Below, piece by piece: positions 1 to 64,000 of a stretch of 64,000 nucleotides of DNA. Within the stretch, counting starts at the first letter, position 1. The number at the start of each line of letters is the position of its first letter. The notes beneath the pieces are model-generated. The model did not search any database, had not been told where the DNA came from, and saw only the letters and a list, made by a program, of their open reading frames with translations. Location of the stretch: contig CAVPVX010000007.1 of NCBI GenBank assembly GCA_963709345.1, positions 480,001 through 544,000 of the forward strand. Direction: 5' to 3'. The DNA is from an uncultured Actinomycetes bacterium. GTDB lineage: Bacteria > Actinomycetota > Thermoleophilia > UBA2241. A program made the position numbers and the translations under genes.

Positions 1-2833
<2,833 letters not shown>

Positions 2834-2842
2834 CGCCCCGGC

Positions 2843-3136
2843 TCACGCCGCGTTGGCGCGGCGCCGCATCTCTCTCTTCTTGCGGCGCCTCAGCAGAGCG
2901 CTCACCAGGAAGCCGATGACGAAGCCGATGAGCAGCGTGATCACCAGCATCAGCCACGCCGGCCAGGTGAAGTCCCAGAAAAGGAATGAGAACTGCAGGT
3001 CCCGCGTGTTCTGCAGGATGAAGATCAGGATGATGATCGCGACCACGGCGGCGGCGATGAGCTTGCCGTACCCCTGTGAGGCCGGCCCCCTGTCGCGCTG
3101 CACCTGGATCTGCGGTGGATCCTGCGTCGAGCTCAT
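2843..3136 (-). CDS. LapA-like (DUF1049-type) small membrane protein
   Basis: 97 aa, two hydrophobic segments around FILQNT..FLFWDFTWPAWL, basic C-terminal tail. Confidence 0.8.
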   Translation of the reverse strand: MSSTQDPPQIQVQRDRGPASQGYGKLIAAAVVAIIILIFILQNTRDLQFSFLFWDFTWPAWLMLVITLLIGFVIGFLVSALLRRRKKREMRRRANAA

Positions 3137-3375
3137 GCGTACCCCCTCGTGTCCGTCGGGGACTTGGTTCGCCACGTCTGCGCTGTACCCTTGGCGCCGC
3201 GGATCCATGCCGTCGTGCCGCCGGCACACCGAGATACCCGTGGTGGGCTCCCGGGCGCCGGGATCCGTCGGCAGCGGCGCCCGCGCCCGGCGTGCGCGCG
3301 AGGGGCGGTAAGCCTCCCGGCTCCCCGCCCCTCGCCGCTGGCGCGGCGCCGGGCCTCGGAGGCCCGTCGCAGACG

Positions 3376-4660
3376 TCACTGCTTGGCGTAGGCCTCCAGA
3401 GCGTCGGCCACGGTCGCGAACACGGTGTCGATCTGGGCGTCGTCGATGACGAGCGGTGGCTGCACACGCAGCACGCTGCCGAAGTTGCCGCCGACACCGA
3501 TGAGCACGTTGTGGTCGAGGCAGTACTGGCGCACGAAGCCGGCGGCGGTGGTGCCGTAGGCCTTCGTCTTGGGATCGGCGATGAGCTCGACGCCGATCAT
3601 GAGGCCCTTGCCGCGCACGTCGCCGATCAGCGGCTGCGTCGTGGCCAGCTCCTCGAAGCGGCGCTTGAGCGCGGCGCCCTTGACTGCCGACGCCTCGATG
3701 ACGCCGTCCATCAGGAACTCGATGTTGGCGAGCGACGCGGCGCAGCTCACGGGGTTGCCGCCGAAGGTGCTCAGGTGGTCGCCGATCTGGAAGGCGTCGG
3801 CGATGTCCGGCTTGGCGATGAAGGCGCTGAGCGGCCAGCCGTCGGCGATACCCTTGGCCATCGTCATGATGTCGGGCACGACGCCGTAGTGCTCGATGGC
3901 GAACATCTTGCCGGTGCGTCCGAAGCCGCTCTGGACCTCGTCGGCGATGAAGAGGATGCCGTCCTCGTCGAGGAACTCCTTGACGCGCTTGAAGTAGTCG
4001 TCCGGCGGCACGATGATGCCGCCCTCGCCCATCACCGGCTCGGCGATGAAGGCGCAGACGGAGCCGGAGAGGTGCAGGCGGGCGATCTCGGCGACGCGGC
4101 GCGCACAGAGCAGGTCGCAGGTGTCCGGGGTCTTCTCGAAGGAGCAGCGGTAGCAGTAGGGCGTGGGCACGAAGGCGACGCCCGGCATGTAGGGGCCGCC
4201 GCCCTTTTTGCGGCCCGAGTTGCCGGTCACCGAGAGGGTCGCGTACGCAGCGGCCGTGGAAGCTCGACTCGATGGCGAGGAACTCGTTCTTGCCGGTCGC
4301 GCGCTTGGCGAGGCGGAAGGCGCCCTCGATGGCCTCGGCGCCGCCGTTGCCGAAGAAGCTCTTCTGCAGCGTGCCGGGGGTGATCTCTGCGAGCTTCTCG
4401 GCGAGCGCGCCGACCGACTCGACGTGGTAGACGTAGCTGCAGGCGTGGACGAGCTTCTCGGCCTGCGCCTTGGCGGCGTCCAGCACCTTCGTGTTGTGGT
4501 GCCCGGCGTTGGTGACGCTGATGCCGGCGAAGCAGTCGATGTACTCGGTGCCGTCGGCGTCGTAGAGGAGGGCGCCGTCGCCGCGGTCGGCGACCACCGG
4601 CTCCACGCGCTTGACGAACCCGGTCATGACGTAGTCGCGGTACTGTTCCTTCACGCCCAT
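3376..4660 (-). CDS. Class III PLP-dependent aminotransferase (GabT/ArgD-like), one frameshift near 4248
   Basis: YIDCFAGISVTNAGH, NGGAEAIEGA, SFHGR, AFIAEPVMGEGG, FIADEVQSGFGRTG, PLP lysine in MTMAKG, STFGGNP; removing one base at ~4248 joins the two ORFs. Confidence 0.9.
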
Positions 4661-4878
4661 GCTATCGACTCCCCTTCGGCGAACGCTTGGTTAATCACTT
4701 GATTGACTCGTGGCCACTAGGTTATCAGATGCGGGCCCGCGCGCGTGACGCATGCGCGCGACGCCGAGGCCAACGCACACCGCGACGGGCACGACGCGCG
4801 GGCCGACGGGGGCTTCGCCGTTCACCTGCGCGGACACACGAGGCACGGCTGCGCCGCGCCTCGCGGAGACGACAAACT

Positions 4879-4907
4879 GTGTCAAGCCCCCCCCCGACGG
4901 ATATAGT
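4879..4907 (+). promoter_or_regulatory. Putative sigma70-type promoter for the cheBR-kinase cluster
   Basis: GTGTCA (4879-4884), 17-nt spacer containing C9, TATAGT (4902-4907), about 50 nt upstream of the TTG start. Confidence 0.45.
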
Positions 4908-4954
4908 GCTGCAAGGAAGTCTGTAGTCGCAGCCTAGCGATCGGGGACAGGGCG

Positions 4955-7930
4955 TTGACGACCAGAAAGCGCAAGGGGACTTCGCGCAAAGACACTTCGC
5001 ATGAAGCTCCGTCGGCATCGGCGTTCCCCGTCGTCGGGATCGGCGCGTCCGCCGGCGGCCTCGCCGCCATCGAGGAGCTCCTCGCCGCCCTGCCGGCCGA
5101 CGAACCGCTCGGCATTGCCCTCGTGCTCGTGCAGCACCTGGACCCCGACCACAAGAGCCTGCTGCTCGATCTCGTGCAGAAGTACACGCACGTCGAGGTC
5201 GCATGGGCCGAGGACGGCATGGAGGTGCGCCCCGGCTGCGCCTACGTCATTCCGCCCAACAAGGACATGGCGCTCGAGGGCGGTCGGCTGCGCCTCGTGG
5301 AGCCCGAGGCGCCCCGCGGCATGCGCCTGCCCATCGACCACTTCTTCCGCTCGCTGGCCGCCGACCAGCACGAACGTGCGGTGTGCATCGTGCTCTCGGG
5401 CACCGGCAGTGACGGCACCCTGGGCGTGCGCGCCGTGAAGGGCGAGGGCGGCATGGCGATCGCCCAGACCCCCGAGTCGGCCGCCTACGACGGCATGCCG
5501 CGCAGCGCCATCGCCACCGGCCTCGTCGACTACGTGCTGCCTCCCGCCGAGATGCCCGAGCAACTCCTCGGCTACGTGGGCCGCGCCTTCGAGCAAGCGC
5601 CGCAGGCGGCTCGCGCCACGGCGCCCGACACCGCCGATCTTCTGCCCGAGGTGCTGCGCCTGCTGCGCGACCGCAGCGGCCACGACTTCACCCAGTACAA
5701 GGCCACCACCTTGCGCCGCCGCGTGGAGCGTCGCATGGCCGTGACGAGGATCGAGCGCATGGAGGACTATCTCGCCCTCCTGAAGCACGATTCACTCGAG
5801 GGCGAGACGCTGTTTCGCGAGCTCCTCATCGGCGTCACCAGCTTCTTTCGCGACGCGCCGGCCTTCGAGACGCTGGCCGCCGAGGTGCTCCCCGCGCTGA
5901 CCGCCGCAAGCTCCCCCGACGACCCCGTGCGCGTCTGGGTGCCCGGCTGCTCCACGGGCGAGGAGGCCTACTCGATCGCCATCCTCCTCCAGGAGCAGGC
6001 GGCGAGCTCACCGCGCAGCGTTCCCGCCCAGGTGTTCGCCACCGACATCGACACCGAGGCCATCGAACGGGCGCGCGCCGGCGTGTACCCGGCCAGCATC
6101 AGCGCCGACGTGTCGCCCGATCGGCTCGCACGCTTCTTCGTGCAGGACGGCGATACGTACCGTGTCGTCAAGACGGTGCGCGACTGCCTGGTGTTCGCCA
6201 AGTCAGGACGTCGACCAAGGATCCGCCCTTCTCCAGGGTCGATCTCATCAGCTGCCGCAACCTGCTCATCTACATGGACGGCGAGCTTGCAGCAACGGCT
6301 CATGCCGCTGTTCCACTACGCGCTCGACCCGGACGGCTACCTGTTCCTCGGCAGCTCGGAGACGATCGGCGACGCCGGCGACCTGTTCGCCCCGGTCGAC
6401 AAGAAGTGGAAGCTGTACAAGCGCCGCGCCGCCGTCACGCCACGGCGGCAACTGCTGACCTCCACGATGCCGCCGCCGGCGCCCACGCCGACGGCCGCCC
6501 GGCGCTCCCCAGGCCGCCGCTGCCGCCTGCGCGTCCGCGACCTGGCCGAGAAGACCCTGCTCGCCAAGCACACGCCCGCCTGCGCGGTGGTCAATGCCGA
6601 AGGCGATGTGCTCTACATCCACGGACACACCGGCCGCTACCTCGAGCCGCCACCGGGCGAGCCGAGCGGCAGCGTCCTCAAGATGGCTCGCGAGGGTCTG
6701 AAGCTCGAGCTCTCTTCCGGCGTGCGCAGGGTCCTTGCGAACAAGGAGGCGGTCCGGTACGAGCGCCTGCGCGTCACCAGCGACGGCGGCGTGTCCCTCG
6801 TCAATCTGATGATCGAACCCATGCCCGGACCGGACGCCGTCAAGGGCGTGCTGCTGATCCTGTTTGAAGACGTGCCAGAGGCCGACGAGACGGCTCGCGC
6901 ATCCGATCCGGAGCCCATCGCCGACCGCGAGCAGCGCATCGCCGACCTCGACCGCGAGCTCTCGGCCAAGGAGGAGTACCTGCGCACGACCGTCGAGGAG
7001 CTGGAGACCTCGAACGAGGAGCTCAAGTCGACCAACGAGGAGATGCAGTCCTCCAACGAGGAACTGCAGTCCACCAACGAGGAGCTGGAGACCTCCCGCG
7101 AGGAACTGCAGTCGATCAACGAAGAACTCGTGACCGTCAACAGCGAGTTGCAGCAGAAGATCGAGGAGCTCTCGCGCGCCAACGACGACATGAGCAACAT
7201 GTTCGCCGGCACCGGTATCGGCACGTTGTTCGTCGACCGGAAGCTCCGCATCCAGCGCTTCACCCCCGCCGTCACCGAGATCATGAACCTGATCGCCACG
7301 GACGTGGGCCGTCCTCTCGGCGACATCGCCGCACGCCTTTCCGGAGACACGGACGTGGTCGCCGCCGCGACCAGCGTGCTCGACACCCTGGACACCATCG
7401 AGATGCAGGTCGAGGCCAGTGACGGGCGCTTCTTCCAGATGCGCGTGCGTCCGTATCGCACCCTCGAGAACGTGATCGAGGGCGCGGTGCTCACGTTCGT
7501 CGACGTCACCGAGCAGCGCCTGCTCCAGATGCGGCTCGACGAGGCGGCCCGAGCCGCCGCCCAGGCCGGCGAGCTCGCCCAAAGCGTGCTCGACGCCGGG
7601 CAGGAGCCGCAACTCGTGCTCGACGCGGACCTCACCGTCGTCACCGCCAACAAGGCGTATCTGACGACCTTCGGAGAGGAGCCGGAGGCGGTGCTCGGCC
7701 GTTCGCTGAGCGAGCTCGGCGGCGGGGCGTGGGACCGGACCGGTCTTCTCGATCAGCTCCTGACGATCCTGCCCGAGAAGAGACGGCTCGACGGCTACAA
7801 GATCACCCTGGTCGAAGGCGCGATGGAGCCGTGCGCCGTGACGCTCAACGCACTCGAGCTTCTGCCCACGCCCGGCAAGCAGCGCCTCGTGCTGCTCGTG
7901 GTCACCGGCATCGACAGGATCGCCCCATGA
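4955..7930 (+). CDS. cheBR: CheB methylesterase / CheR methyltransferase fusion with coiled coil and PAS domains (compensating frameshifts around 6200-6290 and ~6480-6530)
   Basis: VVGIGASAGGL, VQHL, LSGTGSDG (CheB); LLIGVTSFFRD, RVWVPGCSTGEEAYS, FATDID (CheR); repeated NEELQS heptads; the canonical DPPFSRVDLISCRNLLIY lies in an adjacent frame. Confidence 0.93.
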   Translation: MTTRKRKGTSRKDTSHEAPSASAFPVVGIGASAGGLAAIEELLAALPADEPLGIALVLVQHLDPDHKSLLLDLVQKYTHVEVAWAEDGMEVRPGCAYVIPPNKDMALEGGRLRLVEPEAPRGMRLPIDHFFRSLAADQHERAVCIVLSGTGSDGTLGVRAVKGEGGMAIAQTPESAAYDGMPRSAIATGLVDYVLPPAEMPEQLLGYVGRAFEQAPQAARATAPDTADLLPEVLRLLRDRSGHDFTQYKATTLRRRVERRMAVTRIERMEDYLALLKHDSLEGETLFRELLIGVTSFFRDAPAFETLAAEVLPALTAASSPDDPVRVWVPGCSTGEEAYSIAILLQEQAASSPRSVPAQVFATDIDTEAIERARAGVYPASISADVSPDRLARFFVQDGDTYRVVKTVRDCLVFAKSGRRPRIRPSPGSISSAAATCSSTWTASLQQRLMPLFHYALDPDGYLFLGSSETIGDAGDLFAPVDKKWKLYKRRAAVTPRRQLLTSTMPPPAPTPTAARRSPGRRCRLRVRDLAEKTLLAKHTPACAVVNAEGDVLYIHGHTGRYLEPPPGEPSGSVLKMAREGLKLELSSGVRRVLANKEAVRYERLRVTSDGGVSLVNLMIEPMPGPDAVKGVLLILFEDVPEADETARASDPEPIADREQRIADLDRELSAKEEYLRTTVEELETSNEELKSTNEEMQSSNEELQSTNEELETSREELQSINEELVTVNSELQQKIEELSRANDDMSNMFAGTGIGTLFVDRKLRIQRFTPAVTEIMNLIATDVGRPLGDIAARLSGDTDVVAAATSVLDTLDTIEMQVEASDGRFFQMRVRPYRTLENVIEGAVLTFVDVTEQRLLQMRLDEAARAAAQAGELAQSVLDAGQEPQLVLDADLTVVTANKAYLTTFGEEPEAVLGRSLSELGGGAWDRTGLLDQLLTILPEKRRLDGYKITLVEGAMEPCAVTLNALELLPTPGKQRLVLLVVTGIDRIAP

Positions 7931-9288
7931 CCGACTCGAGACGACCGCGCACCAAGAATGACGTGCAGGACGCTGCCGACGAACTGCGCCGGCAGGCCGA
8001 GAAGCGCCTCGACGAACTCTCGACCGCCGTCGAGGCCGCGGACGTCCCCGAAGGCGTCGCCGAGGTCGTTCATGAGTTGCGCGTGCATCAGATCGAGCTC
8101 GAGATGCAGAACGAGGAGCTACGCCGCGCGCAGCTCGAGCTCGACGACCAGCGCCAGAAGTATTTCGAGCTCTTCGACCTCGCGCCGGTCGGCTACCTCA
8201 CCCTGAGCACTGAGGGCATCGTCGGCGACGCGAACTTCACCGCGGCACGGCTTCTGGGCGTGGAGCGAAGCCGGCTCGTCGGGCAGCCTTTCAGCCGCTT
8301 CATCGTCGCGCCGGACCAGGACGTCTACTACCGCCACATCAAGCGGTTCGACCAGACCGAGCAGCCGCAGACGTGCGAGCTGCGGCTGCGGCGCGCCGAA
8401 GACACGGCGAAAGGCGACGCGACTCCCCGCTCCTTCTGGGCGCACCTTGATGGTCATCCACGGCGCATCGCCGACGACGACGCGCTGTGGTGCTGGCTGA
8501 CCTTCTCCGACATCGACGAGCGCGTCGCGGCGGAGGAGGAGATCCGCCGCCTCAATGAGGTCCTCGAACTACGCGTCCTCGAACGCACCCGTGATCTCGA
8601 AGCGAGCAACCGGGAACTCGAGGCGTTCGTCTACTCGGCCGCGCACGACCTGCGGTCTCCGCTGCGCGCGATCGACGGGTTCAGCCAGATCGTCGTCGAG
8701 GACGCCTCCGAGCGCCTCAACGAGCCGGACAAGGAGAATCTCCAACGGGTACGCGTCGCCGCGGAGCGCATGGGCAAACTCATCGACCATCTGATCGAGC
8801 TGTCGCGGACCGCCCTTGGCGACATGCTGACCGGCGAAGTCGATCTCAGTGCGATGGCCACAGAGGTGCTCGCCGACCTTCAGAGCGCCGCGCCCGAGCG
8901 CTGCGTCGAGACCGTCGTCGAGCCAAGCCTGACGGTCACAGCCGACCCCGCGCTGTTGCAGGTCGTTCTCATGAACCTCCTCGGGAACGCGTGGAAGTTC
9001 ACGTCCAGGCACGGGACGGCGCGCATCGAGGTCGGCGCCGCCGACCTCGACGGAGAGCGCGTCTTCTACGTGCGCGACGACGGAGCCGGCTTCGAGGCCG
9101 GTAAGGCCGAGCACCTCTTCGACGCCTTCCAGCGTCTCCACACCGCCGATGAGTTCCCCGGTGACGGCATCGGCCTGGCCACCGTGAGGCGGCTCATCAC
9201 GAGGCACGGCGGCCGTGTCTGGGCCGAGGCTGAGGTCGAGAAGGGCGCCACCTTCTTCTTCACTTTGCCGGTCTCGGCCGGCGCCTGA
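7927..9288 (+). CDS. PAS-domain sensor histidine kinase
   Basis: ATG overlaps the cheBR stop (ATGA); HELRVHQIELEMQNEEL, PAS, H-box YSAAHDLRSPL, NLLGNAWKF, DDGAGF, GDGIGLA. Confidence 0.9.
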   Translation: MTDSRRPRTKNDVQDAADELRRQAEKRLDELSTAVEAADVPEGVAEVVHELRVHQIELEMQNEELRRAQLELDDQRQKYFELFDLAPVGYLTLSTEGIVGDANFTAARLLGVERSRLVGQPFSRFIVAPDQDVYYRHIKRFDQTEQPQTCELRLRRAEDTAKGDATPRSFWAHLDGHPRRIADDDALWCWLTFSDIDERVAAEEEIRRLNEVLELRVLERTRDLEASNRELEAFVYSAAHDLRSPLRAIDGFSQIVVEDASERLNEPDKENLQRVRVAAERMGKLIDHLIELSRTALGDMLTGEVDLSAMATEVLADLQSAAPERCVETVVEPSLTVTADPALLQVVLMNLLGNAWKFTSRHGTARIEVGAADLDGERVFYVRDDGAGFEAGKAEHLFDAFQRLHTADEFPGDGIGLATVRRLITRHGGRVWAEAEVEKGATFFFTLPVSAGA

Positions 9289-9385
9289 CTCTCGCCCAGC
9301 GGCACGCGACCGCCGCCGCGCCATCGGAGTATCATTGCGGCCGCAGGCGCCCGCCGAAGGGGCGGCGCCGCACCGAGGGAGTCGC

Positions 9386-11383
9386 TTGGACCACAGCGAC
9401 ACACCCAGCGTCGAGCAGCTCGCCGCCGAGCTCGAAGAGGCGCGGCGGCGCATCGCGGCGCTCGAATCCGCAACGGCCGAGCACGACTTCTCCCTCATGG
9501 CCGAGTGCATGATCGACGGGCTCTCGATGCTCGACGCAGAGGGCGTCCACCTTGACGTGAACCCGGCGCTCTGTGAGATGACGGGGTTCTCGCGCGAGGA
9601 ACTCGTCGGCACTGGACCCCCGCATCCGTACTGGCCACCGGAGGACTACGCGACGATCGAGGCGGACCTCTCCAAGACCCTGAGCGGCGACGCGGAGACC
9701 GTATCGCTGACCTTCATGCGCAAGAGCGGTGAGCGATTCCCGGTCCTCGTGACCCCTTCGGTGCTCCGGGATGCCTCGGGGGCGATGATCAGGGCATACG
9801 CGACAGTGAAGGACGTGACCCCCCAGCGCCGGGCGGAAGAGGCGCTGCGTAGCAGCGAGGAGCGCTTCGCGGCGCTGTTTCAACAGGCACCGCTGGGCTA
9901 CCAGTCACTCGACGAGGACGGCAGGTTCCTGGAGGTGAACTCAGCCTGGCTCGAGATGCTGGGCCATACGCGCGACGAGGTCATCGGCACGTGGTTCGGC
10001 GACTTCCTTGCGCCCGAGCAGGTCGACGCCTTCCGGGAGCGGTTCCCGGTCTTCAAGGCACGTGGACAGATCCGCACGGAGTTCCGCATGCTCCACAAAT
10101 CGGGTGAGGAGCGCACCATCGAGTTCGAGGGGCGAATCGGCCGCGACCCCGACGGCGGCTTCCGGCAGACCCACTGCATCCTCTCGGACGTCACGGAGAG
10201 AAAGCAGGCCGAGCAAGCGTTGCTCGAGAGCGACCGCATACGCACCACTGCCGAGCGGGTCGCGCGCGTCGGCAGCTGGAGGTGGGAGCTCGCCACAGAG
10301 AGAGTCACCTGGTCGCCCGGCATGTTCGGGCTCTTCGACGTCGACCCCGAGGAGTTCGATGGCGACTTCACCCCCGTCCTCGAGACGCGCGTCCACCCCG
10401 ACGACCGGGAGGCTTTGAGGCGGACCACCGCGACGGTGACCGAGTCCGGCGACCCGCTGCCCGTCGAGTACAGGATCGTGCACCGCGACGGGAGCATCCA
10501 CATCGTGCACGGTGAGGGCGCGGCGGAGCACGACGACGAGGGGCGGGTGACGGCGGTCACGGGGTACTACCAGGACGTCACCGAGCGGCGCCGCGCCGAG
10601 ACCGAGATCCGGCGCCTCAACTCCGAGCTCGAGGCACGGGTCGCCAGCCGCACCGAGCAGCTCGATGCCGCGACCCACGAACTCGAGGCATTCGCCTACT
10701 CCATCGCGCATGACGTGCGCGCCCCGCTGCGCGCCATCGACGGATTCAGCGCCATGCTGATGGAGGACGAGCAGGACCGGCTCAGCCCCGAGGGGATCGC
10801 CGAGCTGGGTCGCGTCCGCTCGGCGGCGCAGCACTTGGGACGCCTGCTCGACGAGCTGATGGGGCTCTCCAGCGTCTCGCGCCGCGACGTGCTGCGCCAG
10901 ACGGTCGACCTCAGCGCACTGGCCGGGAGGATCGGCGAGGAACTGAGGGCCGAGACGCCGTCGCGCACTGTCACGCTGAACGTGCAGCCGGGTCTCGTCA
11001 CCGAGGCCGACCCGGCGCTCCTGCGCCTCGTCCTGCGCGAGTTGCTCGGCAACGCCTGGAAGTTCACCGCCGGGCACGCGACGGCGCTGGTCGAGGTCGG
11101 CGCGCTCGACGCCGAAGACGACGATCGCCCGGCCTTCTTCGTGCGCGACGACGGCGCCGGCTTCGACATGCGCTACGCCGAGCACCTCTTCGGCCCCTTC
11201 CAGCGCATGCACCCGCGGGAGCAGTTCGAGGGCACCGGCATCGGTCTCGCCACCGTACAGCGCCTGGTGCGGCGCCACGGCGGTCGTGTCTGGGCCGAGG
11301 CCGAGACCGAGAAGGGCGCGACCTTCTACTTCACAGTGCCGCCGGCGACCGTACCGGCGAGAACGGAGACCGGCGATGGCTGA
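9386..11383 (+). CDS. Multi-PAS sensor histidine kinase
   Basis: TTG start after GAGGGA; three PAS/PAC repeats; H-box YSIAHDVRAPL, LLGNAWKF, GTGIGLA. Confidence 0.9.
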   Translation: MDHSDTPSVEQLAAELEEARRRIAALESATAEHDFSLMAECMIDGLSMLDAEGVHLDVNPALCEMTGFSREELVGTGPPHPYWPPEDYATIEADLSKTLSGDAETVSLTFMRKSGERFPVLVTPSVLRDASGAMIRAYATVKDVTPQRRAEEALRSSEERFAALFQQAPLGYQSLDEDGRFLEVNSAWLEMLGHTRDEVIGTWFGDFLAPEQVDAFRERFPVFKARGQIRTEFRMLHKSGEERTIEFEGRIGRDPDGGFRQTHCILSDVTERKQAEQALLESDRIRTTAERVARVGSWRWELATERVTWSPGMFGLFDVDPEEFDGDFTPVLETRVHPDDREALRRTTATVTESGDPLPVEYRIVHRDGSIHIVHGEGAAEHDDEGRVTAVTGYYQDVTERRRAETEIRRLNSELEARVASRTEQLDAATHELEAFAYSIAHDVRAPLRAIDGFSAMLMEDEQDRLSPEGIAELGRVRSAAQHLGRLLDELMGLSSVSRRDVLRQTVDLSALAGRIGEELRAETPSRTVTLNVQPGLVTEADPALLRLVLRELLGNAWKFTAGHATALVEVGALDAEDDDRPAFFVRDDGAGFDMRYAEHLFGPFQRMHPREQFEGTGIGLATVQRLVRRHGGRVWAEAETEKGATFYFTVPPATVPARTETGDG

Positions 11384-12989
11384 CGGCAGGCGGCTCGACC
11401 GCGAGGCCGTGATGGGCCTGGATCCCCTCGGCTACCTTCCGGTCGCCGCCTACGTGGAAGAGGTGGACACCGCCGGCACCGTGCTTGTCACGTACATCAG
11501 CCCACGATACGAGGAGATCACCGGCATCCCGGCCAGTCGTCTCACGGAGGATGTGAGATGGTGGGACGATCGGGTCCACCCTCATGACCGGCCCGCGTAC
11601 CTGGCATCGTATGAACGACTCGCACACGAACTGATCGAACAGGACGTCGAGTACCGATTCCGGCGCCCCGACGGCACGACGATCTGGCTGCACGACCGCG
11701 CCTCCGCCGTGCGCGATGAGGAGCGCGGCGTCACCGTGATCAGCGGGATACTCACGAACGTCACGCGCCGTCGCGAGGCGGAAGAAGAGGCGGCCCGTGT
11801 CGGGGCGGAACTCCAGGCGACGGTCGAATCCCGGACCGCTCAGCTACGGCAGAGCCTGGCGGAACTCGAAGTCGCGCGCGCCAATCTGGCGGCGGCCCAG
11901 GCCCTCTCGCACGTCGGCAGCTACGAGCTCGAGCCGGCGACCGGGCGGACGTGGACCTCCGCCGAGATGCGCCGCATCTGGGGCGTGCCCGCGGAAGCGG
12001 AGTTCAGCATCGACGAGCTGCTCCCGGCGATCCACCCCGACGACCGCGGCGCCATCGATGAGGCTTTCGCTGTCGCGCTCCACGGCACGCTGCCGGAGTC
12101 CGCCACGTTCCGGATCATCCGCGACGACGGAGAGACGCGCGTGATCGAGACTCGCGCGCAGGCCGAGCGTGATGACGCGGGAAACGTGACACTCATGCGT
12201 GGCTCGGCTCAGGACATCACCGAGCGGCGGCGGGCCGAAGACGAGATCCGCCGCCTGAACGCGGAGCTCGCCGAGCGCATCGAGCTGAGCACGGCGCAGC
12301 GAGACGCGGCGACCCACGAGCTCGAGGCGTTCGCCTACTCGGTCGCGCACGACGTGCGCGCCCCGCTGCGCACCATCGACGGATTCAGCACCATGGTGAT
12401 CGAGGATGCCGCGGAGCGGCTGACGCCCGACGACCTCGCACACCTGGACCGGGTGTGCGCCGCAGCCCGGCGCATGGACGACCTCCTCGTCGATCTGCTG
12501 GGGTTGTCGCGCGTCTCGCGGCGCGATATGACCCGCGGCCCGTGCGACCTCAGCGCACTGGCAGAGGAAGTCGGTGACGAACTGCGCGCGGAGCAGCCGG
12601 ACCGGGCGGTGACGCTGTCGGTGGAGCCCGGCCTGGTCGCGGACGCCGACGCCGCGCTGCTGCGGGTGATCGTTCGCGACCTGCTCGAGAACGCCTGGAA
12701 GTTCACGGTCCACCGCCCGGAGGCTCATGTGGAGGTCGGCGCGGTGGAGGCCGGGGACGAGTCGGCCTTCTACGTGCGCGACGACGGCGTCGGTTTCGAC
12801 ATGCGCTGCGCCGAGCACCTGTTCGGCGCCTTCCAGCGCATGCATCCGCCCGAGCAGTTCGAGGGCACGGGCATCGGCCTCGCCACCGTGCAGCGTCTCG
12901 TGCGCCGCCACGGCGGCCGTGTGTGGGCCGAGGCCCAGCCGGACATGGGTGCCACCATCTTCTTCACGCTCCCCGCAGCGGCACGGTGA
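11376..12989 (+). CDS. Two-PAS sensor histidine kinase
   Basis: ATG overlapping the previous gene end; two PAS_3-like repeats (VHPHDR, IHPDDR); H-box YSVAHDVRAPL, LLENAWKF, GTGIGLA. Confidence 0.9.
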   Translation: MADGRRLDREAVMGLDPLGYLPVAAYVEEVDTAGTVLVTYISPRYEEITGIPASRLTEDVRWWDDRVHPHDRPAYLASYERLAHELIEQDVEYRFRRPDGTTIWLHDRASAVRDEERGVTVISGILTNVTRRREAEEEAARVGAELQATVESRTAQLRQSLAELEVARANLAAAQALSHVGSYELEPATGRTWTSAEMRRIWGVPAEAEFSIDELLPAIHPDDRGAIDEAFAVALHGTLPESATFRIIRDDGETRVIETRAQAERDDAGNVTLMRGSAQDITERRRAEDEIRRLNAELAERIELSTAQRDAATHELEAFAYSVAHDVRAPLRTIDGFSTMVIEDAAERLTPDDLAHLDRVCAAARRMDDLLVDLLGLSRVSRRDMTRGPCDLSALAEEVGDELRAEQPDRAVTLSVEPGLVADADAALLRVIVRDLLENAWKFTVHRPEAHVEVGAVEAGDESAFYVRDDGVGFDMRCAEHLFGAFQRMHPPEQFEGTGIGLATVQRLVRRHGGRVWAEAQPDMGATIFFTLPAAAR

Positions 12990-12990
12990 G

Positions 12991-13015
12991 GGCGGCGGGC
13001 GGGACGCCCGCCGCC
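12991..13015 (+). terminator. GC-rich hairpin after the kinase cluster
   Basis: GGCGGCGGGCG-gga-CGCCCGCCGCC, perfect 11-bp stem immediately after the stop codon; no U-tract. Confidence 0.5.
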
Positions 13016-13057
13016 ACGCACCCCTTGACGAAACCCCGCGCACGCGTCCTGCCCGTG

Positions 13058-13087
13058 TGGACGAGTGCACAAGCGGGTCGCTATAAT
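13058..13087 (+). promoter_or_regulatory. Putative sigma70 promoter of the hdr-met operon
   Basis: TGGACG, 18-nt spacer, consensus TATAAT (13082-13087); AAAGGAG RBS before ATG 13165. Confidence 0.6.
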
Positions 13088-13164
13088 CGAACTACCCAAG
13101 TGGGCCGTTGAGTCTGTGGTCACCCACTGTCGTTGGGCCTGCCGCGTATCGCAAAGGAGTGCGT

Positions 13165-16100
13165 ATGTCGGGTACACCACCCAAGTCCACCGGTGCTGCG
13201 CTGGTCGTCGGCGGCGGCATCGCGGGAATCCAGTGTTCCCTCGATCTGGCCGAGGGGGGGTACAAAGTCCATCTCGTCGAGAAGGCGCCGGCCCTCGGAG
13301 GCCACATGGCGCAGCTCGACAAGACCTTCCCTACCAACGACTGTTCGATGTGTACGCTGTCGCCCAAGCTGGTCGAGGCCGGCCGACACCTCAACATCGA
13401 TGTCATCACCAACTCGGAGCTCATCGGCCTCGAGGGCGAGCCCGGTCACTTCCAGGCCAAGGTCTACCACCACGCCCGCTTCGTCGACCCGGACGTCTGT
13501 ACGAGCTGCGGTGAGTGCGTGCCCGTGTGCCCCATCACCGTCGCCGATCGGTACAACGAAGACCTCGGCGAACGCAAGGCCATCTACAAGCTCTACCCGC
13601 AGGCCATCCCCAGCACCTATGTGGTCGACAAGAAGGGCTACGCCCCCTGCAAGAGCAACTGTCCGGTCGAGACCTCCGCGCAGGGCTACATCGCCCTCAT
13701 CGCCGAAGGCCGCTTCGAGGCCGCATACACCGTTGCGGCCGAGCCCAACCCCTTCCCGTCGGTCTGCGGCCGCGTCTGCGCACACCCGTGCGAGACGGCG
13801 TGCACGCGCGGCTCAGTCGACGAGGCCATCTCCATCGCCAGTCTCAAGCGCTACGCCTGCGATCATGGCGCTCCTGCCGACCTGCCCGAGAAGCTGCCCG
13901 TCACTTTCGACGAGAAGGTCGCCATCATCGGCGGCGGCCCGGCCGGTCTGAGCTGCGCCCGCGACCTGGCCCAGTACGGCTACGCCACGACCGTCTTCGA
14001 GGCGCTGCCCGTGGCCGGCGGCATGTTGCGCGTCGGCATCCCCGACCACCGCATGCCGCCAGACGTCCTGCAGCGCGAGATCGACCAGATCTGCGCCCTG
14101 GGCGTCGACCTGCGACTCAACCAGCGCTGCGGCGTCGACTTCACCGTCGACGGTCTGATGGCCGACGGGTACAAGGCCGTCTTCCTGGCCGCCGGCCTGC
14201 ACGCCAGCGCGCCGGCGCCCGCCAAGGGCGACGACCTCGACGGCTGCCTGACGGCGGTCGAGTTCCTGCGCGAGCTCAACCTCGGCCGGCCGATGCCGGT
14301 CGGTGACCGTGTGGTGGTCATCGGTGGCGGCGACGTCGCCTTCGACACCGCTCGCGGGGCCTCGAGGCTCACCTCCACCGGCGGCAACGCCCCGGAGGTC
14401 ACCATCGCCTATCGTCGCACCAGCGAAGAGATGCCGGCCTCGCGCGAGGAGATCGAAGAGGGCCTGGACGAGCAGGTCAAGATCGAGTACCTCGTCGCGC
14501 CGGTCGAGATCATCGGCAGCGGCGGCAAGGTCAGCGCGATCAAGCTTCAGCACATGCGGCTCGGCGAACCCGACGAGCAAGGCCGCCGGCGTCCCGAGCC
14601 CATCGACGGCGACTTCGTCGAGATCCCGTGTGAGACGGTCATCTTCGCCATCGGTCAGGCGATCGTCGAGGACTTCGCCAAGGGTCTCGACGACGTCGAG
14701 ATCGAGTGGAACACGGTCAAGACCGACCCCGATTCGCTGGCCACCGCGCATCCCGGCGTCTTCGCCGGCGGCGACGTCGCCCCCACCGGGCCGCTGACCG
14801 CCATCGAGGCGATCGCCGCCGGCCGCAAGGGCGCCGCCAGCATCCACAACCACCTGCGCGGCGAGCAGCTCGTCTCGCTGTGGTCAGACTCGCTCGAAGA
14901 GGCCCGGCCGGACGATGCCGACCTCGCCAAGATCACGCCCGAGCCGCGCGTCGCGATGCCCGAATGGCCGGGCTCGGAGCGCCGGCGGAACTGGACCGAG
15001 GTGCGCAAGGGCTTCACCGAAGAACAGGCGATCGCCGAGGCGAAGCGCTGCCTTCAGTGCGCCGTCTGCTCCGAGTGCATGGAGTGTGTGCGCGCCTGCG
15101 GGCCCGGCGCACTGCTGCACGGCGAGCGCGACAAGGAGATCGCCCTCGACGTCGGCGCCGTCGTCATGGCGACCGGCTTCGACCTCTACGATCCCGGTGC
15201 CAAGAGCGAGTATGGCTACCAGCGATACCCCAACATCCTCTCGGCGCTCGAGTACGAGCGCATGCTGAGCGCCTCCGGCCCGACCATCGGCGACGTCCAG
15301 CGTCCGTCGGATGGAGTGCACCCGAAGAAGATCGCCTTCATCCAGTGCGTCGGCTCGCGCGACCAGGACCACGAGTACTGTTCGAGCGTGTGCTGCATGT
15401 ACGCCAACAAGCAGGCGATGCTCACGGTCGATCACGAGCCCGACTGCGAGCCCACCATCTTCCTCATGGACATGCGCGCCCAGGGCAAGGGCTTCGACGC
15501 CTTCTACCAGCGCGCCCAGGACAAGGGCGTGCAGTTCATCCGCTCGCGGCCCAGCTACATCAAGGAGGACCCGCGCTCGAACGACCTCCTCATCAGCTGG
15601 GAGGACGAGGGCGGCAAGCTGCACGAGACCCGCTACGACATGGTGGTGCTCTCTGCCGGCCTGGAGCCTGCGCGCAAGGCGCAGGAGGCGGCCGGCCACC
15701 TCGGCGTCGCCCTCAATCGCCACGGCTTCTGCCGGCTGCACGAGTTCAACCCGCTCGAGACCAGCCGCAAGGGCGTCTTCGTGGCCGGCCCGTTCGGCGA
15801 GCCCAAGGACATCCCCGACAGCGTCGCTCAGGCCTCGGCCGCCGCGGCCCAGGTGATGACTGGTCTCGCCGACTCCCGTGGCACGCTCACCGTGGACAAG
15901 GAGTACCCGACCGAGAGAGATGTGGTCGGCGAGGAGCCACGCGTCGGCGTGTTCGTCTGCCACTGCGGCAACAACATCGCCGGCGTGATCGGCGTGGAGA
16001 GCGTCGCCGAATACGCCCAGCAGCTCCCGGGCGTCGCCTTCGCCACCGACACCATGTACTCGTGCTCCAGCGACAGCCTCAGTCTCATCCGCGAGGCGAT

Positions 16101-17610
16101 CGAAGAACACGACCTCAACCGCGTCGTGGTCGCCAGCTGCACGCCGCGCACCCATGAGCCCATCTTCCAGGACACGTTGCGTGATGCGGGGCTCAACCCG
16201 TTCCTCTTCGAGATGGCCAACATCCGGGACCAGGCGAGCTGGGTCCACGCGGACGAGCCGGCGAAGGCCACGCAGAAGGCCAAAGAGCTGGTGCAGATGA
16301 GCGTCGCCCGGGCACGCATGCTCGAGCCGCTCTACAAGGTCGATGTGCCGCTCACTCACGCCGCCCTCGTGCTCGGCGGCGGCGTGGCCGGCATGACCAG
16401 CGCCCTCGCCCTGGGCGAGATGGGCCACGAGGTACACCTCGTGGAGCGCTCGCCCAAGCTTGGCGGGCACGTGCTCGAGCTTCGCGAGACCATCAAGGGC
16501 AACGACCCCACCAAGTACGTCGAGGACCTCGAACAGCGCCTCGTCGACAACCCCAACGTCAAGATACACCTCGAGGCCGAGCTCGCCGACTTCCACGGCT
16601 TCATCGGCAACTTCTCGAGCATCGTCACCGAGAAGGACGGCAAGCGCATCCCCGTCGACCACGGCGTCGTGATCGTCGCCACGGGCTCGCACGAGGAACG
16701 CCCCGACCTCTACGGCCTGGGCGAGAGCCAGAAGGTCGTCACCGGTATGGACCTCGAGCGGATGCTCAAGGATGACGACCCGGCCCTCGCCGACATCGGG
16801 TCGGTCGGATTCATTCTCTGCGCCGGCTCGCTCGACGAGAGCCATCCGTACTGCTCGCGCACCTGCTGCCAGCAGAGCATCAAGAACGCGATCGCGCTCA
16901 AGGAACAAGACCCCAGCCGGCCCGTCTACGTGTGGTTCAAGGAGATCCGCACCTACGGCCTGCTCGAGGAGTACTACACGAAGGCGCGTGAGCTCGGTGT
17001 CATCTTCACGCGCTACGACAACGACAGCCTGCCGCAGGTCAGCGCCAACGGCAGCCTCAGCGTCTCGGCCCGCGACCCGTACCTGCGCCGCGACGTCGAG
17101 CTGCCGCTCGACCTTCTGGTGCTCGCCACCCCGGCGGTCGCCGCCGACGGCAGCCTCGAGCTGAGCAAGATGATCAAGGTGCCGCTGCAGAGCGACGGCT
17201 TCTTCCTCGAGGCGCACGTCAAGCTGCGCCCCGTGGACTTCTCCAGCGAAGGCATCTTCCTCTGTGGCTCGGCGCACTACCCCAAGAGCATCGAGGAGAC
17301 GATCTCGCAGGCCTACGCCGCCGCGGGTCGCGCCGCGGGCGTCCTCGCCAAGCCGGCGCTCAAGGCCGGCGGCGTCGTCGCCGAGGTCGACCAGGACAAG
17401 TGCGCCGCCTGTCTCACCTGCATCCGCATCTGCCCCTACGAGGTCCCGGTCATCGACGTCGAGGCCAAGAAGGCCAAGATCGAGGCGGCCGCCTGCCAGG
17501 GCTGCGGCGTGTGCGTCAGTGAGTGCCCTGTGAAAGCGATCACCCTGCACCACTACACCGACGCGCAGATCTTCGCCAAAGAAGAGGCGCTCTTCATGGA
17601 GGTGAGCTGA
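13165..17610 (+). CDS. hdrA: Large heterodisulfide reductase subunit A (HdrA/HdrL type) with inserted GltD-like NAD(P)H-binding module and a second HdrA module
   Basis: LVVGGGIAG, LDKTFPTNDCSMC, several CxxCxxCxxxC motifs, insert with CGRVCAHPCETAC, IIGGGPAG, GGGDVAFD, YRRT; IQCVGSRD..YCSSVCC; second VFVCHCG, GGGVAG, YCSRTCC, FFLEAHVKLRP. Confidence 0.93.
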   Translation: MSGTPPKSTGAALVVGGGIAGIQCSLDLAEGGYKVHLVEKAPALGGHMAQLDKTFPTNDCSMCTLSPKLVEAGRHLNIDVITNSELIGLEGEPGHFQAKVYHHARFVDPDVCTSCGECVPVCPITVADRYNEDLGERKAIYKLYPQAIPSTYVVDKKGYAPCKSNCPVETSAQGYIALIAEGRFEAAYTVAAEPNPFPSVCGRVCAHPCETACTRGSVDEAISIASLKRYACDHGAPADLPEKLPVTFDEKVAIIGGGPAGLSCARDLAQYGYATTVFEALPVAGGMLRVGIPDHRMPPDVLQREIDQICALGVDLRLNQRCGVDFTVDGLMADGYKAVFLAAGLHASAPAPAKGDDLDGCLTAVEFLRELNLGRPMPVGDRVVVIGGGDVAFDTARGASRLTSTGGNAPEVTIAYRRTSEEMPASREEIEEGLDEQVKIEYLVAPVEIIGSGGKVSAIKLQHMRLGEPDEQGRRRPEPIDGDFVEIPCETVIFAIGQAIVEDFAKGLDDVEIEWNTVKTDPDSLATAHPGVFAGGDVAPTGPLTAIEAIAAGRKGAASIHNHLRGEQLVSLWSDSLEEARPDDADLAKITPEPRVAMPEWPGSERRRNWTEVRKGFTEEQAIAEAKRCLQCAVCSECMECVRACGPGALLHGERDKEIALDVGAVVMATGFDLYDPGAKSEYGYQRYPNILSALEYERMLSASGPTIGDVQRPSDGVHPKKIAFIQCVGSRDQDHEYCSSVCCMYANKQAMLTVDHEPDCEPTIFLMDMRAQGKGFDAFYQRAQDKGVQFIRSRPSYIKEDPRSNDLLISWEDEGGKLHETRYDMVVLSAGLEPARKAQEAAGHLGVALNRHGFCRLHEFNPLETSRKGVFVAGPFGEPKDIPDSVAQASAAAAQVMTGLADSRGTLTVDKEYPTERDVVGEEPRVGVFVCHCGNNIAGVIGVESVAEYAQQLPGVAFATDTMYSCSSDSLSLIREAIEEHDLNRVVVASCTPRTHEPIFQDTLRDAGLNPFLFEMANIRDQASWVHADEPAKATQKAKELVQMSVARARMLEPLYKVDVPLTHAALVLGGGVAGMTSALALGEMGHEVHLVERSPKLGGHVLELRETIKGNDPTKYVEDLEQRLVDNPNVKIHLEAELADFHGFIGNFSSIVTEKDGKRIPVDHGVVIVATGSHEERPDLYGLGESQKVVTGMDLERMLKDDDPALADIGSVGFILCAGSLDESHPYCSRTCCQQSIKNAIALKEQDPSRPVYVWFKEIRTYGLLEEYYTKARELGVIFTRYDNDSLPQVSANGSLSVSARDPYLRRDVELPLDLLVLATPAVAADGSLELSKMIKVPLQSDGFFLEAHVKLRPVDFSSEGIFLCGSAHYPKSIEETISQAYAAAGRAAGVLAKPALKAGGVVAEVDQDKCAACLTCIRICPYEVPVIDVEAKKAKIEAAACQGCGVCVSECPVKAITLHHYTDAQIFAKEEALFMEVS

Positions 17611-17611
17611 C

Positions 17612-18217
17612 ATGGCCGACGCCGACGTGAAGGCGGCCGTGGCCGAGGGCGGCGCAGCCGCTCCCGAGGCCGCGGACGAGACCCCGGCGAAGCCGGTCGA
17701 CCCGGATTTCGAGCCCGAGATCATCGTGTTCGCGTGTCACTACTGCGCCTATGCCGCCGCCGACCTGGCGGGCAGCATGCGCCTGCAGTACCCGAGCAAC
17801 ATCCGCATGATCAAGCTGCCGTGCACCGGCAAGCTCGAGATCATCCACCTGCTCAAGGCGATCGAGGCCGGCGCCGACGGCGTGTACGCCGCCGGCTGCC
17901 TCGAGGGCGAGTGCCACTACCTCAAGGGCAACCTCTGGGCGCGCAAGCGCGTGGAGCACGTCAAAGGACTGCTCGAAGAGCTGGGCATCGATCCCGCACG
18001 CATCGAGATGTACAACATGTCGTCGGCCGAGGGCGCCAAGTTCGCGGCCGCGGCCACCGAGTTCACCGCGCGCATCAAGGCGCTCGGCCCCAGCCCGATA
18101 AGACGCGACGGCGTGAACGCGCATGCCGCCGCCCGAGAAGCGCTCGGCGGCACGGCCATGCCCGATGACCCCACCCCGTCCGGCGCGGCAACTGCCCAGG
18201 AAGGACACGCAGAATGA
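17612..18217 (+). CDS. mvhD: MvhD-type [2Fe-2S] subunit
   Basis: FACHYCAYAAADLAG, IKLPCTGK, GADGVYAAGCLEGECHY. Confidence 0.93.
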   Translation: MADADVKAAVAEGGAAAPEAADETPAKPVDPDFEPEIIVFACHYCAYAAADLAGSMRLQYPSNIRMIKLPCTGKLEIIHLLKAIEAGADGVYAAGCLEGECHYLKGNLWARKRVEHVKGLLEELGIDPARIEMYNMSSAEGAKFAAAATEFTARIKALGPSPIRRDGVNAHAAAREALGGTAMPDDPTPSGAATAQEGHAE

Positions 18218-18897
18218 TCACCGCCGAACGCAAACCCCTCGACGAGATCATCGAGCTCGTCGGCGACAAGAAGAAGATCCTCGTGGCCGGCTGCGACACC
18301 TGTGTCGCGATCTGCCTCACCGGCGGTGAGAAAGAAGCCGAGATCCTGGCCAGTGAGCTGCGCATCAAGGCGCAGGCGGAAGGCCGCGACGTGGAGATCG
18401 AGCACACGGCCGCGATCCGCCAGTGTGAGTGGGAGTACCTCGACCTGATCGCCGAGAAGGTGGAGCAGGCCGACGTGGTGCTCAGCATGGCCTGCGGCAT
18501 CGGCATCCAGAGCATGGCCGAGAAGTTCGAGCCCAGGCTTGTCGTGCCGGCCGTCAACACCAACATGCTCGGCATGCCGCAGGAGCACGCCGTGTGGCTC
18601 GAGCGGTGCGTCGCCTGCGGCGAATGCCGCATCGGTCTCACCGGCGGCATCTGCCCCGTGGTGCGCTGCAGCAAGAGCCTCATGAACGGCCCGTGCGGCG
18701 GCTCGCACGACGGCCTCTGCGAAGTCACCGGGCCGAACAAGGAAGAGATCGAGTGCGCCTGGGCCCTCATCTGGGAGCGTCTCAAGGCCCAGGGCCGCGA
18801 AGAGTTGATGTTCATGGAACGGCCGCCGAAGGACTGGAGCAAGAGCAGCTCCGGCGGCCCGCGGAAGATGGTGCGCGAGGAGGCGAAGCCGGTATGA
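18214..18897 (+). CDS. metV: MetV, Fe-S/Zn partner subunit of methylene-THF reductase
   Basis: GCDTCVAIC, RQCE, ACGIG, CVACGEC, CPVVRCSKSLMNGPCGG, CAW; translationally coupled to mvhD and metF. Confidence 0.9.
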   Translation: MITAERKPLDEIIELVGDKKKILVAGCDTCVAICLTGGEKEAEILASELRIKAQAEGRDVEIEHTAAIRQCEWEYLDLIAEKVEQADVVLSMACGIGIQSMAEKFEPRLVVPAVNTNMLGMPQEHAVWLERCVACGECRIGLTGGICPVVRCSKSLMNGPCGGSHDGLCEVTGPNKEEIECAWALIWERLKAQGREELMFMERPPKDWSKSSSGGPRKMVREEAKPV

Positions 18898-19838
18898 CCG
18901 CGACTGAGTACAAAGCCGGCAGCAACCTCGAGAAGATCCTCAGCGAGGGCAAGTTCGCGGTGACCGGCGAGTGCGGCCCGCCCAAGGGCGCCGACGTCAC
19001 CGTCATCGAAGAGAAGGCCAGGATCCTCAAAGGCTACGTCGACGCCGTCAACATCACCGACAACCAGACCGCCGTGGTCCGCGTCTGCTCCATGGCGTCG
19101 GGCTTCACCGCCCAGCAGAACGGCGTCGAGGCGATCATGCAGATGACCTGCCGCGACCGGAACCGCCTCGCGATGCAGGCGGATATCCTCGGCGCCTCCA
19201 CGCTGGGCCTCAAGAACATCCTCTGCCTCACCGGCGACCACCTGAGCTTCGGCAACCACCCTGAGGCCAAGGGCGTGCACGACCTCGACGCCATCAACCT
19301 GATCAAGATGTACAAGGACATGCGTGACGAGAACAAGTTCCAGTGCGGCGAGGAGATGACGGTGGCGCCGCCACTGTTCATCGGCTGTGCTGAGAACCCG
19401 TTCGCCGACCCGTTCGAGCTTCGCGCCCTGCGCCTCAAGAAGAAGATCGAGGCCGGAGCGGACTTCATCCAGACCCAGTGCATCTTCAACGTGCCCAAGT
19501 TCAAGCAGTGGATGGAAGAGGTGCGGGCGATGGGCCTGCACAAGGAGATCAAGATCCTCGCCGGCATCACGCCGCTCAAGGGCGTGGGCGGCGCGCGCTA
19601 CATGCAGAAGTTCGTGCCCGGCATCGATGTGCCGCAGGACATCGTCGACCGCATGGCCGCGGTCGAGAAGGGACCCGCGTCGCACGCCGAGGGCAAGAAG
19701 ATCGCCGTCGAGATGATCAAGGAGTTCACCGAGATCGAGGGCGTCGCCGGCGTGCACATCATGGCCATCGAGTGGGAGATCGCCGTGCCCGAGATCGTCG
19801 AGGCCGCCGGCCTGATGCCACGGCCGGCCGTGGCCTAG
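18894..19838 (+). CDS. metF: Methylenetetrahydrofolate reductase MetF
   Basis: VTGECGPPKG, NITDNQTA, QMTCRDRNRLAMQ, LCLTGDH, GADFIQTQ, GVHIMA. Confidence 0.93.
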   Translation: MTATEYKAGSNLEKILSEGKFAVTGECGPPKGADVTVIEEKARILKGYVDAVNITDNQTAVVRVCSMASGFTAQQNGVEAIMQMTCRDRNRLAMQADILGASTLGLKNILCLTGDHLSFGNHPEAKGVHDLDAINLIKMYKDMRDENKFQCGEEMTVAPPLFIGCAENPFADPFELRALRLKKKIEAGADFIQTQCIFNVPKFKQWMEEVRAMGLHKEIKILAGITPLKGVGGARYMQKFVPGIDVPQDIVDRMAAVEKGPASHAEGKKIAVEMIKEFTEIEGVAGVHIMAIEWEIAVPEIVEAAGLMPRPAVA

Positions 19839-19847
19839 GAGGCTCGC

Positions 19848-20483
19848 ATGACGACCTGCACCGTGAGCCCGCTCCTGGCCGAGAACGTCGGCACAGGCTG
19901 CGGGGAGAACGCCTACAAGTGCTATCAGTGCAAGAAGTGCACGTCCGGCTGCCCCGTGGCGAGGTACTCCGATATGCATCCGGCGATGATCATGCGTGCC
20001 GTGCAGCTCGGCCAGCTCGATCTGGTCTTCAACGACCGGTTCATCTGGCTGTGTACCGGCTGCGAGACGTGTACGACGCGGTGCCCGCAAGGCATCGACA
20101 TCGCCGCGATCATCGACGAGCTCAAGATCATCGCCCGCCGCGAAGGCCGCATCCCGGCGAACACGCCTTCCGCGGACATGCTCAAGCTCAACTACGACTC
20201 GTTCGTGCGCTGGGGCCGCATGTGGGAGGTCGAGCTGCTCACGCGCGACATCCTCAAGCGGCCGGCAAGCGTCAAGTCGTGGCTGTCGCTCGGACCCAAG
20301 ATGATGCTCAAGGGCAAGATCAACCCGACGCTCAAGAAGGGTGACACCGCCGCCATGAAGCGCATGGTCGAGGCCGCCGAGAGCATCACCAAGGCCAAGA
20401 TGGAGCAGCAGGCCGAGGGAGCCGTGAGCGCCACCGCCGCCTCAGCCGACGCCGGACCCGCCGACACCGGAGGTGAGTCGTGA
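19848..20483 (+). CDS. hdrC: Heterodisulfide reductase subunit C-like 2x[4Fe-4S] protein
   Basis: CYQCKKCTSGCP and WLCTGCETCTTRCP; GGAGG RBS. Confidence 0.9.
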   Translation: MTTCTVSPLLAENVGTGCGENAYKCYQCKKCTSGCPVARYSDMHPAMIMRAVQLGQLDLVFNDRFIWLCTGCETCTTRCPQGIDIAAIIDELKIIARREGRIPANTPSADMLKLNYDSFVRWGRMWEVELLTRDILKRPASVKSWLSLGPKMMLKGKINPTLKKGDTAAMKRMVEAAESITKAKMEQQAEGAVSATAASADAGPADTGGES

Positions 20484-21343
20484 GCAAGACCCTCGCCTAC
20501 TACCCCGGCTGCTCGCTGCACGGTACCTCCGGCGAGTTCGACTCGAGCTTCAAGGCCTCGGCTCGGGCGCTCGGCCTGACACTGCAGGAGATCCCGGACT
20601 GGGAGTGCTGCGGCAACACCGCGGCGCACTCGATCAACCGCCTGCTCGCGACCGCTCTGCCGGTGAACGAGCTGGCCAAGGTCGAGCAGGACATGAAGCT
20701 CGACGCGGTGGCCGTCCCCTGCGCCGCCTGCTACAGCCGCTTCAAGACCGGCGCGCACGACGTGGAAGACCCCGAGACGGCCCACGACGTCAAAGCTGTC
20801 GTCGGACGCCCGTATGGCGGCGGTGTGGACGTGCAGAACCTCATCGATGTGTACCACGACGGCGTCGGCCTCGAGGAGCTGGCCGCCAAGGTGATCAGGC
20901 CGTTCGACGGCCTCAAGATCGCCTGCTACTACGGCTGCCTGCTCACCCGGCCGCCCAAGATCACGCTGGCCGACGACCCCGAGTACCCGACGCACATGGA
21001 CGAGGTCGTCCGCGCGCTAGGCTGCGAACCGGTCGACTGGAACTACAAGACCGACTGCTGCGGCGCCGCGCTGGCGCTCACCGAGCAGGGCATCGTCGAC
21101 GATCTCGTGACGACCATCCTCAAGGACGCCAAGGCATGCGGCGCCCAGGCGATCTCCGTCGCCTGCCCGCTCTGCCAGGTCAACCTCGACGGCCGCCAGA
21201 GCGAGATCATGCGCAAGCAGAGCGAGTGGCAGCCCATCCCGGTGATCTTCCTCAGCCAGCTCGTCGGCCGCGCCGTCGGTGTTAGCGACAAGGAGCTCGG
21301 CATCAAGAAGCACCTGATCGACATCACCGGGGTGATGGCGTAG
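20480..21343 (+). CDS. hdrB: Heterodisulfide reductase subunit B (two CCG domains)
   Basis: YYPGC..WECCG..PCAAC and YYGC..DCCG..ACPLCQVNLD. Confidence 0.93.
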   Translation: MSKTLAYYPGCSLHGTSGEFDSSFKASARALGLTLQEIPDWECCGNTAAHSINRLLATALPVNELAKVEQDMKLDAVAVPCAACYSRFKTGAHDVEDPETAHDVKAVVGRPYGGGVDVQNLIDVYHDGVGLEELAAKVIRPFDGLKIACYYGCLLTRPPKITLADDPEYPTHMDEVVRALGCEPVDWNYKTDCCGAALALTEQGIVDDLVTTILKDAKACGAQAISVACPLCQVNLDGRQSEIMRKQSEWQPIPVIFLSQLVGRAVGVSDKELGIKKHLIDITGVMA

Positions 21344-21399
21344 CCCATCGTAACCTCACGGCGCGTCACTGACTCGGGCGCCGACCCGCACCAAGCCGT

Positions 21400-21437
21400 G
21401 AAGAGGGCGGCGGGCCATCCGGCCCGCCGCCCCTTTC
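21400..21437 (+). terminator. Intrinsic terminator of the hdr-met operon
   Basis: GGGCGGCGGGCC-atcc-GGCCCGCCGCCC 12-bp stem followed by CTTTC. Confidence 0.65.
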
Positions 21438-21569
21438 GAATCCAGCGACTCCGGGACGGAGTCGTCGACGGAATCGGCGCCGATTCGGACGATGGACGCA
21501 GTCTTGCAGGGTGGTTTCGAGACAGAGATGAGGACATTCCAGGCGGCGTCCACACGAAGAACCGCCGGC

Positions 21570-21638
21570 CTCCCAGCCGGCGGCCCTGAACTTCGGCTCC
21601 ACGTACAGGCGACAGGTGTCGGCTTCGTTGTGGCTCAC
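21570..21638 (-). pseudogene. N-terminal remnant of a type I restriction enzyme R subunit (EcoAI/EcoEI-like HsdR)
   Basis: GTG start after GGGAG; reads SHNEADTCRLYVEPKFRAAGWE, matching the NEADTC...PKL..AGW start typical of these HsdR proteins, then the similarity ends. Confidence 0.6.
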
Positions 21639-21784
21639 GCGACTCCCACGTGTACGCCCCACTCCAGCGGACGACCCCTCCGGTCGCGCGGCATGGTCAA
21701 CTCACCTTATCGCGGTAGTCGGTCGGATGTGAGATAAGTGGAGGGGAGTACAGTCTCACCGACAGCGGCATCGAAGGAGGAGCG

Positions 21785-22471
21785 ATGAGCGGAAACGCAG
21801 ATCGGGAAGCGTCCAGAGCCGTCTCGGCCACCGAGGCGGCGGCCGCAGGCCCTCCGCCCTCCCGCACCGCCACCTCGACCGGCACCCGCATCCTCCTCGT
21901 CTACGCCACGCGTCACGGTTCCACCCAGGAGGTGGCCGACACGGTCGCCGAAGAGCTCCGCGCGGGAGGCACGAAGGTCGATGTCCGCGTGACCGACAAC
22001 GCGCCGGGGCCCGGCGGCTACGACGCCGTCGTCGTCGGCGGCCCGATGATCATGGGCTGGCACCGTCAAGCGGCGAAGTACGTCAAGACACACCGCCGTG
22101 AACTGGCGCAGGTCCCGACCGCGCTCTTCATCACCGCGGCGTCACTCACCGAGGATGGCGCCGAAGAGGTCCAGGGCGTGCCCGTCGTCAAAGACCCCTG
22201 GCTGGTGAAGGCGCCGCGCGACGCCGCCAAGCTGAGCCGCAAGGAGCGCTACGCTCTGCCGAGCCACTACCTCGGCGGCATCCTCAAGAAGTGCGCGCCG
22301 CTCAAGCCGCGGACGGTCGCCTTCTTCGCCGGGTCGCTCGACCTGACCGGCATGAACGCCATCGAGAAGCTCTTCGTCCTCCTGGTGATCGGTGCGACGC
22401 CGGGTGACGGCCGCAACTTCAAGATGATCCGCGAGTGGGCCGCCGGTCTGGGCGAGGTGCTCGGACGCTAG
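21785..22471 (+). CDS. Flavodoxin-domain protein (HemG/Flavodoxin_5-like)
   Basis: LLVYATRHGSTQEVA, YDAVVVGGP, FFAGSLD, IREWA; GAAGGAGG RBS. Confidence 0.85.
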   Translation: MSGNADREASRAVSATEAAAAGPPPSRTATSTGTRILLVYATRHGSTQEVADTVAEELRAGGTKVDVRVTDNAPGPGGYDAVVVGGPMIMGWHRQAAKYVKTHRRELAQVPTALFITAASLTEDGAEEVQGVPVVKDPWLVKAPRDAAKLSRKERYALPSHYLGGILKKCAPLKPRTVAFFAGSLDLTGMNAIEKLFVLLVIGATPGDGRNFKMIREWAAGLGEVLGR

Positions 22472-22698
22472 ACGGGCGCGGCGCTCGCACTCCTACACGC
22501 GCTCCTGGACGACGCCGGGACTGCCGGCATCTCACGACGTCCGAGGCGCAGGTGTCTCAGCCGCGGCGCAGGCGTGACGGGAGGGCGACTCTCCCGGATG
22601 GGAAGGGCGACGGATCTCACCCGCCGATTCCGGCCGAGTCGCGCGGCGGGCCCGGCGTGACAAGTGCCGTGCCGCGCGGGGCCGCGCCGGTCGACGGT

Positions 22699-23073
22699 TC
22701 AGCTCTGCTTCGCCGGCGCGTGCACCCCGATGCGATTGCCCTCGCTGTCCAGGAAGAACCCGATGAAACCGACCATCTCGCCCATATCGGTGACCGGCAT
22801 CACCTCCGTACCGCCGGCGGCGACGGCACGCGCCAGCATGCCCTCGGGGTCGCCCTTGCTGTCGAAGTAGACAGTGGTCCCCTGGGCGCTCGGCTTCTCG
22901 TCTTCACCAATGACGAGGTCACCGGCGGTGCCTCCCGGCTCCATGGGCAGGAGAGCGACGCTCTCCGCGCCCGGCATGAGCTCGATATCCGCCTGCAGCA
23001 CCGCGGCGTAGAACTTCCTCGCTCGATCCAGATCCGTGACTGGGATGTCCGCCCAGACGATGGTGTTGGCCAT
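22699..23073 (-). CDS. VOC/glyoxalase family protein
   Basis: WADIPVTDLDRARKFY, GTTVYF, AGG.EVMP, FLDSEGNRIG. Confidence 0.88.
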   Translation of the reverse strand: MANTIVWADIPVTDLDRARKFYAAVLQADIELMPGAESVALLPMEPGGTAGDLVIGEDEKPSAQGTTVYFDSKGDPEGMLARAVAAGGTEVMPVTDMGEMVGFIGFFLDSEGNRIGVHAPAKQS

Positions 23074-23291
23074 GATGCACCTCGGTCGAAGTGATTGTTC
23101 GTATGGGGAAACCATCGCCGCGGCGCCGTGCGTCGAAACCCCCGGGCGCAGGACACTGCGACGCGCCGGGCATCCAGACCCGCCGGGGCCGTAGCGAAGG
23201 TCACGGCGCGTTCCCAGCGAACTTCCAGACAGCACCAATGCCGGGAGCGGCCGCCACTGGGGCGCCGTCGACGGCCGCAACGGGAGGGACG

Positions 23292-23675
23292 ATGCACATG
23301 AAGAAGAGGAGCCCGCGCTCGACAGGCCTTGCCGGCAGGGCGCTCGCGCTGCTGATCATCGTGGCGCTCGGCGCGCTGATCGTCGCAGGGCTGAGCGCCT
23401 GCGGCGGCGGCGACGACGGTGTCGCCGGCGCTTACAAGTTCGACTCGGGCAGCGAGGAGGGCATGGAGGGCTTCACGCTCACGCTGAACGACGACGACAC
23501 GTTCGCGCTGGCGCAGGCCGACCCCGAGGGCGGCGAGGACGTCAGCATCAACGGCACCTACACGCTGGACGGCGAAAAGATCACCCTCGAGGTCGAGGAC
23601 GGCTCCGACTCCGAGGTGGGGACGGTCGAGGGCGACAAGCTCGTGTTCGAGACGATCACCTGGGTCAAGCAGTAG
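23292..23675 (+). CDS. Small acidic lipoprotein of unknown function
   Basis: Basic N-terminus, hydrophobic stretch, lipobox LSAC, then beta-rich acidic domain; GGGAGG RBS. Confidence 0.75.
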   Translation: MHMKKRSPRSTGLAGRALALLIIVALGALIVAGLSACGGGDDGVAGAYKFDSGSEEGMEGFTLTLNDDDTFALAQADPEGGEDVSINGTYTLDGEKITLEVEDGSDSEVGTVEGDKLVFETITWVKQ

Positions 23676-23713
23676 CCACGAGCAGCGGAGGGCCTGCCTC
23701 CCCGCTCGTTGAA

Positions 23714-23765
23714 GGAACGGCCGAAGGGCCCGGGTGGCGTGCCACCCGGGCCCTTCGGCCGTTCC
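23714..23765. terminator. Perfect inverted repeat with 25-nt arms (terminator or stabilising hairpin)
   Basis: GGAACGGCCGAAGGGCCCGGGTGGC-gt-GCCACCCGGGCCCTTCGGCCGTTCC. Confidence 0.7.
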
Positions 23766-23842
23766 GGCGCACGGATACGGCAGAAGTGAACCGGCACAGA
23801 GGGACACTACTGGAGTAGGATAAGGCGGAGGGAAGGAATGAC

Positions 23843-24529
23843 GTGGAGGAACTCGCGACAGACATCCACAGCTGGACGGCGTCCCACCCCGAGTGGAGGC
23901 CGGCAACGGAGCAGGTCCGGTCGTACGCACTGGTGGTCGGCGACGTTCTGCTGATCGTCGATCCCCAACTGCCCGGTGACGACGACGCCCGGCGGCGGCC
24001 GCTGCTCGCCGGCCTCGACCTTTTCGTCGGCGCCGCCGAACGCCTCGAGATCCTCGTCACCAACCCGTATCACACACGCAGCGCCGAGACGCTCTACGAG
24101 CGGTACTCGCGCACGCTGCCGACGCTCATCTGGGGACACCCCGGCGTGAAGAAGCGGCTCACGCGCCTCGCACCGCTCGAGGTGATCCCCCTGGGCGCCA
24201 CCGGCACGGCGGCGCCTATCGCCGACGGAGCGGCCGCGGCCTACACCATCGGCAAGCCGCGGCGCAGCGACCACCCCATCTACGTGCCCGCCCTGCGCGC
24301 CGTCGCCTTCGGTGACGCCGTCGTCGGCACCGAGGACGGCCCCCGGTTCTGGAACCAGAGCAGCGGCACGGACGCGGCGTGGTACCGCGACGTGTTCGCG
24401 CCCACGGTGGCGCCGCTCGCGGAGCTCGACCTCGCCCACGTGCTGGTCACGCACGGCCCACCGGTGATCGGCGAGGGACGGCGAGCGCTCGCGGAGTGCC
24501 TCGCCGCTCCCCCCGTACACGCGTACTGA
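23843..24529 (+). CDS. Metallo-beta-lactamase-fold-like hypothetical protein
   Basis: LIVDP, LVTNPYHTRS, FGDA and LVTHG resemble degenerate MBL motifs. Confidence 0.65.
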   Translation: MEELATDIHSWTASHPEWRPATEQVRSYALVVGDVLLIVDPQLPGDDDARRRPLLAGLDLFVGAAERLEILVTNPYHTRSAETLYERYSRTLPTLIWGHPGVKKRLTRLAPLEVIPLGATGTAAPIADGAAAAYTIGKPRRSDHPIYVPALRAVAFGDAVVGTEDGPRFWNQSSGTDAAWYRDVFAPTVAPLAELDLAHVLVTHGPPVIGEGRRALAECLAAPPVHAY

Positions 24530-24555
24530 GAGGGAGCGGCCGCGAGGGCAGCCGG

Positions 24556-24595
24556 CCGCTCTCCCGCTCTCCCGCTCTCCCGCTCTCCCGCGCTC
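24556..24595. repeat. Short tandem repeat (CCGCTCTC)x4 plus one degenerate unit between convergent genes
   Basis: Read directly from the sequence. Confidence 0.8.
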
Positions 24596-24602
24596 CCCGC
24601 CG

Positions 24603-26324
24603 TCAGTCTGTCGGGTGCTTCTCTTCGCGCCGCTTTCGCAGCTCCACGCGCGCCAGGCTGATCAGGAACCACGCCACGCTGGCGAGCGCCGTGAACAGCA
24701 CGACACGGTAGCCGACCTGCTCCGCCCTCGAGAGATCCGGCCGGCTGACCAGGAACGAGAAGCCGATGATCAGCGCCGCGACGATCAGCGCGTAGGCGAG
24801 TCGCGTGAACCCGGCCTCGAGCCGGTCCATGATCGGCTTGAACTCAGTCGGCCGGATCGAGATGCGGAACTCGCCCTCGCTCGCCCGGCGAAGCACCCTG
24901 GTGAGCTGCAGCGGGAGCTGGTCGAAGAAGCGGGCGTAGGCGCGCCCCGAGCGCAGCGTCGCCTTGAAGATCTTCTCCGGCCCGAACTGCTGCGGGATCA
25001 TCTTCTTGGCGAACGGCTTGGCGGCGTCTTCGAGCCTGAAGTCCGGGTCGATCTGCCTCGCCGTCCCGTCGACCATGCCGAGCGTCGTCAGCAGCACGGT
25101 GAGCTCCGTCGGGAGGTGCAGACCGTGCTCGCGCAGCATCGCGAGCAGGCGCTGCACCATGTCGTCGAGCCCGCCGCCGCTCGCCTGCGCGCGTCGGTAC
25201 TGGTTCATGATCGCCGCGAGCTCCACCTCGAGCGCCGCGATGTTCACGTGAGGCGGCGTCCCGGTCATGGCGAGCACGGCCTCCGTCGCCGCGGAAGGGT
25301 CGTCGTCGAACACCGCGAGCAGCATGTCGAAGACCGCGTCGCGATTGCGCGCCGAGATGGTGGCCACGCGGCCGAAATCGACGAACTCGATGCGGCCCTC
25401 CTCGAGAGCGAAGAGGTTACCCGCGTGAGGATCGGCATGGTAGTAGCCCATCTCGAAGATCTGGCGGAAGTAGCACGCCACTCCCGTCTCGCAGACGCGG
25501 GCGCGGTCGATTCCCGGATGGTCGCCCTCGTCAAGATGCGTCGCCGGCACGCCGTCGACGAAGTCCATGGTGAGCACGCGCCCCGAGGTGTGATCCCAGT
25601 ACACGACCGGAAACAGGACCTCCGGTGTGTCCGCGAAGGCGGCGTTGAAGCGGTCGAGAGCGCGTCCCTCGTGCGTGTAGTCGAGCTCGGAGCGGAGCAC
25701 CGTCGCGAACTCCTCGGCGAGACCGGCGACGTCGAAGTCCTTGCCCCACTGGGTGTGCGCCTGGACGCGATGCGCCTGCTCCACGAGGATCTCGAGGTCG
25801 AGCTCCATGGTCTCACTCACCCCGGGTCGCTGGACCTTGACGGCCACCCGCGTGCCGTCGGGCAGCGTCGCCCGGTAGACCTGCCCGATGCTCGCGGCGG
25901 CCAGCGGCGTCTCGTCGAACGAGGCGAAGAGTTCCTCGACGCTGCCGCCGAGCTCTTCCTCGATGCGCACGCGCATCTCGGGCCACGGCACGGTCGGCAC
26001 GTCGTCCTGCAGCCTGGCCAGCTCCGCGGCGAGATCCGGCGGCACGAGATCCCGGCGCGTGGCCAGGATCTGGCCGATCTTGATGAACGCCGGACCCAGG
26101 CGCTCGAGCGCGTGACGGATGCGCACCGCGCTCGGCAGGTCCTTCTCGCGGGCGGCGGGCTCGCGCCCGGCACGCGCCGCCTCCGGCGGCGCGTGCTCCT
26201 CGAGCCCGCTCCCCCTCACGGCGCTCAGGATACGCTCGTCCCAGAGCACCTTGGCGATCTCACGGTACCGCGCTCTGCGCCGGGCGCCCCGGCTCGGCGG
26301 CGCAGCAGCCTCGTCTGGATCCAT
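24603..26324 (-). CDS. AarF/ABC1/UbiB family kinase with C-terminal transmembrane helices
   Basis: LGPAFIKIGQ, AAASIGQVY, VAVKVQRP, ELDY, HADPHAGN, DFG. Confidence 0.92.
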   Translation of the reverse strand: MDPDEAAAPPSRGARRRARYREIAKVLWDERILSAVRGSGLEEHAPPEAARAGREPAAREKDLPSAVRIRHALERLGPAFIKIGQILATRRDLVPPDLAAELARLQDDVPTVPWPEMRVRIEEELGGSVEELFASFDETPLAAASIGQVYRATLPDGTRVAVKVQRPGVSETMELDLEILVEQAHRVQAHTQWGKDFDVAGLAEEFATVLRSELDYTHEGRALDRFNAAFADTPEVLFPVVYWDHTSGRVLTMDFVDGVPATHLDEGDHPGIDRARVCETGVACYFRQIFEMGYYHADPHAGNLFALEEGRIEFVDFGRVATISARNRDAVFDMLLAVFDDDPSAATEAVLAMTGTPPHVNIAALEVELAAIMNQYRRAQASGGGLDDMVQRLLAMLREHGLHLPTELTVLLTTLGMVDGTARQIDPDFRLEDAAKPFAKKMIPQQFGPEKIFKATLRSGRAYARFFDQLPLQLTRVLRRASEGEFRISIRPTEFKPIMDRLEAGFTRLAYALIVAALIIGFSFLVSRPDLSRAEQVGYRVVLFTALASVAWFLISLARVELRKRREEKHPTD

Positions 26325-26436
26325 CGACCCTCCCTCTCGCCGGCGGCCCCCGGCCGCCGGTCCTCTGCTCCCGATCCTCCGGCCCTATTCCCCGCCGGGG
26401 GCCCTTGCCCTGCCGTTCGCGGACTGCGGCTGTGGG

Positions 26437-26477
26437 GCCGGCCGCGGCGATGCCGGCCGCGGCGATGCCGGCCGCGG
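26437..26477. repeat. 15-bp tandem repeat GCCGGCCGCGGCGAT (about 2.7 copies)
   Basis: Read directly from the intergenic sequence. Confidence 0.75.
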
Positions 26478-26510
26478 ACGCACGTCCCATCGCCCCGGCT
26501 CATCCGCGGC

Positions 26511-28116
26511 TCAGTCGGCCCGGCGACTCACCACACGGTTGCAGCCCTGCTCGCGCGCCTGCCTCAGCGCCCACTCCGCCGGCGCGAGGAGGTCGGTGAG
26601 ATACTCCGTCTCGGCGCGCTCGGTGCCGGCGACGCCCACGCTCGCCGTCACGCTCACCAGCTGGTCGTCCTTCCAGACGGCGAGCCCTTCGACGGCCTGG
26701 CGCAGCCGCTCGGCGCGTCTCCTCCGCCTCGGTGCGCGTGAGGTGCGGCAACAGCAGCGCGAACTCCTCCCCGGCGATGCGCCCCACCTCGTCGAACGCC
26801 CGAACGACGCGGCGGCAGACGCGGGCGACGGCGCGCAGCACCTCGTCGCCGGCGTCGCTTCCGTAGAGACTGTTGACGAGCGCGAAGTCATCCAGATCGA
26901 GAAGGACGACCCAGACGGGGAACCCCTGCCGCCGCGCGCGCGTCATCTCCCGCTCCCCCACGTCGAGGAAGGCCTTTCGCGTGAGGACCTCCGTCAGGGG
27001 ATCGGTGGTCGCGAGGCGCTCCACCTGGCGCAGGAGCTCTGCGCTGCGAGTGACGTCGTGGAACATGACGGAGTGCCCGAGCAGACGGCCGTGACGGCCG
27101 CGCACCGTCGAGAGCGCGAGCGTGAAATGGCGCGACTCGGGAGGCGCCCCGCCCGCCGGCCAGTCGCCGGGGAGCGACATCGACAACTCGGCGACCACGG
27201 TGTCGGGCGCCGGCTCGCCGGCGGTTGCCTGCCTGATGCTCTCGAGCAGGCCGGGGTGGAAGGCCAGCACCTCCGAGACGGGCCTCCCCGGGGCGCCGCG
27301 CCCGAGATCGGTGAAGAGCCGGGCCGCCGCCGGGTTGAAGTCGACGATGCGGTCGTACGCATCGAGCACGATCACGCCGTCCGCCATGCCTTCGACCACG
27401 GCGTCGCGCGCCAGGGGTGCGATGTCGAACAGCCGGTACCTGAAAAGGGCGTACGCCATGATCGCGCCGGAGACACTGACCACCGCCGTCGTCGGGTTCA
27501 GCCCCGGCGCCGGCTCGACGCCGAGCACGTAGAGGGTCCCGGCGAGCAGCGGCAGCACGACGGCGACGATGAGGAGCGCATACTGACGCCGGTACAGTGA
27601 CTGCCGATCGCGCCAGATGCTCTGCGCGAGCAGCGCGATGCTGGCGCAGAGCAGGACGTAGAGCACGAGGAGCGAGAAGAGCCAGAACGTGCCGTAATCG
27701 GGCACGAGCACCGTCGGTGACGTGGACACGTCCAGAGTGGGAGCGCCCCGGAAGATGCTGCCGGGGTTCGCGTAGATCACCGCCACGGTGACCGCGACGT
27801 AGGCGCCGAGCAGCCAGTTGGCCATCCTGGGCAGCGGCGGCCGCCCGGTGTAGCGCCACACGACCTCGAACCACATCACCGGCAGCACCGTGATGCCGAC
27901 GAACTGCACGTCTGCCCACCAGAGCTTGCCGTCGAGCGTCGGGCTGAGGATCTCGAAGACGTACCCGACCGTCCAGACCAGGAAGGCGAAGAGCGTGGCC
28001 GCGAACCACGGGGCGATGGCGTCGGCGCGGTTGCGCCAGGTGATCACCAACAGGGCGACCAGCACGGCGGCCGACACGACGAGGGGCGACACGTACAGAA
28101 TCATGCTCGTGCTCAC
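26511..28116 (-). CDS. HisKA_7TM-PAS-GGDEF diguanylate cyclase-like protein (frameshift near 26716)
   Basis: About seven TM segments ending FRYRLFDIAPLARD, PAS, TDPLT, LDLDDF, RIAGEEF; the C-terminus VTASVGVA..LRQAREQGCNRV is in the adjacent frame. Confidence 0.85.
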
Positions 28117-28203
28117 GAACTGGTCCTTCCCGATTCCAGAGGCTCTCTCCTTCTCTCTGTCGGCCGGGCGAGCGCAGAAGTGAAGCAGGAGGGGCGGAGA
28201 CAG

Positions 28204-28234
28204 GGCGCGCGGGCGGTAAGCGCCCGCGCGCGCC
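28204..28234 (-). terminator. Hairpin downstream of the ABC ATPase
   Basis: GCGCGCGGGCG-gtaag-CGCCCGCGCGC. Confidence 0.45.
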
Positions 28235-28253
28235 CGTCACCGAGGAGTCGCCG

Positions 28254-29012
28254 CTAGCTCACCGCCACCGGCGGGGCGGGCTCGAGCAGGAGCGCAGCAT
28301 CGAGCTCGTCGTCGGCCGCGCGGACGCTGGATGGCGCGCCCTCCAGCTCCTTGATGCGTCCGCGGTCGAGCCAGATCCGGCGCGACGCGCGGCTCGCGAC
28401 CCACGTATCGTGCGTCACGACGATCAGCGTCTGGCCGCGTTCGCGCCAGAGCTGCTCGAGCAGCCCGACGATGTCGTCACGTGTGCGCTCATCCAAGTTC
28501 CCGGTGGGCTCGTCGGCGAAGATCACGCGGGGGGCTCTGACGACCGCCCGCGCGATCGCCACGCGCTGCTGCTCGCCGCCGCTCAGCTCGGCCGGGATGT
28601 GTCGGGCGCGGTCTGCCAACCCGACCCCTTCCAGCGCCTCGGCGGCGCGCCGGCGGCGCTCCTCGCCGCCGACATGCCACGGCACGAGCGCCGTCTCCAC
28701 GTTCTCTTGGGCGTTCAAGGTCGGAATGAGGTTGAAGGCCTGGAAGATGAAGCCGAAGGCGTGGCTCCTGAGCTCCGAGAGGTCGCCCTCGCCCATCTTG
28801 GCGAGGTCGCGACCCTCGAACAGCAGCTTGCCACCCGAAGGCCGGTCCATGGCGCCGAGCATCTGCAGAAGCGTCGTCTTGCCCGATCCGGTCGAGCCTT
28901 GGATCGCGAGGAACTCGCCCTCGTCGATGGTCAGGTCGATCCCCGCCAGAGCGTCGATCCGCTTGCGGCGCTGGGTGTAGCGCTTGGTCACGTCGGTCAG
29001 GTCGTACAACAT
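28254..29012 (-). CDS. ABC transporter ATP-binding protein (LolD/MacB type)
   Basis: GSTGSGKT, GFIFQAFNL, LSGGEQQRVAIAR, ADEPTGNLD, VTHD. Confidence 0.93.
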   Translation of the reverse strand: MLYDLTDVTKRYTQRRKRIDALAGIDLTIDEGEFLAIQGSTGSGKTTLLQMLGAMDRPSGGKLLFEGRDLAKMGEGDLSELRSHAFGFIFQAFNLIPTLNAQENVETALVPWHVGGEERRRRAAEALEGVGLADRARHIPAELSGGEQQRVAIARAVVRAPRVIFADEPTGNLDERTRDDIVGLLEQLWRERGQTLIVVTHDTWVASRASRRIWLDRGRIKELEGAPSSVRAADDELDAALLLEPAPPVAVS

Positions 29013-29064
29013 CGCGTTTCCTTTCGCGTGAGTGATCAGGGTCTGGCCGGTCGACTCGCTGGCG

Positions 29065-30486
29065 TCAGTCGACCCGGCGCAGGGCGTCGGCCGGACGCAG
29101 CCGTGAGGCACGCCAGCCGCCCAGTGCACCGGCGACCAGAGCGCCGGCCAGAGCCAGAGCCACGGCGATGCCGACGAGCTGCAGGCTCACGGGGGCCGTC
29201 AGGGCAACGCTGACGCTCTGGGCGGCTTCGGCAGCCCCTTCCGCGCCGGGCCCGCGCATGCCTTGAGCGGCGGACTCCACGGTCGCCTCCAGCGCGGGAG
29301 AAAGCGCGGCGATGAGCCGAGCTCCCAGGACGCCGAGAACCACGCCGAGCACGGCGCCGATGACGCCCTGCACCATGGACTCGCCGAGCACTTGGCCGAC
29401 GATGCGGCGACCCTTCCAGCCGAGAGCCTTGAGGGTGCCGAACTCACGCACCCGCCGGGAGACCGCGGACACGGTCAGCAGGCTGGCCACGGCGAAGGAG
29501 GCGACCAAGGCTGCGACGGTGAGCCACTTGCCGAGCGTATCCGCGAGGCCGGAGGCACTCGAGAGCGAGCCACTCACCTGGTCGGCGAGATCGGCCGACG
29601 TGGTGACGGTCGCCTTGGGAAGGACCTTCTCGATCTCGGCCTTCACACTCGCGATCTGGTCGGCGCTGCCCGCCTGCACATAGATCTGATTGACCTTGTC
29701 CGCGTTGTCGCTGAGTTTCTGGGCACGCGCCAAGGGGATGTAGACGTCCGACGACGTGCTTCCGCTGGGCAGGGCGACGATGCCGACGATCTCGAACTTG
29801 GTCGTGTCGATCTTCATCGTGTCGCCGACCGCCAGGGAGTTCTGCTTCGCGTAGGCCTTCGTGACCAGCGCCACCTTCGCGTTGGTCTCATCGCTGGTAA
29901 GCGTGCGACCGGAAGTGATCTGCCCGGCACTGAGAGGGCCCAACTTGAGATCCGTGACTTCCACGCCGGTGATCGAGAACGTTGAGACGTCGATGGCCGA
30001 CACGCCGGACGCGCCGCCCGCCTGTTCCTCGGCGCCGCCAGCGCCCCCGCCGCCGCCCCCGCCGCCTTCCTGGCTCGGGTCGAACTCGCCGGATACGTGG
30101 ATGGAGTTCAAGCTCAGGCTGCCGGTGACGGCATTCACGCCATCGAGCGCGGAAATGGTCGCCACCCTCTTCTCCGCGATGGCCTGCTGGCCCGGGCTGC
30201 TGGTGATCCTGGTGCGGTCGATGGTGCCGCCCTCTGTCGCGTCTCTGGGCGGCCGCATGCCCAATCGCTGGGGGCCGCCCTCATCGAGTTTGCGCTCCTG
30301 CGAGACGGTGATGTCGGTGCCGACACCGTAGAGCGATTGCAGCACCTCGTCTTGAGCGTTGCTGACACCGCCAGCGTAGGCAGTCACCGCCACGACCAGG
30401 GCCACGCCGACGGCGAGCCCCAGAGCAGTGAGCAGCGCCTGCCGATGTCGGCGGCGCAGCTCACGGAACACGTAGGTGAAGAACAT
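29065..30486 (-). CDS. ABC transporter permease (MacB/FtsX type)
   Basis: One N-terminal TM, large extracytoplasmic domain, RRVREFGTLKALGW, three C-terminal TMs, ASRLRPADALR. Confidence 0.92.
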   Translation of the reverse strand: MFFTYVFRELRRRHRQALLTALGLAVGVALVVAVTAYAGGVSNAQDEVLQSLYGVGTDITVSQERKLDEGGPQRLGMRPPRDATEGGTIDRTRITSSPGQQAIAEKRVATISALDGVNAVTGSLSLNSIHVSGEFDPSQEGGGGGGGGAGGAEEQAGGASGVSAIDVSTFSITGVEVTDLKLGPLSAGQITSGRTLTSDETNAKVALVTKAYAKQNSLAVGDTMKIDTTKFEIVGIVALPSGSTSSDVYIPLARAQKLSDNADKVNQIYVQAGSADQIASVKAEIEKVLPKATVTTSADLADQVSGSLSSASGLADTLGKWLTVAALVASFAVASLLTVSAVSRRVREFGTLKALGWKGRRIVGQVLGESMVQGVIGAVLGVVLGVLGARLIAALSPALEATVESAAQGMRGPGAEGAAEAAQSVSVALTAPVSLQLVGIAVALALAGALVAGALGGWRASRLRPADALRRVD

Positions 30487-30637
30487 CGTCCCTCCTCGTT
30501 CGCTGACGGGCGGCACGGTACGCTCCGCTCCGCCGCCACATGGCGTCCTGCCCCAGTTCTAGCGGGCGGGGCTTGGAACCGACTGAAGCCACGCTGTGAG
30601 TCGCCTGAGACCCGTCGGCGCGGCCGCCCGGCGTGAG

Positions 30638-30692
30638 CTTCAGGCGGCCTTCAGGCTCTTCTCAGGAAACGCACAGAAAAGGCGCGTACAAT
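30638..30692 (+). promoter_or_regulatory. OmpR-type direct-repeat boxes and -10 element upstream of the response regulator
   Basis: CTTCAGG, CTTCAGG, TCTCAGG, GCACAGA at 30638, 30649, 30660, 30671 (11-bp period), then TACAAT at 30687. Confidence 0.6.
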
Positions 30693-30736
30693 CGTCGCGG
30701 GGAAGAAAACGGACGGACCACCGCGGGAGGGCCACC

Positions 30737-31441
30737 ATGATCGAGACACCGGCCGGGGCGACACGGGTGCTCGTCGTCGACGACGAGGACAGCATCACCG
30801 ACCTCGTCTCGATGGCTCTGCGCTACGAGCAGTTCGCCGTGCAGGTGGCTCACAACGGCCGTGAGGCTCTCGATGCCGCGGAGGCGTTCGCGCCGGACCT
30901 GATCGTGCTCGACATCATGATGCCGGGAATCGACGGCTTCGAGGTCGCCCGGCGCCTGCGCAACAGCGGCGCCGGCACGCCCGTCCTCTTCCTCACCGCC
31001 CGTGACGCGACGGACGACAAGGTGCGCGGGCTCACGCTCGGCGGGGACGACTACATGACCAAGCCGTTCAGCGTCGAGGAGCTGGTGGCGCGCATCCGCG
31101 CGATCCTGCGGCGCGTGCAGCCGGCCTCCGCTTCGCCCGGCCGGCTCGCCTTCTCCGATCTCGAGCTCGACGAGGACACGCACGAGGTCTGGCGCGCGGG
31201 GCGCGAGATCGAGCTCACGGCGACCGAGTTCAAGCTTCTCCGCTACCTGCTCCTCAACGCGCGCCGCGTGCTGAGCAAGGACCAGATCCTCGACCACGTC
31301 TGGAACTACGACTTCGGCGGCAACGCCAACATCGTCGAGACCTACATCAGCTACCTGCGGCGCAAAGTCGACGCCGGGGGCGCCCCGCTGATCCACACCG
31401 TCCGCGGCGTGGGCTACAGCCTGCGCCTTCCCAAAGAGTGA
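30737..31441 (+). CDS. OmpR/PhoP family response regulator
   Basis: VLVVDDE, LDIMMPGIDG, FLTARD, DDYMTKPF, winged helix with IVETYISYLRRK, HTVRGVGY. Confidence 0.95.
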   Translation: MIETPAGATRVLVVDDEDSITDLVSMALRYEQFAVQVAHNGREALDAAEAFAPDLIVLDIMMPGIDGFEVARRLRNSGAGTPVLFLTARDATDDKVRGLTLGGDDYMTKPFSVEELVARIRAILRRVQPASASPGRLAFSDLELDEDTHEVWRAGREIELTATEFKLLRYLLLNARRVLSKDQILDHVWNYDFGGNANIVETYISYLRRKVDAGGAPLIHTVRGVGYSLRLPKE

Positions 31442-31451
31442 CGACGACGCC

Positions 31452-32873
31452 GTGAGCCTGCGCACCCGCCTGCTGCTGGCCGTCCTTGCCCTGGTGGCCA
31501 CCGGCTTCGTCGTGGCCGGCGCGGCCACGTACCTGTCGCTGCGCTCGTTCCTGCTGGAGCGCGTCGACCAGCAGCTGCGCGACGCGCGCGTGCCCGTCGC
31601 CAGAGCGCTCTCCAGCGGGCCCGGCAGCGCCCTGCCGTTCGACCCTACGAGGGACGGTCGCGACGGCAACCTGCCCCCCGGGACGTACGGTCAGGTCCGT
31701 GACGCGAACGGTTCCATCCTCAACACGGTGACCTTCTCCTACGGCGGCGACGAGCCGGCGCCGGTGCTGCCCGACCCGCTGCCGTCAGCGGCACGCGCCC
31801 GCGGCGGGACGATCTTCTCCGCCGGCAGCACCGCCGGCAGCGCGGCTCCGGGCTTCCGCGTGCTTGTCCAGGACGTGCCCGGCGTGCAGCGGGTGCTGGT
31901 CGTCGCGGTGCCTCTCACGGAGACCCGCCAGACGCTCACGCAGCTCATCGGCGTGGAGGTCGTGGTGCTGCTCGGCGTGCTCGCCGCGCTCGCCGTCGCC
32001 ACCTGGCTCATCATCAAGCGCGACCTTCGGCCGCTCGAGACCATGGCCGTGACCGCCGACGCCATCGCCGCCGGCGATCTGACGCGGCGCGTGCAGCCGG
32101 CCGAGCCGCGCACGGAAGTAGGGCGTCTCGGCCTCAGCCTGAACACGATGCTAGCGCGCATCGAGGAGGCGTTCGCCGAACGCGCCGCCACCGAGGACAA
32201 GCTGCGGCGCTTCCTCGCCGACGCGTCACACGAGCTGCGCACCCCGCTCACCAGCATCCGCGGGTACTCGGAGATGTTCGAGCGCGCCAAGGACGACCCC
32301 GAGGATCTCGACCTCGCGATGCGCCGCATCGAGGAGGAGAGCAAACGCATGGGCCTCATGGTCGAGGAGCTCCTCGTGCTCGCGCGGCTCGGGGAGAGTC
32401 GTGAGCCCGAGCGGGCGCCAGTGGACTTCGCGTGCGTCGTCAGCGACGCCGTGAGCGATGCGCGCGCCGCGTCGCCGCGGCGCGACATCGGGCTTGAGAC
32501 CGTTGAGACGGCCGACGTGCTCGGCGACGACCACCAACTCCGCCAGGTCGCCGCCAACCTGCTGAGCAACGCCGTGCGCCACACACCCGAGGAGGCGGCG
32601 ATCCGCGTGCGCCTGACGGCCGGCGACGGGCACGCTGCGCTCGCCGTCGCCGACGACGGCCCCGGCCTTGAGCCCGCCGTCGCCGCCAAGGTGTTCGAGC
32701 CCTTCTTCCGCGCCGACGAATCGCGCGCCCGCGAGACCGGCGGCGCCGGCCTCGGTCTCGCCATCGTCGCCGCCATCGTCGAGGCGCACGGCGGCGCCGT
32801 CCGGCTCGACACGTCACCCGGCGCCGGCGCGACGTTCACGGTCACGCTGCCGCTGCTGAGCGACCAGGCCTGA
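31452..32873 (+). CDS. HAMP-domain membrane sensor histidine kinase
   Basis: Two TMs, HAMP, ADASHELRTPL, NLLSNAVRH, DDGPG, GGAGLGLAI. Confidence 0.95.
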   Translation: MSLRTRLLLAVLALVATGFVVAGAATYLSLRSFLLERVDQQLRDARVPVARALSSGPGSALPFDPTRDGRDGNLPPGTYGQVRDANGSILNTVTFSYGGDEPAPVLPDPLPSAARARGGTIFSAGSTAGSAAPGFRVLVQDVPGVQRVLVVAVPLTETRQTLTQLIGVEVVVLLGVLAALAVATWLIIKRDLRPLETMAVTADAIAAGDLTRRVQPAEPRTEVGRLGLSLNTMLARIEEAFAERAATEDKLRRFLADASHELRTPLTSIRGYSEMFERAKDDPEDLDLAMRRIEEESKRMGLMVEELLVLARLGESREPERAPVDFACVVSDAVSDARAASPRRDIGLETVETADVLGDDHQLRQVAANLLSNAVRHTPEEAAIRVRLTAGDGHAALAVADDGPGLEPAVAAKVFEPFFRADESRARETGGAGLGLAIVAAIVEAHGGAVRLDTSPGAGATFTVTLPLLSDQA

Positions 32874-32880
32874 GCGCCGC

Positions 32881-34359
32881 TCAGCCGACGAACGCGAAAC
32901 CCCTGTCTCCGAAGAGACTGACGCAGGCCGCGGACGCGTCCGCGTCGTACCGAGTGTCGGCTCCGCCCTCGATCTCGGTGACGGCCTCTTCCAGCGGCAG
33001 AGCGGGCCGGTAGGGCCTGTGGGAGAGCATCGCCTCGCACACGTCGGCGACGGCCAGCACCCGCGCCTCCGGCAGGATCTCCTCGCCGCCCAGACCGGCC
33101 GGGTATCCCGAGCCGTCCAGGCGCTCGTGATGCTGCCGAATCGTCTCCGCGATCACACCTTGGAAGATGTCGGCGACGGTGTCGGCGCTTGCGGTCGCGT
33201 GCTGGCGAACGAGCAGCATCTCGGTGTCGGTGAGCCGGCCGGGCCGGCTGAGGATCTCGGCCGGCACGACGATCTTGCCGATGTCGTGCAGCAGCGCGGC
33301 GGTGCGCAGCGACTCGACCCGCTCCTTCGGCCAGTCGAGCTCGACGGAGATCGCGCAGGCCAGCTCCGCGACCCGGCGCTGGTGACCGGCGGTATACGGG
33401 TCGCGCAACTCAGTGGTGGCTGCGAGGGCGGCGATCGCCGCATCCAGGGTTCGCTGCAGCTGCGCGGCGCTCGCGGCGAGATCCTCCTCGGCCCGGCGGA
33501 TCGCGGTCACATCGAGTTTGACGCCGACGATGCCGATCGGCTTGCCGTCGATGTCCGAGAAGACGGCCTTGTGCGTCACCACCGATCGCACTCGCTGGTC
33601 GGGGCCGGGCACCTCCATCTCGCTCTGGAGCGGCGTGTCCGGGTGCGCCAGTAGCGCACGGTCCGAGGCTTCGAAGCGCGTGGCCAATTCGGCTGGATAG
33701 ACATCGATGGCGCTCTTCCCGACGACCTCGTCCCGGGGATGGCCCACGAACCTCGCGAAGGCCTCGTTGCAGCCCACGTACCGCAGAGCCGCATCCTTGT
33801 AGAACACCGGTGCCGGGATCGACTCGAGAAGCTCTCCGAGGAAGTGTGCGTGCTCGGCGTGGTCGCGGCTCAGCCGATCGAGGTCAAGCATCTTGTCTTC
33901 CAGCTTGCGGACGAGGGCGTCGCTGTACATCCGGTAGAACTCCGTCTCTTCTTCCGGAGGAGCCGGTGGCGCCGACGAATGGTCGCCGGGCCCCTCGCTA
34001 AGCACTTCGCTCACGACGGCGTGGAACTCCTCGCTCTCGACGGGCTTGACGATGAAGCGCGCCGCACCCATCTGCAGCGCCAGGGCCTCGTCGCGCGCAT
34101 CCGTGTAGGTGGCCGTGTAGAACACGAAGGGGACGTCGCGCAGTCGTTCGTCGCGCTTGCACTCGCGGCACAGGGCGTAGCCGTCCATCTGAGGCATGAG
34201 GATGTCGGAGATGATCAAGTCGGGGCGCGTGCGGCGTGCCAGCGCCAGCGCTTCGGCGCCGTTGGCGGCCTCGAGCACCTCAGCACCGATCGCGGTCAGC
34301 ATGGCGCGGAGCAGATAGAGATTCTCCTCGTGATCATCGACGATGAGGATCTTGCTCAT
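32881..34359 (-). CDS. REC-PAS-HD-GYP cyclic dinucleotide phosphodiesterase
   Basis: KILIVDD receiver, PAS, RDPYTAGHQRRV, LLHDIGK, HHERLDGSGYP, HRPYR. Confidence 0.92.
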   Translation of the reverse strand: MSKILIVDDHEENLYLLRAMLTAIGAEVLEAANGAEALALARRTRPDLIISDILMPQMDGYALCRECKRDERLRDVPFVFYTATYTDARDEALALQMGAARFIVKPVESEEFHAVVSEVLSEGPGDHSSAPPAPPEEETEFYRMYSDALVRKLEDKMLDLDRLSRDHAEHAHFLGELLESIPAPVFYKDAALRYVGCNEAFARFVGHPRDEVVGKSAIDVYPAELATRFEASDRALLAHPDTPLQSEMEVPGPDQRVRSVVTHKAVFSDIDGKPIGIVGVKLDVTAIRRAEEDLAASAAQLQRTLDAAIAALAATTELRDPYTAGHQRRVAELACAISVELDWPKERVESLRTAALLHDIGKIVVPAEILSRPGRLTDTEMLLVRQHATASADTVADIFQGVIAETIRQHHERLDGSGYPAGLGGEEILPEARVLAVADVCEAMLSHRPYRPALPLEEAVTEIEGGADTRYDADASAACVSLFGDRGFAFVG

Positions 34360-34366
34360 ACGCGGG

Positions 34367-34759
34367 TCACTTCTCGCCCGGCGCGGCCGGCGGATCGTCG
34401 GGCAGGAAGGACGATACTTCGGCGAGGAAGGTTTCGGGATTGATCGGCTTCTCCATGTAGCCGTTGCACCCGGCTGAGAGGATCCGCTCGCGGTCGCCGG
34501 CCATGGCGTATGAGGTGACAGCGACGATGGGCGTGCCTGCGAGTGCGGGATTGCGCCGCAGTTCGTCGGCGACCGCGTAGCCATCCATGACCGGCAGTTG
34601 GATATCCAGCAGGATCAATGCCGGCCGCAGGTCCTCGGCCAGGCGGATGCCCTGCGCACCATCGAGCGCCGCCGTCACCACATGGCCGCCCTTCTCCAGG
34701 ATGAACGCTTCCAGGTAGAGGTTCTGCTCGTTGTCTTCAATGATCAGGATGTCCGCCAC
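34367..34759 (-). CDS. Single-domain response regulator (DivK-like)
   Basis: ILIIEDN, LLDIQLPVMDG, VTSYAMAGD, YMEKPI; AAGGAG RBS before GTG. Confidence 0.92.
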   Translation of the reverse strand: MADILIIEDNEQNLYLEAFILEKGGHVVTAALDGAQGIRLAEDLRPALILLDIQLPVMDGYAVADELRRNPALAGTPIVAVTSYAMAGDRERILSAGCNGYMEKPINPETFLAEVSSFLPDDPPAAPGEK

Positions 34760-36308
34760 CGGGCCCTCCTTGTATCGACAGGGGCAAGGTGAAGGTGAAG
34801 GTGCTCCCCGCACCCCATTCGCTCTCGACACGGATTTCCCCCCCAAGCAGGCCTATGAGGTTCTTGCAGATGGCCAGGCCCAGCCCGGTGCCCTCGTGGC
34901 TCCGGTTCAGCCCGGTCTCCAGTTGCTGAAAGGGTTCGAAGAGTCGCCGGAGATCATCCGAGCGGATGCCGATGCCGGTGTCGTGCACGCCGGTCTCGAG
35001 CCACCCGTCCTGAGTCCAGCACGCCAGCCGGATCTCGCCCCGCTCGGTGAACTTGATGGCGTTGCTCAAGAGGTTGAGCAGGACTTGCTCCACCCGTCGC
35101 CGGTCGCCGGTGACGACTCCGACGTTTGGAGCGATGGCAGCGCTGAGCGTCAGGCCCTTCTTCTGCGCCTGCGGCGAGACCGCGCCCAGCGTGTCTTCAA
35201 TGGCGGCGCGCATCTCGAAGGGCTCGTGCGCCACCTCCAGCTCCCCCGCCTCGATCCTGGAGATGTCGAGCACGTCTGTGATCAGCGCAAGCAGGTGCCG
35301 GGCGCTGTCGCGCGCCATGGCCAGCTGCTTCGTCTGCTCGTCGTTGAGCGGGCCTGCCAGTCCTTGGAGCAGCACGCCGGTGAAGCCGATGATTGAGTTG
35401 AGCGGGGTCCGCAGCTCATGGGACATGGTCGCGAGAAACACCGACTTGAGGCGATCGGACTCCAGCGCCCGCAACATGGCTGCGTTCAACTCCTCCGTGC
35501 GCTGCGCCACGCGCGCCTCGAGATCGGTGTTCAGGCGACGAAGCTCCGCGTCCGTCTCGACGCGCTCCGTGATGTCGTGCACGGTGCCGATGAGATGGCG
35601 GCAGACGCCGTCCGCGTCGAGCACCGGCGTGACGGCGACCTCGCCGTACTTCTTGCCGGCCGGATACGGTGTGACTTCCTCCCAGCCGACGGTCATTCCC
35701 GTACGGATCGCTTCACGGTAGCGCCCAAGGACCAGGGCGCATGCCGGCTCCGGGATGACATCCTGGACCAGGCTGCCGACGACCTGACCCTCCGCGAGGC
35801 CGGTCGCCGTGAGAAACGCCGGGTTGACCGAGACGAAGCGAAACCGGCCGCCCGGTTCGACCGCCAGGTAGAAGACGCCATCGGAGATGTTGGCGTAGAT
35901 CAGAGAGCGCTGGCGCTCGCTCGCCTGGAGCGCTGCCTCCAGTCGCTTGCGCCCCGTGATGTCGGTGATCGTGCCCACGTAGCCGACGACCCGACGCTCG
36001 TGATCCAGCTCCGGAACCACCTGCCCCATTACCCACACAACCGTTCCGTCCGGGTGTACGAAGCGATAGTCCGCAACTGAAGCCTGTCGCAGCCGGGCGG
36101 CCTCCAGCCAGGCCTCGCGCAAGGCATCCCTGTCGTCAGGATGCACCGCGTCAAGCCATGCATCACTCCAGGCCTCGCTGGCACGAAGCCCCGAGATCTC
36201 GCACCATTTCGGGTTGACGTAATCGATGGCGCCGTCGGCGTCCGTGTGGAAGATCCCGACCGGCGTGATCCTTGTGAGGGTCTGGAGCGCTGCCTTCGTG
36301 AGAGCCAT
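34737..36308 (-). CDS. Two-PAS histidine kinase (start may be 36344)
   Basis: PAS x2, FLATMSHELRTPLNSIIG, NLLSNAIKFT, DTGIG, GTGLGLAI. Confidence 0.9.
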   Translation of the reverse strand: MALTKAALQTLTRITPVGIFHTDADGAIDYVNPKWCEISGLRASEAWSDAWLDAVHPDDRDALREAWLEAARLRQASVADYRFVHPDGTVVWVMGQVVPELDHERRVVGYVGTITDITGRKRLEAALQASERQRSLIYANISDGVFYLAVEPGGRFRFVSVNPAFLTATGLAEGQVVGSLVQDVIPEPACALVLGRYREAIRTGMTVGWEEVTPYPAGKKYGEVAVTPVLDADGVCRHLIGTVHDITERVETDAELRRLNTDLEARVAQRTEELNAAMLRALESDRLKSVFLATMSHELRTPLNSIIGFTGVLLQGLAGPLNDEQTKQLAMARDSARHLLALITDVLDISRIEAGELEVAHEPFEMRAAIEDTLGAVSPQAQKKGLTLSAAIAPNVGVVTGDRRRVEQVLLNLLSNAIKFTERGEIRLACWTQDGWLETGVHDTGIGIRSDDLRRLFEPFQQLETGLNRSHEGTGLGLAICKNLIGLLGGEIRVESEWGAGSTFTFTLPLSIQGGPGGGHPDH

Positions 36309-36367
36309 CGGGAGTCCCCCTTTCGGTTGAGGCGTCGGCTGCATCTGGGCGCGCCCCGGACGCTCCC

Positions 36368-37681
36368 CTACGCGAGAGTGAAGAAGAAGGTTGCGCCCTC
36401 TTCGGGCCTGCCTTCTGCCCAGATGCGTCCGCCGTGCTTCTCGATGATCCGCTTCACCGTTGCGAGCCCGATGCCGGTTCCCGCGAATTCCTCGTCGGAG
36501 TGGAGGCGCTGGAACGCGCGGAACATGTGCGACGCAAACTGCATGTCGAAACCTGCTCCATCATCACGGACGAAGATCGCCCGTTCGCCCTCGACGGCGA
36601 CCGTCCCGACCTCAATCGTCGCGCGGGGGTGCTTCGAGGTGAACTTCCAGGCGTTCCCAAGCAGATTCGCGAGCACGCTTTGCAGCAAGACGACATCGGC
36701 TGAGACGATGATGTCGGGTTCGATCCGCCACTCGGCCTCCCGCTCGGGCGCACCCGCGCTCAGGCCCCCGGCGACGCGCCTCGCCACCTCGGATAGGTCG
36801 ACATCCGTTTGCCGCACCTCCGCCTGCGCAACGCGTGACAACGCAAGCAGAGCATCGATCAGGCCGGCCATCATCTGGCTCGCCCTGCGGATGCGGACCA
36901 AGTGTCCCTTGCACGTCTCGTCGAGCGCGTCCCCGCAGTCCTCGAGGAGTGCGGCCGAGAAGCCGTCCAGTGCGCGCAGCGGAGCGCGCAAATCGTGGCT
37001 GACGGAGTAGGAGAAGGCTGTCAGATCCTGGTTCGCCGCCTCGAGCTGGGCCGTGCGCTCGGCGACGCGCCTCTCCAGCGTCTCGTTCAAACGGCACACC
37101 TCGGCCTCCGCCTGCTCGCGCGCGGCGATGTCCAGCTCGAGATCGCGGTTGAGGCGCTCCAGTTGCTCCATCTTGGACTCAAGCTTGCGGATGAGTGTCT
37201 CACTGTACTGCTTCAGATAGGCGTGCTCCCCTTCACCGCCTGGCTCTGCCGTGAGCGGCTCCGGCTCGCCGACCCCTGTCGCGGCCGGCACGACGAGGGG
37301 CTTCCCGACCTCCTGGATGGTCTCCCGGACGATCGCCATGAAGTCATCCGGCTCCTGCGGCTTGACAATGAAGCGCTGGGCGCCGAGGCTGAGGGCGAAC
37401 TCCCGGTCCCGCTCGTCGGTGTACGTCGCAGTGTAGAAGACGAGCGGTATCGATCCCAGGTGCGCGTCCCGCTTCCACTCGCGGCATAGGGCGAACCCGT
37501 CCATGACCGGCATGAGGATGTCGGTGATGATCATGTCCGGAGGCCGCTGCCGCGCGGCTTTGAGCGCCTCGACGCCATTGGCGGCTTCGACCACCTCGTA
37601 GCCGCTGGCCTCCAACAGGACACGCAGGAGATAGAGATTCTCCTCCCTGTCGTCCACGATCAGGATGCATTGTGCCGTCAT
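36368..37681 (-). CDS. Hybrid REC-histidine kinase
   Basis: N-terminal receiver (ILIVDD, DILMPVMDG), H-box YSVSHDLRAPL, NLLGNAWKF, GTGIGLA. Confidence 0.9.
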   Translation of the reverse strand: MTAQCILIVDDREENLYLLRVLLEASGYEVVEAANGVEALKAARQRPPDMIITDILMPVMDGFALCREWKRDAHLGSIPLVFYTATYTDERDREFALSLGAQRFIVKPQEPDDFMAIVRETIQEVGKPLVVPAATGVGEPEPLTAEPGGEGEHAYLKQYSETLIRKLESKMEQLERLNRDLELDIAAREQAEAEVCRLNETLERRVAERTAQLEAANQDLTAFSYSVSHDLRAPLRALDGFSAALLEDCGDALDETCKGHLVRIRRASQMMAGLIDALLALSRVAQAEVRQTDVDLSEVARRVAGGLSAGAPEREAEWRIEPDIIVSADVVLLQSVLANLLGNAWKFTSKHPRATIEVGTVAVEGERAIFVRDDGAGFDMQFASHMFRAFQRLHSDEEFAGTGIGLATVKRIIEKHGGRIWAEGRPEEGATFFFTLA

Positions 37682-40299
37682 GGAAGATTCACCTCTGGCG
37701 CGTCGTTCGTATCCATGGGAAGCGTCAGCGTGAACACGCTGCCCCTGCCCCATTCACTTTCCGCGGTCACCGCTCCGCCGAGCAGCTCGGCCAGGCGGCG
37801 ACAGATCGCCAGGCCGAGTCCAGTCCCTTCGTGCTGCCGCGCGAGCCCCGTGTCGACCTGCCGGAAGGGCTGGAACAGCTCGGCCAAGTCCTCCGGCCTG
37901 ATACCGATGCCGGTGTCGGTGACGGAGATACGGATCGTCGCGTGTGGGGCGTCCATTCCAGGCGGCGTGATCTCCGCCCCGACCGTGACCGCGCCTTCGT
38001 CCGTGAACTTGATCGCGTTGTTGAGGAGATTGATCAGCACCTGCTCGACGCGTCGCGGGTCACTGACCAGCGTGCCGATCCCCGAAGCGAGCATCGTGCC
38101 CAGCACGAGTTGCTTCTTCTCGGCCAACGGCCGCACGAGGCCGACGGCGTTCTCGATCGAGACTCTCAGATCGAACGGCTCGCTGCCGACGGTCATCTGC
38201 CCGGCCTCGATCTTGGAGATGTCGAGCACATCGTTGATCAGCGCCAGGAGGTGCCGCGAGCTGTCGCGGACCATCTCGAGCTGCTTGCGCTGCTCCGCGC
38301 CCAACGGACCGGCCATCTCCTGGAGCAGGATGCCGGTGAAGCCGATGATCGAGTTGAGGGGCGTGCGCAGTTCGTGCGACATGGTAGCCAGGAAGGCGGA
38401 CTTCAGGCGGTCGGCCGCCTCCGCCCGGTCTCTGGCCACCGCCAGCTCGGCGGTCCGCAGAGCGACGCGCCGCTCAAGCGTCGTGTTGAGCTCCCGGATC
38501 TCCTTCTCCGCCTGCTTGAGCCTCGTGATGTCCGTGCCGACGCTCAGGATCTCGGCCACCTCGCCCTCCGCGTCAAGCACGGTCTTGTTGGTCCACGCGA
38601 TCCAGACTCGCTCCCCGCTGCGGAGCATGTTCTCGTTCACGCTCTGTTCGAAGGCGACAGGGTCGGCCAAGATCCTCTCCATAAGGTCACCAAGGTCACG
38701 TCCGTAGGTGTCACTCATGGGGACGATGGTACCCATGACCGGACGGCCCTCGATCTCTTCTGCGCCGTAGCCGAAGAACCGCTGTCCGAACTCGTTGAGG
38801 AAGGTGATCCGCCCGTCGCGCGTCCAGCGCAGGATGATGCTGTTGGCGTGTTCCACGAGCTCGCGGTACTTCCGCTCGTTGTCGAACAACGCCATCTCGA
38901 CGCGCCGTTGCTCGGTCACATCGCGCAGGACCTCGATGGCGCCGGAACGCCGCCCGTCCCCGTCGAAGAGCGGCGCCGCTGCACACCAGAGACGAGCGCC
39001 CTCGCCACCCCGCAGCTCAGGATTCCAGGCCTCGCCAGTGATGGTGTCCCCAGCCCGCTCGACATGGTCGTACCCGGCGCCCAGCTCCGCCGCCGGCGCG
39101 TCCAACAGGTCGATGAGGACAGGCCGCCGCTCACCGTAGAACGGCACGGCATACGCGAAGTCGTCGCGGCCCATGACGGCATCCTTCTTCACGCCGGTCA
39201 TCGTCTCGCAGGCCCGGTTCCACGCCACGACCCGTTTGGCCTCGTCAATGACGATGGTGGCATCCGGCAGGAACTCGATGATGTTCTCGAGCTGCTGATG
39301 CGCGACGCTCAGAGCCTCATTGGCCTCGGTGAGATGCCTCGTCTGGGCCTTCACCTGCCGGCGCGAGAGCACGACCCCAACGGTCGTGGCAAAGAGGAGC
39401 ACGGCGATGATGCCCAGCGTCCAGGTCAGCCACCGCGACACACGATATTCCGTGGACGTCGTGCTCGGCTGTTCGAGCCAGCGCGTCAGCGCCGCGTAGT
39501 ACGGCGAATCGGGCTGGTCCTTCCATGCCCGCAGGTGACGGTCGATGGCCGTGAGGAGATCCTCATGCTGGCCCTTGCCCGTGGCGAAGTAGAGGCTGGT
39601 GAGATTGAAGACGACATCGGACCTCGTCAGCCCATAGCTCCGGTAGAAGTGATCGCCGAAGAACCGGTTGGCGATGGCCGCGTCCACGGAGCCGTCGCGC
39701 GTCATCTCGAAGGCGCGCTGGTACGACTCCACAGGGACGAGCGTGACTCGGATGCCCAGGCCGCTGACGATCTGCGCGAACTCTTCCTGCTGCACGGACC
39801 CGTCGAGCACCGCCACGCGCTTGCCGTGCAGCGACTGGAATCCGCCCAAGGGAAGGTCGCGATCGACGTAGAGCTGCGACCAGCTCTCGATCACCGGCGT
39901 CTTGTTGAAGTCGAGGACGGCGGTGCGCTCCTCCGTGATGGCGACGTCCGGCATGAGGTCGAGTCGCCCGTTCTCGAGCGCCTCGAGGCCAGCCTCCCAC
40001 TCGGCCGGCACCCAGACGACCCGCCAGCCCTCCGCCCGGCCGATCGCGTCGAACAGGTCGACAAAGAAGCCGGCGGGCCGGCCGGCGGCATCGGTGAACA
40101 CCTTCGGTTCGTTCTGATACAGGCCGATGCGGACCGTTCGCGAGGGCGCGGCCGGTGACGACGCAGCTGGTGTGCTCGACGACGAACTCGCCGCGGATGC
40201 TACCGCGGGCGCACTCTCCCCGGCGTCGGCGCGCTGACCCGCAACGCCGAGCGTCGCGCAGCCCAAGGCGAGCAGCGCGACGAGGATCAGCGAACGCAT
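37678..40299 (-). CDS. Histidine kinase with extracellular solute-binding (SBP_bac_3-like) domain and two PAS domains
   Basis: Signal peptide, IGLYQNEPK..GFFVD..LDLMPDVAITEER, TM, PAS x2, FLATMSHELRTPL, NAIKFT, GTGLGLA. Confidence 0.9.
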   Translation of the reverse strand: MRSLILVALLALGCATLGVAGQRADAGESAPAVASAASSSSSTPAASSPAAPSRTVRIGLYQNEPKVFTDAAGRPAGFFVDLFDAIGRAEGWRVVWVPAEWEAGLEALENGRLDLMPDVAITEERTAVLDFNKTPVIESWSQLYVDRDLPLGGFQSLHGKRVAVLDGSVQQEEFAQIVSGLGIRVTLVPVESYQRAFEMTRDGSVDAAIANRFFGDHFYRSYGLTRSDVVFNLTSLYFATGKGQHEDLLTAIDRHLRAWKDQPDSPYYAALTRWLEQPSTTSTEYRVSRWLTWTLGIIAVLLFATTVGVVLSRRQVKAQTRHLTEANEALSVAHQQLENIIEFLPDATIVIDEAKRVVAWNRACETMTGVKKDAVMGRDDFAYAVPFYGERRPVLIDLLDAPAAELGAGYDHVERAGDTITGEAWNPELRGGEGARLWCAAAPLFDGDGRRSGAIEVLRDVTEQRRVEMALFDNERKYRELVEHANSIILRWTRDGRITFLNEFGQRFFGYGAEEIEGRPVMGTIVPMSDTYGRDLGDLMERILADPVAFEQSVNENMLRSGERVWIAWTNKTVLDAEGEVAEILSVGTDITRLKQAEKEIRELNTTLERRVALRTAELAVARDRAEAADRLKSAFLATMSHELRTPLNSIIGFTGILLQEMAGPLGAEQRKQLEMVRDSSRHLLALINDVLDISKIEAGQMTVGSEPFDLRVSIENAVGLVRPLAEKKQLVLGTMLASGIGTLVSDPRRVEQVLINLLNNAIKFTDEGAVTVGAEITPPGMDAPHATIRISVTDTGIGIRPEDLAELFQPFRQVDTGLARQHEGTGLGLAICRRLAELLGGAVTAESEWGRGSVFTLTLPMDTNDAPEVNLP

Positions 40300-40616
40300 G
40301 ATGCGCCGGGTTGCCGCAGGGGACCGTGGAACCGTTGGACGGGCATCCGTCCGCGCCCCCTTCCAAGGCGGAACGATTGGCCTGCGCAAACCGCGCACTT
40401 CCTGCTCAGGCGACCACACCCTCAGACCATTGCTCTACAGCATCTACCCCCGAGAGCGCCGAGACAACGTTGGACCTTAGATCGCCAGGGAGGCGACACG
40501 CCGTGCCCAGGCGACGAACGGCCGCCGCCAGTGTCGCCATGTAGCACAAGGCGTACCTTGATGCTCATGCCGTGACGGCCGCGCGTCTCGCCCGGCCGCG
40601 GGTGCCGAAGGGGGGC

Positions 40617-42218
40617 ATGATGAAGCGCCGCGGTTTGACCGTCCTGTACATGCTGACCGCCCTCGCCCTGTGGACGACGGCCTTCGCCGTCGAGGCGCAC
40701 GCCGCGACCGGCTCCATCTCCGGGACGGTGACCGACGCCGTGACTCATGCGGGAGTAGCGGACATCCAGATGTACGCGTCTCTCGTGGACCAAGACGGTC
40801 AGCCCACGGGCGACGCCGTCACTGCGGCAGACGGCGCCTACGTCATGAGTGGGCTGGCGCCGGGAGACTACATCGACTGGTTCAACGACCAGGACGGCGA
40901 CACGAACGGCGCCTACGCCGACGAGTAGTACGACGACAACGCATCGCAGGACTTCAGCGACCCAATCGTCGTTGACGACGGCGCATCGGTGACCGGCATC
41001 GACGCCGCCCTCTCGGGCTGCGGCACGATCTACGGCTGGGTCGAGGGCGACGGCTCACACCGCCTGAACGCCTGGGCGCAGGCATACTGCTGGACCCCGG
41101 CCAAGCAGGCGTGGGAGCAGTATCCGCTCGAGTTCCAGGACGTCGACCCAGTCGGCGGCGAGTACGTGCTCGAGCGCGTGCGTGCTGGCCAGTGGGCCCT
41201 CCGCTTCAGTGACCACGGTGACGACGCTGGGACGTACGCGGTCGAATACCACCCGGACGCCCATTTCGTCTGGGACGCACAGACGGTGCTCGTCACGCCG
41301 GGCTCATCAGTCTTCGTGAAGGGAGACCTCGATCTTGGCGCCGCGATCAGCGGTCACGTCTACGATAGCGCCGGGGGCCCGCTCGAGGGAGGAATGGTCG
41401 TCTGGTATGACTGGGACCCGGACGCGCAGGAGTGGATCCGGGGCGGAGAGACGCCCGTCTTCGAGGAAGGCCGCTGGGGCATGGACGGCTTCGACACGTG
41501 GACCTACCGCTTCCAGTTCTACCCGCCGGAAGGGCCGCTGCTGGCCGACGAGTACTGGGACAACTCGGCCGGGCTCGCCGGAGGCAGCAGCATCACGTTC
41601 GGCGTCGGCCAGATCCTAGAGGGCTACGACGCGTGGCTGGGCACAGACGAGTCCGTAGCGCCGGTCACGAGCCTCGTCGGCTTGCCGGCGTCGGGCTGGT
41701 CGCGACTCCCGCTCACCCTCACCTTGACGGCGAGCGACGCCGACTCGGGAGTCGAGGTCACCCGGTACCGTCTCGACGGCGGTTCCTGGATGGAGGGCAC
41801 GTCGATCGACGTGCCGGCGCCGTCAACGCACGCGAGCGACGGCCTGCACACGATCGACTATCGTTCCGCCGACCACCGGGGCAACTGGGAGCAGTCACGC
41901 ACGAGCGAGGTGCAGATCGACACGCTGGGGCCCACGACCAGCGCGCTCGGCGGCGTCAGCGTCAGGAAGGGCGCACGGGAGAGCTTCCGGTACAAGGTGA
42001 GCGACCGCTCACCCTCCGCCACCCTCGCCATCGCGATCTACCGTGGCGCCAAGCCGGTGAAGACACTCAGGCTCGGCGCCAAGGCGACCGGGCGCGCCCT
42101 GACCCACCGCTGGCGGTGTACGCTCGCGCGGGGTCGGCACACGTGGAAGTTCCAAGCCACGGACAAGGCCGTCAACCCGCAATCCAAGATGGGCTCCCGA
42201 GCGCTGGTCGTGAACTGA
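40617..42218 (+). CDS. Secreted protein with carboxypeptidase-regulatory-like repeats and C-terminal Ig-like domains; in-frame TAG at 40926-40928
   Basis: Signal peptide ending AHA, repeated GxIsGxV...Y...EY/W units, APVT..LTASD..SGV..T.YRLDG; ORFs 40572-40928 and 40989-42218 share one frame. Confidence 0.75.
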
Positions 42219-42420
42219 CGGTGCTCGGCGCCGTCGCCCTCCGTCACGGTGCCGCGGCTCGGCGCGCAGGTACAGCATCGCCGGCGCCAGAAGCCTTGCT
42301 TCTCCAGCGGGAAGCAGCGGCATCCGCGCCGTAACCCACGGGCAAGACATCCGCGAGGGATGCCGCGCGACTGCATCTGGGTCCGCGGGGGCAGGCGAGC
42401 GAACTCCGAGGAGGCGCGTG

Positions 42421-42678
42421 ATGACACAGGTCTCAGGATCACAGCAGTCGAGCGGCGGCAACGGCTTTCTGATCGGCGGTGGCATCCTGCTTGTGCTTCT
42501 GCTGGTCTTCATCTTCCAGAACACGGCGGACACCACGTTCAAGTACCTGTTCTGGGAGTTCACGCTGCCGCTCTGGCTCGGATTGCTGATCACCGCCGTC
42601 GTGGCGTTCGTGGTCGGGCAGTTCGCGCTGATGTGGCGGCGCCACAAGCGTCGCCAGGCGCGGCGCGCCTCGAGGTAG
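42421..42678 (+). CDS. LapA-like small membrane protein (paralog of 2843-3136)
   Basis: FIFQNT..YLFWEFTLPLWL, two TMs, basic tail; GAGGAGG RBS. Confidence 0.8.
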   Translation: MTQVSGSQQSSGGNGFLIGGGILLVLLLVFIFQNTADTTFKYLFWEFTLPLWLGLLITAVVAFVVGQFALMWRRHKRRQARRASR

Positions 42679-42782
42679 TCCGGCGGCAGGCGCCCCGCCT
42701 GCAGACAGCGGACGGCGCGGAGCGCCGGCGTTTGCCGGTGGTGCCATCCGCTCAGAGATAATCCCAACCTTTGGAGTCGGGT

Positions 42783-44312
42783 ATGACCACAGCGCCGCTC
42801 ACCCTCACCCCCAAGACCACGGTCCACACTCTGCTCAAGGAGTACCCGTTCCTGCTGGACTTCCTGGCGGAGTACCACCCGGAGTTCAAGAAGCTGACCA
42901 ACCCGGTACTGCGCCGAACCGTGGGCCGCATGGCGCCGCTGGACACGGTGGCGGAGCAGGGCAACGTACCCCTCAACCGGCTCACCGACGACATCGCGAC
43001 GGAGATCGAGAAGCAGACCGGCACGCGGCCGCCGATCGCCGACGTCGCCGACGCGAAGACCATCGACCCCGCCCGCCTCCAGGCGCTGCACGACATCGTC
43101 AAGGACCTGCACGCCGGCAAGACGGTCGAGGAGGTCAAGCCGGCCGTCGAGGAACTCATCGCCGACGTCGAGGCCACCGAGATCGCCGCCATGGAGCAGA
43201 AGCTCATCGAGGGCGGCGTGCCCGACAGCAAGGTCAAGCGCCTCTGCGACGTGCACGTGCAGGTGTTCGCCGACGCACTGGAGGGCCACGAGGCGGTCAC
43301 CGCGCCGGCCGGTCACCCGCTGGACACCTTTCAGCGCGAGAACCAGGCGCTGCTGCAGGTCACGGCGTCACTGCGCAAGGTCGCCGAGGCGATCGGCTAG
43401 CCGCCGGACGGCGCCACTTGGGCGCGCCTCAAGAGCGCGCTGGGCGACACCGTGGAGCGGCTCTCCAACGTCGACAAGCACTACCTGCGCAAGGAGAACC
43501 AGCTCTTCCCCTTCCTCGAGGACCATGGGGTGGAGGGCCCCAGCAGCGTGATGTGGGCGATCCACGACGACATTCGCGCGCTCGTCAAGCAGGCGCGGCA
43601 GACGATCGCCGACGACGACGCCGGACTCGCCGTGAGCACCTGCCTCGCACTCGCCAAGATGGCCGACGACATGGTGACCAAAGAGGAGCAGGTCCTGCAC
43701 CCGATGGCGATCGGCACGCTGGCCGACGCGGAGTGGGCGCAGATCCGCGCCGGCGAAGGCGACATCGGCTACGCCTTCATCGACGGCGTGCCCGAGTGGC
43801 ACGGCCGCGGCGGGCGCGGCCGCGGCGGGCGGCGCGGCCGCGGCGAGTCTGCCGGGCGCGGGAGAGGCCGCCGAAGCGGTGGCGGGCCAGGCCGGGGCGG
43901 CTGCGCCCGGCGGCCTTCCCGCCCTCAGCACCGGCAGCCTCAGCCTGGAGGAGCTCAACCTCGTGCTCGGCGTCCTCCCCATCGACTTCCAGTACGTCGA
44001 CGAGCACGACCGCGTGCGCTTCTACAGCGAGGGCCACCGGATCTTCCCGCGCAGCCCCGGGGTGATCGGCCGCAAGGTGCAGAACTGCCACCCGCCGCGA
44101 GCGTGCACAAGGTGCAGCAGCTCATCGACGCCTTCCTCGCCGGTGAGCAGAGCACCGCCGAGTTCTGGATCGAGGTCGGCGGTACGTTCCTGCACATCCG
44201 CCACTTCGCCGTGCGCGACGACGCCGGCGCCTACCGGGGCGTCGTCGAGACGGTGCAAGACGTCACGGCCATCCGTGCGCTCGAGGGCCAGCGCCGGCTG
44301 CTCGACTGGTAG
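42783..44312 (+). CDS. DUF438 family protein (DUF1858-like N-terminus, DUF438, hemerythrin-like, PAS_10); in-frame TAG at 43398-43400 and frameshifts near 43800-43870 and 44097
   Basis: EIAAMEQKLI, RLCDVH, GHPLDTF, HYLRKENQLFP, VMWAIHDDIR, KEE, IGRKVQNCHPP, LEGQRRLLDW. Confidence 0.85.
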
Positions 44313-44351
44313 CCGCCGCGGCGTCCGGCGCCGCAGCCCGAGCCGGCCGCC

Positions 44352-46040
<1,689 letters not shown>

Positions 46041-46226
46041 GTCGCTGTTCAGAGTCCCCCGCCTTCTCGCAGATGCGCCTCGTCAAAGACCATTCCCCTT
46101 GCGTTCGCGCCGAAGCCGTTGAGACCTGCGAACCGCCCGCCGGCGCCCCGCCCGAGTCGCCGCCGAAGTCGCCCGATGCGATACGATGGAGACCGGCAGG
46201 CAGCTACAACGAGAGGCGGTTCGCCC

Positions 46227-46621
46227 ATGTTCTGGCAACGCGGCAGTCTCACCCCCGAGCTGGCGGACCTGGTGTTTCGCTTCCTCCCCGTCGACGTCAG
46301 CGTCGCCGACGAACACGACGTGCTGGTGTACTGGAAGGGCGACACCTACCAGGACCTGCGACGCGCGCTACATCGGCCGCGACGTGCGCGACTGCCACCC
46401 CGAGCACACGCTCGAGTGCCTGGAGGAGATCCTGCGCGCCTTCAAGATCCGGAGCCAAGGACGTAGCGGAGGGCTGGGAGCAGCAGGGTGAGCGCATGAA
46501 GCGCACGCGGTACATCGCCCTGCGCGACGACTCCGGCGCCTACAAGGGCATCCTCGAAGTCAACGAAGACGTGACCGGCGCACGCGCCCTGCAGGGCCGC
46601 CAGAGCCTGCCCGGCTGGTGA
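46227..46621 (+). CDS. Stand-alone PAS_10 domain protein (two frameshifts around 46350-46450)
   Basis: Reconstructed LPVDVSVADEHD..IGRDVRDCHP..AFKSGAKD..ALRDDSGAYKGILEVNEDVT..LPGW aligns by eye with the DUF438 C-terminal PAS. Confidence 0.75.
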
Positions 46622-46654
46622 CGCGGCGGTCGCCGCAAAGGAGATGACGACACG

Positions 46655-46777
46655 ATGACCACAATGGTCGCGGTGAGCGGCATCAGCGCCTGGGTCCTGC
46701 TGATCGGCGCCGCCATCGGCGGTCTCGCGTTCGGCATGTGGCTGAACGCGAGGTTCGCGGGGCGCCGCCGAAAGTAG
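46655..46777 (+). CDS. 40-aa single-pass membrane peptide
   Basis: MTTMVAVSGISAWVLLIGAAIGGLAFGMWLNARFAGRRRK*, AAAGGAG upstream, GC-rich third codon positions; below the ORF track cutoff. Confidence 0.6.
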   Translation: MTTMVAVSGISAWVLLIGAAIGGLAFGMWLNARFAGRRRK

Positions 46778-46823
46778 CCCGCCGGCGCGGCCGGACGGCG
46801 GCGCCCGGCGCCCGACCCTCGCC

Positions 46824-48563
46824 TCAGCGGCGCCGCACGAACGTGCCGTCGCGCCCGTCGAAGGTCAGCAGCGCCAGCCGCAGCCTCGTCGCCCGTCCGT
46901 CGCGCACCGTGAACACCGCCGTCGTACTCGATCCCACCTCTCGCCAGGTGTCCCCGTCCCACGGCACGTAGCGCAACGTCAGGCCACGCCCAAGGCGCAC
47001 GCGCAGTCCATCGCCCAGCCCCTTGCCGACGGTCACGTCCCCATAGTACCGGTCGCGATACACGCCCTCGTACGCGGACCGCTGCCGCGGGGCTGCGGCG
47101 CCGGCCCGAGGCTGCGGCGCCGGCCCGCACGGGCCGGACCCGCGCGGGTCCGCCAGGGCCTGCGCTTCGGCTTCGGCTTCCGTGAGCTCCCTCTCCCGGA
47201 CCAGCCAGTCGTCCCGCGGCGCCCCGGGCCCGTACAGGTCGAGCAGCGTGCGGCTGAGCGCCCGCGCGAGCATGCCTCCCTCGGGCGCCGAGTTGGCGAG
47301 AACGATGATCGCGACGCCGTCCGCCGGCACCAGGCCGAGAAGCGCCGCCGAGCCGCGCTCGAGGTCGCCCTCCGCCTGGGCAACGAGGCGATCGGCGGCG
47401 GCGAACGTCCGCCAGCCCAGCGCGAACGTCTCCGGCCCTGCGTCGCCCGCGGAGACGACCGTGGTCGGAGCGAGCGTCTCTGCCAGAGCGGCGGCGGGCG
47501 CGACGCGCACGCCGCCGAGAGCGCCCCCGTTCAGCAGCATGCGCACGTAGGGCACGAGTTCGGCGACGCTGGCGCCGACGCCGCGGGCCGGCGCGAAGAC
47601 CGCGCCTTCCGCCGGCCGCTGCGGCTGCAGAGACCCGTTCAGGATCCGGTGCGGCGTCGCCCGGTTCGTCGCCGTCATGAACTCCCGGTAGGTGAGCGCC
47701 GTCGCCGTGGCGCCGAGCGGCTCCAGCACCCGCGTGCGCACCAGACGCACCCACGGAAGCCCAGTCGCCTTCTCCGCAGCGACCGCGGCTGCGGTGACGG
47801 CCGTGTCCTGGGGCGTGTGCACGGTGCGGAACCCGGCGGCCGGAGGCAGATACCTCAGCCGGCGCAGGACCTCGGCGCGGCCGTAGCCGAAGTCGAGAAG
47901 CTCGTTGCCGGCGCCCGCCGGCAGCCCGGTGCGCTGGGCCATGAGGTCGCGGAAGGTCGCCTCGCGGCTCGCCCAGGGATCCTGGAGCCGGAACCCCGGC
48001 CAGACGCGCCGCACCGGCTCGTCCCAGCCCACCTCACCCTCACCTGCCAGCGCCGCCAGCATGGTCGCCGTGTACGTCTGTGAGACCGATCCGAGCGGGA
48101 ACAGCGTGTCCTTGTCGACGACCTCGGGTCGGCCTATGGCGCGCAGGCCGAAGCAGCGCACGTACACCGCCCTGTCGCCCGCCACGACGGCGATGACTGC
48201 TCCCGGTACGCCGCTGCGCGCGACCATACCGGTCGCAAGCTGGTCGAACTGCGGGAGCATGAGCCTCACCCGTGCCGCCGCCTCGACGCGGCGGATCGCC
48301 GCCGCCAGAGCCTCCGGATCCCGCGCACCCGTCGGCTGCGGGACCGGCGTCCCATCCGGGGATGGGGAAAGTGACGGGGCGGGGCTCGCCGGTGGAGCAG
48401 AGCTCTTCGCCGGCTCCGGCGAGACGGCGGTGGGCGACGCCGTGGACGCGGCCGAAGGCCGCGCGGACGGCGTCGCCTCCGGGCTCACGCTCACGCCACA
48501 GCCGCCGAGCACGGCCGCGGCAAGAGCCACCACCGACATGACCACCGTCCATCTGTGCGTCAC
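46824..48563 (-). CDS. Class C beta-lactamase/serine hydrolase-like lipoprotein with C-terminal DUF3471-like domain; catalytic motifs degenerate
   Basis: Lipobox LGGC, Pro/Ser linker, VPGAVIAVV, LFPLGSVSQ, RDLMAQRTGL, RVLEPLG, YEGVYRDRYYG; AAGGAGG RBS. Confidence 0.85.
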   Translation of the reverse strand: MTHRWTVVMSVVALAAAVLGGCGVSVSPEATPSARPSAASTASPTAVSPEPAKSSAPPASPAPSLSPSPDGTPVPQPTGARDPEALAAAIRRVEAAARVRLMLPQFDQLATGMVARSGVPGAVIAVVAGDRAVYVRCFGLRAIGRPEVVDKDTLFPLGSVSQTYTATMLAALAGEGEVGWDEPVRRVWPGFRLQDPWASREATFRDLMAQRTGLPAGAGNELLDFGYGRAEVLRRLRYLPPAAGFRTVHTPQDTAVTAAAVAAEKATGLPWVRLVRTRVLEPLGATATALTYREFMTATNRATPHRILNGSLQPQRPAEGAVFAPARGVGASVAELVPYVRMLLNGGALGGVRVAPAAALAETLAPTTVVSAGDAGPETFALGWRTFAAADRLVAQAEGDLERGSAALLGLVPADGVAIIVLANSAPEGGMLARALSRTLLDLYGPGAPRDDWLVRERELTEAEAEAQALADPRGSGPCGPAPQPRAGAAAPRQRSAYEGVYRDRYYGDVTVGKGLGDGLRVRLGRGLTLRYVPWDGDTWREVGSSTTAVFTVRDGRATRLRLALLTFDGRDGTFVRRR

Positions 48564-48698
48564 GCCCGCCTCCTTGTGGCCGCGGCCGGATGCGGCCACC
48601 GGCCTCCCGGACTACTTCGCCGCCACGAACAGCATACCCTCGCCCGCCTCCACGCTGGTATACACTGCCCTGCACGGAGTCCGGGAGACGGAGATCGG

Positions 48699-50090
48699 AT
48701 GCACCACGGCACAGTCCGACAGGGGGCCGACGGCGCCGCGCGCGCCGACCTCAGCGCATGCCTCGCCGCGATCCGGGAGGCGCTCACCGACCTGCTCGAG
48801 GCTCAAGGCGTCCACAGCGTGCCCGAAGCCTCCTGCCCGCCGGAGGCGCAGCCGCTGGTACGCACCGTCAACCGGATGATGCGCCAGATCAAGGAGGTCG
48901 CGGCCTTCGTGAAGCCGCTCGCCGCCGGAGATCTGACGGCGCCGCGGCCTTCCCCGGACAATCTCATGGCGGCTCCGCTCGTCGAGATGCACGAGCGCCT
49001 CAGCCGCCTCACCAGGCAGACGCAGGCGATCGCCCACGGTGACTACAGCCAGCGCATCGACTTCATGGGCGAGTTCTCCGCGGCGTTCAATTCCATGGTC
49101 GCGCTGCTGGAAGGACGCGAGCAGAGCCTCAAGGAGGAGATTGCGCGGCGGCGAGAAGCCGAGGCCGACCTGGAGCGCGAGCGCGACCTCCTGGTGTCCG
49201 GTCCGGTGGTCACGTTTCGCTGGGGCATCGACGACGACGGCGCCGTCGAGTACGTGTCGCCGAACATATCCGAGTACGGCTTCAGCGCGGAGGAGTTCAC
49301 AAGTGGCCGTCGCACGTATTCGAGCCTCATCGACCCCGACGACTACGACTGGGTGGTGGAGGACGGCAACGACAAGTCGCGCACGGGGCTGGACGGCTGG
49401 ACGCAGGAGTACCGGCTGAGGGACGCGGCCGGCGTCACGCGCTGGATCCGTGACTTCACCCACGCGGTGCGAGGGCCCGACGGCGAAGTGACCGCCTACG
49501 AGGGCTACATCATCGACATCACCGCGCAGAAGGAGACGGAGCGAGCTCTGCGCCAGCGCGAGGAGCAGCTGCGCATGCTCTCGCTGACCGACGACCTCAC
49601 CGGCCTGTACAACCGTCGCGGGCTCTACGCCATCGGAGAGTACGTCATGCGCGCCGCGCGCCGTAGCGGCACGGGTCTCGGGGTGATCTACGTCGACGTC
49701 GCCGGCCTCAAGGACATCAATGACCGCTTCGGTCACAGCGAGGGCGACAAGACCCTGTGCTCCCTGGCCGGCATCATCCGCGGCACGGTCCGCGAGTCGG
49801 ACGTGGCCGGCCGCGTCGGCGGTGACGAGTTCGTCATCCTCGCCGCCGACGGCCCGGCGATCATCGGCGACCTCGTGCGGCGCCTTGAGCGGCGGGTGGC
49901 GGCGCACAACAAGACGAGCGCACGCTCGTTCCGCCTCGCCGTCGGCAGCGGCGCCGCCGCATGGTACGGCGACGAACAGGTGACGCTGCAGCAACTCATC
50001 GAGCGCGCCGACACAGACCGGCACGACACCGGGCGCGCGACAGAGGACCCGGCCACCGACCTGAGCGTCCGAACGAGGGGGAGACGATGA
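48699..50090 (+). CDS. HAMP-PAS-GGDEF diguanylate cyclase
   Basis: GDYSQRIDFMGEFS, PAS/PAC, DDLTGLYNRRG, INDRFGHSEGD, RESD I-site, GGDEF. Confidence 0.9.
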   Translation: MHHGTVRQGADGAARADLSACLAAIREALTDLLEAQGVHSVPEASCPPEAQPLVRTVNRMMRQIKEVAAFVKPLAAGDLTAPRPSPDNLMAAPLVEMHERLSRLTRQTQAIAHGDYSQRIDFMGEFSAAFNSMVALLEGREQSLKEEIARRREAEADLERERDLLVSGPVVTFRWGIDDDGAVEYVSPNISEYGFSAEEFTSGRRTYSSLIDPDDYDWVVEDGNDKSRTGLDGWTQEYRLRDAAGVTRWIRDFTHAVRGPDGEVTAYEGYIIDITAQKETERALRQREEQLRMLSLTDDLTGLYNRRGLYAIGEYVMRAARRSGTGLGVIYVDVAGLKDINDRFGHSEGDKTLCSLAGIIRGTVRESDVAGRVGGDEFVILAADGPAIIGDLVRRLERRVAAHNKTSARSFRLAVGSGAAAWYGDEQVTLQQLIERADTDRHDTGRATEDPATDLSVRTRGRR

Positions 50091-51712
50091 CCAACGCGAT
50101 GCCGGCGCCCGAGGCGGCGGCTGCGAGCGTCGGGGTGAGGCCGCGCAACGCCGAACGACAGTGGTCGCCACGGGTGAGTGCGGCGATGCTCGCTCGCCTG
50201 GCGGCGCGGGCGGCCGTCCCCGGAGGTGGATCCCGCACGACGATCGAGGCGCCGTTCACCGGCGAGACGCTCGGCGAAGTGCCGCAAGGCGCGCCGGCCG
50301 ATGTCGCCGCCGCCTGCGCGGCTGCGCGTGAGGCGCAGACGGCGTGGGCGCGGCGACCGATCGCCGAGCGCGCCGCCGTACTCCTGCGCTACCACGATCT
50401 CGTGATCGCCAACGCGCAGGAGATCCTCGACCTGATCCAGGTCGAGAGCGGCAAGGCGCGGATCCACGCCTTCGAGGAGGTCCTCGACGTCGCCATCCAG
50501 GCGCGCTACTACGCGCACGCCGGGCCGGGCTTCCTCCGCGAGCAGCGCCGGCAGGGCGCGCTGCCCGTGCTCACGCAGACACGCGTCCACCACCGGCCGC
50601 GCGGGGTCATCGGCATCATCGCCCCCTGGAACTACCCGTTCACCCTGGCCATCGGCGACGCCCTCCCGGCGCTGCTCGCCGGCAACGGGGTCGTCCTCAA
50701 GCCGGACGCGCAGACGCCGTTCACGGCGCTCTGGGCGGCCGGGCTACTCGAAGAGGCGGGGCTGCCCGCCGGCCTCCTCCAGGTGGTCACCGGACGCGGC
50801 GCCGAGCTCGGCGAGCCGCTCATCGACGGCGCCGACTACCTCATGTTCACCGGCTCGACCGCCACCGGCCGCACGGTCGCGGCGCAGTGCGGCGAGCGTC
50901 TGAAGAGCTGCGCCATGGAGCTCGGCGGCAAGAACGCGCTGCTCGTGCTGCCCGACGCCCCACTGTCGCGCGCCGTACCCGGCGCGGTCCAGGGGATCAC
51001 CTCCAACAGCGGCCAGCTCTGCATCAGCATCGAGCGCGTCTACGTCCACGACGCGGTGTACGACACCTTCGTGCCGCGCCTCACCGAGGCCTTGAAGGCC
51101 GTGCGGGTCGGCGCGAGCCTGACCTTCGCCGACGACATGGGCTCACTGGTGAGCGCCGGCCAGTTCGCGAAGGTCACGGGGCACGTCGACGACGCCGTCG
51201 CCGCCGGAGCCGAGGTGCTCGCCGGCGGCAGAGCTCGCACCGACCTCGGCCCCTACTTCTACGAGCCGACGCTGCTCGGCGGCGTCACCGACGAGATGGA
51301 ACTCTGCCGTACCGAGACCTTCGGCCCCGTGGCCGCCGTCTACCGCTGCGCCTCCGTCGACGAGATGGTCGAGCGCGCGAACGACAGCGACTACGGGCTC
51401 AACGCGAGCGTCTGGACGCGCGACGCGACGGCCGGCCGCAGGGTCGCGACCCGTATCGAGACCGGCACCGTCAACGTGAACGAAGCCTACGCCGCGACCT
51501 GGGCGTCGGCCGCCCCGATGGGCGGCTGGAAGCAGTCCGGGCTGGGGCGCCGGCACGGGCGCCACGGCATGGTGAAATACACGCAGACGCAGACCGTGTC
51601 GGTGCAGCGGGTGCTGAGTATCGGCACGCCGCCGTTCCTGGACCACGGCCGGTATGCGGCGGTCATGACCGCCGCCGTCCGGCTGCTCAAGCACGTGCCC
51701 GGCATCAAGTGA
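50087..51712 (+). CDS. Aldehyde dehydrogenase (succinate-semialdehyde dehydrogenase, GabD2-like)
   Basis: IAPWNYP, FTGSTATG, MELGGKN, SGQLCISIER, ETFGP, GGWKQSG. Confidence 0.92.
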   Translation: MTNAMPAPEAAAASVGVRPRNAERQWSPRVSAAMLARLAARAAVPGGGSRTTIEAPFTGETLGEVPQGAPADVAAACAAAREAQTAWARRPIAERAAVLLRYHDLVIANAQEILDLIQVESGKARIHAFEEVLDVAIQARYYAHAGPGFLREQRRQGALPVLTQTRVHHRPRGVIGIIAPWNYPFTLAIGDALPALLAGNGVVLKPDAQTPFTALWAAGLLEEAGLPAGLLQVVTGRGAELGEPLIDGADYLMFTGSTATGRTVAAQCGERLKSCAMELGGKNALLVLPDAPLSRAVPGAVQGITSNSGQLCISIERVYVHDAVYDTFVPRLTEALKAVRVGASLTFADDMGSLVSAGQFAKVTGHVDDAVAAGAEVLAGGRARTDLGPYFYEPTLLGGVTDEMELCRTETFGPVAAVYRCASVDEMVERANDSDYGLNASVWTRDATAGRRVATRIETGTVNVNEAYAATWASAAPMGGWKQSGLGRRHGRHGMVKYTQTQTVSVQRVLSIGTPPFLDHGRYAAVMTAAVRLLKHVPGIK

Positions 51713-51731
51713 GCGCGCAAGGAGACGACCA

Positions 51732-52583
51732 GTGACCGCGATCCACAACAAGCACGTGCTCGTCACCGGCGGCGCGTCCGGCATCGGGCGGCTGCTCGCG
51801 CTGCGCTGCGCCGAGCTGGGAGCCACAGTCACGATCTGGGACCTGGACGCCGCCGGCGCCGAAGCGGCGGCCGCCGAGGCGGCCGCCCGGGGCGCCGCCG
51901 GCGCACACGCCTTCGCCTGCGACGTGAGCGACCGCGAGCGGGTCTACGCGCGCGCCGCGGAGGTGCGGGCGGCGGCGGGCGACGTCGACGTGCTCGTGAA
52001 CAACGCCGGCATCGTCAGCGGGCAGCCGCTGCTCGAGCTGCCCGACGAGAAGATCGAGCGCACCTTCGCCGTCAACACACTGGCCCTCTACTGGACGACC
52101 AAGGCGTTCCTGCCGGCGATGATGCAACGCGGCAGCGGCCACCTCGTGACCGTGGCCTCGGCCGCAGGCCTCATCGGCTCGCCGCGAGAGACCGACTACG
52201 CGGCCAGCAAGTTCGCCGCCGTGGGCTTCAATGAGGCGCTACGGCAGGAACTGCGACGCAGCGCCCCCGGCGTGCGCACGACGGTCGTCTGCCCCTTCTA
52301 CGTCGACACCGGCATGTTCGCCGGCGTCAAGACGCGCTTTCCGCTGTTGCTGCCGATCCTCAAGGAGGACGCCGTGGCCGGGGCCATCCTGGGCGCCATC
52401 CAGCGCGACCGCCCGGTGCTGGAGATGCCGTTCATGGTCCGCACCCTGCCGGCCATGCGCCTGCTGCCGGTGTGGGCCTTCGACAGGCTCGCCGACTTCT
52501 TCGGCGTGAGCGGGGCGATGGACGGGTTCACGGGGCGCGCCCCCAAGGGCGCGGACGAACGGGAGGCTCCGCCTACAGCCTGA
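51732..52583 (+). CDS. Short-chain dehydrogenase/reductase
   Basis: TGGASGIG, VNNAGI, ASAAG, YAASK. Confidence 0.93.
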   Translation: MTAIHNKHVLVTGGASGIGRLLALRCAELGATVTIWDLDAAGAEAAAAEAAARGAAGAHAFACDVSDRERVYARAAEVRAAAGDVDVLVNNAGIVSGQPLLELPDEKIERTFAVNTLALYWTTKAFLPAMMQRGSGHLVTVASAAGLIGSPRETDYAASKFAAVGFNEALRQELRRSAPGVRTTVVCPFYVDTGMFAGVKTRFPLLLPILKEDAVAGAILGAIQRDRPVLEMPFMVRTLPAMRLLPVWAFDRLADFFGVSGAMDGFTGRAPKGADEREAPPTA

Positions 52584-53277
52584 ACTCGTGCCGGCAGAAG
52601 TCGTCGCCCTCGATGAGGGTGTGCGTCTGCCGGTGCGCGGAAGGATCGACGCCGAGCAGGCCGCAGAACACACCCTTGTCGAAGCCGCAGACGATGCCGG
52701 GATACTCGTGCGCGAGTTCCCGGTACACGCAGTTGTGGACCTCGAACACGGTCGCGTCGCCGGAGTCGGCGTCCAGCTTCGCGCCGTAGCCGGCCGCATC
52801 CATCCAATCCAGGACGGCGGGCGGGGACAGCCTGACCGGCGACTGCACGCCGTCGTCGGCGATCCCGGCTGCGGTCTCCTCGCCATAGGCGAGACCGAAG
52901 GCCAGCGCCGCGGCGGCCGCGGCTTCGGCGTCGAGTGATGAGTCGAGAACGCGCAGGAGCAGGCGCGCGAGTCGCTCGTAGCGGCGCGGAGGCAGCATGA
53001 CCTCCAGCCGCGCCTCAGTCAGAGCGTACGTCTTGGCCGGGCGCCCGCCTCCGGCGCGCCGACGCAAGGCCGTCTCGACGAGACCCATCTCCGTGAGCTT
53101 CTCGAGGTGCGCGCGGGCGACCGTGCGGTGCAGCCCGAAGACGCCCGCGACCTCGCTCGCGGACTGCGGATCGTCACACTCTCGAAGGTGCCGGTGGATG
53201 CCGCGGCGGGTGGGGTCGCCGAAGACGTCGGCAAGACGGCCGAGGTAGACGCCGTCCTTGTCGTACGAAGTCTCCAT
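52573..53277 (-). CDS. ArsR-like HTH regulator with Cys-containing C-terminal domain (COG2345/SufR-like)
   Basis: HTH LHRTVARAHLEKL, GGRPAKTY, HNCVY..IVCG..FC. Confidence 0.82.
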   Translation of the reverse strand: METSYDKDGVYLGRLADVFGDPTRRGIHRHLRECDDPQSASEVAGVFGLHRTVARAHLEKLTEMGLVETALRRRAGGGRPAKTYALTEARLEVMLPPRRYERLARLLLRVLDSSLDAEAAAAAALAFGLAYGEETAAGIADDGVQSPVRLSPPAVLDWMDAAGYGAKLDADSGDATVFEVHNCVYRELAHEYPGIVCGFDKGVFCGLLGVDPSAHRQTHTLIEGDDFCRHEFRL

Positions 53278-53472
53278 CTCACGGACTCTATCGCAGGACG
53301 GGTTGTCCACCAAGGCTTGTGATGCTCAGTAAGCACAAATCGCTCCGCCGCGCGGAGCCATCGGATCCAATCGCCTCCCCGGCCCACTCCACCGGCGCGG
53401 GCTTCGCGGTCGGCCGCGCGGGGGAAGGTGACTGTGACCGGCCGTCACCAGGCCGCCGGAGAAGGGAGTGTC

Positions 53473-53676
53473 ATGATCAAGGTCAAGACCTTTGCGACGC
53501 CGATCAAGATCTTCGCGACCATCAGAGAGCTTCAGGATCTCGACACGCAGCTCACCGCGTTCCTGAGCGAGGAGGGCGCGACGGAGGTGTTCTCCATCAG
53601 CGACTCGACGACCGCCGGCGAGAACGGCGAGACGATCGGCCTCGTCCGCGCCGTCGCCTACCGGACGCCGGACTGA
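53473..53676 (+). CDS. 67-aa hypothetical protein
   Basis: GGGAG RBS, strongly GC-biased third positions, followed by a hairpin. Confidence 0.7.
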   Translation: MIKVKTFATPIKIFATIRELQDLDTQLTAFLSEEGATEVFSISDSTTAGENGETIGLVRAVAYRTPD

Positions 53677-53689
53677 AGGGGAGCCCGCG

Positions 53690-53718
53690 GCGGCGGCGCA
53701 TCCTGGCAGCGCCGCCGC
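53690..53718 (+). terminator. Hairpin after the small gene
   Basis: GCGGCGGCGC-9nt-GCGCCGCCGC. Confidence 0.45.
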
Positions 53719-53860
53719 CCGTCCCTGCGGCGCCGCCGTTGAGGGCCCGCCCTGAGGCGTGGTACTCTCCTGCCGCCCGTCGCTTGCGGCGGTCACTTGT
53801 GTGCCGAGTGGCTCCCGCGGCGGCGCCCTGTCCACCATCCGGAGAGGCCGGCGCATCGAC

Positions 53861-54755
53861 ATGGACAACGAGACGACCCACCGCGAGCGAGCCGAGAGAG
53901 GCCCGCTCCCCGCCGAGGCGCGCGCCGCCAACCTTCAGCTCTGGAACCACTGGACGAACGTCCATGCGCGGAGCGCGTACTACGACGTCGACGGGTTCAA
54001 GGCCGGCAAGACCTCGCTGTGGCCGCTGGAGCTCGCAGAGCTCGGCCCGCTGATCCGGGAAGGCACGACGCTCCTGCACCTGCAGTGCCACTTCGGCCTC
54101 GACACACTCAGCTGGGCGCGGATGGGCGCCGAGGTCGTCGGGCTCGACCTCAGCGACGAGGCGATCGAGTTGGCGCGGCGCCTGGCCGCCGACACCGGGC
54201 TCTCCGGCCGCGCCGATTTCGTCTGCTCCGACGTATACGATGCCGGCGCCCACCTCGGCGAGCGCCTCTTCGATATCGTCTTCGTCAGCTGGGGGGCGCT
54301 CGAGTGGCTCCCCGACCTCGAGCGCTGGGCCGCCGTCGTCGCCCGCCACCTCCGCCCCGGCGGCGTCTTCTACCTGGCCGAGATCCACCCGTTCGCCTAC
54401 GGCCTCGAAGAAGTCGCCGGCGAGCACGACGTCCGCGTCGCCTACCCGCTTCTGCCGGCGCCCGAGCGCCCTGCCGTCGAGCCCGTCGAGGGCAGCTACG
54501 CCGACCCCGATGCCGACACGACCGGCCTCGTCTCGTACGGCTGGGCACACAGCTTCGCCGAGATCATCGCGGCCCTCACCGGCGCCGGTCTCCGGCTCGA
54601 CCACCTGCATGAGTTCCCCTGCTCCCCTGCTCCCATTCTGGGACTGGATGGTCCAGGATGACGACCGCTGGTGGTGGCTCCCGGACGGCGACGGCGGCCA
54701 CCGCCGCGACCTGCCCTTCAGCTACTCGCTGCGCGCCACGCGCCAGGCGACCTGA
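53861..54755 (+). CDS. Class I SAM-dependent methyltransferase (frameshift near 54630)
   Basis: LLHLQCHFGLDTLSWAR, GLDLS, GALEWLPDL, LRPGG; C-terminus LPFSYSLRA in the adjacent frame. Confidence 0.88.
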
Positions 54756-54767
54756 CGAGGGGCGGCC

Positions 54768-55601
54768 ATGCTCGACAACTACCTCAAAGCCAATCTCGCC
54801 AGCTGGGATGAGGCCGTAGCCCTGCACGTCGGCTCGGAGCTTTACGACGTGGCCGGGTTCAAGGCGGGCGCCACGTCGCTCGGCCCCATCGAACTCGAAG
54901 AGCTCGGGCCGCTGGTCGGCGAGGGCACCACGCTGCTGCACCTGCAGTGCCACTTCGGGCTCGATACGCTGAGCTGGGCGCGGCAGGGCGCCGATGTGAC
55001 CGGCGTCGACTTCTCCGGCGAAGGCATCGCGACGGCGCGCTCCCTGGCCGACGAAGTCGGCCTCTCCCAGCGCGCGACCTTCATCCAGAGCGACGTCGAA
55101 GGGCTGCCGGACAGGCTGTCCGGCGAGTTCGACGTCGTGTTCAGCTCCTGGGGAGCCCTCATCTGGCTGGGCGACCTGGAGCGCTGGGCGCAGGTGGTCG
55201 CCCGCTTCCTCAAGCCGGGCGGGACCTTCTATATCGCCGAGTTCCACCCCTATGCGTTCCTCATCGCCGACGACGCCACGCCGGAGGCCATGCGCGTGGG
55301 CTATCCCTACTTCCAGCACGGGACCCCCCAGCGCTTCGACGAGCCCGGCGACTACGCCGACCCCGATGCCTCGCAGCGCAACACCGTGACGTTCGAGTGG
55401 AATCACGGCTTCGGCGAGATCATCGACTCACTGCTGCAAAGCGGCCTGAGCCTGGACTTCCTGCACGAGTTCCCGTACACGGTCCCCGGCCTGCCCTTCG
55501 ACTTCCTCGAGATCTGCGAGGACGGGCTGCAGCGCGTCAAGGGGCGCCACGACGACTTCCCGCTCACCTTCTCGCTGAGGATGACGAAGAGCGCACGCTG
55601 A
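54768..55601 (+). CDS. Class I SAM-dependent methyltransferase, paralog of the preceding gene
   Basis: LLHLQCHFGLDTLSWAR, GVDFS, GALIWLGDL, LKPGG, FPLTFSL. Confidence 0.92.
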   Translation: MLDNYLKANLASWDEAVALHVGSELYDVAGFKAGATSLGPIELEELGPLVGEGTTLLHLQCHFGLDTLSWARQGADVTGVDFSGEGIATARSLADEVGLSQRATFIQSDVEGLPDRLSGEFDVVFSSWGALIWLGDLERWAQVVARFLKPGGTFYIAEFHPYAFLIADDATPEAMRVGYPYFQHGTPQRFDEPGDYADPDASQRNTVTFEWNHGFGEIIDSLLQSGLSLDFLHEFPYTVPGLPFDFLEICEDGLQRVKGRHDDFPLTFSLRMTKSAR

Positions 55602-55686
55602 GCGGCTTTGGACCGGCGCCTGAGGACCGCCACTGTGGAGCCGCGGCGCCGCAACATTTCTTCACACGCGGACGATCCGGTGAGCC

Positions 55687-55715
55687 TTGACCAGAATCCT
55701 GGTCGAGCGTATTCT
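55687..55715 (+). promoter_or_regulatory. Sigma70-type promoter with overlapping palindrome and no downstream + strand ORF
   Basis: TTGACC, 17-nt spacer, TATTCT; GACCAG-aatc-CTGGTC inverted repeat at 55689-55704. Confidence 0.7.
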
Positions 55716-55720
55716 TTTGG

Positions 55721-55842
55721 TGCGCCTTCACAATCAAAACCTGAGAAGGCGCGTCCCGTCAGGGGGACAAGACCGGTGCTGGCCCACCCGCACCGAAGCC
55801 CCTCGAAGGCGGCGCCTCCCCTCCAGGCGCCGCCTTCATTTT
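55721..55842 (+). ncRNA. Putative ~120-nt structured small RNA, family not recognised
   Basis: Lies between the promoter and an intrinsic terminator; four consecutive hairpins; no RBS or credible ORF; the next gene is convergent. Confidence 0.6.
55805..55842 (+). terminator. Intrinsic terminator
   Basis: GAAGGCGGCGCCT-cccctcc-AGGCGCCGCCTTC 13-bp stem followed by ATTTT. Confidence 0.8.
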
Positions 55843-55911
55843 GGGGGACCGTCCACACCTCGCGCCGCACCGCCCCGAGGGCGAGCGGCAGGCGGACGAC
55901 CGCACGCCGCT

Positions 55912-56751
55912 TCAGGCACCGGCGTGCGCCTGCGCGGCGAGCGCCTCGAGAAACGCCGGGAGGCCGGCGCGCGGCACCACGAGATCGGCGGCTGCGCGTA
56001 CCGGCGCGGCGGCCTCGGCCACCGCCACGCCCAGCCCGGCCCAGCGGAGCATCTCGACGTCGTTCATACCGTCGCCCAGTGCGACGACCCGCTCGCGGCG
56101 CAGACCGAGACGGCCGCGGACCCACTCGAGGGCGACGCTCTTGCGCACCGACGCGTCGGCGAACTCGATGTACTCCGCCTGCGAACGGGTCACATACATG
56201 CGGTCGTCCCAGCACGCGTGCAGCTCCGGCGCCAGGCGCTCGACATCGTCGGCGGCGGCGACGAGGACGAGCTTCGTCGGCGGCCTGGCCGCGACCTCCG
56301 CCGCGAGGTCGGGGACCCTGTGGATGCTCACCTCGACGTGCTCGGCGTACCGGCGCGCCCACTCGTTCACCCGCTCGACGTACAGGCGATCGTCGATGTA
56401 GGCGTTGAGGTGCCGGCCGAGACCGGCCACGTGGCGCACCACCTCCGCGGCGAGCTCGCCGTCCATACGCACGTGACGCAGTTCCTCGCCCGAGGCGAGA
56501 TCCGCCACCACGGCCCCCTGATAGCACACGATGAGTCCCTCGTCGACGCCCAGCCGCGCCGCGACCAGCCGCGCGCTGCGGAACATGCGGCCGGTGCAGA
56601 TGACGGTCGGCACCCCGGCCGCGCGAAGCCGCGCCAGCGCCTCGGGGATCCCCGGCGTTATGCGGTGCCCGAAGTCGAGGAGTGTGCCGTCGAGGTCGGC
56701 GGCAACGAGATCGGCGCGAAACCCCGCGGGCGGAAACGGCTCAGCGGTCAA
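55912..56751 (-). CDS. Cof-type HAD-IIB hydrolase (start uncertain, 56751 or 56796)
   Basis: ADLDGTLL, CTGR, YQGA, K, GDGMNDVEML. Confidence 0.9.
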   Translation of the reverse strand: MTAEPFPPAGFRADLVAADLDGTLLDFGHRITPGIPEALARLRAAGVPTVICTGRMFRSARLVAARLGVDEGLIVCYQGAVVADLASGEELRHVRMDGELAAEVVRHVAGLGRHLNAYIDDRLYVERVNEWARRYAEHVEVSIHRVPDLAAEVAARPPTKLVLVAAADDVERLAPELHACWDDRMYVTRSQAEYIEFADASVRKSVALEWVRGRLGLRRERVVALGDGMNDVEMLRWAGLGVAVAEAAAPVRAAADLVVPRAGLPAFLEALAAQAHAGA

Positions 56752-56880
56752 CGATTGCCGACCGCCGCGTTCTGGGTACAGTGAAGGTGTATCCATCGAT
56801 ACGAGGAGAAGCACAGACCCCGGCGCCCACGGGGCGGCTTCTCATGAAGGCCTGGCGATTCCCAGGCCTTCCTTCTGCCC

Positions 56881-57444
56881 TCACGAGCGCTTGCCGGTGG
56901 CGCGGCGCAGCGACGTGACGACGAGATCGAGACGGGCGAGGTCAACCCCGCCGAGACGGCGCAGGTCGTCGCGCAGCGTCGCGAACGCGCGCTCGCGAGC
57001 TCCGGCGACGTCGTCCGGCGGCACAGCGGCCTCGAAGCGCGCCCGCCACCCCGCCGGCTCGTGGCGCAGCGACACGCTGCTGACCCGTGAGCCGGGCACC
57101 ACACTCTGAAAGCGGCTCGCCATCCCTCGCTCGAGGCCCGCCACGCTGACCCGCGCCTGGGTATCGCCGTCGGAGAACGAGATCGTCTCGGATCCTTGCC
57201 GGCCGTCGCCGAGCTGGCGTACCGCCAGCACGATGAGGAAGACGGTGGCGGCGGCGAAGACGGCCGCCGCCACTCCGGTGGTGGCCCACGACGGGTCGTC
57301 GGTGAGCGCGGTCCACCAGCTTGACTCCGGCCACCGCAGTGTCCCGTCGGCAGCGAGCGACGCCTGGCGTACCAGCGCGGCGCCGGCCAGCACCAGACAG
57401 GCGATGCCGGCGATGACGGCCGCGACCCGGGCGAGCGCCGTCAC
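56881..57444 (-). CDS. AmaP-like membrane protein of the Asp23 operon
   Basis: GTG overlapping the upstream stop, two TMs then a soluble alpha/beta domain; last gene of the asp23 operon. Confidence 0.65.
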   Translation of the reverse strand: MTALARVAAVIAGIACLVLAGAALVRQASLAADGTLRWPESSWWTALTDDPSWATTGVAAAVFAAATVFLIVLAVRQLGDGRQGSETISFSDGDTQARVSVAGLERGMASRFQSVVPGSRVSSVSLRHEPAGWRARFEAAVPPDDVAGARERAFATLRDDLRRLGGVDLARLDLVVTSLRRATGKRS

Positions 57445-58022
57445 GGCAGGTACCTCCCCAGCTGTGACACCGTGAGCACGCGCACGCGTACGTCGACCCG
57501 GTCGATATCGCGTCCGGCGAGGCGCGCGAACCTCGCGCGCACGGCCGGCTCGACCGCCTCCTTGACGGTCGCGGCATCCGCGAGCGGTCGCGCCAGTACG
57601 TGGGCGCGGGCCCGCAGGGCCCCGCCGCGCCCGGTCAGCGAGACCTCGGCACGGACGACGTCGGGGTGGGAGGCGGTCGCGGCCGCGGCCGCCGGCTGCT
57701 CCAGGGCGGCGGCCGGGACGAGCGCCCCGCCGGTGGCGGAGGCCAGCCACAGCGTCTCCTCCCCGTGACGGAGCACGAGCCAGATCAGGACGGCGAGGAT
57801 CACCAGCGCCGCACCGAGGAGCCACGCCAGCACGACCGCGTCGTCCGAGAGGGACAGGTAGGCGAACGGCGAGAAGCCGCAGCCGAACGCCGCAGCCGTG
57901 AGGCGCGTGGCGAAGAGCATCGCCACGAGACCGCCGGCGAGGAGCAGGCAGAAGGCGGCGAGCCGGGTGGTGGCGCCCGCCGAGAGGCCGGCGGGCCGCC
58001 GCGCGTCAGTCGGCGGAGTCAG
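57441..58022 (-). CDS. AmaP-like membrane protein (possible CTG start at 58022; first ATG at 57926)
   Basis: Open frame extends upstream of the ATG through a hydrophobic helix to a CTG preceded by GGAGGAG. Confidence 0.65.
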   Translation of the reverse strand: MTPPTDARRPAGLSAGATTRLAAFCLLLAGGLVAMLFATRLTAAAFGCGFSPFAYLSLSDDAVVLAWLLGAALVILAVLIWLVLRHGEETLWLASATGGALVPAAALEQPAAAAATASHPDVVRAEVSLTGRGGALRARAHVLARPLADAATVKEAVEPAVRARFARLAGRDIDRVDVRVRVLTVSQLGRYLP

Positions 58023-58386
58023 TCTGCTCCTCCGGGAAGACGACGTCGGTGACGAGGACGTTGACGGCCCGCACCGGCAGGCCGGTGGTCGCCTCGATCT
58101 GCTCCGTGACGGCCTTGCGGCACTGCTCGGCGACGGCCGGGACGCTGGTGCCGAACGTGATGCTCATCGTGATGTCGATGTCGACGCTGCCCTCGTGCAG
58201 GTCGACGGAGATGCCGGGCGTGCCCTTGTCGCCGCGCAGCCCGGCCAGGGCGCGAGAGCTGGTGCCGCCGAGCGCGTTGATGCCGTCGATGCCGCTGATG
58301 GCCTTGAAGGCGATCTTGGCCACGACGCTGTCGGAGATGGTGACGCCGCCGGTACCGGCGGCCTCAGGCTTGGGGGCTTCACTCAT
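58006..58386 (-). CDS. Asp23/Gls24 family envelope stress protein
   Basis: VTISDSVVAKIA, IDGI, DITMSITFGTSVP, IEATTGL..VNVLVTDV. Confidence 0.92.
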   Translation of the reverse strand: MSEAPKPEAAGTGGVTISDSVVAKIAFKAISGIDGINALGGTSSRALAGLRGDKGTPGISVDLHEGSVDIDITMSITFGTSVPAVAEQCRKAVTEQIEATTGLPVRAVNVLVTDVVFPEEQTDSAD

Positions 58387-58539
58387 GGCTTTCCTCCCGT
58401 CGTCGGTCGTCTGCGCTCCCCGTGCGTGACTGCCGGGGTCTGCTCTGCCTACTGTACCCGATGAGGGCGCGACTGCTTCAGCCGCAGCCGGTGTCGCGGC
58501 GCAGACGCCGCCCGGCGTCGGTCACGGGTACCGCCATTA

Positions 58540-60789
58540 CTACCCGCACTTCGAGTAGCCGCACGTGCGACACACGACGCAGCCGCCCTCGTGCTCGATG
58601 GCGCCGCCGCAGTCCGGGCAGGCGCCCTGAGCGACCTCGACCAGCGAGAGCTGGGGCTCCGGCGCGGAGCCGGCCTTGGCCGCCGCGCCGGTGACATACC
58701 GGCGCTCGAGCGCCTTGCCGATGGCGTCGGCGCAGCTGAGCGTCGCGTTGGGGCCGATGCCGTAGGGCACGTGACAGCGGATGCCCTTGAGCTGCTCGAC
58801 GATCTCCGCGGCCGAGGCGCCCTTCTTGAGCGCCAGCGAGATCAGCCGGCCCAGCGCCTCGGTGTTGCTCGAGGCGCAGCCGCCGGCCTTGCCCATGTTG
58901 GCGAAGACCTCGCGTGGGCCGTGCTCGTCGTCGTTCATGATCACGAACAGCTTGCCGCAGCCCGTGTCCATGCGCTGCGTCTCGCCGGTGAGCAGCTGCG
59001 GCCGCGAGGGACGCGTGGTGGCGATGCCGCCGGTGGCCGCGTCGCGGTCGCGCGTCTTCTTGCTCTGGCCGACGTTGAGCACCTGCTCCTCACGGCTGCC
59101 GTCGCGGTAGGTCGTGACGCCCTTGCAGCCGCTGCGGAACGCCGCGAGGTAGACGCCTTCGACGTCGTCGGCGGTCGCGTCGTTCGAGAAGTTGACCGTC
59201 TTGGAGACGGCGTTGTCGGTGCTCTTCTGGAACGCCGCCTGCAGCTTGATGTGCCACTCGGGCGTGATGTCGTGCGCCGTCGCGAAGACCTCCTGCACGT
59301 CCGGCGGCACGCCGTCGAGGTGACGCACGGACCCGACCTCGGCGAGACGCTTCATGAAGTCGTCGCTGAAGAAGCCGCGGTCGCGGGCCACCTGCTCGAA
59401 GTAGGGGTGGCCCTCGACCATACGGTCGTCGTCGAGGACGTTGGCGCGCACGTAGCTGAGCGCGAACACCGGCTCGATGCCGCTCGAGCAGCCGGCGATG
59501 ATGCTGATGGTGCCGGTGGGTGCGATGGTCGTCACCGTCGCGTTGCGCACGCGAGCGCCGCCCGCCGTGTCGAAGATCGAGCCCTCGAAGTTCGGGAAGA
59601 CGCCGCGCTCACGGGCCAGGTCTTCGCTGGCGGCGCGCCCCTCGTCGTGGACGAAGCTCATGATCTCGCCGGCGATGCGGCAGGCCTCGTCCGAGTCGTA
59701 GGGCACCTGCAGGCGCAGAAGCATGTCGGCGAAGCCCATGACGCCGAGGCCGATCTTGCGGTTGCCCTTGGTCATCTGCTCGATCTCGGGCAGCGGGTAG
59801 CGGTTGACGTCGATGACGTCGTCGAGAAAGCGCACGGCGGTGCGCACGATGCGCCCCAGAGCGCCGTAGTCGACGTGACCGTCCGGCACCACCTTCGAGA
59901 GGTTGATCGAGCCCAGATTACAAGATTCGTACGGCAATAAGGGTTGCTCACCGCATGGATTTGTGCTCTCGATCTCACCGAGCTGCGGCGTGGGATTGTC
60001 CTCGTTGATGCGGTCGATGAAGACGATGCCGGGGTCGCCGTTCTTCCAGGCGAGGGTGACCATGCTCTTGAACACCTTGCGCGCGTTCAGCGTGCGCACG
60101 GTGTCGCCGGAGCGCGGATTGACGAGCGGGTACTCCTCGTCGGCCTCGACGGCGCGCATGAAGGAGTCGGTGACCGCCACCGAGATGTTGAAGTTGTTCA
60201 GGCGGTCGTCGTCCTGTTTCGCCATGATGAAGTCGAGGATGTCCGGGTGATCGACGCGCATGATGCCCATGTTGGCGCCGCGTCGCGTGCCGCCCTGCTT
60301 GATCGTCTCGGTGGCCGCGTCGAACACGCTCATGAATGAGAGCGGGCCGCTCGAGACTCCCTTGGTGCTGAGCACGACGTCGTTGTGCGGGCGCACGCGC
60401 GAGAAGGAGAAACCGGTGCCGCCACCGCTCTTGTGGATGAGCGCAGTGTTCTTGATCGCCTCGAAGATGGACTCCATGGAGTCGCCGACGGGGAGCACGA
60501 AGCAGGCGGAGAGCTGGCCGAGCTCACGGCCGGCATTCATGAGCGTGGGGCTGTTGGGGAGGAACTCGAGGCTCGTCATGAGCTCGTAGAACGTCGTCTC
60601 CCACTCCTCGACGGGGGCGGCGGGGTTGTAGAGCCGCTCGGCCTGGGCGATGGCGCTCGCGACGCGCCGGAACATCTCCTCCGGGGTCTCCAACACCTCG
60701 CCGTCGTCGCCCTTCTTGAGATACCGGCGCTGCAGCACCTTGAGTGCGTTGGCCGAAAGCTCGATCACTGCCTTCCCCGTGTCAGTCAT
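58540..60789 (-). CDS. nrdJ: Class II (adenosylcobalamin-dependent) ribonucleotide reductase with C-terminal TSCPD and Zn-ribbon domains
   Basis: [77 protein letters not shown]. Confidence 0.95.
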
Positions 60790-61357
60790 GCCCCGTGCTC
60801 CCCTGTGTGACCACCGCGCGCGGCGGTGTGATCAAGACGCTCTCCCGGTAGACGCGCTCGGTGTCGATGCCCGGCAACGGCTCCTCGCCGGGCAGCGGAT
60901 CGGCGCCGGCGACCTCGAGCCGCGCCAGCTCCTGCTCGAACTCCTCGATGTCGTCGAACTGCCTGTAGACGGAGGCGAACCGGATGTACGCCACCTTGTC
61001 GATGTCGCGCAGCTGCCGCAGGGCGCGCTCGCCCACCATCTGCGTGGTGACCGGCGGCGCCGGCGCGCGACGCAGGTCGTTCTCGATGTCGTCGACGGCC
61101 CGCTCCAGGCGCTCGAGCGGGATGTCGCGCTTCTCGCAGGCGCGCAGCAAGCCGTTGAGCACCTTGTGACGTGTGAACAGTTCGTCTCTGCCGTCGCTCT
61201 TGAGCACCACCAGCGGCACCTCTTCAATGCGTTCGTAGGTCGTGTACCGGCGCTCGCAGACCAGGCACTCACGCCGGCGCCGGATAGCGTCGCCGGCCTC
61301 GGAATCGCGAGAATCGACGACTTTGCTCTCATCGCTTGTACAGAACGGACAGCGCAA
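60782..61357 (-). CDS. nrdR: Transcriptional repressor NrdR
   Basis: TTG start after GAGGTG; RCPFC..VVDSR..IRRRREC..C..RYTTYE, ATP cone, [10 protein letters not shown]. Confidence 0.96.
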
Positions 61358-61370
61358 GGAATCCCACCTC

Positions 61371-61418
61371 ACCACAAGATGTAGTGCCCCCGGTCAGCGA
61401 GAACACCACTATAGTGTA
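61371..61418 (-). promoter_or_regulatory. Tandem NrdR boxes
   Basis: CACAAGATGTAGTG (61373) and CACCACTATAGTG (61404), 31 bp apart, immediately upstream of nrdR-nrdJ. Confidence 0.75.
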
Positions 61419-61627
61419 TTCCCTCAGGGTGGCAAGCTTTCCTGCCCCGGACTTCGTGCCCAGATCTGACAGCGATGTCTAAGGCTCTACTCAAGGGTAA
61501 GACTATCGCGAGCGGCGTCCCTTCGCCGCGCCGGCCGGAACGCTACCAGAACCACCGGACGGCAGGCCGCGCCCACGGCAGCGTCGCGCCGACGCGGGCG
61601 GCCCCGCGGCGGTATACTTGGTGGGCC

Positions 61628-62359
61628 GTGAACGTCATCGTCCTCCCCACCTACAACGAACGCGAGAACCTGCGCCACGCCGTGGCGCGCATCCGCGAGG
61701 TCGCGGACGGGCACGACGTGCGGCTGCACACGCTCGTCGTGGACGACGACTCGCCCGACGGCACCGGCGACCTCGCCGACGAACTGGCGCACGAGGTGCC
61801 AGACGTCTCGGTGCTGCACCGCGCCGCCAAGGAGGGTCTGGGCAGAGCGTACATCGCCGGATTCCGCGAGGCCCTCGCCATGGGCGCCGAGCGCATCTTC
61901 GAGATGGACGCCGACCTCAGCCACGACGCGACCTACCTCCCCCACTTCCTGCGGCTCATCGACCAGGGCGCCGACCTCGTGCTCGGCTCGCGCTACGTCA
62001 AGGGCGGCGGAGTCGAGAACTGGGGCCTCTCGCGCAAGATCATCAGCCGCGGCGGCTGCCTCTACGCGCAGACCATCCTCGGACTGCCCTTTCGCGACCT
62101 TACCGGCGGGTACAAGTGCTTCCGCAGGAGCGTCCTCGAGGCGATCGACCTCGACGCGATCGACACCGCCGGCTACGGCTTCCAGATCGAGATGACCTAC
62201 CGCGCCTACAAGATGGGCTTCGAGGTCGTGGAACTGCCGATCATCTTCGTCGATCGCAAGGTCGGCGAGAGCAAGATGTGCAACGACATCGTCGTCGAGG
62301 CGATGAAGAACGTCTGGAAGCTCCGCTTCAGCGGCGTTCCGGCGCGCCGGCCCGGCTGA
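61628..62359 (+). CDS. Polyprenol-monophosphomannose synthase (GT2, Ppm1/DPM1-like)
   Basis: LPTYNERENL, VDDDSPDGTG, GLGRAY, MDADLSH, GSRY, DLTGGYKCFR, GYGFQIE; TATACT 9 nt upstream of the GTG suggests a near-leaderless mRNA. Confidence 0.93.
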   Translation: MNVIVLPTYNERENLRHAVARIREVADGHDVRLHTLVVDDDSPDGTGDLADELAHEVPDVSVLHRAAKEGLGRAYIAGFREALAMGAERIFEMDADLSHDATYLPHFLRLIDQGADLVLGSRYVKGGGVENWGLSRKIISRGGCLYAQTILGLPFRDLTGGYKCFRRSVLEAIDLDAIDTAGYGFQIEMTYRAYKMGFEVVELPIIFVDRKVGESKMCNDIVVEAMKNVWKLRFSGVPARRPG

Positions 62360-62371
62360 GCCCGCGGCGGC

Positions 62372-63490
62372 ATGCAGCACGACGACCAGTCCTTCAGGAT
62401 CCTCGCCGTCGATGTAGGCGCCGGGACCAGCGACATCCTGCTCACGCGCCCGGGCGAGCCGCTCGAGAACGCCGTGAAGCTCGTCGTGCCCTCGCCGACG
62501 CGGGTCGCCGGCGCGCGCATCGCGGCGGCCACGGCCCGCGGTCAGACGGTGGTCTTCCGCGGGCCGGTGATGGGCGGCGGCGCGGTCGGGGCGGCGATGA
62601 AGGCGCATCTCGCCGCCGGCTTCTCGTTCGTCGCCACCGAGACGGCGGCCTCCACGTTCGCCGACGACCTGGATGAGGTGCGCGCCATGGGCGCGCGTGT
62701 CGTGGGCGAGGGCGCCGCCGCCGAAGTGCTGCGGCGCCTCCCCCCGGACGCGGCCGCGGACGTGCGCAGCGGCGACGTCGACGCGGCCGCGCTCCGCGAG
62801 GCCCTGGCGCTCCTGGGGGCGGACCCGGCGTTCGACGCCGTCGCCGTCGCCGTCCAGGATCACGGCTTCTGCCCGGGCGGCTCCAACCGCGTCTTCCGCT
62901 TCGCCCTCTGGGAGCGCGCCGTCACCGAGCGGCAGCCCATCGGCGACCTCTTCTACGACGTCCCGGCGATACCCCCCGCGCTCACGCGCCTGTCCGCGGC
63001 AGCCGAGGCCGCGGCGAGCCTCGCCGGCGACGGGCCGGCGCTCGTCGCCGACACCGGCCCGGCGGCGCTCTACGGCGCGCTGCCGGAGGGCGCCGGCGAC
63101 GCCGTGCTCGTGAACGTCGGCAACGGCCACACCGTCTGCCTGCTCGCCTTCGACGGACGCGTGGCCGGCGTCTTCGAACACCACACGCGCTGCCTGGACG
63201 GCCCCGGGCTCGAAGACCGGCTCCGGCGCTGGCTGGCCGGCGACCTGGACGGTGACGAGGTGCGCGCCGATCACGGCCACGGGGCCGTGCTCGCCGCCGG
63301 CGCGGCGAAGTGCGACCCGCTGAGCCTGCCGATGTACGTGACCGGGCCGCGCCGTGAGCTGCTCGCCGACAGCGGGCTGCCGCTCGAGTTCCCGGCGCCG
63401 CACGGCGATATGATGCTCACCGGCTGCTTCGGCCTGCTGCGCGCCCTGCGCGAGCACGGTGCGGCGCCGCACGCGGAGACCGCCACGTGA
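62372..63490 (+). CDS. DUF1786 family protein
   Basis: LAVDVGAGTSDIL, AVQDHG, SNRVFRF, DTGPAA, VNVGNGHT, FEHHT, TGPRR, GDMMLTGCFGL. Confidence 0.85.
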   Translation: MQHDDQSFRILAVDVGAGTSDILLTRPGEPLENAVKLVVPSPTRVAGARIAAATARGQTVVFRGPVMGGGAVGAAMKAHLAAGFSFVATETAASTFADDLDEVRAMGARVVGEGAAAEVLRRLPPDAAADVRSGDVDAAALREALALLGADPAFDAVAVAVQDHGFCPGGSNRVFRFALWERAVTERQPIGDLFYDVPAIPPALTRLSAAAEAAASLAGDGPALVADTGPAALYGALPEGAGDAVLVNVGNGHTVCLLAFDGRVAGVFEHHTRCLDGPGLEDRLRRWLAGDLDGDEVRADHGHGAVLAAGAAKCDPLSLPMYVTGPRRELLADSGLPLEFPAPHGDMMLTGCFGLLRALREHGAAPHAETAT

Positions 63491-63521
63491 GCGCCGGCAA
63501 CACACCTCCCGGTGCCGACGC

Positions 63522-64000
63522 GTGACCCGCCATCGCTCGACCGGCCTCATCGTCCCCGTCGAGACGGCGCGACCGCTCACGAACGCCTGGGCCGCCCTGG
63601 CGCCGCTCGCGAACCGCGCCCTTCCGCCGCACGTCACGGCGCTCTGGCCGTTCCTGCCCGCCGAAGCGCTCGACGGCGACGTCGAGCGGGAACTCGAGGC
63701 GCTCGTCGCCGGCGCCGCTGCCTTCGACTTCACACTGGCGCGGCTCTCCGAGTTCTCCGACGTCGTGTTTCTCTCGCCCGAGCCGGCCGAGCCCTTCGCC
63801 GCGCTCACCCGCCTGCTCTGGCGACGCTGGCCGGAGTGCCCCCCGTTCGGCGGCGCCTACCCCGAGATCGTCCCCCACCTGACGGTGGCGCTCGACCCGG
63901 ACCCGGCGACGCGCCAGGCGATCGCGCGCGCGCTGGCCGGCCGCCTCCCCGTGGCGACCAGGGCGGAGAGCGTCCTCCTCATCGAGGAGGGCGAAGACGG
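63522..64000 (+). CDS. 2'-5' RNA ligase-like 2H phosphoesterase, 3'-truncated by window edge
   Basis: Open frame from GTG 63522 with two HxT motifs (PPHVT, VPHLT) and PPFGG. Confidence 0.85.
   Translation, partial: MTRHRSTGLIVPVETARPLTNAWAALAPLANRALPPHVTALWPFLPAEALDGDVERELEALVAGAAAFDFTLARLSEFSDVVFLSPEPAEPFAALTRLLWRRWPECPPFGGAYPEIVPHLTVALDPDPATRQAIARALAGRLPVATRAESVLLIEEGED

Follow-up and report, generated by a model that had tools for sequence, protein, structure and literature searches.

C-rich, ribosome-like loops are a known means of blocking ribosome-binding sites. The cuckoo RNAs of Alphaproteobacteria (CcsR1-4 and ar14; RF02791, RF02344) carry an anti-Shine-Dalgarno-like motif, CCUCCUCCC, in hairpin loops that include the loop of the terminator; they come in tandem copies and are linked to a DUF1127 gene. 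GadY acts on gadX through a convergent sRNA/mRNA pair that overlaps at the 3' ends. In actinobacteria the closest described RNA is 6C (RF01066; named B11 or ncRv13660c in mycobacteria and scr3558 in Streptomyces). It is described as having two stem-loops with at least six cytosines, whose C-rich loops bind G-rich mRNA without a chaperone (PMC6486639, PMC8388888), and its last two hairpins have C-rich loops, the final one being the terminator (PMC6486639). The Streptomyces sRNA Scr3202 (RF02833; PMC8388888) has two hairpins with C-rich loops and a terminator stem of the form CGGCGCC...GGCGCCG.

Analysis of a stretch of DNA of 64,000 nucleotides, which we call the window, revealed what is very likely an uncatalogued structured sRNA gene of uncultured soil actinobacteria of the class Thermoleophilia. 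This class of Actinobacteria is widespread in soil and sediment and is mostly uncultured, and no paper was found whose title or opening part of the abstract describes a small RNA of Thermoleophilia. The family appears to be new: Rfam does not contain it, and detections were confined to one order of the class. Its mechanistic kind would be one already known from 6C. A previous sequence-only reading of this locus had claimed a stand-alone structured sRNA with four hairpins; order-wide conservation, covariation, a non-coding pattern of indels and the lack of an Rfam match at threshold, all presented below, support that claim. The features of the locus are given in Table 1.

Table 1. Features of the sRNA locus and its flanks (positions within the window)
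Feature	Position	Strand	Remarks
SAM-dependent methyltransferase gene	54768-55601	+	Upstream flank of the sRNA
Upstream box	55651-55665	+	GCAACATTTCTTCAC; conserved
Promoter	55687-55715	+	Sigma-70-type with -35 box
-35 box	55687-55692	+	TTGACC; 17-nt spacer before the -10 box
-10 box	55710-55715	+	TATTCT
Predicted sRNA transcript	55720-55842	+	About 123 nt; predicted start 5-7 nt past the -10 box, predicted end at the U run
Hairpin 1	55722-55752	+	Arms GCGCCTTC (55722-55729) and GAAGGCGC (55745-55752)
Hairpin 2	55753-55768	+	GUCCC-GUCAGG-GGGAC; nearly invariant
Hairpin 3	55774-55795	+	CGGUGC/GCACCG; C-rich loop TGGCCCACCC (DNA), UGGCCCACCC (RNA)
C-rich linker	55796-55804	+	AAGCCCCUC; predicted single-stranded
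Hairpin 4	55805-55837	+	13-bp stem; loop CCCCUCC (55818-55824)
Tail	55838-55842	+	AUUUU; directly 3' of hairpin 4
Cof-type HAD-IIB phosphatase gene	55912-56814	-	Downstream flank; convergent with the sRNA

The promoter claimed by the sequence-only reading, TTGACC and TATTCT separated by 17 nt, is present, and its hexamers are conserved across genera. A promoter scan of the 1.5 kb between positions 55000 and 56500 detected a single promoter-like site, versus 0.1 expected, and this site is the sRNA promoter. The elements TTGAC and TAnnnT were found at a constant distance from the RNA in genera g1, g23, g16, g19-g22 and g24, while the sequence of the spacer is free to vary. The predicted sRNA gene has its own promoter, and this promoter is conserved in position. 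Promoter geometry together with hairpin 4 was used to place the two ends of the predicted transcript.

The minimum free energy structure of the region 55718-55845 on the + strand consists of exactly the four claimed hairpins, and also the claimed loops and the 13-bp terminator hairpin followed by ATTTT were all found. With -67.7 kcal/mol the fold is far more stable than the mean of shuffled sequences (-46.5 kcal/mol; z -6.04), and none of 200 shuffles was as stable. In hairpin 1 GCGCCUUC pairs, as RNA, with GAAGGCGC and encloses a loop that in the window is 15 nt long and A/C-rich (ACAATCAAAACCTGA); across the homologs described below this loop is A/U-rich with consensus AGUCWAAAC. When the 55 full-length homologs were folded as single sequences, four hairpins were obtained for 40 of them, three for 14 and five for one. 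The last hairpin displayed the CCCUCC loop in all 55 folds. The single-sequence folds also place a hairpin at the position of hairpin 3, and in four of the 55 its CCCACC run was located inside the stem.

Hairpin 4 is most likely the terminator of the sRNA. A simple terminator scan did not call it, because its tail contains only four T residues, and called instead a chance hairpin in the promoter spacer. The U tract following hairpin 4, AUUUU in the window, is weak or near-absent in many homologs (GGCCUU or GCUUAU, for instance).

To delineate the taxonomic range of the sRNA we combined BLASTN with covariance models, one built from 21 sequences (R1) and one from 55 sequences (R2). Of 24 genomes from the genus of the window, 21 contain the sRNA stretch according to BLASTN, versus none of 16 genomes from other families of the class. 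At E <= 0.001, R1 produced matches in 75 of the 89 genomes of the family, which are the same 89 genomes that make up the order, and in 10 of its 11 genera. Fifty-five of the matches were full-length, with scores of 57-159 bits; 42 of these belong to the genus of the window, nine to g23, and one each to g19, g21, g22 and g24. No full-length R1 match was obtained outside the order in 125 genomes from other families of the class, 12 of which gave weak matches; none of these exceeded 26.8 bits, and most covered nothing but hairpin 4. Using R2 on the tested loci left this picture of weak hits unchanged. Moreover, among 29 loci of HAD homologs in other actinobacterial families no adjoining sRNA homolog was found, and an Rfam search of 20 of these loci (all except L130-L138) returned a tRNA only.

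A search with the core pattern GGCGCC-N1-3-CCCTCCR-GGCGCC gave a similar distribution, with matches in 53 of 80 family genomes versus 9 of 321 genomes from the rest of the class; the reversed control pattern was found four times. When all species genomes were searched for the core pattern, the matches listed included many chance matches in GC-rich bacteria, and among the 80 pattern loci listed the sRNA was present in Thermoleophilia MAG loci only (six full-length and one partial). The core pattern is single-copy in the genome of the window and in nearly all pattern-bearing genomes of the family (f1). In agreement with this, no paralog of the sRNA was found in its own genome, except for one 19.5-bit match on contig C1 that covers a hairpin only. 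In the alignment, conservation begins at the -35 box and collapses straight after hairpin 4. Conservation of the putative sRNA unit is order-wide, and it is bounded by the promoter and the terminator.

Covariation was computed after all 55 full-length sequences had been aligned with the model, so that the alignment is one fitted to the structure. On this alignment 94.2% of the helix cells form standard pairs, versus 85.2% in shuffles, and both partners have changed in 19 of the 34 pairs. Covariation scored 0.255 versus 0.100 in shuffles; none of 500 shuffles reached 0.255, and slid controls scored at most 0.081. Double changes were observed in seven of the ten pairs of hairpin 1, whose pair 8-44 is G-C in 28 sequences and G-U in 27. 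They were also observed in two of the five pairs of hairpin 2, in which 95.9% of the cells are paired, and, on the model-fitted alignment, in all seven pairs of hairpin 3. Hairpin 4 behaves differently: all of its cells are paired, seven of its 12 pairs never vary and three have double changes. An unfitted check, in which 26 diverse members were aligned with MAFFT and analyzed with RNAalifold, recovered the outer stem of hairpin 1, hairpin 2 and hairpin 4, and did not recover hairpin 3 and the inner part of hairpin 1. Thus, the order-wide family shows compensatory changes that support predicted hairpins 1-3, those of hairpin 3 only on the model-fitted alignment.

The same alignment was used to compare the two strands. 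G-U cells outnumber A-C cells (77 versus 47), and 94.2% of the helix cells are paired on the + strand versus 92.6% when they are read as minus, which is a modest preference for the + strand. Since this structural test is modest, assignment of the strand rests mainly on the promoter. A small coding ORF was considered as well and is excluded by the indel pattern and in-frame stops: of 138 indel runs, 133 have a length not divisible by three, and stops interrupt every + frame in 21 to 30 of the 55 sequences.

The sequence-only reading had also pointed to an alternative fold, in which the 5' arm of hairpin 1 would pair with the 5' arm of hairpin 4. The window and 20 of the 55 homologs permit such pairing, which is not conserved. 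It is broken exactly at the positions where hairpin 1 has compensated changes, so that hairpin 1 is what has been maintained in evolution, rather than the alternative fold.

A divergent form of the unit, present in the 12 genomes of genus g15, helped to define its universal parts. It is about 60 nt longer at its 5' end and is preceded by a different promoter-like box in the same orientation (GTGTGAGA...GGGTACACT). Its hairpins 1 and 3 differ, the loop of hairpin 3 being GCGA, and it retains a UCCCC/GGGGA hairpin, the linker ACCCCA and hairpin 4 with loop UUACCCUCCG. The linker reads GCCCCU/A in all 55 full-length homologs. Together these data indicate that the universal parts of the unit are hairpin 2, the CCCC of the linker and hairpin 4 with its CCCUCC. 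Of the C-rich stretches, accordingly, those of the linker and of the hairpin 4 loop are universal and the C-rich loop of hairpin 3 is not, a distinction that the sequence-only reading had missed. The CCCUCC is constant even in g15, whereas a loop that served only the fold, or only pairing with its own antisense, would be expected to vary. This constancy suggests that the loop has a sequence-specific partner.

Searching Rfam 15 gave no match at the gathering score in the whole 64-kb window. The best sub-threshold matches at the sRNA were to Scr3202 (25.4 bits; gathering score 52), CcsR1 (20.5 bits; 65.3) and ar14 (18 bits; 58.8), and arise from the C-rich loops and the terminator. A known Rfam family was rejected on these grounds, and the sequence-only reading, which did not recognize the family, agrees with this outcome.

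The analogy with 6C, drawn in the same reading, proved apt for the mechanism and failed for membership: covariance models do not match in either direction, and the gene neighborhoods differ. The 6C model RF01066 had no match at E <= 10 on positions 55550-55950. Its best score in the genome of the window was 19.4 bits, elsewhere on contig C4, for a cut-off of 47 bits. In 151 genomes of the class no 6C above the cut-off was found, the best score, in another genome, being 35.3 bits. Both negatives are weakened by the stricter filters of the search and by a Corynebacterium glutamicum control that stayed below threshold; matches with RF01066 were obtained in three g134 genomes (89 bits) and in two g99 genomes (44-48 bits). 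Conversely, neither R1 (E <= 1) nor R2 (E <= 0.1) matched the 6C positions of the five 6C loci L139-L143. Orthology by synteny was rejected as well, on the basis of two 6C loci. In these loci, L141 and L142, 6C and a PF12710 HAD gene are transcribed divergently and a ParA/MinD-like gene lies beside 6C, whereas the sRNA described here has a convergent PF08282 neighbor. BLASTP of the sRNA-linked PF08282 HAD protein against the 6C-linked PF12710 HAD protein gave E 23, and no homolog of the latter was detected in the genome of the window.

Both RNAs are actinobacterial stand-alone sRNAs, and the folded 6C loci show the same 3' architecture of two hairpins as the sRNA of the window. A HAD-superfamily gene is adjacent to both, to which we give little weight as it may be a coincidence. 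They differ in that 6C has two hairpins and the sRNA described here four, its two extra 5' hairpins lacking a 6C counterpart, and in that the 6C loops are runs of at least six C residues, versus CCCACC and CCCCUCC here. Six C residues are present in each of the latter loops too, but are broken by a U in hairpin 4 and by an A in hairpin 3 (UGGCCCACCC). As far as its sequence tells, the sRNA resembles 6C in its working mode and is not a demonstrable member of that family. With Scr3202 it shares the two C-rich-loop hairpins and the type of terminator stem, but the match is gapped and stays below the gathering score. The cuckoo RNAs share the anti-Shine-Dalgarno-like loops, that of the terminator included; they belong to another phylum and have a loop motif other than CCCCUCC, and neither tandem copies nor the DUF1127 linkage are present here, the sRNA being single-copy. 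Finally, the arrangement recalls GadY-gadX, with an sRNA gene that faces a protein gene tail to tail and reaches up to or into its 3' end, but the conserved loops of the sRNA point to additional targets in trans.

The sequence-only reading had stated that there is no ORF for the RNA to serve. It was right that the next gene is convergent, but the sRNA turned out to be tightly coupled to that gene. The encoded protein matches Pfam Hydrolase_3 (PF08282; E 7e-48) and scores 147.5 bits against the Cof subfamily model TIGR00099, for which the cut-off is 137. The phosphatase gene is located just downstream of the sRNA, in convergent orientation, in 68 of 70 loci and in all genera; the two exceptions are a contig that ends too early and locus L070, in which the sRNA is present and no phosphatase gene lies within 1.5 kb. 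The upstream methyltransferase gene is present in only 46 of the 70 loci. The sRNA is missing from five genomes of the genus that are 97-100% complete, and all five also lack the phosphatase ortholog: at E 1e-5 nothing matched in four of them, and the fifth has only a match with 36% identity, while the orthologs adjoining the sRNA elsewhere are 44-88% identical. Synteny and joint absence together indicate that the sRNA and phosphatase genes are kept and lost together.

In 33 of the 68 loci the phosphatase stop codon is located at most 10 nt from hairpin 4 or inside the sRNA gene. The TCA of CUUCAUUU provides the stop in 12 loci, where the U tail of the sRNA thus reads as lysine plus stop on the other strand, and in six (L012, L013, L015, L057, L059 and L084) the phosphatase frame runs antisense through hairpin 4. 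With stop codons at or inside the 3' end of the sRNA, transcripts of the phosphatase gene must in many cases extend into hairpin 4. The distance between stop codon and hairpin 4, 74 nt in the window, varies from -177 to +195 nt across loci, and the sequence in between is not conserved. Hairpin 4 probably also ends the convergent phosphatase transcript. The apparent tail-to-tail partnership of the sRNA with the phosphatase gene is unusual and obligate.

The results obtained are best accommodated, at a probability of roughly 0.55, by a trans-acting sRNA with anti-Shine-Dalgarno-like loops, for which transcription and pairing with mRNA are deduced from the DNA. A stand-alone gene on the + strand would be transcribed from a housekeeping-type promoter into a non-coding RNA of about 123 nt that folds into four hairpins. 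The CCCC of the linker and, above all, the CCCUCC of hairpin 4, which resembles the anti-Shine-Dalgarno end of 16S rRNA, would be exposed for pairing. These C-rich stretches would then pair with G-rich ribosome-binding regions and lower the translation or the stability of the mRNAs, as for 6C. Hairpin 4 would end the sRNA and, being common to the convergent phosphatase gene, probably also its mRNA, which would tie the two genes together.

An energy scan of 2351 genes of the same genome, taken from rough GC-frame ORF calls with uncertain start codons, gave for the hairpin 4 loop a mean of -11.7 kcal/mol against initiation regions and of -9.5 kcal/mol against mid-gene controls; this preference for initiation regions is to be expected of any CCUCC sequence. 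No coherent set of targets emerged from the scan of this genome, its top candidates being a zinc-ribbon membrane protein, a pilin-like protein, MurA and others. The initiation region of the phosphatase gene was unremarkable (quantile 0.56), and that of the upstream methyltransferase gene reached quantile 0.03 for both the loop and the linker.

That the sRNA is so strictly linked to the phosphatase gene, and lost with it, fits a local role in cis at least as well as a role in trans. The RNA might, then, act mainly as a cis-antisense RNA on the phosphatase gene in a GadY-like manner: convergent transcripts would overlap at hairpin 4, and further where termination is leaky, and pairing of their 3' ends or collision of polymerases would set the stability or level of the mRNA. 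That the convergent phosphatase gene is so much more constant a neighbor than the methyltransferase gene (68 versus 46 of 70 loci), and that it is absent from all five sRNA-less genomes (>= 97% complete), speaks for such a role, but linkage could simply mean that a shared terminator is costly to split, and L070 has the sRNA without the phosphatase gene nearby. Similarly, the stop codon lies within 10 nt of, or inside, the 3' end of the RNA in 33 of 68 loci and the frame passes through hairpin 4 in six, but the stop codon of the phosphatase gene in the window is 74 nt away from hairpin 4. The weak U tract of many homologs would favor read-through; on the minus strand, on the other hand, no U tract follows the hairpin. 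Above all, antisense complementarity comes automatically and cannot explain why the loop, the linker and hairpin 2 are constant across genera. We consider it unlikely that regulation in cis is the main function, and note that the readings in trans and in cis are mutually compatible.

A different possibility is that the conserved element belongs to the minus strand, where it would give the phosphatase mRNA a structured 3' UTR with G-rich loops, the promoter being a chance or unrelated sequence. The reverse strand likewise folds well (-73.6 kcal/mol, z -4.3), 92.6% of the helix cells also pair as minus, and the element follows the phosphatase gene in 68 of 70 loci. Such a UTR, however, would leave unexplained that TTGAC-N17-TAnnnT keeps its position around a variable spacer, that conservation stops at the -35 box, and that g15 has a substitute promoter-like box in the same orientation; moreover, G-U cells exceed A-C cells (77 versus 47), and the stretch from stop codon to hairpin 4, of -177 to +195 nt, is unconserved. 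We judge this explanation highly improbable. Titration of a protein, either an RNA-binding regulator or a ribosomal component, by the invariant hairpins 2 and 4 rather than pairing with mRNA is a little less remote, though still improbable. It would account for stems whose very sequence is invariant beyond what pairing needs (seven of 12 pairs in hairpin 4) or nearly so (hairpin 2) and for the lack of a coherent mRNA target set in the energy scan; but the constraint on the stem of hairpin 4 could also stem from its serving both strands, the RNA contains no CsrB- or 6S-type repeated binding motif, and no candidate protein is linked in the neighborhood.

Returning to the trans-acting sRNA and its partner gene, the shared hairpin has a further consequence: if both transcripts end in it, their loops, CCCCUCC and GGAGGGG, are exact complements. 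We tentatively propose, as a conjecture with the odds against it, a kissing switch between the 3' ends, in which the CCCCUCC loop contacts the GGAGGGG loop of the phosphatase mRNA, and this mRNA either titrates, or is controlled by, a global RNA that blocks ribosome-binding sites in place of 6C. The sRNA and the Cof-type phosphatase with their shared 3' ends form a defined two-gene module in which RNA control in trans and in cis can be separated by experiment. The RNA family and its covariance models can be used in the annotation of Thermoleophilia genomes, and the family would carry the recurrent use of C-rich loops that mimic the ribosome into a lineage where 6C was not detected.

Upstream of the promoter, finally, the alignment contains one more conserved element, the upstream box of Table 1. 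As a motif of a regulon it was rejected, for no second copy with at most two mismatches is present in the genome. In genera g1, g23, g21 and g22 many loci retain the box in the form GCAACAWWTCTTCAY, about 10-22 nt before the -35 box; it may be the site of a regulator or an UP-like element.

Upstream of the sRNA promoter lies a conserved box (see the table), which is kept in the form GCAACAWWTCTTCAY at many sRNA loci belonging to four genera, and which occurs only once in the genome from which the window derives. This box may constitute either a site for a dedicated regulator or an UP-like element. At the homologous RNA of genus g15 (set A4) another conserved promoter-like box is present, GTGTGAGA-N-GGGTACACT, and the RNA itself contains an additional 5′ segment of ~60 nt. 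Together these two features suggest that in g15 the same 3′ module of the RNA is placed under the control of a different sigma factor or regulator.

Coordinates of the features described here
Feature	Locus	Position	Strand	Remark
Conserved box GCAACATTTCTTCAC	window	55651-55665		~21 nt 5′ of the sRNA -35 box
g15 homologous RNA	L069, L072-L078, L080-L083			set A4
sRNA-like unit, family f6	L099	301-332		
	L100	201-232	-	
	L104	301-411		
	L105	301-389		
6C-like unit	L293	~1501-1574	-	sub-threshold 6C score, 35.3 bits
Two SAM-dependent methyltransferase genes	window	53759-54661 and 54768-55601	+	tandem, upstream of sRNA
314-aa ORF	window	56881-57825	-	directly upstream of phosphatase gene

An sRNA-like unit that is different from the window sRNA was observed in low-GC Thermoleophilia of f6, a family other than that of the window. 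It comprises a hairpin whose loop reads CCCUUCAUCC, together with the terminator GCAAACGGCGCC-UCCCUCCA-GGCGCCGUUUGC-AUUU, and the inner stem and loop of this terminator are identical to those of hairpin 4 of the window sRNA; locus L101, from family f3, shows AGAAGGCGGCC-CCCCCUCCA-GGGCCGCCUUC. The hairpin-4-like terminator may be either a class-wide 3′ module or the result of convergence. The 6C-like unit was found in G064, a genome of the window's genus, and consists of two hairpins, with loops CUUCCCU and UCCCCCC, followed by an AUUU tail; a BLASTN search with this unit gave no match in the window's genome.

The tandem methyltransferase genes are paralogous (~52% identity over the part compared), and the pair was found again in many related loci. 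The 314-aa ORF matched no Pfam or NCBIfam family, but tblastn shows it to be conserved, at 34-83% identity, in the majority of related loci; a GC-rich hairpin, AGGCCUGG...CCAGGCCU, is located between this ORF and the start of the phosphatase gene. At six loci (L012, L013, L015, L057, L059 and L084) the frame of the phosphatase gene is not closed by a stop codon ahead of hairpin 4 and runs on antisense through the sRNA gene, adding 7 to ~60 residues to the phosphatase (for example ...SEGGAWRGGAAFEGP...).
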